IMG/VR virus record: IMGVR_UViG_3300012942_000083
Coordinates: 1-40,000 of that record
Origin: a virus
Taxonomy: Duplodnaviria > Caudoviricetes
Direction: 5' to 3' (one strand)
DNA length: 40,000 bases
The notes below the pieces were generated by a model. The model was not told the DNA's origin and searched no databases. It worked only from the letters and a program-made list of their open reading frames with translations. Of this stretch, positions 1 to 40,000 are shown piece by piece; position 1 is the first letter of the stretch; every line of letters begins with the position of its first letter. The position numbers and the translations under genes are program-made.

Positions 1-47
1 CCCTTACAAGGCGTAGGTCACAGGTTCGAACCCTGTAGCACCCACCA
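1..47 (+). tRNA. 3' part of tRNA-Val(UAC), truncated by the window start; probable attL/attB core
   Basis: Anticodon loop CTTACAA (3-9), T-arm ACAGG-TTCGAAC-CCTGT, acceptor strand GCACCCA and CCA end at 45-47; integrase follows directly. Confidence 0.92.
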
Positions 48-66
48 ATAAAAAAGCAATAGAATC

Positions 67-100
67 AGGCGTTTGGAACGATCCAAGCGCCTTTTTCTTT
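67..100 (+). terminator. Intrinsic terminator downstream of tRNA-Val
   Basis: AGGCGTTTGGA-ACGA-TCCAAGCGCCT stem followed by TTTTCTTT. Confidence 0.8.
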
Positions 101-107
101 GCTGTTT

Positions 108-170
108 AACCAACCAGAATGGGAGCCTAAGGGAGTCACAACCAACCAGAAAGAGCTTGCTACCAACCGC
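108..170. repeat. Short direct repeats, candidate integrase arm-type sites
   Basis: AACCAACCAGAA at 108-119 and 140-151, partial ACCAACC at 162-168, GGGAG at 121 and 131; located between tRNA and int. Confidence 0.45.
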
Positions 171-216
171 TCTACGCCCTTACAGTAGGGACGAGACAGG
201 ATGATGGGGCTGGGAC

Positions 217-1329
217 ATGGCGGGCAAGCGGCGACGTGAAAACGGCACGTGGGAATTCGTTTTCAAGCGAGCAGGAGTGCTCGACAAACCAATTTACATG
301 ACGTTTCAGACGGAGGCAGAGGGAGACGCCTACGCGGACCGTCTGGAGACGCTGCTTGATCGAGGCATCATCCCGGCCGAGCATCGCAAACCGGACAGAT
401 TCCGCACGCTACTGGATCTGGACGGCGAGTATCAACGCAGCGCCCATCCTTCGGCGAAAGACGTGGGCGCCTTGCATGCCATTATGAGGCGCAGAGGCAA
501 AGAGTCCCTGGCCAACATGAATTCCAACTGGGTCGACGACTGGATCACGGAGATGAAGCGCGTCGAGCACCTAGCGCCCGCTACCATCCGGTCCAGAGTG
601 GGCGCCTTGGCCAGATGCACAGACTGGGGGATGCGAAAAAATTATCTGACAATGCCAGACCATCCATTTCGAACGTTACCAAACGGCTACGCCCAGTACA
701 CCGAGGACGATGCGGCGCACGCTGGAGGGAAGAGGATCGACCAGGAACGAGACCGTAGGCTTGAGCCCGGCGAGCACGAAAAGATTCTGGCGATCATTGA
801 TGGCGGCGAGTTAGCCAGGAAGCGCAAGTCTCTGCCATTGCCAGACAAGGAAGCGCTGCGGGTGCTCTACCTGCTGGCCCTGGAATCTGCCATGCGGTTG
901 CGGGAAATGTATACCCTCTCGGTGCGCCAGGCGGACCTGAAAAAGAAGACCGTCTTCCTGGACAAGACGAAGAACGGTGACAAGCGTCAGGTGCCCATGA
1001 CCAGCGTGGCGCTGGTGTTGCTGGAAAGCTACATTGCAGAACGAGAGCTTCAGCCGGACGATCTACTATTTCCATGGTGGAATGGAAAAAAAGAGTCTTT
1101 GGCGGCAGCCAGCGATTACCTTTCCAAGCTCTTCGCCGATATATTTGAGCAGGCTGGCTGCAAGGATCTCCGCTTTCATGACTTGAGGCACGAAGCCACA
1201 AGTCGGATATTCGAGCGCACCACGCTCTCGGAGGCGCGTATCGCCAAGATCACCGGCCACCGCTCCCCGCGGGTGTTGATGCGTTATGCGAATCTGCGCG
1301 GGAGTGACCTGGCCGAGGAGCTTTGGTAG
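217..1329 (+). CDS. int: Tyrosine recombinase / phage integrase
   Basis: Catalytic motifs SAMRLRE, KTKNG, FHDLRH, TGH and MRY; adjacent to tRNA. Confidence 0.95.
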   Translation: MAGKRRRENGTWEFVFKRAGVLDKPIYMTFQTEAEGDAYADRLETLLDRGIIPAEHRKPDRFRTLLDLDGEYQRSAHPSAKDVGALHAIMRRRGKESLANMNSNWVDDWITEMKRVEHLAPATIRSRVGALARCTDWGMRKNYLTMPDHPFRTLPNGYAQYTEDDAAHAGGKRIDQERDRRLEPGEHEKILAIIDGGELARKRKSLPLPDKEALRVLYLLALESAMRLREMYTLSVRQADLKKKTVFLDKTKNGDKRQVPMTSVALVLLESYIAERELQPDDLLFPWWNGKKESLAAASDYLSKLFADIFEQAGCKDLRFHDLRHEATSRIFERTTLSEARIAKITGHRSPRVLMRYANLRGSDLAEELW

Positions 1330-1543
1330 TGGCCCGCATCCTGGTGGCGGTCTGCGAGAGGATGCGCTTTTCGAGGTAGTCCATCACGTCTTTGACCAGC
1401 ATGACGTAGGAGCGTCCGACCTTGGCAGCCGGGATTGCGCCGGTGCTGATGAGGTCGGCGACTGTCTTGGGGTGCACCTTCAATAGGTCGGCGGCGCCGC
1501 GGGTATCCACTGTCTGTAGGTTATTCACGTCAATCTCCGACAC
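1250..1543 (-). CDS. xis: Excisionase-like helix-turn-helix protein
   Basis: AADLLKVHPKTV...G.IPAAKVGRSY HTH_17-type pattern; convergent with int. Confidence 0.8.
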   Translation of the reverse strand: MSEIDVNNLQTVDTRGAADLLKVHPKTVADLISTGAIPAAKVGRSYVMLVKDVMDYLEKRILSQTATRMRATTKAPRPGHSRADSHNASTPAGSGGR

Positions 1544-1867
1544 TCAATCGCTCACGCCCAGGGCCCGATTCACGGCGTCGACCGCTGTTTGAAGTCCTGA
1601 TCGCCAGAAGTCCATGTTGTCTGCGGAGAGTTGGCCAGGTTGGGGGATGGCCATTAGTTCACGTTGAATCTTGCCGACCAGATCATCCTGACCAGCCATG
1701 TAGCCTTGCCAGTGTGCACTGACCACGGCATCCTCGTAGTTCGCGGGGTTGAGTCGGCCTGGCGTGAAATCTGGCGTGATCTCGATGGGCTTGTAGAACT
1801 CGGTCAGGGACGCCTCGAAGTCGGCGCGCTGCTGCTTTTGCCAACTGGGCATTTCGGTATCTTTCAT
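1544..1867 (-). CDS. Hypothetical phage protein (107 aa)
   Basis: ATG at 1867 overlaps the upstream stop; fills the operon. Confidence 0.7.
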   Translation of the reverse strand: MKDTEMPSWQKQQRADFEASLTEFYKPIEITPDFTPGRLNPANYEDAVVSAHWQGYMAGQDDLVGKIQRELMAIPQPGQLSADNMDFWRSGLQTAVDAVNRALGVSD

Positions 1868-2328
1868 CAGAACTCTCCCGGCGCAACTTGAAAGCAGGCC
1901 ACGCCTTCTTCTCGCCACATCCGAACAACCTTGTCCCGGTCATCGAACACCGCGACCAGACGCTGGCGATCCTCTGGCAGCATCTCGTGCAGCCACTGGC
2001 GCTTGAGCACGTCGTCGGGCGTGTAGTCGCCGGCCCGGCGCATCAGCAGGGCGGTTTCCAGGTCCCAGGGTGCAAATGACGTGTGGGCCGCCAGCCATTC
2101 GATGGTTTTCTCGCGCACTTCGTCAGAACGGCCGCTGAATACCCAAACTTCGGCGATCAGTCGCAGAGCGTTGAGCGTGTTGATGACTGGCGTGTTGGGC
2201 CTGTCTTCGTCGCAGGCGGCATAGAAAGCCTTCCAGTCCTGGTGTTTGCGATCGCGCTCGACGAAATGCCGGCGATGGTCGATCAAGGCCAAGGTGCCGT
2301 CCAGGTCGAAAATGTATAGTGGTTTCAC
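1867..2328 (-). CDS. HAD-superfamily phosphatase (polynucleotide kinase/phosphatase C-terminal type)
   Basis: DLDGT motif I, SGR motif II, K in DDVLK, FDDR motif IV. Confidence 0.88.
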   Translation of the reverse strand: MKPLYIFDLDGTLALIDHRRHFVERDRKHQDWKAFYAACDEDRPNTPVINTLNALRLIAEVWVFSGRSDEVREKTIEWLAAHTSFAPWDLETALLMRRAGDYTPDDVLKRQWLHEMLPEDRQRLVAVFDDRDKVVRMWREEGVACFQVAPGEF

Positions 2329-2561
2329 GCCAGTTCCTCCAATTTTTTCAGCACGGCAGGCAGCCCATTATCGGCCGCGTTCTTGGCATCGACGCTCATC
2401 TCGCCGGCCGCGATGCGCGCCGCATACAGGGTCAACCACACATGCTGCTGGATGTTCAAGCCACTGTAGTAACCATAGGACTGCCCAGATTCGATGATCT
2501 GGCGGATGGGGTCATACAGGACTGACTCGGGGTAAGCCGGGCGCGTTCCGAAATCACTCAT
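2325..2561 (-). CDS. Hypothetical phage protein
   Basis: 4-bp overlaps with both neighbours. Confidence 0.7.
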   Translation of the reverse strand: MSDFGTRPAYPESVLYDPIRQIIESGQSYGYYSGLNIQQHVWLTLYAARIAAGEMSVDAKNAADNGLPAVLKKLEELA

Positions 2562-2959
2562 TGCTGCGACCTCCTGCGGTCGTATTCATAGAATAGCTGC
2601 TGGCTGATCCACTGGATGCAATACGCCTCGAACTCGTCAGAGGGGTTTGTTTCACCCACACCATCACACCACCATTGGAAGATGTGTACGGCCTCATGCA
2701 CGAGCAGTGCGGCTACTGTACATGGGTGCCATTCCGTGCCATCTTCGTCGTGGTCACGCACCCCTACGATGGCGATGCGCTTGCCGTCGACGTTCAACAT
2801 CCATGTGTGGCCGGCCTTGGGGCAGAACGGTCCTGCCTCACCGGGCAGCATCTTGCAGTGCTTGAGTGCCGATTCCAGCTCTTCCTGGCTTAAAACCAGG
2901 GTGAAGTGAGGCAGTTGGATGGCTCCCATGCGGTCCAGCCATTCGTAGGGTGGTTTCAT
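2558..2959 (-). CDS. Small HExxH zincin-like protein
   Basis: LLVHEAVH followed by EFEAY (possible third Zn ligand); coupled to neighbours. Confidence 0.7.
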   Translation of the reverse strand: MKPPYEWLDRMGAIQLPHFTLVLSQEELESALKHCKMLPGEAGPFCPKAGHTWMLNVDGKRIAIVGVRDHDEDGTEWHPCTVAALLVHEAVHIFQWWCDGVGETNPSDEFEAYCIQWISQQLFYEYDRRRSQQ

Positions 2960-3162
2960 ACTTCGTCGCCCTCCAAATCCTTGTATGCCACGAGCATGGC
3001 CAGGACATCACCCGACGCAATAGCCGTCTCGGCCTTCTTGATGGAGTGACGCATCATGGTGGCCGCGAGCGCGCCGGTCGGAATCTTGTCGAACTCGGGC
3101 AGTATTTCGTCGCGGATTCGGTTGCACTGGCGCTGGATGCCTTCGATGAGGTTTTCAGTCAT
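2956..3162 (-). CDS. Hypothetical phage protein (68 aa)
   Basis: ATG at 3162 with AGGAG upstream; coupled. Confidence 0.7.
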   Translation of the reverse strand: MTENLIEGIQRQCNRIRDEILPEFDKIPTGALAATMMRHSIKKAETAIASGDVLAMLVAYKDLEGDEV

Positions 3163-3811
3163 TGCCGTTCTCCTTCGCCACGCGGGAAGCGTCCCAACCA
3201 CGATCAAACCCAGCCTCGAAAACCGCAGCCTTTAGGTTGTAGTTAAGATGACCTCTGGCAGCGAAATATGTGGTGCACGCTGCGTTGCGAGCGCCTTCTC
3301 TGATGGCGAAATAGCGCTCCGCATCCTCCCGATCCTGGGCGCTGGGCTGACATTGCATTTCAGGCGATTTGTCAACCTGATTTCCTTGCAGATTCGAGGA
3401 TTTGTCAACCTGGGAACAATCAGGGCAAGGTTCGCCGCCTTCGCATGGTTCGTAGTAGCTCGGTCCACCGATCATGCCGTTACCGCCGCAGGTCTGACTC
3501 GCTACCTGCGATTTCAGGGCGCGGATTGCAGCGGCGCAGGCGTCTAGTGTGTTTGTACTCATCAAGCCAGCCGAATAAGCACCTCGCCAACTGTAAATGT
3601 CGCCGCATTGCCGCGCCGCTTCTTCCAGCGCTGCATTGCGGATAGCTTGGGCGTCGTGGCACGCCTTTTTGTATTCAGCGCAGCGCCGATAGGCCATGGC
3701 CACATCGTTCTGAACCGCTTTCGCTATGACGCCGGTTGAATAACCCTGTCCGGAGAGGAAGAAGTCGGCTTTTTCTTCATCCGTTCTCAGGTCGCAAAAT
3801 AGTTTTTCCAT
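3155..3811 (-). CDS. Mosaic hypothetical phage protein (218 aa)
   Basis: ATG at 3811; contains RNAALEEAA..C, PCPDC and EDAERY segments typical of shuffled early-left proteins. Confidence 0.7.
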   Translation of the reverse strand: MEKLFCDLRTDEEKADFFLSGQGYSTGVIAKAVQNDVAMAYRRCAEYKKACHDAQAIRNAALEEAARQCGDIYSWRGAYSAGLMSTNTLDACAAAIRALKSQVASQTCGGNGMIGGPSYYEPCEGGEPCPDCSQVDKSSNLQGNQVDKSPEMQCQPSAQDREDAERYFAIREGARNAACTTYFAARGHLNYNLKAAVFEAGFDRGWDASRVAKENGND

Positions 3812-3812
3812 G

Positions 3813-4025
3813 TCATTCCTTGATGCCCTTGAGGGCCGCAAACTCGGGAGTCAGGTAGTAACGGACAGGCTCTCCGTGGCGGAGCACGTAGCCTTGCGAA
3901 CAGTGACCGATGATCTCTCCGGTACGCAAATTCTTCCAGAATGTTCGGTCACGTTCTGATGTTGGGTGGATATTCTCGGGGCCGCTGACGGCCTCGTAGA
4001 ATGCGGTTTTGCTAACTTCGATCAT
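3813..4025 (-). CDS. Hypothetical phage protein
   Basis: ATGA overlap with upstream gene. Confidence 0.7.
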   Translation of the reverse strand: MIEVSKTAFYEAVSGPENIHPTSERDRTFWKNLRTGEIIGHCSQGYVLRHGEPVRYYLTPEFAALKGIKE

Positions 4026-5500
4026 GATTGCCCGTCTGTTGGTGGGGTAGGGGCGGCTTCGAGCATGGCTTCAAGATCGGCTCCGACTCCATGTTCGTCG
4101 CCGTCCTTGTTGATAATTCCTATTGCGCGACGCAACTTCCATTCTGGAAGCAGCCTGTATCCATCCGGCACGCTGGGCTGTGCGGCAACGGGGGCGGTGA
4201 GCGCCACAATCTCAGGCGCTACCCAATCTAGACTCGCCAATTTAGCTGTTTGCTTCACAAATTTCTCGGCGTCTGCGCGAGTGCGAAACACATTTCCGTC
4301 ATTAACGTCTAGCGACCCGTGGTATTTAAGTCCGTAAAGCACCGGCTCCGCGCTAGCGGCAGGCTGTGCGCCATAGCGGCCCAGCATGACGCACATATCA
4401 GAATATGCCTGCGCAGTCCTGTCTGACGCGTCTCGCTGCTCATTGTCTGCCGCACCCGTGCAGTGGGCCTTGGTCATGCTGGCGCGTTCGTCGGCGTATC
4501 GCTGTATTGCCACCAGCAGTGCGGTCCTGTCCGGCACCTTCATCGGCTCGGCATCTTGTAAGGATTGCTGAGTAGTTGGCTGGGCCGCATACATTGCGTT
4601 GTAGACCACGCCAACCATGCTCTCGCTGCTTAGGTTTTCACCAAGGGTTTCGCACGCATGCTCAAGAGCCTTGACACCGGCATGCTCCATGGCTTCTGTA
4701 TATTCCTTTGGCATCAGCTTCCAATCATCAACTGTCAAGGATTCCTTGACGGTTGGCTGGGCGAGTGCGGCTAATGCCCGATCAATCAACTCGTCAGCTT
4801 CGTCGTCGCTCCCATCTACGGCATCTGGATAGCTATCCCGATACCATTGCAGACCATTCCTTGCTGCTTCCAGGGCTTCTCGGACGCAGCCGGTTGCGGC
4901 ATCGGCAGTTGTCAACGATTGGTTGACTACTGGCTCGGCGGGGTGTGGGGCGGCGCCAGCAGGATGCGGAATCTCGGCAAACCAGCAATTGATTGTGCGT
5001 TCAACAGTCGGCCAGCAATCCCCCGTTTGAAAGCAGACGAATTGCCTATCAGTGCTGTAACCGATCACCTTCCGCCAGGAATAACCGCGGTGTTGATCGC
5101 TCTCGATGTCGCAATTCGTCCCAGAAACAAGACAGTACGAGCCGACAGCGGGCAGTACATCGCCTGCATGCCAAGGGCTCTCTGCAAGTCTCCCTTCCTG
5201 TTTTCCTTGTCGTATCGGGTATATAGCCTCCCCGCGCTGCTGCCGGTCAAGTTCGGTGCACAGTTCGTAAATCGTTTCTGGGCTGCACAGTTCGATGAGC
5301 TCTCGTACGCCTGGCGCCATTAGCACGTCGGGGTGACCGTCGCTCGGCTGCACGACTGCGCACAGTGCGCCGCCGTCCTGCAAGTGTCGTCCGTTGTCCA
5401 CGAACGTCAGGCGTCGGAAGGAATTGGAGTTCCACCACTGCCAGGAATACGGACCGCAGGCGAGGGCGGCTGCTTTTAGTTTTTTGGTGTCGATAGTCAT
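4022..5500 (-). CDS. Ead/Ea22-like mosaic protein
   Basis: N-terminal IDTKKLKAAA...SPETIYELCTELD pattern, repeated QP/AEPV linkers, C-terminal AMLEAAPTPP. Confidence 0.7.
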   Translation of the reverse strand: MTIDTKKLKAAALACGPYSWQWWNSNSFRRLTFVDNGRHLQDGGALCAVVQPSDGHPDVLMAPGVRELIELCSPETIYELCTELDRQQRGEAIYPIRQGKQEGRLAESPWHAGDVLPAVGSYCLVSGTNCDIESDQHRGYSWRKVIGYSTDRQFVCFQTGDCWPTVERTINCWFAEIPHPAGAAPHPAEPVVNQSLTTADAATGCVREALEAARNGLQWYRDSYPDAVDGSDDEADELIDRALAALAQPTVKESLTVDDWKLMPKEYTEAMEHAGVKALEHACETLGENLSSESMVGVVYNAMYAAQPTTQQSLQDAEPMKVPDRTALLVAIQRYADERASMTKAHCTGAADNEQRDASDRTAQAYSDMCVMLGRYGAQPAASAEPVLYGLKYHGSLDVNDGNVFRTRADAEKFVKQTAKLASLDWVAPEIVALTAPVAAQPSVPDGYRLLPEWKLRRAIGIINKDGDEHGVGADLEAMLEAAPTPPTDGQS

Positions 5501-5563
5501 GCTGCATCCTCGGTTTCGATGATGTCGAATAGGGTGGCCGCGTCGGGCCTGGGAATCTTGGAT

Positions 5564-6553
5564 TTAGTCGGTGGCATGTGCTGCCCCTTCGAGTTCTAGG
5601 TCTTTGTTTGGTGCGTCGAATCGATATCCGGCCGCGGCCGCTTCGGTGTTCTTGATCGCTTGCCGAAAATAGCTCGGTTTCAGTTCCCAACCGATGGCCT
5701 TCCGACCCAATGTCAGTGGTTCGTAGATTTCGGAGCCGACGCCCATAAAGGGGGTCAGGACCACCTCGCCAGGATTGGTGCGCAGCACCACACAACGATG
5801 GATGACGTCGAGTTGCAGGGGGTGAACGTGCTTTTCGTCCTCGCTGTCACGGGCCTCACGATACGGCAGCACGCGATTGAAACGAATGTCATCCCACATG
5901 CAGTCGGCGTACTGACGCCAGATCCAGTGGGAGAAACGGTTTTCAGTTTGCTTGCCGGCCCAGCCGCGGTACGGCAGTACTTCCGCTGGCGGCATGCGTT
6001 CGCCGGCATATTCCAGTAAGCCGGTAGGATGGGCCACAGGCACCGGATTCTTGCCGGCATTCCGGAACAAGAGCAGATAATCGCCGCTTGCCACGCCGGC
6101 GTCGATGGAATCGGCGCACAGAGAGGCGTGAGCCAGATTCTTCTGCATGGTGCGCAGCCGGACTTCCAGCGGTTCCTTCCAGATCATGTGTCGTCCGGCG
6201 TATTTCCAACCGTATCGTTCGTGCAAACGAATGATGTCGCCGGGGAAATCGATGTAGCTGTCTGTGCCGGAATTGCTGCGCGGTACGTCCATACAGTGCA
6301 CGGCGGTCATGCGTCCTGGCATAGTCACCCGTGCCGCTTCCTTGACCACGTATCCGTAATGCTCGATGAAGTCGTCGTAATTCGACGAATTGGAGAGATC
6401 CCGGTCATTGCTGCTGTAGTGATACATTCCGCCGAAAGGTGGCGAATATACCGAGAAGTGGATACATCCCTTGGGCAGATCCCTCATGCCTTCGATGCAG
6501 TCACCCGAATAGATGGCATAGTTTTTGCCGATACGAGAATCCATTACAGCCAT
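5564..6553 (-). CDS. Amino DNA methyltransferase, beta class (SPPF suggests N4-cytosine)
   Basis: GDCIEG..., motif IV YSPPF at the N-terminus, motif I VLTPFMGVGSE at the C-terminus, GWELKPSYF. Confidence 0.9.
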   Translation of the reverse strand: MAVMDSRIGKNYAIYSGDCIEGMRDLPKGCIHFSVYSPPFGGMYHYSSNDRDLSNSSNYDDFIEHYGYVVKEAARVTMPGRMTAVHCMDVPRSNSGTDSYIDFPGDIIRLHERYGWKYAGRHMIWKEPLEVRLRTMQKNLAHASLCADSIDAGVASGDYLLLFRNAGKNPVPVAHPTGLLEYAGERMPPAEVLPYRGWAGKQTENRFSHWIWRQYADCMWDDIRFNRVLPYREARDSEDEKHVHPLQLDVIHRCVVLRTNPGEVVLTPFMGVGSEIYEPLTLGRKAIGWELKPSYFRQAIKNTEAAAAGYRFDAPNKDLELEGAAHATD

Positions 6554-7911
6554 TGCGGCAACTCCAGTTTCTTGGTGAACGCGGCCGAGCGATCGATGGC
6601 CAACGCGTGGTTCATGTGCGCTATAAGGTGATCGAACATCGCTTCAGCTTGGGTGGCTTTGCGCTGCAGGTTCTTCATGATCCCGCGGCTACCCTCGGTC
6701 GTGATCAGATCGACCTTCACGCGCCTGGTCTGGCCGAAACGGTAGAATCGACGAACCTTTTGGTAATACCCTTCATACGAATGAGAAGGGAAGTCCGTCA
6801 TGTGGGCGCAGTGCTGCCAGTTCATGCCCCACCCAGCGATTTTTTGTTTGGTGACGAGGGCCCGGATCTGACCTGTCGAGAAGGCGAGCAACTTTTCTTC
6901 CTTGGCTTCGTCGGAGTCTTTGCCGCTGACCTGAACGGCATCGGATACAAGCTTCTCCAGTAGATCTCCCTCGTCGTTCAGATCGCACCACATGACAGCG
7001 GGCTCTCCCGTGTTCGCCACTAGGGCGGCTGCCCGCTCACATCGAGCCTGGAGAGTGCGCCTGCGTTCCTCTCTCTGCTCCCGCAGTCCGACGGCAGGAA
7101 GCGCGAACAGCATGCCTTCAGCCGCTCCTTGCAAATCAACCATGTGTTCTTCCTCGCATAGCCGCGGCAGGACATGACGGAAGTCGTCAAAGCCGAGATC
7201 CGAGGGCTTGCGCATCGCCCGGGCCCACCCGCATACCCAACGCCAAAATGGCTCTTCGGCATGGCCTTTCAGGCGCCATTTGATGACCTCCCCGCGCATG
7301 CGTCCGGTGGCGGAGTTGTTCAGATCGTTCTTAAAGAACCGATTCAGCATGTCCATGTAGCCCAGATACCCCAGAGCTTCGGACGAGGTGCCCAGCTCGA
7401 TGTAGTCGTTCGGAGCGGCCGTGGCGGTGGATAGCAACCGGTAGGGCATCTTGCGCATGAAGGTGGTGATCTGCCCCCGCCGCGTACCGTCGAAGGATTT
7501 CAGGATGCTGGATTCATCGGCCACGAACGCGCCGATGGCATGTTCGTCGAACTTGTCGAGCCGTTCATAGTTGGTGATCGTGATGCCACGGTGCAGTTTT
7601 CCATCTCGCGACACCTTGGCCTCGATGCCGAATTTCTCACCCTCTCGTGCAATTTGAGACGTGACGGCTAGCGGCGCGCCGATCAGGACGTTGGTGTTAG
7701 TCTTTCGCACCACATTTTCAGCCCATACCAATTCCTGAATGGTCTTTCCAAGACCGCAGTCTTCGAACAGTGCGCCGCGACCCTTGTGACACACCCAATC
7801 GACCATTGCGGCTTGAAAATCGAAAAGGTAATCTGGCATCCACACCGGGGCGAAACCATGGTCGCCGTCAATGTGGGCCTTGTCGCGCAAGAATTCCTCG
7901 TAGGGTTTCAT
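6544..7911 (-). CDS. SNF2-like superfamily 2 helicase (455 aa)
   Basis: Walker A DCGLGKT, DESS, TATAAPND, GMNWQ, RRFYRFGQ; start ATG at 7911 overlaps the upstream stop. Confidence 0.88.
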   Translation of the reverse strand: MKPYEEFLRDKAHIDGDHGFAPVWMPDYLFDFQAAMVDWVCHKGRGALFEDCGLGKTIQELVWAENVVRKTNTNVLIGAPLAVTSQIAREGEKFGIEAKVSRDGKLHRGITITNYERLDKFDEHAIGAFVADESSILKSFDGTRRGQITTFMRKMPYRLLSTATAAPNDYIELGTSSEALGYLGYMDMLNRFFKNDLNNSATGRMRGEVIKWRLKGHAEEPFWRWVCGWARAMRKPSDLGFDDFRHVLPRLCEEEHMVDLQGAAEGMLFALPAVGLREQREERRRTLQARCERAAALVANTGEPAVMWCDLNDEGDLLEKLVSDAVQVSGKDSDEAKEEKLLAFSTGQIRALVTKQKIAGWGMNWQHCAHMTDFPSHSYEGYYQKVRRFYRFGQTRRVKVDLITTEGSRGIMKNLQRKATQAEAMFDHLIAHMNHALAIDRSAAFTKKLELPQWL

Positions 7912-8825
7912 GCGGCCTCCCTGATTGCATCGATAATGTCGGCCGCAACCTGGGGGCAAACCGCGTTGCCCAGCAAATTCCAGGCCAAAGCCTCGTTTGC
8001 GGGCAACTGATAATCGGCGGGGAATCCCATCAGGTCTCGGCCCTCGAGGGCGCGCACCATGCGCATCCTGTCGCCGTTGATGACTGCCCACCGGGCCCGG
8101 GTCGTCAGAGTGCCGATAGGACGGTCCAGGCTGCGCCCCGTTTCACCGCTACCGCTGCCGTAGTACGGAGCAAGAAAGCGATCGCCGTACCGGGCGCGTC
8201 CAGCCACTATGCGGGCCAGCGTGCGTTGACTCCGGCCGGGGCGATCGATGACCGTCCACTTTCCTGCCTGCAGGTCTATGACAGAGCCGGCCGCACGTTG
8301 CACGCGATGTGGCAGTCGCAATTGGATGGGATGTTGTGAGCGCGTAGCCACGATGAACAGACGCTGGCGATGTTGCGGCACGCCGTGATCTGCCGCATCG
8401 ATGACCATGGGCGCCAGAGCATAGCCCAGTGCGTTCATGGACGATATCCAGGCCCTGTAGAGCGTCCACTTGGCAAAAGCCGGTACGTTTTCCACGATCA
8501 CCACAGGGGGCCTGTGAACTTCGGTGCAGGTCACAACCGCCCAGGCGGTGGCGCGCTGCGCATCATGATGGGGGCGGTCTTTGCCGCGGGCAGGGCTGTG
8601 GCCTTGACAGGACGGAGAGGCAAGCAGAATATCGTGAGCCGGAACGGTCGTGAAATCTGCCTGCTGCAGATCCTGACAGGCGTGTTCGGTATCAGGATAG
8701 TTCGCGGCATGCCATTGCACGGCTGCTGGCCAGTGGTTTGCTGCCCAGATCACATGACAGCCGGCCATCGTTGCGCCGGTTGAAAAGCCGCCGGCACCGG
8801 CGAAAAGGTCGATTGCCGTTGTCAT
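7908..8825 (-). CDS. C5-cytosine DNA methyltransferase (305 aa)
   Basis: DLFAGAGG, SPSCQ, ENV, PQHRQR, LMGFP and LGNAV motifs; ATG at 8825. Confidence 0.92.
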   Translation of the reverse strand: MTTAIDLFAGAGGFSTGATMAGCHVIWAANHWPAAVQWHAANYPDTEHACQDLQQADFTTVPAHDILLASPSCQGHSPARGKDRPHHDAQRATAWAVVTCTEVHRPPVVIVENVPAFAKWTLYRAWISSMNALGYALAPMVIDAADHGVPQHRQRLFIVATRSQHPIQLRLPHRVQRAAGSVIDLQAGKWTVIDRPGRSQRTLARIVAGRARYGDRFLAPYYGSGSGETGRSLDRPIGTLTTRARWAVINGDRMRMVRALEGRDLMGFPADYQLPANEALAWNLLGNAVCPQVAADIIDAIREAA

Positions 8826-9238
8826 GCCGTAACCTTCATTGCTTTCAATTTCTGCATCGCCACATACAGCCCCGTTACATCGAGCTTGCCCATCATCGAG
8901 TCGATGGTGTTCACCGCAACCCGAATCGGGGCAATCTCGTAGTCGTGCGGGACGACATCGGCGCAGATTCGCTGCTGCGCCTGATTGAGTGCCATCGCGC
9001 CGCCGTTGATGAGCCGCGCCTCGTGACTGCGACGCGGATTGTGTTCGATGGCAACCTGCACGACGTTGAACACTTCGGCGAGCGCATCGAACGTATCCGA
9101 GGTGGGCGCCATTTCCAGACACGACAGAGCCGTGTGCATCTGCATGCCGAACTGGTCCTTGAGCTCGGCCATCATCGGAATGCGGGGCAGACGGCGTTCG
9201 TGCTTGGCGCGGCGCTCGGCTCGGTACTTGCTGCTCAT
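8822..9238 (-). CDS. Hypothetical phage protein (138 aa)
   Basis: ATG at 9238 with GAGG upstream; ATGA overlap with the methyltransferase gene. Confidence 0.7.
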   Translation of the reverse strand: MSSKYRAERRAKHERRLPRIPMMAELKDQFGMQMHTALSCLEMAPTSDTFDALAEVFNVVQVAIEHNPRRSHEARLINGGAMALNQAQQRICADVVPHDYEIAPIRVAVNTIDSMMGKLDVTGLYVAMQKLKAMKVTA

Positions 9239-9245
9239 GATCGCC

Positions 9246-9866
9246 TCACGCAGCCTTTTCTTTCTGCATGTCCTGGATGGCGCAGTAGACACGCCAGCAG
9301 GCCTGCACGTCGGCCATGGCGCTGTGCGCGTTTTCCACCGGCGAACCGATGAAGAACTCGTGCGCCTCGTTCAGGTTCGCGCTTTTGTTGTGGAACCGGC
9401 CGGCTGCGCGCATCTTGGCGGTGGGCGGCAGCTTCAGAATGGGCGTGGCCAGCTTCTGCGTGCATTCGGCCCTGCAATCCTTCCAGCGTTCCACTATGGT
9501 TTCGGAGAACGTTTCCGGATTGCGCTTGAGGGCGATGCGCAGGATGCGTTGGTCAAAAGCGACGTTATGGCCAATGACCGTGCGGCCATTCCACAAACCC
9601 AGGAATAGGGCGACCGCAGACGCTTCCGGAATACCGACTTCGAGTGCGCGTTCGGTCGTGATGCCGTGGATGGCCGCCACGTCGTCGGGGATCGTCCAGC
9701 CATCGGGCTTGATGATCACGTCCATGCTGCTGATGGTCTCCCGGGTGTCCAGGTCCACCAGCATGGCGGCAAGCTGCACAATGTGGGGCTGGTCGGGACT
9801 TTCGGAAGGTGCGTGCCAATCGGGCAGTCCGGTGGTCTCCGTGTCGAATACCAGGGCGCCATTCAT
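9246..9866 (-). CDS. DEDDh 3'-5' exonuclease (DnaQ/epsilon-like)
   Basis: FDTETTG, GHNVAFD, AHSAMAD motifs. Confidence 0.92.
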   Translation of the reverse strand: MNGALVFDTETTGLPDWHAPSESPDQPHIVQLAAMLVDLDTRETISSMDVIIKPDGWTIPDDVAAIHGITTERALEVGIPEASAVALFLGLWNGRTVIGHNVAFDQRILRIALKRNPETFSETIVERWKDCRAECTQKLATPILKLPPTAKMRAAGRFHNKSANLNEAHEFFIGSPVENAHSAMADVQACWRVYCAIQDMQKEKAA

Positions 9867-10378
9867 GCTGCGGCCTCCATGGCATTACTGGGAACTTCCA
9901 GCGATACCTCGATCTCGCCGCCGATCAGGCCGTAGAGCTTGCCGATCTGTTTTTCGTCCGGGTTGCATTTCACCCGGAACTTGATAAACGTTGTGCCGCC
10001 ATCCATGAATTCGAACTGGAATTTATCGATTGTGGCATCGTCCAGTTTCACATCCGATTTACCGCCTGTACCGTAATGGACGGTGAATGTTGCGCCGACG
10101 ATCTCGTCGCGCCATGCGAGGCTGTCGGCGTACTTGCCGAAGCGCAGTCGAGTGAGTGCCAGCGGTTCCTCCTGGGCCTTGTCGACCATGTCCATTTCGC
10201 CGGGTTCCGGCGCACGGTAAAAGGTCGATTTCAGCGACGAGTGAAACTCGGAGAGGACGTCATTAGGCATTCTGACGCTGCAAGTGAGGTCAGCGCCGGG
10301 GGCATTTTCGTCACCATGTTTTTCAGCACGCAGGTTCAGATTGGTGAACTGTGCGGTCTGGTGGGAGAGTTCGAACAT
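9863..10378 (-). CDS. Hypothetical phage protein
   Basis: GGAG ribosome-binding site, ATGA coupling, protein-like composition. Confidence 0.75.
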   Translation of the reverse strand: MFELSHQTAQFTNLNLRAEKHGDENAPGADLTCSVRMPNDVLSEFHSSLKSTFYRAPEPGEMDMVDKAQEEPLALTRLRFGKYADSLAWRDEIVGATFTVHYGTGGKSDVKLDDATIDKFQFEFMDGGTTFIKFRVKCNPDEKQIGKLYGLIGGEIEVSLEVPSNAMEAAA

Positions 10379-10415
10379 TGATTACGCTCCAATAGTGGGG
10401 TATGAAGAGGCTGGA

Positions 10416-10706
10416 TCAGTCCAGTTCCAGGCGCTGAAGCAGATCGCCGACGCGAGCCTGGGATGCTTCAATGCGTCCCGTGAGCAGCGCCAGACTTTCG
10501 CCAAGGGGGCTCTCCTGAACGGGTCGAACGGGCTCTCCCTTCCCCTCTGGAGCGGATGAATGAAGAACGGGAGCGAGCCGGTTGACCAGGTGCTCCAGGC
10601 TTTGGTTCAGCAAATCTAATTGCAGGTTGGCGTTGCTAAGCTGCTGCGTGATTTCGCGTGTCTCGACGGGAGTGGCCGCGGCGTTTTTGGGTGCGATGCT
10701 ATTCAT
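10416..10706 (-). CDS. Hypothetical coiled-coil protein (96 aa)
   Basis: ATG at 10706 with AGGAG ribosome-binding site. Confidence 0.7.
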   Translation of the reverse strand: MNSIAPKNAAATPVETREITQQLSNANLQLDLLNQSLEHLVNRLAPVLHSSAPEGKGEPVRPVQESPLGESLALLTGRIEASQARVGDLLQRLELD

Positions 10707-10806
10707 GGTTCGACTCCTGTGGTTGGGTGGTGAGTAATTGGTGGGCAGGCGCGGCGGACAGGGATGGATGAGGGGAGCCACCGCGCCTTGAGTGCCCATA
10801 AGCGAT

Positions 10807-11091
10807 TCAGAACTCCGATTCAGCCGACAGACCTGCCAGTGCGAGATTGGCCATATCAATGATCGGTTTCAGGCGGTCGAGTTCGGCTTGGTCTGCCTGC
10901 AGTTGAATGTTCAACATTTCGAGGCATCGTTCGCGCGATACCGCAGGGCATTTGATGTATCCCCCGAAATTCACCCTTACGGCCCCGTTGATATTGGCAC
11001 CCGGCGCTTCGGCTTTCCGGAGAAAGGATTGAATGTCATCAATTTCTTGGCACAATTCACTCACTCGGGTCAGCGCATTTTCAATATTCAT
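10807..11091 (-). CDS. Hypothetical phage protein
   Basis: GGAGA ribosome-binding site; fills the operon. Confidence 0.7.
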   Translation of the reverse strand: MNIENALTRVSELCQEIDDIQSFLRKAEAPGANINGAVRVNFGGYIKCPAVSRERCLEMLNIQLQADQAELDRLKPIIDMANLALAGLSAESEF

Positions 11092-11103
11092 GATTTCTCC
11101 GGA

Positions 11104-12870
11104 TTAAGCCGCTTCGGCCAGCGGCTGGGTTGCATTGACGATTCGGCCGTTCTCGATCCACACCGCTGTTACGGCGTCGGGTAACCCAGCGGGTGGGGCC
11201 TTGAGCGTGATTGCAACGATGGCGGTGTCGATGGCATCGACAGTCGCCAGCGATTCGAGCCAGCCAATCAGGGTGGGGCGGTCAGACGGTTGCAGGATGT
11301 CGGCCCGATCCAGGATCAACAATCGGATATTGGCCAGCCGCGAAATGGCCTCGGCCAGCATGGCATCGGTGCGCCACTGCTCGGATTCGGACAAGAGGTT
11401 GTAGGGGCGGCCCGCCGCGGTGATCGTCATATCGGCGGCGATGGCAACCTGCATCCAGCCTGTTTCCTGGGCGCTTGAACGCAAGGCATCGTTGAACGGT
11501 TTGAGAGCGGTGCCCAGGATTTCGCCGGGGATGCCGTCCGGAGCGAGTGCTTCGGCCAGTTTGAGGTATGCCTGGATGGAGTCGTGCAGGGTGGCGGCTT
11601 TCTTGGTGTTGGCTTCCGCCTGCTGGCCGACCAATTGCAGACGATCCAGCCGGCGCTGCTCCTCTTCGAAGCCGCGCAGCTCCGCATCCAGGTCTGCGGT
11701 GCGCGCAGTGAGCTTTTCCAGCGCCTCGGCGTCGACCTTCTCGGGTTCTGGCCCGGGTTCAGCGGGCTTGGCCGCCTGCAGATCGCGCTGGTCATTCTCG
11801 ACGCTGCGCTTGAACATGTCGCGGGAATGGATGGCCGCGGGCAGGGCAGCTGCCGCTTCCGGATCACCCTGGGCGTCCAGTGCGCCGTACTGGGTTTCGT
11901 AGGCCTCTAGCACCGTGTTGATGCGGGTGTCGAGATCCTTCGGTGCGGAAAGCTCTTCATAGGCATCGGCCAGTGTTGCGGCCAGATCGTGCACCAGCCC
12001 CACACGCGGCCCGGTACCGGCTTTCAGTTGCAGTTCGTCGACCTTCTCCTGCCACTTGGTCAGTTCGGCCTGGTCGAATTCGAGCTTGCGTTCCAGTTCC
12101 GCGACGCGCGCAGGCACTTTGGCGGCTGCCTGCTGGCGTTCGACCCAGGCGCTATGCGCTTTCGCCTTTTCGCGTAGCACGCCGATATCCTGATTGGCGA
12201 TGCGGATCTGGGCGCGCCGTTCGTCCAGCAGCGCGGTGACGTGGCGCATGCGCACGGCATCGAAGGGTTCCGGAGTATCCGCTTCCCAGTCCTCACCTTT
12301 CTGGCTGCCCCAGGTTTCCCCGGTGATGGCACGCCAGCCAGCCTTGGCCTGCTTGGCTTGATCTTTCGCCCACGCTTCGGCGGCGGGAAAGCCCCGGCCG
12401 AGCTCCGGCAGTACTTGGTCGACGAGCGCAGCCTCGATGCCGCGGCGCCCAAGCATGTCACGCACGAAAGCGCCGTTGACCTTGCAACCGGTCAGGTCGA
12501 ACAGCAGGGAGCGGCGTTGGTCCGCATCGAGCTTGGCGAAGCGCTGCGTGTCCAGGACGTACGGCAGGAAGGGCGACAGACCATTTGTCGGCCCGTACGC
12601 CTTGCCGCTCGGTAGCGTCACGCCAAATTCGGCATCGTCGACCATCAGGCTGATACGGCCGTTCTTGGCGCCTTCGGTGACCAGCGAGTCGTAGTGCTTC
12701 TTTAGGTGGACGCGTTCCGGATCCTCGCCCAGGGCCAGCCGGATCGACTCGACCAAGCTGGATTTGCCCGCGCCATTGGCGCCGGCAGCCAGGAATAGGG
12801 GCGTATCAAGGGTCAGGTTGATGTCGCGCACGCCCATGGTGTTGCGCACGGCAATGGATTGGATCTTCAT
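11104..12870 (-). CDS. SMC/Rad50(SbcC)-like ABC ATPase with central coiled coil (588 aa)
   Basis: Walker A GANGAGKSS, long coiled coil, signature LSESE, Walker B LLILD; ATG at 12870. Confidence 0.85.
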   Translation of the reverse strand: MKIQSIAVRNTMGVRDINLTLDTPLFLAAGANGAGKSSLVESIRLALGEDPERVHLKKHYDSLVTEGAKNGRISLMVDDAEFGVTLPSGKAYGPTNGLSPFLPYVLDTQRFAKLDADQRRSLLFDLTGCKVNGAFVRDMLGRRGIEAALVDQVLPELGRGFPAAEAWAKDQAKQAKAGWRAITGETWGSQKGEDWEADTPEPFDAVRMRHVTALLDERRAQIRIANQDIGVLREKAKAHSAWVERQQAAAKVPARVAELERKLEFDQAELTKWQEKVDELQLKAGTGPRVGLVHDLAATLADAYEELSAPKDLDTRINTVLEAYETQYGALDAQGDPEAAAALPAAIHSRDMFKRSVENDQRDLQAAKPAEPGPEPEKVDAEALEKLTARTADLDAELRGFEEEQRRLDRLQLVGQQAEANTKKAATLHDSIQAYLKLAEALAPDGIPGEILGTALKPFNDALRSSAQETGWMQVAIAADMTITAAGRPYNLLSESEQWRTDAMLAEAISRLANIRLLILDRADILQPSDRPTLIGWLESLATVDAIDTAIVAITLKAPPAGLPDAVTAVWIENGRIVNATQPLAEAA

Positions 12871-12872
12871 GT

Positions 12873-14132
12873 TCACTCCATGCTCATGTTGTTGTGGCGG
12901 GAACCACGGCCGGCGCTCTTGGCGGCTGGCGTGTTCGGCTTGGCATCTTGAGGCTCTTCGAACTCGGCCTGGCGCTGGCGGTAGATGTGCTGCAGGTCGC
13001 TGCGCTCGATTTCGTCGTGCACATCGCGGATTTGATCGGCGGCAACCTGCAGCGCGTCGAGGTTCTTGGCACACCGCAGATCGGCCGCGACCTGGTCGTA
13101 GGTCGGTGCGGCCGGCGTGTTGTCCTCTGGCGGTCGAGCCTGGGTTCGAGCGCGAGGTGCGGCGTTTCGCTCTTCCCGAGCGGCTACCGGCTCGCGTTCT
13201 TTCTCTGGCGGAAAGTTGAAGTTGGCCACGTCGCTGGGGTCATCTTCGAGAGCCGGGGGATCGAAGCCATCTTGGACCACCGCGCGCGCGACATCCGGAT
13301 CGGCCATTTCCGCCATATCTACGGTGCGGGCTTCGGCGCTGGAATCGATGGCCGTGGCTGCCGCGAGTGTGTCGCCTGGATTGAGCGGCAGCTGCTTGGC
13401 ATGCTTCTTGATGGCGGACTTCGCCGCCATGTCGTCTTCCCACATGACCCAAGGCGTTTCAGACAAGGACTTTTCGGCGCGCTGGCGTTCCTTTTCGTTC
13501 TCTGCCATCGTCACGTTGCGCGTGAGGGCATTGAACGTCTCGCTCTTGGAGCGGATCTTGTAGATTTCGTCCAGCGGCAGCACCGTGGCCAGTTCGATGC
13601 CGGAATCCAGTTTCGTGAGGCAATACGCACCCAGCAGGGCGCCGCGGTCTTTCAATGCCTTGCGATACTTCAGGAAGCTATCCGAACCCATCATGTGTTC
13701 GAACAGGTCGTGTTCATGGATCGCTTCGGCCTGAATGCTCATGATGTACGGGGAGCGGTGGGCCAGTGTCACAAAGCCGCGGTAGCCTACCTGAAACTGA
13801 CACTCGACGACCTTGACCCATTCGCGCCCGACCTTCACGTTCCGCTTGTACGGAATCAGGAAAGCCTGCTGTTGGATGGTGTTGGGTTCCAGTCCCAGGG
13901 CAGCCGAAGCCATGAATGCGCCCAGCACAGAGGCCGGTTCGCAGCTGGCCAGCAGAGGCGTCTTGCGTACCGCGTTCACGGCCAGGCGGAGGAACCTGTC
14001 GGCGGTGAGGAATTTCCCGGCCACGGCGGCGATACCCTGTTCGACCTTGGGATCGTGCAGGTAGTCGAAAATGCTTTTCTGTCGGGTGGCGACCGCGCCG
14101 GAGACGGCTTCTTTCAATTGATCAGTGCTCAT
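12873..14132 (-). CDS. recT: RecT-family ssDNA annealing recombinase
   Basis: SVLGAFM..AALGLEP, AFLIPY, QFQVGYRG, PW..W..MAAKSAIK motifs. Confidence 0.92.
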   Translation of the reverse strand: MSTDQLKEAVSGAVATRQKSIFDYLHDPKVEQGIAAVAGKFLTADRFLRLAVNAVRKTPLLASCEPASVLGAFMASAALGLEPNTIQQQAFLIPYKRNVKVGREWVKVVECQFQVGYRGFVTLAHRSPYIMSIQAEAIHEHDLFEHMMGSDSFLKYRKALKDRGALLGAYCLTKLDSGIELATVLPLDEIYKIRSKSETFNALTRNVTMAENEKERQRAEKSLSETPWVMWEDDMAAKSAIKKHAKQLPLNPGDTLAAATAIDSSAEARTVDMAEMADPDVARAVVQDGFDPPALEDDPSDVANFNFPPEKEREPVAAREERNAAPRARTQARPPEDNTPAAPTYDQVAADLRCAKNLDALQVAADQIRDVHDEIERSDLQHIYRQRQAEFEEPQDAKPNTPAAKSAGRGSRHNNMSME

Positions 14133-15073
14133 GATTGGCGTTCCTTTTTCAGCCGCATGACGCGGATTGTTTGCAGGGTTTTGAATTTGGCGGCGATGTC
14201 GGGATGCGCTTCAGCCAGAGCTTTCTCATCGAGGCGGCGCATTTCCTGGGCTTTCCAGGTCAGAATGGGTTTGCCCTGGTACTTGAGGATCGAATAGGGC
14301 GAGATGAACTCGGCGATGTCGAGCTGCAGGCCTTCCTTCTCGGCGTTCCATGCCGAGATTTGCTGATTGATCGCTGCCAGCCTGCCTACCTTGGCCACAA
14401 TTTCTTCGGTGGCCTCGCAGGACTTGCCGTTGTCCACCGGATAGATCGCCTTCACGTCGTCGAACTTCATGAAGTCAGGCGTTTTGCCGCCGATGACGCA
14501 GTCGTTCCAGAACTCCACGGCCCGAGCCCGCATGCTCTCGATCAGTTCGTCGTCGCGATCCACCCAGTACAGGGCCACATCGTCCAGTCCCATGAGGGCT
14601 GACACCAGGCAGCGCCGTCGGCCGGTGATGCCCAGGCCGTGCATGAATTGGGCGTGATAGTGCAGCGGGATCTGGTCCGTGAATTCTTCGTCGCCCCAAC
14701 CTTGGCGCGCAAAGCCCGACACGCTTTTCGCATCCCCGTTGATGTGTTCGCCGTCGAGCATGAGTTCGAAGTCGATTTCGCAGGCCAGGAATGGATAGAC
14801 CTCATCCTGATAGCGCCGGTTGGTGGCGATCAGTTCCACGTCGCGGCCCAAGTCCCGTAGCTTATCGAGCGTCATTTCGACGATGATCGGTTCCAGCCGG
14901 TGGCCGCGGTCGAAGATGCGTTGCTGGTATTTGCTGGGCTTGGGCTTGCTGCGGCGGCCAGTCTTCTCAAGCCACAGTTCCACGGCAGTCTTGTAGGGGC
15001 TGAAGCCGTATACTGCAGCGATGTCCGAGCCGCCAAGAAAAGTACTGCGGTCAATGTCTTGAGGGGCGTTCAT
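14129..15073 (-). CDS. YqaJ-like viral recombinase exonuclease
   Basis: FLGGSD...SPY, GHRLE, D..DAK nuclease core, YHAQ; adjacent to recT. Confidence 0.9.
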   Translation of the reverse strand: MNAPQDIDRSTFLGGSDIAAVYGFSPYKTAVELWLEKTGRRSKPKPSKYQQRIFDRGHRLEPIIVEMTLDKLRDLGRDVELIATNRRYQDEVYPFLACEIDFELMLDGEHINGDAKSVSGFARQGWGDEEFTDQIPLHYHAQFMHGLGITGRRRCLVSALMGLDDVALYWVDRDDELIESMRARAVEFWNDCVIGGKTPDFMKFDDVKAIYPVDNGKSCEATEEIVAKVGRLAAINQQISAWNAEKEGLQLDIAEFISPYSILKYQGKPILTWKAQEMRRLDEKALAEAHPDIAAKFKTLQTIRVMRLKKERQS

Positions 15074-15408
15074 TGCGCGGCCTCCCCGATAGCCTTGGCG
15101 ATGGCAGCGCGCGCGGCGCGCAGTTCTGGCTGAATCACCCGAAGGCCAGCCAATTCGCGCTCCATGACCATCACGCAGTCGACCAGAGCGGCAAACAGAT
15201 CCGGTGCCGCGGCGATCAGATGGGCAGATGCCTCTTGCTTTGGTGAGGTATCGTCGTCTTCCATGCGCCAGACCACAAAGGCCAGGGCACCATGGGTCGG
15301 GGCGTCGATTTCAACGAAGTGGCCATTCCCGTCCAATAAAGACTGCATTTCGGCCGATGACAGCTTTTCGCCGATACGCCAGGGGCCCGGAGTGTGCTTG
15401 CTATCCAT
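15070..15408 (-). CDS. Conserved phage protein of the HTPGPW...LIAAAPDL type (112 aa)
   Basis: Motifs KHTPGPW and AHLIAAAPDL; ATG at 15408. Confidence 0.78.
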   Translation of the reverse strand: MDSKHTPGPWRIGEKLSSAEMQSLLDGNGHFVEIDAPTHGALAFVVWRMEDDDTSPKQEASAHLIAAAPDLFAALVDCVMVMERELAGLRVIQPELRAARAAIAKAIGEAAQ

Positions 15409-15892
15409 GTTTTGTCTCCGCATCGCTGACGATCTGCGCGGCGCGATTGCACTGCTCGAGCGTGAACAGCCCCCAGTGGCATTCCTTCTGGTCGATGCCC
15501 ATCTGTTCGGCCAGCCAGACATAGGCCGCATCCGCGTCGCCGCCGAAGCCGGTGTCGATCAGGGTGAGGAAGCCGCGCTTCTGCTGGCGCGCCTGGCGCG
15601 TTACCTTGTCGGCCATGGTGCCAAGCGGCAGATCGGTGCCCGGATGCAGACCGACATAGGCGTCGCATGTGCGGCAGAGGTAGGCGTAATGCCAGTCACC
15701 GTACGGACGCCCGTAGATTTCGCTGTTGTCCACCAGCTCGACCGTCTTGGCCCCGCAGCAGTCGCAGTGGGTCGGCGGGTTGAGCCGGTGGGCGACCTTG
15801 GCCAGGGCCCGACGCGAAATGAAGGGTAGAGGCGCCGGGGCGTTCAGCTTCTGGTTCGAGTGGGCCCGGGGGTCCGTTTTCATGACGCGCAT
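15401..15892 (-). CDS. Zinc-finger protein, DUF3268-like (163 aa)
   Basis: CDCC...EIYG...YLCRTCDAYVGLHPGT..PLGTMAD...AYVWLA..MG...CH pattern; ATG at 15892. Confidence 0.82.
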   Translation of the reverse strand: MRVMKTDPRAHSNQKLNAPAPLPFISRRALAKVAHRLNPPTHCDCCGAKTVELVDNSEIYGRPYGDWHYAYLCRTCDAYVGLHPGTDLPLGTMADKVTRQARQQKRGFLTLIDTGFGGDADAAYVWLAEQMGIDQKECHWGLFTLEQCNRAAQIVSDAETKHG

Positions 15893-16077
15893 CAGACCCT
15901 CTCCTTCAAGTACTGCTCGCGGCTGATGGGCTCGGCCATGCCGCCTTTTTCGCGGGCTTCTGCCTGGCGCGCCGCGACGAAGATGTCGGCATCCCATACG
16001 CGATGCTCCATCACGTGGTGGCTGCCTTCCTTGCTGCGGTAGCGCATGTACAAGGATCGGGAGAAATGGGTCTTCAT
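15892..16077 (-). CDS. Hypothetical protein (61 aa)
   Basis: Coupled to neighbours. Confidence 0.6.
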   Translation of the reverse strand: MKTHFSRSLYMRYRSKEGSHHVMEHRVWDADIFVAARQAEAREKGGMAEPISREQYLKERV

Positions 16078-16079
16078 GG

Positions 16080-16283
16080 TCAGGCCCCCACCAGAAACTT
16101 GAGTACTTCCCAGGCGAAGAAGATCGCAAAGGTGGTACCCAGGATGTACATGGCTGCTTCCAGGGGCGGAATCTTGTGGCTGTTGGGAGCCCAGCCGCCG
16201 CGGCCTTCATAGCGGCGCGGAAAGCGCAGCGTGAAGTTGGAGTGGCTGTAATCGACGCCGCCGGGCCAGTTCGAGTTGCGCAT
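16080..16283 (-). CDS. Small protein with C-terminal transmembrane helix (67 aa)
   Basis: ATG at 16283 with GGGAG; hydrophobic AAMYILGTTFAIFFAWEVL. Confidence 0.65.
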   Translation of the reverse strand: MRNSNWPGGVDYSHSNFTLRFPRRYEGRGGWAPNSHKIPPLEAAMYILGTTFAIFFAWEVLKFLVGA

Positions 16284-16285
16284 GC

Positions 16286-16855
16286 TTATTTCTCCCACTT
16301 GATCTGACCGTCCGGCTGGATGGTGCCGCGCATGGTTTTGGGTACGACCTGGGCGACTTCGAACCTGGGACCGACTGGCGCGCCGGCGATACCCTTCGCG
16401 GTAGCGCTGGACGGGCACACGCCGCCGCTGGCTTCGAACGCCTGACGGTTGGCGTCACTGCCGAAGCACACCATGCGCAGTTTGGCGGCCTGATGCAGGC
16501 CTAACTGGTAGAGCATGACCGTGTCCTGACGCACGTTGCAGTCGTACATGGGCTTGGCGTGGCTGCCGGCGAACCCGCCGATCGGCGTGCCAACGGTCAA
16601 CGTATCGCTACCGCCGCAGTTGCTCGGCGAAAACCCGAACGCGGACGGTGCGCCATAGATCATCGGGGTGCCGTAGTTGTGCGTCGTGGTGGGATATTGC
16701 GTACCCTCGAAGGTCACGCGTGAATTGCCTGTGGCGCCCTGATTGGAGACGGTACTTGCGGCCTGGGTCTGCGCCATGCTGCTGGCCGTAGTGCCCGCAA
16801 ATGCAGGCGTGCAGGCTACAATCGCCAGAGCGGCTACGAATTTGATCTTGTTCAT
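16286..16855 (-). CDS. Secreted protein with four Cys in the mature region
   Basis: Sec signal MNKIKFVAALAIVACTPAFA; AGGAGA ribosome-binding site. Confidence 0.85.
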   Translation of the reverse strand: MNKIKFVAALAIVACTPAFAGTTASSMAQTQAASTVSNQGATGNSRVTFEGTQYPTTTHNYGTPMIYGAPSAFGFSPSNCGGSDTLTVGTPIGGFAGSHAKPMYDCNVRQDTVMLYQLGLHQAAKLRMVCFGSDANRQAFEASGGVCPSSATAKGIAGAPVGPRFEVAQVVPKTMRGTIQPDGQIKWEK

Positions 16856-16883
16856 GTTTGAAATCTCCTGTTCGTGGCTGTCA

Positions 16884-16905
16884 GGGGCCCGTGCGACCGG
16901 GCCCC
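16884..16905. other. Intercistronic GC hairpin without a U tract
   Basis: GGGGCCCG-TGCGAC-CGGGCCCC between the two secreted-protein genes. Confidence 0.6.
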
Positions 16906-16914
16906 GCCTACCGA

Positions 16915-17421
16915 TTACCAGTTGTTGTTCGGGTTGATGTTGCTGATCTGGGTGATGTCAGCGATCACGCCGATGGCGCCCACGCCGAACACCGCGTTGC
17001 CGCTGGCGTTGTTCGTGGACGAGGCGAACGCGCTGTTGCCGTTGAGGATCACGCCGTTCTGCAGGCCCACCTGATCGGTCGAGCCGTAGCCGCCGGTGAC
17101 CGCGTATTGGGTGGTGCTCGTGTTCACCGTGGCGCCGCTCGGCGTGACCTGGCCGCCGATGGTGGCCGAACCACCACTGATGGCGCCGGCCGCCTGGATC
17201 GAATAGCCGTTGCCCACGACCTCGGTACCGGCTGCTGCGTTGCCCTGGCTCACCGAGTTGGCAGAGCCGTAGGCCGCGCCACCGAAACCGGCCGCGCCGC
17301 CCGCAACGATCGTGCTCGAGGACGACGGACCACCCTGGTTCCCGTAGTTGCCACCGTGGGCAAATGCCAGCGGGGCGGATGCGGCCAGCGCGGCCGCGAG
17401 GATGAGTTGCTTCAATTTCAT
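16915..17421 (-). CDS. Secreted Gly/Ala/Ser/Asn-rich low-charge protein
   Basis: Sec signal MKLKQLILAAALAASAPLAFA; AAGGAGA ribosome-binding site; mature part has no Lys, Arg or Cys. Confidence 0.87.
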   Translation of the reverse strand: MKLKQLILAAALAASAPLAFAHGGNYGNQGGPSSSSTIVAGGAAGFGGAAYGSANSVSQGNAAAGTEVVGNGYSIQAAGAISGGSATIGGQVTPSGATVNTSTTQYAVTGGYGSTDQVGLQNGVILNGNSAFASSTNNASGNAVFGVGAIGVIADITQISNINPNNNW

Positions 17422-17461
17422 GTGATATCTCCTTGGGTTGCCGGAAAACCGTCCGGCGCGG

Positions 17462-17587
17462 TTAGAAAACGGTGGCGGTGAAGATCAGCTTCAAGGCGAG
17501 AACGCCGACGGTGATCAGGAGCGTGCCGGGAATCAGTTCGGCTACACGGATGGCTTCGGCTCCGGATATTCGCCGCTCATGAGCCAT
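17462..17587 (-). CDS. Possible small membrane peptide (41 aa, MAHERRISGAEAIRVAELIPGTLLITVGVLALKLIFTATVF)
   Basis: Manually translated; hydrophobic C-terminal half; weak ribosome-binding site; overlaps the 3' end of 17542..17820. Confidence 0.4.
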   Translation of the reverse strand: MAHERRISGAEAIRVAELIPGTLLITVGVLALKLIFTATVF

Positions 17588-17820
17588 TCCGATTCAACGC
17601 GGGCGGCATACAGGGCATCAGCGATGGCTCGCGGCACGTCGTGATCGTTCTGGTACAGCATCCACAGAGCGGAAATATGGCCTTGCGACCAATCGGCCAG
17701 TGATTGGCCTGCCAAGCTCTCGTCTCGCAAGCGGGCGGCATTGACGCAAGCGCGTACCTGACGCAGGTTTTCGCGGATCATGATCTTGAGCATGATCATC
17801 TGGTCGTCGCGCGCGCTCAT
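17542..17820 (-). CDS. Hypothetical phage protein
   Basis: ATGA coupling to the upstream gene. Confidence 0.7.
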   Translation of the reverse strand: MSARDDQMIMLKIMIRENLRQVRACVNAARLRDESLAGQSLADWSQGHISALWMLYQNDHDVPRAIADALYAARVESEWLMSGEYPEPKPSV

Positions 17821-18233
17821 GCCGCTTCCCCCAGGCCGACCAGATAAATCTCGACCGCTTTATCGGCTGCGTAGAGCGCGTATTCTTCGGCGAAGCGAGT
17901 GATCAAGCGATCGAGATAGGCGTCGGCCCGGCGTCGCGTGGCGGAATCGGCATCGTGAAGGCAGCCCGACATCAGGATCGACAGGTCTGCCGATTCTTCA
18001 TGGGCGATCAGGTCGTCGTACAGATCGCCGGCATCGAACTCGACATAGTGACCCTCGCGGTTGACGGTGCGGACCGTGCCCATGCGGGTGCGCAAGACTT
18101 CTTTCGCGCGCCGGGCAATGGTGGCTATCTGTTCGACGTAGGTGTCGCCGCGGATCGCATCGCAGACCAACTGCAGGCCTGACGAAGGCTCGGGCGGTAT
18201 GGTCGGCTGTTCCGGCAAATTGTTGAGATTCAT
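17817..18233 (-). CDS. First gene of the PL operon, hypothetical (138 aa)
   Basis: ATG at 18233 with GGGAG at 18245-18241. Confidence 0.7.
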   Translation of the reverse strand: MNLNNLPEQPTIPPEPSSGLQLVCDAIRGDTYVEQIATIARRAKEVLRTRMGTVRTVNREGHYVEFDAGDLYDDLIAHEESADLSILMSGCLHDADSATRRRADAYLDRLITRFAEEYALYAADKAVEIYLVGLGEAA

Positions 18234-18254
18234 CCCTGTTCTCCCAAAAGCTCG

Positions 18255-18976
18255 AACCAGGGATTTCAGGAAAGGAGGGTGGTGCCGGTCTTTCCCGGCT
18301 GTATAGCATTCGGGTGTAGAAGTCCGAACACTTCCCGGTGAGGCACTCCGGGCATACTCGCGGCACAGGCCATCATCGAAGCGGCGCCAAGGGGTGGCGC
18401 GCATCGAGCCGCACGGCTACTCACCCGGTCTTTGCGGCAGCCGCGCCGCTTCGATGATGGCGCTGCCTACGATGTCCGACCGCAGGCAGCGCCGTTGATG
18501 GCTTACAGTTTCGGCCTCTCTGTCGACCCTTGGGTGGTTACGCCGAAGCCCTACCTCCGGGGTCGATTTCATGTTTCAGTTGCCTCATGGGCTGCCGCCA
18601 TCATCGAAGCGGGCCGGACGTTACCCCGGCGATGTGTTTCGACTTCACCAGCATCCTGTGCTGTAGAGCGGTCTGCGGTCACCTACCTACCTTGATCGCT
18701 CCTTTTTTCTGTGGCCGCGATACCCACTTTGCGTGTCACCGATTTCCCACGCCGCCGCTTCGATGATGGTCCCGGCACTCACCCGGCCGGGTTAGGTCCA
18801 TTTGCCCATGAATGGGTACCGCTCGCTATGCGGGGCCTCTGACATCGCACTTCGCCGTCCTTCTGGACCTTGGCAGCTTCCTGCGACTCACGCTGCGGCA
18901 CACCGGTCAGAACGTGCTACGCACGCATGGCCCCTCTCTTGGGTGTGATATCCCAACTTTCCTTAAATCCCTGGTT
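18255..18976 (-). ncRNA. Candidate large structured PL-leader RNA with two tRNA-like domains
   Basis: 20-bp terminal inverted repeat (one mismatch), two internal 15-19 bp inverted-repeat pairs and many hairpins; no credible ORF. Confidence 0.7.
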
Positions 18977-18987
18977 TTAAAAGAGCG
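18975..18987 (-). promoter_or_regulatory. boxA-like antitermination site (nutL-like)
   Basis: CGCTCTTTTAAAA on the minus strand, about 25 nt after the predicted PL start; compare lambda/rrn boxA CGCTCTT(T)A. Confidence 0.65.
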
Positions 18988-19018
18988 TTGCTTCGGTGTT
19001 TCGTGAAGCTTGGGAGTA

Positions 19019-19047
19019 ATATTAGGCGTAGCCTTACTATATGTCAA
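19019..19047 (-). promoter_or_regulatory. PL promoter
   Basis: TTGACA (19047-19042), 17-bp spacer, TAATAT (19024-19019). Confidence 0.85.
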
Positions 19048-19062
19048 TAGGCTATGCCTAAT
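19021..19062. promoter_or_regulatory. OL operators (two 17-bp sites)
   Basis: ATTAGGCGTAGCCTTAC (19021-19037) and AATAGGCTATGCCTAAT (19046-19062); consensus ATTAGGC-N3-GCCTAAT shared with OR. Confidence 0.88.
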
Positions 19063-19084
19063 AATTTTCGAGGAGCTAATCACG

Positions 19085-19546
19085 ATGTCGGAAGAACAGA
19101 GGAAGGAATACTGCGGCCGTTGCGATGCTGCCACGCCGCTGGATGTCGGCCTGAATCAGGCAGCGCTGGATATGGATTGGGATATCGCGCACGAAGTGTT
19201 CGACATACCCGAAGAAGCGCTGATATCGTTGGAGGCGGTCAACATCGCGCTGCCCGCCTATTCCACGGATCGGGCTGCGGCGAATAGGGCGATGACTGCG
19301 GTATGGGCCAAGGGAGGAGGGGTGAGGGCGCGCCTGGATGCTGAACTGGCCAGGTGCGCGAAGTTGGACAAGCTGACCTCAGCAGAGTTTCGAGGGCTGT
19401 CGACGGCGATTATCGTGCTGACACCGGATAGAATTTGCGAGGCCGTGCTTACGACCGTTCGTGCATGTAGGGAAGCAAAATGGTTCGCAAACACCCGAGA
19501 TGGTCACCGCGCATTCCATGAAATAGAAAACCGTGATTCTCGCTGA
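19085..19546 (+). CDS. Hypothetical protein with phage ABA-sandwich-like motifs (153 aa)
   Basis: GAGGAG ribosome-binding site, ATG at 19085; LPAYSTDRAAA and TPDRICEAVL motifs; N-terminal CxxC. Confidence 0.6.
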   Translation: MSEEQRKEYCGRCDAATPLDVGLNQAALDMDWDIAHEVFDIPEEALISLEAVNIALPAYSTDRAAANRAMTAVWAKGGGVRARLDAELARCAKLDKLTSAEFRGLSTAIIVLTPDRICEAVLTTVRACREAKWFANTRDGHRAFHEIENRDSR

Positions 19547-19670
19547 TGTAGGTATAGAACTGAACGAAATCCTCTTCTGTGACGCGCCGTTCTGGCGGCC
19601 GTTCGAGCCACAGATCAAGAAGGGTTTTCGAGTTCTCGGCCTTGGTCGACTTTCTGGTGAGGGAGGTCAT
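19449..19670 (-). CDS. Hypothetical protein (73 aa)
   Basis: TAATG coupling with the upstream membrane-protein gene. Confidence 0.55.
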   Translation of the reverse strand: MTSLTRKSTKAENSKTLLDLWLERPPERRVTEEDFVQFYTYISENHGFLFHGMRGDHLGCLRTILLPYMHERS

Positions 19671-19966
19671 TATTTTTTGTTTGCCTTGTCCTTGCCCATA
19701 GCGACTCCAATGGTGAACACGATTCCGAATATGAACCAGATGATCGCGAATATCGCCACACGACCCGCCAGCATTGTGAATGACGTATTTTCCCAACCAC
19801 CGCTGAATGCAGCCACTGCTGCAACAACTGCGGCCGTCCATGAACAAAATGAGACTGTGTTTTTGTCGGTCAGTACTTTAAGCTTGGCCAGCAAGTAGCC
19901 GGCAACAAACCCGCAGAATGCCAAGGCAATCCAGCCGAAGCCAGTCCCTTCATACGGATCGATCAT
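19670..19966 (-). CDS. Small inner-membrane protein, about 3 TM helices (98 aa)
   Basis: Three hydrophobic stretches and a basic C-terminal tail; ATGA coupling at 19966. Confidence 0.75.
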   Translation of the reverse strand: MIDPYEGTGFGWIALAFCGFVAGYLLAKLKVLTDKNTVSFCSWTAAVVAAVAAFSGGWENTSFTMLAGRVAIFAIIWFIFGIVFTIGVAMGKDKANKK

Positions 19967-20247
19967 TGTTGCTTTACTACGCACCGGAAATTGAACACCA
20001 CGTCTCTGTTGCCCATCCCTCGATGGCTATCGACAGTTGAGTCGACGCGCACCATGTCGAGGCCTTTCTGGTCACAGAATTGGTTGGCTTTCTGTGCCGC
20101 CTTCAGGATGAGTTCGCTGTCGGAAATGGAGCCGTTCCCAGTGGATGAGCCGATGGTGTACGTGTCACGATCCAGCTTGGATACCGAACCGACGGATACA
20201 CAACCGGCCAATGCACACGCTAAGATCGCAACAGTTAGAACTCGCAT
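19963..20247 (-). CDS. Lipoprotein (94 aa), candidate superinfection-exclusion factor
   Basis: MRVLTVAILACALAG-C lipobox; GGAGG ribosome-binding site; two further Cys. Confidence 0.82.
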   Translation of the reverse strand: MRVLTVAILACALAGCVSVGSVSKLDRDTYTIGSSTGNGSISDSELILKAAQKANQFCDQKGLDMVRVDSTVDSHRGMGNRDVVFNFRCVVKQQ

Positions 20248-20433
20248 ACCGCCTCCACTCATGATTAAATACAACTGTATTGTTAAGTTACTTACGGTCG
20301 AAAAAAAAGCGATCGAGGGAAAACTCACGGGGATGAACCATTTTTATATTGAGATTCCCACGCCGCGATAAATTACAGTTGGTTGATTCTGTACTATCGG
20401 TTCCAACCAAATCGACATTATTTCTCCCGCCCT

Positions 20434-20877
20434 CTATGACCCGAATTTTTTTGTTGGTTTCTTGCCCAGCTTGTTGAGAAACAGAAGCATGTAGTCTTCA
20501 AGGTCTTCGCGCTGCTGTGCTGTCAGACCATATATTTGCTCTGGGCGCACATGTTTGAACGGCCATTCAATGTCATAGAGGCCGCTCGACTCCTCAACGC
20601 TGATGTTGGCTGAACGGTCAGAGGTATCGGTCAAACCGGCAGGCCATTCAGATTTTGTGAGCCCCCAGTGTTCTGGGCCCACTACATCCGAGAAATAGCG
20701 CCATAGCTCCGGTAATTTATCTTTGGATACAGCGCCTTTCTTAACCCAGTCCGCCAAAGACGGGGGCTGCATTTTGAAGTGACGAGCAATCGCGGCTTTC
20801 GAGTCGGCGCTTCCCGACTTTAGCTTCAGGTCGATCGCTTTGCCGATTGCTTGTCCGAATTCCTTTCCCTTAAGCAT
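20434..20877 (-). CDS. cI: Phage repressor (HTH) lacking a C-terminal S24 peptidase domain
   Basis: KAAIARHFKMQPPSLADWVKKG HTH; divergent from cro across the operator cluster; only 147 aa. Confidence 0.85.
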   Translation of the reverse strand: MLKGKEFGQAIGKAIDLKLKSGSADSKAAIARHFKMQPPSLADWVKKGAVSKDKLPELWRYFSDVVGPEHWGLTKSEWPAGLTDTSDRSANISVEESSGLYDIEWPFKHVRPEQIYGLTAQQREDLEDYMLLFLNKLGKKPTKKFGS

Positions 20878-20944
20878 TGCCTAATAAATCACATGGAAAA
20901 GAAATTAGGCAATTCCTATTGAAGTACATTAGGCGTAGCCTTAT
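20869..20944. promoter_or_regulatory. OR operators (three 17-bp sites)
   Basis: CTTAAGCATTGCCTAAT (20869-20885), ATTAGGCAATTCCTATT (20904-20920), ATTAGGCGTAGCCTTAT (20928-20944). Confidence 0.85.
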
Positions 20945-20947
20945 ACT
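20919..20947 (+). promoter_or_regulatory. PR promoter
   Basis: TTGAAG, 17-bp spacer, TATACT; predicted start coincides with the cro ATG at 20955. Confidence 0.8.
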
Positions 20948-20954
20948 GTGCGTC

Positions 20955-21206
20955 ATGATGAAAAACACTCCTGTTGCGAAGGCCTGCGAGATTGTCGGCG
21001 GCCTTTCTGCATTGTCGAAAATCCTTGGCATCAAGCCTCCGACTGTTCATCAGTGGTGTCATGGCGTTCGCCCGGTCCCGATCGAATGGTGCCTAGCCAT
21101 CGAACGAGCAACAGAGGGCGGCGTCACGCGCCAGGAGCTGCGACCCACCGACTACTGGCGCATCTGGCCTGATCTGCCGGCACCGCAGGAGTCCGTTCAT
21201 GCCTGA
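20955..21206 (+). CDS. cro: Cro/YdaS-like HTH regulator
   Basis: GGLSALSKILGIKPPTVHQW...IERATEGGVTRQELRP. Confidence 0.88.
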   Translation: MMKNTPVAKACEIVGGLSALSKILGIKPPTVHQWCHGVRPVPIEWCLAIERATEGGVTRQELRPTDYWRIWPDLPAPQESVHA

Positions 21207-21303
21207 CACTGTCTTGTTCATCTTCATAGCCTTGGGCTTTGCCGGTGGATTTCTCGTCGGGTACGTCCGCGGCTCGCGGAGCAAGGAGGGCTGGAATGGC
21301 TGA
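21199..21303 (+). CDS. Small single-TM peptide (34 aa)
   Basis: AGGAG ribosome-binding site; MPDTVLFIFIALGFAGGFLVGYVRG...; manually translated. Confidence 0.55.
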   Translation: MPDTVLFIFIALGFAGGFLVGYVRGSRSKEGWNG

Positions 21304-21613
21304 CCCCCATCCCTGGCGGCCGGATCCGGCTGACACGCGCATTCCCATCGGCGCACCCGATACGTCAGTGCAGCGTGCCGCGCGGCCCGAGCCACGCGCG
21401 CACCTTCTGGTAGAAGCGGTGGATCACCTCGGCCGATGTGCCAGGCTTTCCATCGTGGGCCTGGCGCGCCTCGTCCTCGGCCTCATCCATCAATCGCTGC
21501 TCGATGTCCTCGGGCAGATCAAACAGTGTTTTTTTCTTGTCCATGGCCACAGTCTGCCCACCGCGCGCGCCGCGGTGAATTGGACGCGAACCGGAGATAT
21601 GTCCCATGCTTGA
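21296..21613 (+). CDS. Hypothetical protein (uncertain; contains an antisense ORF)
   Basis: AAGGAGG ribosome-binding site before ATG 21296; bridges the flanking genes. Confidence 0.4.
   Translation: MADPHPWRPDPADTRIPIGAPDTSVQRAARPEPRAHLLVEAVDHLGRCARLSIVGLARLVLGLIHQSLLDVLGQIKQCFFLVHGHSLPTARAAVNWTRTGDMSHA
21365..21544 (-). CDS. Small acidic antisense protein (59 aa, MDKKKTLFDLPEDIEQ...GTLH)
   Basis: Helical, protein-like composition; ATG at 21544. Confidence 0.5.
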   Translation of the reverse strand: MDKKKTLFDLPEDIEQRLMDEAEDEARQAHDGKPGTSAEVIHRFYQKVRAWLGPRGTLH

Positions 21614-21830
21614 TCCCAATGATTCGTCCGAATCGCGGCAGATCACATCCGTGTACGGCAAATGCGACCAGCGCCTGGACATCCCGGTGCCCGAGGAATT
21701 GCGCGAGACGATGACGCTGCTGGCCCGCCAGTCAGGCATGACCACCGCCGAATACGCGCGCCTGGTCATGGAGCGGCATTGTTTCGGTGCCGCACCGCTC
21801 ATTCAACGGCGCGATCCACTGCTGGGGTAG
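21606..21830 (+). CDS. Ribbon-helix-helix-like regulator at the cII position
   Basis: RLDIPVPEELRETMTLLARQSGMTTAEYAR pattern; GGAGA ribosome-binding site. Confidence 0.7.
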   Translation: MLDPNDSSESRQITSVYGKCDQRLDIPVPEELRETMTLLARQSGMTTAEYARLVMERHCFGAAPLIQRRDPLLG

Positions 21831-21835
21831 GGCGC

Positions 21836-22264
21836 ATGCAACGACGCATCCAGCTCACTCCCTATAACCGGTCTCGCGCAATCGAGACGGTGCGCCAGGC
21901 GCCCGACGGCTGGTTTTTCATGCCGCCTATAGAGCCGAACGCGACGCTCGAGCAGAAGAAAAAAATGTGGGCGATGCTCGGCGACTTTTCCCGCCAGATC
22001 AAATGGGAGATCAACGGCCATAAGGATTTCATGGCCGACACGGATTGGAAGGATCTACTGACCGCCTCCATGGCCAACGAGAAACGGATTGCGAAGGGCC
22101 TGCGCGGCGGGTTCGTATCACTCGGCGTGCATACCAGCGAGCAGAGCAAACGGTGGATGTCGGAATTCATCGCTTTCATGTACGCCGAGGGGGATGCAAT
22201 GGGCGTCCGGTGGACTGAACCGGTGGATGTCCCGGGATGGTACCGAGATGGAGCGCCAGCATGA
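21836..22264 (+). CDS. ninB: NinB/Orf-family recombination protein
   Basis: TLEQ...MWAML.D.S.Q..W, WKDLL, LG.HTS..SK..MSEFI motifs; ATG at 21836. Confidence 0.85.
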   Translation: MQRRIQLTPYNRSRAIETVRQAPDGWFFMPPIEPNATLEQKKKMWAMLGDFSRQIKWEINGHKDFMADTDWKDLLTASMANEKRIAKGLRGGFVSLGVHTSEQSKRWMSEFIAFMYAEGDAMGVRWTEPVDVPGWYRDGAPA

Positions 22265-22533
22265 GTGACATCAAACCCGGTGATCTGGTGATGGTGGTGA
22301 AACCCAAGCGATGCTGTGGGGGAGGGTCTCTAGGTCTGCTATTTACAGCGGGAAGCTCACCGTTTCGATCCGGTTGGCTGTGCACGCAATGCCAACGATC
22401 CTCTACCGGCGCTGTAATCACTACCCATGAAGGCGACGGCTGGGTTATCGAAGTCGACCGCGTTAAGAAAATCGATCCTCTCACCGAAGATGACAGCTTG
22501 CCGACGAGGCGGGATCTGGAGGTGACGGCATGA
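22261..22533 (+). CDS. Hypothetical phage protein
   Basis: ATGA coupling; IKPGDLV...KKIDP. Confidence 0.65.
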   Translation: MSDIKPGDLVMVVKPKRCCGGGSLGLLFTAGSSPFRSGWLCTQCQRSSTGAVITTHEGDGWVIEVDRVKKIDPLTEDDSLPTRRDLEVTA

Positions 22534-22895
22534 AAGGGCGCACCCGCACTGCGGCTGAAAAGCGATTCCATGACGTCTTGTGCCAGTTCGTAGGCTGCAT
22601 TGCCTGCCGCCAGCATGGTCGCCTCAACACGTACTGCAGCGTTCACCACATCGATGGGCGTACGAAACCCTGGGCACATTGGCTGGTGTTGCCTTTGTGC
22701 GGCCCACATCATCAGGACGACGGCACCACGGGCGCAATCGCTGTCCATCCGCACAAGGCGCAGTTCGAGCAGATGTTCGGCCAGCAACGAGAACTGCTGC
22801 GTCGCTGCCTGGAGTTGCTGGAAGAGCAGGGCGTTCACGTTCCCGAAGAGGCCCGGCGTGCCGCGAACGGCCAGTGGGAAAGGATGGTGGCATGA
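22530..22895 (+). CDS. Ref-like HNH-fold nuclease
   Basis: GCIAC...HHIDGRTKP.AH..VLPLCGPHHQ...HP.K..FE. Confidence 0.82.
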   Translation: MKGRTRTAAEKRFHDVLCQFVGCIACRQHGRLNTYCSVHHIDGRTKPWAHWLVLPLCGPHHQDDGTTGAIAVHPHKAQFEQMFGQQRELLRRCLELLEEQGVHVPEEARRAANGQWERMVA

Positions 22896-23224
22896 GTCGA
22901 CGATTCGGACGAAATCAGAAGCGACGCATGCGCGCCCAGGAAGCCGAACTTGACGGTCTGGAGCGAACAAATAGCGAAGTTTCCGTGCGTGTCCACGCAA
23001 AGCTATCTGAAGAAAAGATCAACTACGCAATTGCAGGGGCTGTGTGGACCCAGTTGTGCGCCGACCGCCCTAAACACACAATCACCTTGGAAATAGCTCG
23101 GCTGTTGAGTTGGAAACTGGTGACGCGGTATGGGATCGAAAAGGCCTGCGCTGCTCGTTTGAGCTATGCCATGTGGTTATCGACGGATCTTGCAGCAAGA
23201 GATGAGAAAGAGGGGGTCGCATGA
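22892..23224 (+). CDS. Hypothetical protein (110 aa)
   Basis: ATGA coupling at both ends; MSRRFGRNQKRRMR start. Confidence 0.65.
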   Translation: MSRRFGRNQKRRMRAQEAELDGLERTNSEVSVRVHAKLSEEKINYAIAGAVWTQLCADRPKHTITLEIARLLSWKLVTRYGIEKACAARLSYAMWLSTDLAARDEKEGVA

Positions 23225-23730
23225 CCCTCCTACCTCAAGCCTCCGGCGCCACCATTTCTGAATGCGGCCAGTATCGCTACCTCCTGTGGCGAGTCTGGGA
23301 TGAGAGCCTACCCAGCGTGGCGTTCGTCATGCTGAACCCTTCCACGGCCGATGGTCAGGTCGACGATCCGACCGTGCGCCGCTGCGTGGCGTTTGCCCGA
23401 GACTGGGGTTACGGCCGACTCGACGTTGTGAACCTGTTTCCGCTGCGTGCCACGAATCCGTCGGCGCTTCGCCGCCATGCGGACGCGCTCGGGCCCGCGG
23501 GCCTGGCCAATGCCGCCATCCTCGATATCGCGCGTGCCGCCTCTCTGATCGTGTGCGCCTGGGGTGGCCAGTCTATGGCGCGCAAGCGGGCCGATACGGT
23601 ACTGCGGCTGATGTTGGGCATTCCGGGACTCTCTGAACGGCTCCATCACATTGGCCTTAACCAGGATGGCAGTCCAAAGCATCCGCTGTATATCGCGGCC
23701 AGCGTGCGACCGCAAAGGTGGGCTGCATGA
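23221..23730 (+). CDS. DUF1643-family protein
   Basis: YRY.LWRVW, MLNPSTAD...DDPT, VNLF..RAT.P, AWG and PKHPLY motifs. Confidence 0.88.
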   Translation: MTLLPQASGATISECGQYRYLLWRVWDESLPSVAFVMLNPSTADGQVDDPTVRRCVAFARDWGYGRLDVVNLFPLRATNPSALRRHADALGPAGLANAAILDIARAASLIVCAWGGQSMARKRADTVLRLMLGIPGLSERLHHIGLNQDGSPKHPLYIAASVRPQRWAA

Positions 23731-24155
23731 GCCACCAGGCCGTCACCTGGGCATTGCAGCAGCCCAACGCAAATTTGCCGGCCGACCGAAAGGCCCCACC
23801 AGGTACATGGGTGGATGTCCATGGCCGTGCTTGGCCGCTGCCTCAAAGACACGAACGGTTGGATTTCAAGCGACAAGCCCATGCAGCACTACGCGCCTAC
23901 GTTTATGCGCGAGACGGCTATTGCTGCGGCGAGTGCGGCGCAGAAGCCGCGGGCGTGCCGCCTGGCTATGACGGTCATAAAGCATTGTTCATCGAGGCTG
24001 TTACTCGTAATGGGCACCCGATCCCGCTTGTGTTGGATCACGAAGTGTCGTTGGCAAACGGCGGGGCAACCCATCCGGATAACCTTCGCACGCTATGTGC
24101 GACTTGCAACAACCATAAGGCAACGGCGGTGGATCGGATCTGGAGGCGCCGATGA
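23727..24155 (+). CDS. HNH endonuclease
   Basis: VYARDGYCCGEC...DHEVSLANGG....NLRTLCATCN.HK. Confidence 0.85.
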   Translation: MSHQAVTWALQQPNANLPADRKAPPGTWVDVHGRAWPLPQRHERLDFKRQAHAALRAYVYARDGYCCGECGAEAAGVPPGYDGHKALFIEAVTRNGHPIPLVLDHEVSLANGGATHPDNLRTLCATCNNHKATAVDRIWRRR

Positions 24156-25063
24156 GCATCGCCCAGATGACCCTCGCGTGGCGGCTGAACGTGTCGCCCA
24201 CCCAGAAGCTCGTTCTGCTGTCGCTGGCCGACAACGCGAGCGACCCGGGCGAGTGCTATCCATCTATCGCGCAAATCGTGTCACGTACTTGCCTGTCTGA
24301 GCGTGCCGTGCGTCAGGCGATTCGTGCATTGGAGGACATGGGAGCGATACACAGCGAGAAGCGGCGGGGCACCAGTACGGTCTATTTTCTGACCCTGTCC
24401 GAGGTAATTGAGACTCAGGCACCCCGGCACGACGTGCCCCCCAGGGGGGCAGGAGATGCCCCCCAATCAGACGACCCGGGCAATGACACCCCGGCAGCAG
24501 ATGCCCCCCAGGGGGGCAGCACGTGCCCCCCGGCAGCAGATGCACCCCGGCAGCAGATGCCCCCCACCCCGGCAGCAGATGCCCCCCCACCCCGGCACGA
24601 CGTGCCCCCCAGGGGGGCAGGAGATGCCCCCAAACCATCACTTAACCATCAATTGAACCGTCATGGAACCGTAAAACCATCATCGCGTGCGAGCACGAAA
24701 CCCGGTGCCGACCGCGACACGCTGCTGGCCATGCCTCTGCCGGACTGGCTGCCGATGCAATCCTGGGCGGATTGGGTGGACCACCGCCTTACCGTCAAGT
24801 CTCCGATGACCGAGCGCGCCGCCGACTTGGCCCTTCGCCACCTCGATCGACTGCGGAAAGCCGGCAATGACCCAGTGCTGGTCATCGAGCAGAGCGTACG
24901 CAGCGGGAAGTGGACGGACCTGTACCCGCTGCGCGATCAGCAGCAACGAGGTGCACCGGCGTTTGGGCGCCAGCAGCGCACAGAAGCTGAACACCAGAGA
25001 TTTTTGCAATTGACCGGCGGCTTTCTCGATGACGGCCGCACTATCGACGCGGAGAGTCCGTGA
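24152..25063 (+). CDS. Replication initiator (N-terminal winged HTH)
   Basis: KLVLLSLAD...CYPSIAQI...LSERAVRQAI..LE..G; internal iterons; C-terminal LPDWLP...W..W..HR. Confidence 0.85.
   Translation: MSIAQMTLAWRLNVSPTQKLVLLSLADNASDPGECYPSIAQIVSRTCLSERAVRQAIRALEDMGAIHSEKRRGTSTVYFLTLSEVIETQAPRHDVPPRGAGDAPQSDDPGNDTPAADAPQGGSTCPPAADAPRQQMPPTPAADAPPPRHDVPPRGAGDAPKPSLNHQLNRHGTVKPSSRASTKPGADRDTLLAMPLPDWLPMQSWADWVDHRLTVKSPMTERAADLALRHLDRLRKAGNDPVLVIEQSVRSGKWTDLYPLRDQQQRGAPAFGRQQRTEAEHQRFLQLTGGFLDDGRTIDAESP
24420..24631. repeat. Origin iterons inside the initiator gene
   Basis: 44-bp direct repeat at 24420-24463 and 24588-24631 flanking four GGCAGCAGATGC units (24493, 24532, 24549, 24571); each unit is a GGCA-N5-TGC(C) dyad. 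Confidence 0.85.
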
Positions 25064-25803
25064 TGCACACCAACGACAATGACAAGTTTGGCCGGTTGCT
25101 GGCTGGCGTTTTCGAGGTCTACAACCGGCCCACGCCGTCGGCTGAGGCGATGAGCGTGTGGTGGCGAATCCTGCAACCCTATCCGATCGAGGCTGTCAGC
25201 CAAGTCTTCGGGCAGTACACCCGATCTGAACCGAAATTTCCGCCCACGCCGGCGCAGATCCTGGTCATGCTCGGGGAGGGTTCGGGCGATAACCGTCCCG
25301 AGGCCGATGAAGCCTGGGCCATCGCGCTGCGCGCCACCGATGAGGCGGCAACGGTCGTCTGGACCGATGAAATCGCGCAGGCCATGGCGGCGGCCCGGCC
25401 GGTCCTGGCAGCCGGCGATGAGGTTGGTGCCCGGATGGCGTTTCGCGCGGCTTACAACCGCCTGGTTTCCGATGCCCGGGGCGCGCGCCGGCCGGTTCAA
25501 TGGACTGCATCCCTCGGGCACGATCCGGAACAACGCCAGCGAGCGCTCGAGCAGGCCGTGCAGGCTCAGCTGCTGCCGGCGCCCACCGTCGCCGCGCTCC
25601 TGTCGGCGCCAGAGGAGCCTGAACCGGTCGCAGGCGACGTGGTGGAAGCAAACCTGCAACGCTTGCGCCAGATGCTGGGCGCCGCGTTCGAACCTCGGCC
25701 ATCCACGGCAGAGAAAGCCAACGCCGCCGAGCGTGATCGTCTGGCCGGCCTGAAAGCTGCCTCCGACGCAAAAGTCGACCAGTACCTGGGAGAACAGGCA
25801 TGA
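25060..25803 (+). CDS. Replication accessory protein (helicase loader/inhibitor-like, gene P position)
   Basis: Follows the initiator; WW..L..Y, FPPTPAQI, RP.ADEAW motifs. Confidence 0.65.
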   Translation: MMHTNDNDKFGRLLAGVFEVYNRPTPSAEAMSVWWRILQPYPIEAVSQVFGQYTRSEPKFPPTPAQILVMLGEGSGDNRPEADEAWAIALRATDEAATVVWTDEIAQAMAAARPVLAAGDEVGARMAFRAAYNRLVSDARGARRPVQWTASLGHDPEQRQRALEQAVQAQLLPAPTVAALLSAPEEPEPVAGDVVEANLQRLRQMLGAAFEPRPSTAEKANAAERDRLAGLKAASDAKVDQYLGEQA

Positions 25804-26261
25804 ACAGCTACGCCGAAGCCAGCGCCGCAGTCTCGGGCGAGGGTGAATCCCGCCACGGCATGTGTGCCGCACCCGGATGTTGCCTGCCGGGGGTGTTATC
25901 GCCTAGCACGACCGGCTCGAAGGACTGGTGGTGCACGGTGCACTTTCAGATGCCGCGCGCCGAGCACGACGCGGCTACGGCGCTCATCGCCAACCGCCGC
26001 GAGCTCTGGCAGATCGCCCGGCAACTGACCAACCCGGAACAACCAGGCGCCGATTTTGCCGCGCTGCGCGCCCGGGTCAAGGTGTTGCGCCCGGATCTGG
26101 TCAAGGGCGCCCATGAAAAGCGCTGGAGCCTGGGCTCCCACATGATCGCCGTCCTGTTTCGCGAGTGCCGCACGCCCCAGGCGCACATGGGCGCCCCGAA
26201 ACAAGGGAGTGCCGGCGCGTCCTGGATGGATGCTTCCTGCTCGGAGGAAATTGACGCATGA
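25800..26261 (+). CDS. Hypothetical protein with a Cys/His cluster
   Basis: CAAPGC...WWCTVH; coupled. Confidence 0.7.
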   Translation: MNSYAEASAAVSGEGESRHGMCAAPGCCLPGVLSPSTTGSKDWWCTVHFQMPRAEHDAATALIANRRELWQIARQLTNPEQPGADFAALRARVKVLRPDLVKGAHEKRWSLGSHMIAVLFRECRTPQAHMGAPKQGSAGASWMDASCSEEIDA

Positions 26262-27001
26262 ACCTACATTCCTTGGCCGACGTGCCCGACGAATTTCCGC
26301 CTGCCGGCGCCTCGGACCTGATCGAAAAACCGGAAGTTGGAACCGCGGACGAGTTTTTGGACGGTGGGGCTGGAGTCGCCCGCCAAACGGTCGAAACCCG
26401 CATGAATAGGCGCGTGCCCGGCGGGCGCGAAGTGGACGAGATCAACATCAACATCCTGGCGCTGGACCTTGGAAATCACGCCGGATGGGCAGTGCGCCGG
26501 CGAGATGGCTCGATCAGCCACGGTACCGAATCGTTCGCACCGCGCGCCAGCTGGACACCCGGCCAGCGTTGGCAGCGATTCCGGTCGTGGTTGTCCGCAT
26601 TGATCGTCGAAGAGCAGATCCACGCGATTGCCTACGAAATCGTCATGCAAGGGCAAGGTCGTTCCAGCATCGCCGCCGGCGACGTGTACGGCGGCTTCAA
26701 GGCGCTCATCGAGCTTGCAGCCGACAGCCATAACCTCGATCTATATCCGGTGCACGTCGCCACCGTGAAAAAGCACTGGACCGGCGACGGTCGCGCCAAG
26801 AAGCCGGACATGATTGCGGAGGCCAGGCGCCGCGGCTACCGCCCCGACACAGACAATGCAGCCGACGCACTGGCCATCCTCGACTGGGCCATAGCCCGCG
26901 AAACCGGCGCCTGGAAGCCGACACCGAAGCGGCCCAAGTCGAAGGCCACGAAAAAGCCCGGGCCGGTGTCGCAGGATTGGCTCTGGGGACAACACCCATG
27001 A
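26258..27001 (+). CDS. RuvC-like Holliday junction resolvase with acidic N-terminal extension
   Basis: ILALDLG..GWA, IAYE, KKHWTG.G.A.K..M, DNAADALAI motifs. Confidence 0.82.
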   Translation: MNLHSLADVPDEFPPAGASDLIEKPEVGTADEFLDGGAGVARQTVETRMNRRVPGGREVDEININILALDLGNHAGWAVRRRDGSISHGTESFAPRASWTPGQRWQRFRSWLSALIVEEQIHAIAYEIVMQGQGRSSIAAGDVYGGFKALIELAADSHNLDLYPVHVATVKKHWTGDGRAKKPDMIAEARRRGYRPDTDNAADALAILDWAIARETGAWKPTPKRPKSKATKKPGPVSQDWLWGQHP

Positions 27002-27450
27002 AACCACGCATCCGAATCGCCTGGGACGGCGGCTGGGTTTGCTTCGACGACATGATCGAGCAACACGGCAGTACACCCCTGCAGGTGTACCTGAACTGGT
27101 CGGAATTCTCGAAGCGCTACGCCTTCAAGAAAAAGACGGCAAAGCCTCTGCGCCGGACCAGCAAGCAGTTTGCGGACAAGCCCGCGAAACACGGCCCATC
27201 CATCAACGTGCGCGCCGAACCGAAGGCCGCACCCAGGGAACCGCCACCATATTCCGAATCCATCGTCCGCCAGGTGCCCGGCACCCTGCAGCGTCCCGCC
27301 TATGTACCGCCGCGCAACTGGCGCATGGCTGTCGAGCGTGCTGCCGCAGTGCAGCCGCCCACGATATCCGTCTCCAGCGCTGGCCCGGCTGGCCGCACGC
27401 TGGATGACATTGGAAATATTCAAAAACCCGAACGCAAGGATACCTGGTGA
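26998..27450 (+). CDS. Hypothetical basic protein
   Basis: ATGA coupling at 26998. Confidence 0.6.
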   Translation: MKPRIRIAWDGGWVCFDDMIEQHGSTPLQVYLNWSEFSKRYAFKKKTAKPLRRTSKQFADKPAKHGPSINVRAEPKAAPREPPPYSESIVRQVPGTLQRPAYVPPRNWRMAVERAAAVQPPTISVSSAGPAGRTLDDIGNIQKPERKDTW

Positions 27451-27626
27451 TGAAAATAGGATTTTTTGGATTATTGGGCATCTTGCTCATCGCGTTCAAA
27501 CTCGCTGCAGTTGGCGTTGTCGCGTCCTGGTCATGGTGGCTTGTTCTGTCGCCGTTCTGGGCTCCTGTTGTCTTGCTCGTGGTGGGAGGCTTCTGCTACC
27601 TCTGCATAGTAGGAAAGCGATCTTAG
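27450..27626 (+). CDS. Small membrane protein with WSWWLVLSPFW motif (58 aa)
   Basis: Manually translated MKIGFFGLLGILLIAFKL...SWSWWLVLSPFW...; AAGGA ribosome-binding site; TGATG coupling. Confidence 0.72.
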   Translation: MKIGFFGLLGILLIAFKLAAVGVVASWSWWLVLSPFWAPVVLLVVGGFCYLCIVGKRS

Positions 27627-27628
27627 AG

Positions 27629-27826
27629 ATGGCCCTCGCATCGCCGAAATATCGAGATCCCGTCGACGTGCTCGAACGCAAGGAAGAGGGCCGACCAATC
27701 CGATCCTGTGCCGGATGCCTGTTTTTGTTTCTCACCGAAGACTGGCAAGGGCGCCGTGTCTTGAAATGCCGCCAGGACATGGAAGTGGGACAGCGTTGCA
27801 AACTTTACGAAGAGAGGGGCCGATGA
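27629..27826 (+). CDS. Small Cys-containing phage protein (65 aa)
   Basis: MALASPKYRDP..VLE.KE...SCAGC...C...RC..Y. Confidence 0.65.
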   Translation: MALASPKYRDPVDVLERKEEGRPIRSCAGCLFLFLTEDWQGRRVLKCRQDMEVGQRCKLYEERGR

Positions 27827-28416
27827 ACGAGCCTTTATTCAACACAGCACATCAAGCACTGAGCTTCGCGTACAACTTCAGCGAGTCCACGCTAAACCGG
27901 CCCATCATGAACCGACTGGCTGACAAGTTCAAACGCACCGGCAAAGGACTTTCGGGCATGGACGCGGCTGGTCAGGCAGGAATCATTCTGCGCCATCTGC
28001 GCAAGCTGCCACGCCTGCATCAAATGGTGCTGATCGCTCGATTCGCATCACGCGATAGCGAGTGTCCATGCTGCGGCGGCGCTGTTCGAAGCCTTATCTG
28101 GATGGGTGCCATTCGGGAAATATCGGACGCTGCCGTCACCCAGGCCCTGACTGGGCATATCACAATGCGGGCGCTGCGCGATGGAATCGTGATGCGCTAT
28201 TTCGGCGAAGAAATTCGGCTCGGTAAGCTAGCCAAGGCTGCCGAGGTGGCACCGAATACCGCGAGCAAGCAGAACAGCGAAATCTGCCGCTGGCTTCGCG
28301 GGTCTCGAAAACCGCCTCCCGGAGAGAAGCAGCCCATCAAGGGCCTGGAGCAGATGGCCCTGGACGATGCCGAGGGCGTCTTGTGGGACTCTGGAATAAT
28401 CGGCGCGGACTATTGA
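27823..28416 (+). CDS. Putative late antiterminator (Q position)
   Basis: Last early gene before a promoter-terminator pair; CPCC motif and C-terminal HTH-like segment; ATG at 27823. Confidence 0.65.
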   Translation: MNEPLFNTAHQALSFAYNFSESTLNRPIMNRLADKFKRTGKGLSGMDAAGQAGIILRHLRKLPRLHQMVLIARFASRDSECPCCGGAVRSLIWMGAIREISDAAVTQALTGHITMRALRDGIVMRYFGEEIRLGKLAKAAEVAPNTASKQNSEICRWLRGSRKPPPGEKQPIKGLEQMALDDAEGVLWDSGIIGADY

Positions 28417-28441
28417 CAGAAATCACGGTTTATCGCAAAAT
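28413..28441 (+). promoter_or_regulatory. Late promoter pR'-like
   Basis: TTGACA (28413-28418), 17-bp spacer, CAAAAT (28436-28441) at the end of the Q-like gene. Confidence 0.65.
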
Positions 28442-28475
28442 ACGGGTTAATTCACTAGGTTTCACCAGTGCGCCC

Positions 28476-28508
28476 AAAGCCCGCCAACGAGAGTTGCGCG
28501 GGCTTTTT
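28476..28508 (+). terminator. tR'-like intrinsic terminator
   Basis: AAAGCCCGC...GCGGGCTTTTT. Confidence 0.8.
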
Positions 28509-28509
28509 C

Positions 28510-28965
28510 GTGGGCGCCTCACGGTGTGACGAGCCGAAAATTCACCGGGCCATTGCTGGGGCCGACACGTCAAGAACGCAGCACGAATGGCAACGCGACA
28601 TGTTGCTCTCCTTAAATGGCAAGGACGGGGGCCGGGACAACCGTATGTGCCCGGATAAACGAGTTCTCTGCAACTGATGTCCGATTTCGGATATAGCGCT
28701 TCGCCCCACGTCACGGGGCACTCGATAAAATCAGATTACGGCCGCTGTCGGGATTTGCCACCCGGTCAGCGCGGACACTGCTTTTCTTCGACCAGAACGT
28801 TGTATTTCTGGACGGCCTACCTATAGATCAAAAGCAGGGTCCTTGCCAATGACATGGCTTCTTCTATAGAATTCGTTTATCAAGCGTAGAGAACTCATAG
28901 TCCTTGCCAGGTTTATGTCTCGTAGCTTGTGGGCGCCCTTGGGAAACCTCGGGCGCCTTTCTTTT
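28510..28965 (+). ncRNA. Candidate structured late-leader RNA
   Basis: Nested long-range helices and internal hairpins between two terminators; no credible ORF. Confidence 0.5.
28932..28965 (+). terminator. Intrinsic terminator
   Basis: GGCGCCC...GGGCGCC followed by TTTCTTTT. Confidence 0.7.
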
Positions 28966-29137
28966 GCCCGCGCTCATCGGTGGCAGCCGGCAGCAGGCCC
29001 CTGCACCCGGTGCCCCTCCTGCGATGTCTCCTCGCTTCCTCCGGGGCCGGCTGTCCACCCATGAGCGTCCATATTCTCCCGGCCCGGCCGAGCATTCCGC
29101 TCCTGGGCCGCTTTCCTTCCTGATTCCAGGAGTCCTC

Positions 29138-29344
29138 ATGGCCAAGCTCACTTCCCTGAAGCGTCACAGCCTGCCGAACGATGAGTTCGCATTGCCCACC
29201 GTGCGAAAGTATCCGATCGACACACGTGCCCGGGCAGCCAACGCCAAAGCCCGCGCCAGCCAGCAGCACGCTCGCGGAAACCTGAGCGCAGCCCAAGAGC
29301 AGCAAATCGACCGGCGCGCCGACCGCAAGCTCAAAAGCCGGTAA
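29138..29344 (+). CDS. Small basic conserved phage protein (68 aa)
   Basis: AGGAG ribosome-binding site; MAKLT...LP..EFALP..RKYPI...A.NAKARASQ pattern. Confidence 0.78.
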   Translation: MAKLTSLKRHSLPNDEFALPTVRKYPIDTRARAANAKARASQQHARGNLSAAQEQQIDRRADRKLKSR

Positions 29345-29454
29345 ATATGCGAAGTCCCGCCATTTCAAAAAAACCGACCCTCCAGAACGCCCGTAGAGCG
29401 ATTTAATCCGGCCGGTCCATATACAGACATCCCCCTTTTTCCCAGTTTCCCGTC

Positions 29455-29913
29455 ATGTCCAATTCCAAGAACCTCACCTCGAAGCAGGAAAGTTTCTGCT
29501 GCGCGTACCTGGAAACGGGTAACGCAAGCGAGGCCTACCGGCGCGTGTACAACGCCAAAGGGATGAAGCCTGCCACGGTGAACCGGACAGCGAAGGAACT
29601 GCTGGATAACCCCAAGATAACCGCAAGGCTGGCCGAGTTGCGCAAGCCCGTGGAGAAGCGCGCACAGATGACGGTGGAATCGCATCTGGCCCGGCTCGAT
29701 GAATTGGGTCGCGAAGCCCAGGAAGCCGGCTGGTACGCGCCAGCCATCGCCGCCGAGGTCAGTCGAGGCAAGGTCATGGGCTACTACATCGACCGTCAGG
29801 AAATCCGCACCGGCCTGCTCGATAGCACTCCCGACGCGGATCTCGACGACATCATCCGGCGCACTAAGGAAGAGATCGCGGCTCTGTCCGGCACCGCGCC
29901 CAGCGTCCACTGA
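29455..29913 (+). CDS. terS: Terminase small subunit
   Basis: LTSKQESFC.AY...GNASEAYR......A.ELL.NPKI. Confidence 0.9.
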   Translation: MSNSKNLTSKQESFCCAYLETGNASEAYRRVYNAKGMKPATVNRTAKELLDNPKITARLAELRKPVEKRAQMTVESHLARLDELGREAQEAGWYAPAIAAEVSRGKVMGYYIDRQEIRTGLLDSTPDADLDDIIRRTKEEIAALSGTAPSVH

Positions 29914-29998
29914 TTCATGTTCACCCCCGATTCATGCTGCACCTGCAGCAAAAAGTGTCGAAAAACTCGGGGTTATATGACGCGGCGCAGCAATAATC

Positions 29999-31423
29999 AT
30001 GGCGCTTGAAGATGTCCTGACCGACAACCCGAAGCGCAATCTGGCCATCCTGCTGCAGGAAAAAGCCCGGCGCGCCCGGCGCAACCGACTCAAGTACTAC
30101 AAGCCGTACGAGAAGCAGCGCGAGTTCCACGCCGCTGGAAAGGGTTATCGAGAACGCCTGTTCTCGGCCGGCAACCAGCTCGGAAAAACGGTGGCGGGAT
30201 CCTTCGAGACGGCCATGCACGCCACCGGCCGCTACCCGGAATGGTGGGAAGGCAAGACCTTCGATAAGGCCACCGTCGGCTGGGCTGCATCCGTCACGGG
30301 CGAACTGACCCGCGACGGCGTGCAGCGCCTCCTGCTGGGCCGACCTGGTCTATCACACGATCTGGGCACCGCAGCCATTCCGGCCGATGCAATCGTCGAA
30401 ACCAAGGCCGCCGTCGGTACGCCCAACGCCATTGCCCAGGTGATCGTTCGTCACGGTGGCGGCGGCGACATCCAGGCCGGCCACAGCGTCATCGGCTTTC
30501 GTTCCTACAACCAGGGCCGCGAGAAGTTCCAGGCCGAGACGCTGGATTACGTGTGGTTCGATGAGGAACCGCCGCTCGACATCTATTCCGAGGGCTTGAC
30601 GCGTACGAACACGACGCTGGGCCCGGTGTATCTGACCTTCACGCCATTGCTGGGCATGTCGCTGACCGTCATGCGCTTTCTGGTCGAGAAGGTCGCCGGC
30701 AGCACCGTGGTGTTCATGGGCATCTACGATGCCAAGCACTACACGAAAGAGCAGGCCGACGCGATCGTCGCCTCCTATCCGGAGCACGAGCGCGAGGCCC
30801 GCGCCTTCGGCAAGCCCGTGCTGGGCTCCGGTGCGGTCTTTCCCATTCCCGAGTCCGAGATCGTCATCCCGGGCTTTGCGATTCCCGACGCGTGGCACCG
30901 CATCGTTGGGATGGACCTGGGTTGGGATCACCCGACCGCAGCGGCCTGGCTCGCGCACAACCGCGATACCGACACCGTTTACCTGTACGACGTGTACAAG
31001 CGCAACAAGGCGGTACCGGCGATCCATGCCAGCGCGATCAAGGCGCGCGGCGATTGGATTCCGGTCGCGTGGCCCCACGATGCGCTGCAGACCCAGAAAG
31101 ACACCGGCATTCCGATGCGCGACACCTACATGGCCGAAGGCGTGGCCATGCTGCCAGAACGCGCGCAGTTCGAGGACGGTTCCTACGGCGTGGAGCCCGG
31201 CATCCAGATCATGCTCAATCGCATGCAGACCGGCCGCTTCAAGGTGTTCTCCAACTGCGAGGGCTGGCTCGAGGAGTACCGCCTCTACCACCGTAAGGAT
31301 GGCGTCATCGTCAAGCAGATGGACGATGCCATCGACGCAAGTCGCGCGGGCGTCATGAGCCTGCGCTATGCCGCAACGCGCTCGACCGAGCGCATCAATA
31401 TTTACCGAGAGGATTGGCGATAG
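29999..31423 (+). CDS. terL: Terminase large subunit (P22-like)
   Basis: Walker A AGNQLGKT, WFDEE, TFTP, nuclease motif GMDLGWDHP, DDAIDA. Confidence 0.95.
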   Translation: MALEDVLTDNPKRNLAILLQEKARRARRNRLKYYKPYEKQREFHAAGKGYRERLFSAGNQLGKTVAGSFETAMHATGRYPEWWEGKTFDKATVGWAASVTGELTRDGVQRLLLGRPGLSHDLGTAAIPADAIVETKAAVGTPNAIAQVIVRHGGGGDIQAGHSVIGFRSYNQGREKFQAETLDYVWFDEEPPLDIYSEGLTRTNTTLGPVYLTFTPLLGMSLTVMRFLVEKVAGSTVVFMGIYDAKHYTKEQADAIVASYPEHEREARAFGKPVLGSGAVFPIPESEIVIPGFAIPDAWHRIVGMDLGWDHPTAAAWLAHNRDTDTVYLYDVYKRNKAVPAIHASAIKARGDWIPVAWPHDALQTQKDTGIPMRDTYMAEGVAMLPERAQFEDGSYGVEPGIQIMLNRMQTGRFKVFSNCEGWLEEYRLYHRKDGVIVKQMDDAIDASRAGVMSLRYAATRSTERINIYREDWR

Positions 31424-33604
31424 ATGAGCACTGCTGCTGTGAATGGCCTGGATCTGATCGATCAGTCCAATGGCCAGACGGCGCGCGCCCGCTCCGAGCC
31501 CGTGAAGGATCCTCAGGCGGTCGACGTTGTGCACCTGGAGTCCTGGCTCTCGGAAATCATCAATCAGCCGGCCTGGCGCGTGGAGGCGGACAAGTGTGCC
31601 GACTTCTACGATGGCAACCAGCTCTCGGCCGAAACCGTGCAAAAGCTCGAAGAGCGCGGCATGGGTCCGCTCATCACGAACCTGATCGCCCCGACGGTCA
31701 ACGCCGTGCTGGGCATGGAAGCCAAGACGCGCACCGACTGGCGCGTCGGCGCCGATGATGACAAGTGGCAGGACGTGGCCGAAGCGCTTTCGGCCAAGAT
31801 GAAGGAAGCCGAGCGCGAAACCCAGGCCGACCGGGCCATATCGGACGCTTACGCCCAGCAGATCAAGTCTGGTTTCGGCTGTGTGGAAGTCTCCCGATGC
31901 TCCAACCCATTTGACTACCGGTATCGCTGCCGCTCGCTTCATCGGCGGGAACTGTTTTGGGATTGGCGCTCAGTCATGCCCGACTGGACCGATGCGCGGT
32001 ACGTGGTGCGCAAGCGTTGGTATGACGTCGATCAGTTGGTGCTGTACTTTCCCCAGCACGCCGACCTATTGCGCTATGCTGCCCGCGGCTGGCGCGACTG
32101 GTCCGATCATCTCATGGCCGAAACGCCCGATGTCAGTCTGGTCCACGCCCAGGATCAGGAAGCCCGGTTTTCCCTGGACCAGTACGAGGAATGGCGCGAT
32201 CCGGAGCGCGGGCGCATCGTGTGCTTCGAAGTCTGGTACCGCATCTGGCTGCGCGGTTACGTTTTGACGCTGCCCGGCGGGCGCACTGTCGAGTTCGACC
32301 GCAAGAACCCCATGCACGTGGCGGTCGTGGCTACCGGTATGGTCCAGCCTCATATTGGCGTCTACGACAAGCTGCGCGTGGCCTTCTTCGTCGGCCCGCA
32401 CCGCATGACGGACCTGGCCACCAACCGGCGCCATTTCCCGTACGTGCCTTTCTTCGGCTACCGGGAAGATCTGACCGGCGTGCCATACGGCCTGGTACGT
32501 TCCATGCTCTCACCCCAGGAAGAGATCAACGCCCGCATGCAGCGCATGATGTGGCTGCTCTCGGGGCGCCGCGCCTTTGTCGATAGCGATGCGGTCGATA
32601 CGAAGTACAACACGATCAGTGATGTCTCCCGGGAACTGTCGCGTTCCGATGCTTTCGTGGTCACCAATCCGAACGCCAAGCATGGCGCCGCCGGCATCCG
32701 GGTCGATAACAACGGTGATCTGTCCCAGTTTCAGTACCAGCTTCTGCAGGAGCGCAAGCAGGCGATCCAGGAAGCGGCCGGCGTCTACTCGGCCATGATG
32801 GGCCAGAACTCGCAGGCCAACTCCGGCCTGGCCATCCAGTCCCTGGTCGAACAGGGCACCACGACCCTGGCGGAAATCAACGACAACTATCGGATGGCCC
32901 GGCGCAACGTCGGAGATCGCCTGCTGGAATTGCTTCGTGAAGACATGACCAAGCAGGTCGACATCCTGGTCGATAACGGCACGGCCAAGCGCCGCGTCAT
33001 CGTGAACATTCCCAGGGTGGACCCGGCAACCGGCCAGAAATACCGGGACAACGATGTGCAGAGTGCGCCCGTGAAGATGGCGCTCGAGGATGTGCCGTCC
33101 ACCCCGACGTACCGCGCCCAGCAGTTCGCGCAGCTCACCGAGGTCACCAAGTCGCTTCCGCCGCAGCTGCAGGCGTTCGTCGTGCCGTTCATCATGGAAG
33201 CATCCGATCTGCCGCGGCGCCGGCAACTGGCCGAACTGCTTCGCAAGCAGATGGGCGTGATCAACGATCCGGACAGCCCCGAGGCCAAGGCCAAGGAAGC
33301 CGCCGCTGCGAAGGTCACCGCCGCCGCCCAAGAACTGGTGGTCGCCAAAGCGCAAGCAGACATTCGGAAAACCAATGCGCAGGCCGACAAGCTTACTGCC
33401 GACGCGCAAAAGGCTGCCGCACCGACTGCCGATACGTCCCTGCAGAAAGCCCAGGCCGACGCAAGCACGAAGCTTGAGATTGCCCGCGAGCATGAAGCGG
33501 CCGAGACCACGCGCACCATGATCCAGTACGGTGCCAGCGATCTCGAGCAGATCAAGGCCGACATCGACCAGCTCATTGCCGAACTGAACGGCGAGAGCGC
33601 CTGA
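31424..33604 (+). CDS. Portal protein (P22-like, with C-terminal coiled barrel)
   Basis: DFYDGNQ, NLI.P.VN.VLG.E, FPYVPFFG, GLVR.M..PQ.EIN, SG.AI motifs; follows terL. Confidence 0.9.
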   Translation: MSTAAVNGLDLIDQSNGQTARARSEPVKDPQAVDVVHLESWLSEIINQPAWRVEADKCADFYDGNQLSAETVQKLEERGMGPLITNLIAPTVNAVLGMEAKTRTDWRVGADDDKWQDVAEALSAKMKEAERETQADRAISDAYAQQIKSGFGCVEVSRCSNPFDYRYRCRSLHRRELFWDWRSVMPDWTDARYVVRKRWYDVDQLVLYFPQHADLLRYAARGWRDWSDHLMAETPDVSLVHAQDQEARFSLDQYEEWRDPERGRIVCFEVWYRIWLRGYVLTLPGGRTVEFDRKNPMHVAVVATGMVQPHIGVYDKLRVAFFVGPHRMTDLATNRRHFPYVPFFGYREDLTGVPYGLVRSMLSPQEEINARMQRMMWLLSGRRAFVDSDAVDTKYNTISDVSRELSRSDAFVVTNPNAKHGAAGIRVDNNGDLSQFQYQLLQERKQAIQEAAGVYSAMMGQNSQANSGLAIQSLVEQGTTTLAEINDNYRMARRNVGDRLLELLREDMTKQVDILVDNGTAKRRVIVNIPRVDPATGQKYRDNDVQSAPVKMALEDVPSTPTYRAQQFAQLTEVTKSLPPQLQAFVVPFIMEASDLPRRRQLAELLRKQMGVINDPDSPEAKAKEAAAAKVTAAAQELVVAKAQADIRKTNAQADKLTADAQKAAAPTADTSLQKAQADASTKLEIAREHEAAETTRTMIQYGASDLEQIKADIDQLIAELNGESA

Positions 33605-33643
33605 GACCGAATTTTTACCCACGCGCAGGGATATGCGCCTCGC

Positions 33644-33677
33644 AAGCCCCGCCGGGATACCGGATCGGGGCTTTTTT
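33644..33677 (+). terminator. Intrinsic terminator between portal and scaffold genes
   Basis: AAGCCCCG...CGGGGCTT followed by TTTT. Confidence 0.75.
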
Positions 33678-33715
33678 GTTTACCCGCACCAATGCGACAA
33701 CTTGGAGATGTGTTG

Positions 33716-34750
33716 ATGAGTACGAACGATATTGACCAGTACCTGCACGACCCGCTGAGCATGCCCGATCTCGATAGCTTCACCACCCCGGAAGACGGTG
33801 GCGACAATTCGGACGGTCAAGGTCAAGCCGCGAAAGAAGGCGAAACACAGGGCGCTGCGCCGAGCGCCGCCGGCAAGACCGAAGAGCAGCTCAAACCGGC
33901 CGACCAGCCCCAGGTTGGCGAGCAGCCGAACGACGACAAGTCCAAGGATGCCGCGCCGGAATCTGTCGAACAGGTGGTCAAGAGCAAGGATGGCAAGCAC
34001 GAGATTCCTTACTCGGTGCTCGCCAAGGAGCGTGAGGATCGTATCCGGGCCGAACGCGTGGCGCAGGATCTGACAGAACAGATTGCAGCCCTGCAGCATG
34101 CCAAGGAAACCGGCCAGTCGGTCAAGGTTCAGTCGATTGACGAAATCATCGACAAGACCGCGCTCGACGAATTGCGCGAGGAGTTGCCTTCCGCGGCGGA
34201 CGTGATCGACAAGCTCGTCTCCACGGTCAAGACCTTGCAGGACGAAGCATCCAAGACGCATGAGCAGCGTCAACGCTCCGAGCGTGAGGATGACATTGCC
34301 CGCAAGGTCACTGTCGAGGAAGCGATCGCCGCCATTCCGAAGCTCACCCATGTTCGTACCGAGGATCCCGAGGCGTTCAACAGCATCGCCGCCTTCGACC
34401 AGGTTCTGCGCGGCCAGCCCAAGTGGCAAGGCCAGCCCATGCAGGCACGGTTCGAAGCGGCGGTGCGCATGTTCGAAGCCGCCAACGGCGTGATCGAGTT
34501 GCCCGGTGCCAAGCCTGAAGATAAGCCTGCCACCAAGCAACTGCCAGCCGATCCCGAAAAGAAGGTCGATGAAGCCTTGGCCCGTGCCAAGCCGGCCGTC
34601 CCCAACACACTTTCCGATATCCCCGGTGGTGCTTTGCCCACGACCACCGAGCTCGAATCCGTCGAACAGATGTCGGCGGCGGCTCTCACCGAGAAGCTTG
34701 CCGGCATGACGCAAGAGCAGCAAGAGGAGTATCTGGCGCGCCTCGTTTAG
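33716..34750 (+). CDS. Scaffolding protein (putative)
   Basis: Acidic coiled-coil protein between portal and capsid genes; GGAGA ribosome-binding site before ATG 33716. Confidence 0.75.
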   Translation: MSTNDIDQYLHDPLSMPDLDSFTTPEDGGDNSDGQGQAAKEGETQGAAPSAAGKTEEQLKPADQPQVGEQPNDDKSKDAAPESVEQVVKSKDGKHEIPYSVLAKEREDRIRAERVAQDLTEQIAALQHAKETGQSVKVQSIDEIIDKTALDELREELPSAADVIDKLVSTVKTLQDEASKTHEQRQRSEREDDIARKVTVEEAIAAIPKLTHVRTEDPEAFNSIAAFDQVLRGQPKWQGQPMQARFEAAVRMFEAANGVIELPGAKPEDKPATKQLPADPEKKVDEALARAKPAVPNTLSDIPGGALPTTTELESVEQMSAAALTEKLAGMTQEQQEEYLARLV

Positions 34751-34780
34751 TTCCCCTCAACTAAATGATGGAGTCTTACC

Positions 34781-36070
34781 ATGGCTGGAACCAGCATTCC
34801 GGCAGGCAGCCCGCTTGCCAAGAAAGTCTACGGTGCCGCGCTGTTCGCAACCACGCAGCGCGTACCGTCCTTCACCAACAACCTGACCGGTCCCGCGCCC
34901 AAGCAGGCCGGCGCCGAGAGCAAGCTCAAGGGCCAGACCAGCCCCGACATGCCGATCGTACGTGTCACGGACCTGTCCAAGTCCCAGGGCGATACGGTCA
35001 GCGTCGACCTGATCAACATGACCGGCGGCAAGCCGATCATGGGCGACGCGATGGCCGAGGGCAAGGGCGACCGGCTCGATACGAGCTCGATGGATGCCCG
35101 CATCGATCTGACCACGAAAGTGGTGGATGCCGGCGGCAAGATGAGCCAACAGCGCACCGTGCACAACCTGCGCGGCGTGGCCATGGCCAACCTGCAGGGC
35201 TGGTTCAAGCGCTTCAATGACCAGGTCAGCCTCGTGCACCTGGCCGGGGCGCGCGGCAGCCAGAATGGCATCGACTGGGGTGTGCCGCTGGACACCGACG
35301 GAGAGTTCTCCGACATCATGATCAACTCGGTCAAGGCGCCCACCTACAACCGGCACTTCGTGGCCGACGGCTCGGACTCGATCGCGCAAGGCGGCTCGAA
35401 CCTCGCATCGATCGCCTCGACCGATGTGTTCACGCTCGATCATATCGACGCGCTGGCCACCGTGATCGATGACATGACGTTCAAACTGCAGCCGGTGCGC
35501 ATCGCCGACGATCCCGCGGCGGATTCCGAACCGCTGTACGTCATGTACGTGAGCAACCGGGCCTGGAACTCGATTCTTCAGGCCACGGGCGATGGCGCCT
35601 GGCGCACGTTCCTGCAAAACGCCTGGAATCGCAAGTCCTACGGCACGAAGCACCCGTTGTTCACCGGCGAGACCGGCATCTGGCACAACATCCTGGTGCG
35701 CAAGATGGACTGGGTGGTTCGGTTCAATGCGAGCGACACCACCAAGACGTGCACCGAAGCAGGCCAGGCCACCGCGGAGGAAACCACCACCACGGTCAAT
35801 GCCTCGCTGACTGCCGGCTACGCGGTCGATCGCTGCATTCTGATGGGTGCCCAGGCCCTGGCATCGGTCTATGGCCGCAACCAGCAGTCCGACACGTACG
35901 CATCGTGGATGGAGCACTGGTACAACTTCAACCGCAATTTGGAGGTCGCGGGCGAGGTGATGGGCGGCAAGACCAAGCTGCGGTTCTCGGTCCCCGATGG
36001 CAACGGCAGCAAGGTACCCACCGATCACGGTGTCATCGCCTTTGACGTGGCCGTCAAGACCACCAACTAA
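34781..36070 (+). CDS. Major capsid protein (N4 gp56/DUF4043-like)
   Basis: DLSK..GD.V, MG....EG.G, DAGGKMSQQRT, HPLF.G..G.W..ILVRK motifs; 429 aa. Confidence 0.9.
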   Translation: MAGTSIPAGSPLAKKVYGAALFATTQRVPSFTNNLTGPAPKQAGAESKLKGQTSPDMPIVRVTDLSKSQGDTVSVDLINMTGGKPIMGDAMAEGKGDRLDTSSMDARIDLTTKVVDAGGKMSQQRTVHNLRGVAMANLQGWFKRFNDQVSLVHLAGARGSQNGIDWGVPLDTDGEFSDIMINSVKAPTYNRHFVADGSDSIAQGGSNLASIASTDVFTLDHIDALATVIDDMTFKLQPVRIADDPAADSEPLYVMYVSNRAWNSILQATGDGAWRTFLQNAWNRKSYGTKHPLFTGETGIWHNILVRKMDWVVRFNASDTTKTCTEAGQATAEETTTTVNASLTAGYAVDRCILMGAQALASVYGRNQQSDTYASWMEHWYNFNRNLEVAGEVMGGKTKLRFSVPDGNGSKVPTDHGVIAFDVAVKTTN

Positions 36071-36133
36071 GGCCCAGGCAGCGCCGTCGATGGCGGCGCC
36101 GTACCCGTATCCAATCCAATCTGGAGAAACAAC

Positions 36134-36550
36134 ATGGCAAACAGCGTCTACGCCAGCGACTTCGCGCAGAAGCCGCTGCACATGTCCGCCTACGGCAACG
36201 CCTGGGTGGATGACTACAGCATCGCCAACAAGGCCGGTGCCGCCGACAAGCTCTATCTCGGGATCATCCCGGGTGGCGTTCGCGTCAATGGCATTCGGCT
36301 GATCAATACGGCAGCCACGGCCGGTTCGGTCAAGATCGGCTTCGAGCCGGTCGATGCCGACGGCCCCACCGCCGACGATGATGCGTTCTTCGCCGACACC
36401 GACCTGAGCGATGCCGGCGCGCACGATTCCACGTTCGTGCCGGTGACCTTCGAGTCGCCGGTCAAGATCGTGGCCACCTGCGGCACGGCGTTTACCGCCT
36501 CGGCCACGCTCACGGCCATCGTCAAGGGCAAGTGCGTCGGCATCAAGTAA
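36134..36550 (+). CDS. Putative capsid decoration/virion protein
   Basis: GGAGA ribosome-binding site; beta-rich; directly after the capsid gene. Confidence 0.7.
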   Translation: MANSVYASDFAQKPLHMSAYGNAWVDDYSIANKAGAADKLYLGIIPGGVRVNGIRLINTAATAGSVKIGFEPVDADGPTADDDAFFADTDLSDAGAHDSTFVPVTFESPVKIVATCGTAFTASATLTAIVKGKCVGIK

Positions 36551-36556
36551 GGCGTT

Positions 36557-36584
36557 GCCAGCCCGGGCTTCGGTTCGGGCTGGC
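36557..36584 (+). terminator. UUCG-capped hairpin (weak terminator or stability element)
   Basis: GCCAGCCCGGGC-TTCG-GTTCGGGCTGGC; short U tract. Confidence 0.5.
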
Positions 36585-36612
36585 GCCCTTTAACCCCAAG
36601 GAGATATAGAGC

Positions 36613-37053
36613 ATGGCCAAACAGAAGTCCACCCCCCGACAAAACCCCGATGTGCCGGGCATGGCCATCAAGTACATCGGCAAGAAGGCGCGTCAGCGCG
36701 ACACGGTTGCCGGCACCGATCTGGTCTGGCTACCTCGGCAAGTGCATGTCGTGCCTGGTGTGCTGGGCCTGAAATTCCTCAAGCATCCCGATGTGTGGGC
36801 CCAGGCCGACGAGGAAGTCGAGCAGGACCCCGGCGTGGTCAATACCGTCATCAATTCGCTGCCCGATGCGCCGACCGAACCCGTGCATGTCATCCCGGCG
36901 GTGGACCTGCCGAACCTGCAGGGCATGACCGAGCCGGACATCCTGGCCTACGCGCAGCGCGAATTCCACATCGATCTCGAAGCTGGCCAGTCCAAGGAAG
37001 CGCTCATCGAGCGCGTGATCGGTCTGCGCAATGAGCGCGACACGCTGGGGTAA
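36613..37053 (+). CDS. Hypothetical virion-associated protein
   Basis: AAGGAGA ribosome-binding site; late operon. Confidence 0.75.
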   Translation: MAKQKSTPRQNPDVPGMAIKYIGKKARQRDTVAGTDLVWLPRQVHVVPGVLGLKFLKHPDVWAQADEEVEQDPGVVNTVINSLPDAPTEPVHVIPAVDLPNLQGMTEPDILAYAQREFHIDLEAGQSKEALIERVIGLRNERDTLG

Positions 37054-37056
37054 TCC

Positions 37057-37707
37057 GTGGCGAATGTGTCCGATTTCGAGCGTTACGTGCTGCCGTTTCT
37101 CGACGGCGCGCCGCTGCCTGCCATCGACGATGCGGTGGTGGATGCCTGCGTGGAATTCGCCACCCGCACTAGCGTGCTGACCAGTGTATCGGACCCCATC
37201 ACGCTATTGGCCAACATCGCCGAGTACGAGCTGGATTCGCCCGATAGCCAGACCGTGGTCACGGGCGTCAAGAGCGTGCAATTGGCTTGTGGAAAGGTCG
37301 ACCCGGCCACGCGGCCGGAGTTGGATGATCAGTATCCGGACGGCTGGATGAGCCTGGCGGTGAGCGACTTGAACCGGCTGCGCTTCTATCACAGCCGGCT
37401 TCCCGGCATCTTGCGCCTCGTGCCGATGCTCTCGGTCAAGGCAGCCAACGCCATGACGGTAGAAGTCGTGTACGCGCCAATGCGGACAGCCACACAGGTC
37501 GACGATCTGCTCTTTGATCGGTATGCCGAGATGATCGCACAGGGCGCATTGGCCAGGCTGCACCAACATCGGGCCAGCTACGCCGATCCCACGCGCGTTG
37601 CGACGTACCTGCAGGCTTTTGAGGCCGCCATCACCGAGAGTGCAGACGATTCGCCTCATGGTTTCGAGCACCACGTGCTGCGCACCGCGGCGCAGGAGCC
37701 GATCTGA
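37057..37707 (+). CDS. Putative head-tail adaptor
   Basis: Position; ...YAEMIAQGALARL helical motif. Confidence 0.65.
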   Translation: MANVSDFERYVLPFLDGAPLPAIDDAVVDACVEFATRTSVLTSVSDPITLLANIAEYELDSPDSQTVVTGVKSVQLACGKVDPATRPELDDQYPDGWMSLAVSDLNRLRFYHSRLPGILRLVPMLSVKAANAMTVEVVYAPMRTATQVDDLLFDRYAEMIAQGALARLHQHRASYADPTRVATYLQAFEAAITESADDSPHGFEHHVLRTAAQEPI

Positions 37708-38345
37708 TGAAAGCCTCGGACGTCATCACCCGCGCCACCGACATCCTGCAGGATGCCGGCAACGACTACTGGCCAGAAGATGAACTGTTACGCTGGCTCA
37801 ACGATGGCCGCCAGGACGCATACAAGCTGCGGCCTGATTTGTATGAGGCGACTACCACGGTCACGCTCGCCGCTGGCGTGACCCAGGCATTGCCCGACGC
37901 CTCGCGCTGGCTCTTCGCGGTGGTCCGTAACGTCTCCCACCCGAAGCAGCGCGCCATCACCGTGGTCAATGCCGACGATCTCGGCCGCATTCGTCCGACC
38001 TGGCGCTCGATGCCCGGCGCTATCGAGATCAAGCATTACCTGTACGACGAACGCGACCCTGGGCACTTCGATGTGTATCCTCCGGCCGGCACCGCAGTAC
38101 AGGTGGAATTGAAGTATGCCGAGCTGCCCGCGGTTGCCGTCGCGGCAGACGACTTGACGCAAGAGGGCGCCTATTACACGGCGCTGATTGATTACGTGGC
38201 GTATCGGGCGTTTCTCAAGGAATGCGACACCGTCCCGGCTTTTCAGGCCCGGGCTGCACAGCACTTGCAGATGTTCCAGGCTGTGCTGTCTGGCACCGTG
38301 CAGCCGAAACTCGCCACCATCCCGAACCAAGGTAGCCAGTCATGA
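37707..38345 (+). CDS. Head-completion protein (DUF6682-like)
   Basis: ILQD....W...ELL.WLNDG, RPD, F.VYPP, ALIDYV.YRAF.K motifs. Confidence 0.72.
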   Translation: MKASDVITRATDILQDAGNDYWPEDELLRWLNDGRQDAYKLRPDLYEATTTVTLAAGVTQALPDASRWLFAVVRNVSHPKQRAITVVNADDLGRIRPTWRSMPGAIEIKHYLYDERDPGHFDVYPPAGTAVQVELKYAELPAVAVAADDLTQEGAYYTALIDYVAYRAFLKECDTVPAFQARAAQHLQMFQAVLSGTVQPKLATIPNQGSQS

Positions 38346-38737
38346 GCGACAAGATCAAACTCGTGCAGGGCGACACCGGCCCGCAGCTCGTTCTGTCTCT
38401 CACAGACGAACGCACGGGCCTGCCCATCGACCTGTCCGATTCCGGCACGTCGACCCGCGTGTTGTTTCGGGAAGTGGGCTCGGATACCACCAAGGCCGTG
38501 ATGACCTGCTATCCGATTGCCGGGTTCTTCGATTCCGAGTCAGGAACGGTGATCACCACCGCGCCGTACGATGTGGCCGGCCGCGGCGGGCGCGTAGCGA
38601 TGGACTGGTCAGCCGATGCCCTCGATACCGAGGGCGAGTTCGAGGCCGAGGTGGAAACCACGTTCTCCGACGGTCGCATCCAGACCGCCTACGCGATCCT
38701 GAAGTTCACCGTGCGCGAGCAGTTCGCCAATGTCTGA
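38342..38737 (+). CDS. Virion protein with BppU-N-like beta domain
   Basis: IKLVQGDT.P.L...L.D...G.PIDL, G.F.AEVE..F.DG.IQT, F.VR motifs. Confidence 0.65.
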   Translation: MSDKIKLVQGDTGPQLVLSLTDERTGLPIDLSDSGTSTRVLFREVGSDTTKAVMTCYPIAGFFDSESGTVITTAPYDVAGRGGRVAMDWSADALDTEGEFEAEVETTFSDGRIQTAYAILKFTVREQFANV

Positions 38738-39299
38738 CCAGATCAAGGTCGAAGCGGAAATCGTTCAGCCCAAGGCCGATGCGAGCGGCACGACGCTATT
38801 CGAGCTGGTGTGCAACTGGATCGCCATGACCGTGACCGGCTATCTCGATCCCCGGGCAATGAATCCAGTGCTGCACGACTTCGCCCGGGCGGTCGATGCC
38901 GTGGTGTTCGACTACCTGCGCACCGATCACGTCTCGGCGGCCGAGCGCGACCTGTTGTTCGACATCGGCGCCAAGCTCTCCGATACGGCGCATGCCATGG
39001 ACCCGCTGACTGCCGCCTGGACCACTGGGCTGTCGGATGCCGGGGATCTGCGTGACGCCATTGCTTTGGCAGTCGAGAAGCTGATCGCCGATGCCGTGTC
39101 GGTCAGCGACCTGATCGTGCTGGCCATGGCACTTCCTCTACAGGATCACGCCGATGCTTCAGATGCCGTCACAGCAGCCATAGAGACCGGCCCGGCAGAT
39201 TCCGCCCATGCATCGGACTCCGGCTCCATGTATCAGAACGACTACGTGGAATTTGGCTACGTCGAAGACGACTACGTGGGCACCGTCACCACTTTTTAA
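38730..39299 (+). CDS. Acidic virion protein with about 18-aa repeats
   Basis: Recurring D-x5-D units; C-terminal YVEFGYVEDDYV. Confidence 0.7.
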   Translation: MSDQIKVEAEIVQPKADASGTTLFELVCNWIAMTVTGYLDPRAMNPVLHDFARAVDAVVFDYLRTDHVSAAERDLLFDIGAKLSDTAHAMDPLTAAWTTGLSDAGDLRDAIALAVEKLIADAVSVSDLIVLAMALPLQDHADASDAVTAAIETGPADSAHASDSGSMYQNDYVEFGYVEDDYVGTVTTF

Positions 39300-39308
39300 G
39301 GAACAGTC

Positions 39309-39782
39309 ATGCTGCGTCATCTCATCGAATCCTGCATGCGCTCCAAGGCGCGTGCGCGGGGCGAAGTACTGCTCGAAATCTTGCGTGCCAATGGCCACGT
39401 CGAGCGTTATCGCATCCTCAACATGGTTGTGGCCGGCGGTGAGGCGTATGCAGCCAGCCGCGCCGTGGGAGTCGCCACGGACGTCATATCTCACATGGCT
39501 CCAGGCACGGACAACACGGCAGCGGCTGGCACCGATACAGCCCTGGGTGCGGAAATAGCGGATAGTCGCGTGGCCGTCACGGCCAGTTCTGACGGCAACA
39601 CGGCCAAGTACATCGCGGTATTTGCGCCTGGCGTCGGAACCGGTGCGTGGACGGAACTGGGTCTGTTCAACGCCGCGGCGGCAGGCACAATGACGAACCG
39701 GTCGGTGTTCGGCACGAAGACCAAGGATGCCGGTGACCAGATCACAGTGACCTGGACGGTTCAGTACACGGATGCATCATGA
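39309..39782 (+). CDS. Tail/virion structural protein
   Basis: NMVV..G, DTAL..E, TELGLFNA..AG.M..R.VF...K..GD.ITVTW motifs. Confidence 0.75.
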   Translation: MLRHLIESCMRSKARARGEVLLEILRANGHVERYRILNMVVAGGEAYAASRAVGVATDVISHMAPGTDNTAAAGTDTALGAEIADSRVAVTASSDGNTAKYIAVFAPGVGTGAWTELGLFNAAAAGTMTNRSVFGTKTKDAGDQITVTWTVQYTDAS

Positions 39783-40000
39783 GTCTGACGCTTCGTCGAG
39801 ACAAGGGGTCGGCACTCACAAATGACGAGCTCGACGACAACCTTGTCGCGTTACTGACACATTATGATGAAGGCTCTGAACCCAGCGCGGATGTGGGCGA
39901 CATCTGGATCAACGGCATCGGTCCTTGCCGGTGGGATTCGACCGACAGCAGGTATTACCGAGTGCCATACCTGCACAAAACGATTATCAAGGTCTCTGAC
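39779..40000 (+). CDS. Probable tail-fibre-associated protein, truncated at the window end
   Basis: ATGA coupling; MSLTLRRDKGSALTNDELDDNL...; open to the end of the window. Confidence 0.65.
   Translation, partial: MSLTLRRDKGSALTNDELDDNLVALLTHYDEGSEPSADVGDIWINGIGPCRWDSTDSRYYRVPYLHKTIIKVSD

What the first reader, a model, noticed from the sequence alone, without database searches (positions are those of the whole stretch)
18369..18769. Two tRNA-like cloverleaves, each held in the same CCATCATCGAAGCGG inverted-repeat stem
Seen: one motif occurs four times in alternating orientation, as a perfect 19-bp pair (18369-18387 / 18443-18461) and a perfect 15-bp pair (18598-18612 / 18755-18769). On the transcribed minus strand, unit 1 has an acceptor-like stem GAAGCGG/CCGCUUC, a 2-nt linker and a D-like arm GCGUG-GGAAAUCGGUGA-CACGC. 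It then has a long variable insert (stem GCGGCCAC/GUGACCGC with a purine loop containing AAGGAG, plus a CAGCA-CAGGA-UGCUG hairpin) and a T-like arm GCCGG-GGUAACGU-CCGGC stacked on the acceptor stem. Unit 2 has the same stem and linker spacing, then three short hairpins (GGCUGC/GUAGCC, GUGCG/UGCGC, GCCA/UGGC). Neither unit has TTC, CCA or a normal anticodon arm, so they are not tRNAs. Known: P1/P7 C4 and P4 CI RNAs are phage RNAs matured by RNase P that act through their loops, and tmRNA and bacterial Y RNAs use tRNA-mimic domains. Inference: a cassette design with a constant processing stem and variable payload, possibly releasing antisense RNAs or tRNA decoys (for example against anticodon nucleases).
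Basis: partly seen in the sequence, partly recalled or inferred. Interest (0 to 1): 0.8.

Follow-up and report, generated by a model that had tools for sequence, protein, structure and literature searches.

The report
Phage array of tRNA-shaped RNA cassettes
The repeats are paired RNA stems in the long non-coding leader of a prophage's early operon, likely cut by the host enzyme RNase III to release small RNAs, one of which is a tRNA-shaped shell that related phages fill with many different inserts of untested function.

Summary
The four repeats are real. They close two cassettes in a ~780-nt non-coding leader (promoter, boxA-like motif, enclosing long stem) of a lambdoid prophage's early-left operon. 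The 172-nt unit belongs to a family with no Rfam 15 match: a 15-bp CCAUCA-based stem, D-like arm and T-like arm around a 48-184-nt insert (40 distinct units, 31 insert clusters; 22 of 151 sampled genomes of one betaproteobacterial family). The stems covary (350/360 pairs; permuted mean 238), favour G-U on the transcribed strand and place 39 of 56 mismatches at positions 9-10. That matches the register of RNase III cuts mapped in vivo in look-alike stems of the E. coli Qin and Rac prophage leaders. A second tRNA-shaped shell often follows the stem, and one insert occurs in both shells. The 93-nt unit shares only the stem; it is not a shell member. C4-type antisense targets and anticodon decoys got no support. 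Cleavage, expression and function are untested. This scan noted the second shell before on other DNA; the stem code and cut register are added here.

The parts
19019..19047 (-). sigma70-type promoter (10/12 consensus), likely the early-left promoter; sits inside a 15-bp-arm inverted repeat 19020-19063 (operator-like)
   Evidence: I13; repressor-like ORF 20434-20877(-) divergent from a Cro/YdaS-like gene 20955-21203
18977..18987 (-). boxA-like antitermination motif (name recalled from lambda/rrn)
   Evidence: sequence; same motif upstream in 8 of 35 loci (4 on the opposite strand) and 7 of 23 genome loci
18952..18976 (-). 5' arm of a 25-bp long-range stem enclosing the whole array
   Evidence: I1, 88%; pairing probability 0.97; same stem with changed, still pairing sequence in L104 and L106
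18774..18905 (-). conserved upstream RNA module ending in a hairpin that abuts the first stem
   Evidence: 68-76% identity to L054, L083, L104, L276; an abutting hairpin precedes 33 of 40 stems (no control run)
18598..18769 (-). unit 1: type I tRNA-shaped shell. 15-bp stem; D-like arm 18752-18731; 100-nt payload 18730-18631; T-like arm 18630-18613
   Evidence: model R1 (built without it) scores it 60.9 bits
18497..18602 (-). middle module, closed by its own GAUGGC/GCCAUC stem that overlaps the 3' arm of unit 1
   Evidence: 8 sequences, closing stem 8/8, 5 of 28 pairs compensatory; also in L276
18459..18493 (-). 13-bp hairpin abutting the second stem
   Evidence: I22; similar hairpin in L104
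18369..18461 (-). unit 2: same processing-type stem (19 bp) around a 55-nt insert with no known relative; not a shell member
18255..18279 (-). 3' arm of the long-range stem, 22 nt before the first start codon
17817..18233 (-). first gene of the operon, 138 aa, no PHROG or Pfam family; YqaJ and RecT genes follow downstream

Best explanation
The repeats are the arms of RNA stems that likely serve as RNase III cut sites, dividing a prophage early-operon leader into small RNAs, and unit 1 is a tRNA-shaped shell predicted to fold and protect a swappable insert that would act in trans. Shown by comparison: stem conservation and covariation, the shell, insert exchange, and placement in lambdoid leaders. 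Inferred: transcription from the promoter at 19047-19019 after induction or infection; cutting after stem position 10 and about 2 nt offset on the other strand (alternative: after position 7), giving pieces of about 154 nt (18759-18606), 155 nt (18605-18451) and 73 nt (18450-18378); trimming of following shells by tRNA-maturing enzymes; stability from the elbow-like fold. Least certain step: the inserts most likely work as structured protein-binding or regulatory RNAs rather than as antisense guides to the phage's own transcript.
For: 43 of 84 hits to a 5'-half pattern carry the complementary 3' arm, which the pattern did not contain. Positions 7-15 pair in 350 of 360 cells against a permuted mean of 238 (max 270), with 16 different inner 9-mers; the T-like stem is fully paired in 39 of 40 units and its loop is 8 nt in 39 of 40. 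G-U 22 vs A-C 7 on the transcribed strand. Independent set found by the second shell's start: 49 of 62 have an upstream stem (0.8 expected), 53 of 62 close a 7-bp acceptor-like stem, 44 with an abutting T-like arm. In 62 distinct stems, 39 of 56 unpaired cells lie at positions 9-10, position 6 is A-U in 56, and position 0 is mostly G-U or A-U. This fits the overhang, proximal-box and distal-box rules (PMC1540722, PMC6212723); the outer-half matrix scores cut-after-10 best (26 of 62). In vivo RNase III cuts in the Qin and Rac leaders fall after the 10th base of similar stems, and a second Qin stem releases a 130-nt RNA of the same shape. Inserts fall in 31 clusters among 40 type I and 41 among 43 type II units; one 76-nt tRNA-Cys-like insert is 88% identical in a type I and a type II shell. 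L106 has a type I stem with type II arms; phage PHB04 has a stem with only the T-like arm. Payload helices covary in the window's subfamily.
Against: No expression or cleavage data for any betaproteobacterial copy. The central 10-position matrix does not single out a register (after 8: 15 of 40, after 10: 14, after 7: 9), and shuffled stems score nearly as well (median p 0.19). The outer-half scoring was chosen after seeing the mismatch pattern, and a rule-based count fits cut-after-7 as well (58 vs 52 of 62). A cut after position 10 leaves only 5 bp of acceptor-like stem on unit 1, weakening tRNA mimicry of the product. The stems (15-19 bp) are shorter than the ~22 bp ideal. The E. coli elements match model R3 only weakly (E 0.009, 0.021, 0.23; none for Rac), so homology is suggested, not shown. 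The D-like arm was in the search pattern, so its invariance is not evidence. Unit 1's T-like loop lacks the UC of the main subfamily; GG in the D-like loop goes with UC in 28 of 30 units but is present in 1 of 10 units of unit 1's loop type. At equilibrium the window's identical arms prefer a nested cross-pairing (0.98/0.80), though unit 1 forms first during synthesis. Sequences are related, so counts are not independent events.
Confidence: 0.6

Rival explanations
1. The stems and shells are only punctuation: processing signals that mature neighbouring tRNAs or tmRNA and set stability or translation of the downstream mRNA in cis; the inserts are passengers.
For: Real tRNAs and permuted tmRNA lie beside units; L155's near-canonical tRNA begins inside a stem arm; the long-range stem ends next to the first ribosome-binding site; insert diversity is extreme.
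Against: The window's leader has no tRNA or tmRNA; inserts and the middle module keep sequence and covarying helices between phages; one insert is kept in two shells.
Confidence: 0.2
2. The array is an antitermination or attenuation element (nut/put-like) acting on RNA polymerase, with alternative pairings as a switch.
For: Position right after the early-left promoter and a boxA-like motif; mutually exclusive pairings between stem arms and following modules; the first gene has no family.
Against: No terminator-like site on the minus strand of the leader; units also occur before terminase genes and opposite lysis genes; boxA-like motifs in only 8 of 35 and 7 of 23 loci.
Confidence: 0.08
3. C4/CI-type antisense RNAs matured by RNase P, or decoys for anticodon nucleases.
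For: A 7-bp inner stem, 2-nt linker and T-like arm give tRNA geometry; RNase P processes phage regulatory RNAs including C4 (PMC4919922); 3 of 83 inserts carry anticodon-type loops against 0.5 expected, maximum 3.
Against: No C4 or c4-2 match; no excess cis complementarity (mean 8.8 vs 8.3 nt); no anticodon loop in the window leader and no encoded CCA. Host mRNA targets were not searched.
Confidence: 0.08
4. DNA-level sites (protein binding, inversion or insertion-element ends) or neutral relics of tRNA clusters.
For: Modules are shuffled at these motifs between phages; neighbouring stems often share inner sequence, as after local duplication.
Against: The inner stem sequence changes while pairing is kept; G-U strand bias; fixed mismatch position. 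The one DNA run laid lists no strand-change joint (contigs drop rare variants).
Confidence: 0.04

Closest known systems
E. coli Qin prophage dicBF leader (DicF, RF00039) and Rac kilR leader
   Same: Early-left prophage leader cut by RNase III at two stems, releasing small RNAs (10.1101/2023.04.14.536235; PMC6212723 tables). The first stems resemble these and are cut after the 10th base; the second Qin stem releases a 130-nt RNA of the same shell shape. A similar element is seen in SfV and ST64B.
   Different: No DicF match or intrinsic terminator here; several stems share one fixed base motif; two interleaved shells with exchangeable inserts; a long-range enclosing stem. I found no paper describing the Qin 130-nt piece as tRNA-shaped.
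P1/P7 C4 and P4 CI immunity RNAs (RF01695, c4-2)
   Same: Phage RNA processed from a precursor with tRNA-like shape (C4 as RNase P substrate; CI recalled)
   Different: No Rfam match, no cis target, inserts vary freely, stem pattern suits RNase III
Bacterial Y RNAs (YrlA)
   Same: Mimic D arm, T arm and acceptor stem without an anticodon arm (PMC4201824)
   Different: No Ro60 hit among the 20 window proteins scanned, no Rfam match, and arrays of cassettes
T4 RNAC/RNAD
   Same: Phage small RNAs of unknown function (PMC9697503); their place in a tRNA cluster is recalled
   Different: Sequence not compared; lytic phage, late RNAs, no cassette code known
Allo-tRNA polycistrons (Mukai et al., PMC5389517)
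   Same: Arrays of irregular tRNA-like RNAs
   Different: Those keep anticodon arms and are mostly acidobacterial; these replace that arm with 31-184-nt inserts
Engineered tRNA-scaffold expression (recalled, no call)
   Same: A foreign RNA placed where the anticodon arm lies, stabilised by a tRNA shell
   Different: Natural, polycistronic, predicted RNase III release; stabilisation untested

Membership tests
tRNA | ARAGORN or Rfam tRNA call | tested here: not met
tRNA | anticodon stem-loop | tested here: not met
   none in the window leader
tRNA | 7-bp acceptor-like stem, 2-nt linker, D arm, 5-bp T stem | tested here: met
   unit 1 and 40 family units; not unit 2
tRNA | 7-nt TTCRA loop and 3' CCA | tested here: not met
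   8-nt loop, no encoded CCA; a canonical loop occurs in L001 and L155
C4/CI antisense RNAs | match to Rfam C4 or c4-2 | tested here: not met
C4/CI antisense RNAs | loops complementary to sites in the same operon | tested here: not met
   1 of 40 at p<0.05 within the fetched flanks; short split targets could be missed
C4/CI antisense RNAs | maturation by RNase P | not testable with these tools
   needs end mapping
Y RNA (YrlA) | adjacent Ro60 gene and Rfam match | tested here: not met
   no Rfam match; no Ro60 family among 20 window proteins scanned, not all ORFs scanned
tmRNA | G3-U70 acceptor, CCA, tag reading frame | tested here: not met
   separate permuted tmRNA genes lie beside units in L176 and L199
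Qin dicBF-type prophage leader | non-coding stretch in a repressor-controlled early-left operon | tested here: met
   repressor genes upstream in L114, L150, L152, L172
Qin dicBF-type prophage leader | stems fitting RNase III rules | tested here: inconclusive
   compatible, best register equals the Qin register, but not specific against shuffles
Qin dicBF-type prophage leader | DicF-like sRNA with intrinsic terminator | tested here: not met
Qin dicBF-type prophage leader | rnc-dependent processing in vivo | not testable with these tools
   no RNA run available

The most novel reading that the evidence does not exclude
Proteobacterial temperate phages run a natural RNA expression vector: a standard RNase III stem code plus interchangeable tRNA-shaped shells that carry a large, horizontally shuffled library of functional RNA inserts (protein decoys, anti-defence or host-regulating RNAs, even nested tRNAs), an RNA counterpart of accessory-gene cassettes.
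Probability: 0.3. Interest if true: 0.9.

Novelty: new variant of a known kind. Interest (0 to 1): 0.7.

Why it matters
It would show that temperate phages carry a hidden, modular repertoire of RNA genes that annotation misses: 22 of 151 sampled genomes of one family carry the type I shell. It gives base-level predictions for cut sites and products. It also offers an easy test bed, because a look-alike RNA is already known to be cut out by RNase III in E. coli K-12. The shell may also be a usable scaffold for producing stable RNAs.

Tried and rejected
Rfam found nothing on either shell: window and 40 related loci. blastn of the leader against named phages gave only short matches. The 15-mer scan gave 86 loci, of which 4 were true relatives. 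A strict pattern over 401 genomes of the class gave 2 matches that do not look like units. Run search: no RNA holder listed; one DNA soil-metagenome run that may be the source. Laid contigs show a low-depth contig joining 18749-18769 to 18281-18302 across 230 other letters, perhaps a related phage; not independent evidence. Unit 2 interior: no relatives. A small ORF in the unit 1 insert is not conserved (alignment). The 83% inverted match of the insert to 20301-20318 is treated as chance. Model R2 had a mis-registered D arm and was not used; R3 replaced it. The 'mid stem' value was mis-indexed and is ignored. Literature: ten searches listed no paper on this shell or stem code. Not seen and able to change the novelty call: supplements of PMC5737381 (unreadable) and files 1, 2 and 4 of PMC10690425, a catalogue of 8,495 IMG/VR candidate RNAs (6 other files searched for five short motifs, 0 hits); subscription papers are not held.

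Full report
Observation. The 15-mer occurs four times exactly, in alternating orientation, forming a 19-bp and a 15-bp perfect pair at the stated coordinates. No tRNA or Rfam family covers it. Unit 1 (18598-18769) has the described linker, D-like and T-like arms.

Setting. The window is a lambdoid prophage or temperate phage: integrase at 217-1329 beside a tRNA fragment at 1-44, a Cro/YdaS-like gene, YqaJ, RecT and terminase. The element lies on the minus strand between a strong sigma70-type promoter (19047-19019, inside an inverted repeat) and the first start codon at 18233. A boxA-like motif is followed at once by a 25-bp stem whose partner lies 672 nt later, enclosing the array. Two Pusillimonas prophage loci keep this stem with changed sequence. 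The host is not identified. The nearest named relatives are betaproteobacterial, apart from one contig titled Geminicoccus.

The type I shell. A pattern covering only the 5' half gave 83 viral loci and 84 matches, of which 43 had the complementary 3' arm. The other 41 were set aside: most look like chance matches in coding DNA, but at least one (L170) begins like a true unit and had no arm within the 500 nt searched. With earlier loci and the window there are 40 distinct units. Each has a 15-bp stem starting CCAUCA, a CG linker, a D-like arm, 48-184 nt of insert, a 5-bp T-like stem with an 8-nt loop (39 of 40), then the 3' arm. Stem positions 7-15 pair in 350 of 360 cells (permuted mean 238, maximum 270) across 16 inner sequences. 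G-U outnumbers A-C 22 to 7 on the transcribed strand. Inserts form 31 clusters. Unit 1 belongs to a subfamily of 7 aligned members with 95% paired cells and 12 compensatory pairs, 0 of 500 shuffles reaching it; the sequences are related, so this is not a probability. A model built from 18 other units finds unit 1 at 60.9 bits, 22 of 151 genomes of the Pusillimonas family sample (2 of them already known), and Acidovorax phage AP1. Bordetella phage PHB04 has a stem holding only the T-like arm, among tRNAs and a permuted tmRNA. Four loci lie downstream of repressor genes and several upstream of recombination genes; others lie before terminase or opposite lysis genes (147 of 195 ORFs scanned, most without family).

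The type II shell and the stem code. The last five bases of the 3' arm often begin another module that pairs with a later CCAUC: 23 of 36 at 6 bp or more against 4.6 expected, 11 with an abutting T-like arm against 0.4. Some are near-canonical tRNAs (L155, L193). In the window this place holds the conserved middle module. A scan for the commonest type II start gave 71 loci (62 distinct): 49 have an upstream stem (0.8 expected; 7 type I, 42 other inserts), 53 close a 7-bp acceptor-like stem, 44 with a T-like arm. Their inserts form 41 clusters among 43. One tRNA-Cys-like insert is 88% identical between type II L228 and type I L133, and L106 mixes a type I stem with type II arms. Stem, shell and insert therefore recombine freely. 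A type II acceptor cannot form while its 5' strand is held in the upstream stem, so cleavage or strand exchange is needed (inference).

Which nuclease. In 62 distinct stems, 39 of 56 unpaired cells are at positions 9-10, position 6 is A-U in 56, and position 0 is G-U or A-U in 56 of 72 contexts. E. coli RNase III needs an A-U pair in the proximal box, a distal box about 11 bp from the cut with a U-G pair, and in vitro little pairing at the two overhang positions (PMC1540722, passages and section 15 part 1; PMC6212723, passages, which finds those two positions paired in ~90% of in vivo sites). These rules place the overhang at 9-10. With the published count matrix (supplement part 1), the central positions alone do not choose a register and do not beat shuffled stems. 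The outer half, chosen afterwards, prefers a cut after 10 (26 of 62), while a simple rule admits 7 (58) or 10 (52). As an outside anchor, mapped in vivo cuts in the Qin and Rac leaders (supplement rows) fall after the 10th base of stems that begin similarly, and the second Qin stem releases a 130-nt RNA that folds like a type II shell. Model support for kinship is weak (E 0.009 ST64B, 0.021 SfV, 0.23 Qin, none for Rac). [quoted passage not shown]

Function. Inserts show no excess complementarity to their own flanks and rarely an anticodon loop (3 of 83), which argues against the C4 and anticodon-decoy readings; host mRNAs were not searched. Conserved, covarying insert structure and the moved insert argue that inserts matter. 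The most likely reading is RNase III-released, shell-stabilised RNAs acting in trans (0.6). Pure punctuation (0.2), antitermination (0.08), antisense or decoy (0.08) and DNA-level or relic explanations (0.04) remain.

Known versus new. It works like the Qin dicBF leader but lacks DicF. It fails membership tests for tRNA, C4, Y RNA and tmRNA. Ten literature searches listed no description. Passages only were read in PMC3867540, PMC5389517, PMC4201824, PMC10690425, PMC4603805, PMC2864571, PMC5737381, 10.64898/2026.05.13.724894, PMC9697503 and PMC4919922. Two unread supplements could already list these RNAs as unnamed candidates. Earlier unchecked notes of this scan describe the type II shell or similar leaders in other genomes; these are leads, not support. 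Verdict: real feature, new variant of a known kind, interest 0.7.

Noticed in passing
window 1-44 and 217-1329: 3' part of a tRNA (TAC anticodon) at the window edge next to the integrase: likely an attachment-site copy
   Followed up: partly
window 16286-17421 (-): Two adjacent early-operon genes (189 and 168 aa) with signal-peptide-like starts, one Gly/Asn-rich; no Pfam or PHROG family
   Followed up: no
window 19085-20250: Accessory genes between the repressor-like gene and the promoter, one on the opposite strand; no family hit in the scans run
   Followed up: no
window 18497-18602; L046, L054, L079, L083, L104-L106, L199, L276: Middle module with invariant CUGAAACAUG and AAACUGUAAG segments, two possible T-loop-like motifs; no Rfam match; deserves its own study
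   Followed up: partly
window 18650-18664 (-), L156: Hairpin with a CAGGA loop resembling a CsrA/RsmA site (motif recalled); kept in 2 of 7 subfamily members
   Followed up: no
L133:2033-2108 and L228: tRNA-Cys(GCA)-like RNA nested as insert in two different shells
   Followed up: partly
L199:2050-4300 (Bordetella phage PHB04): Unannotated RNA operon of about 2 kb: three tRNAs, permuted tmRNA, several stems and modules
   Followed up: partly
L272:1054-1183, L273, L298, L299: tRNA-shaped unannotated element in the Qin, Rac, SfV and ST64B early-left leaders; 69 phage records match the Qin piece, 34 over most of its length
   Followed up: partly
L115, L147: Rfam Burkholderiales-2 motif about 1 kb upstream of type I units
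   Followed up: no
L399: Member of unit 1's subfamily closed by a different stem sequence without the CCAUCA base
   Followed up: no
L104, L106: First genes after these leaders share a short DA(G/S)DL stretch with the window's 138-aa first gene; possible family of unknown function
   Followed up: no
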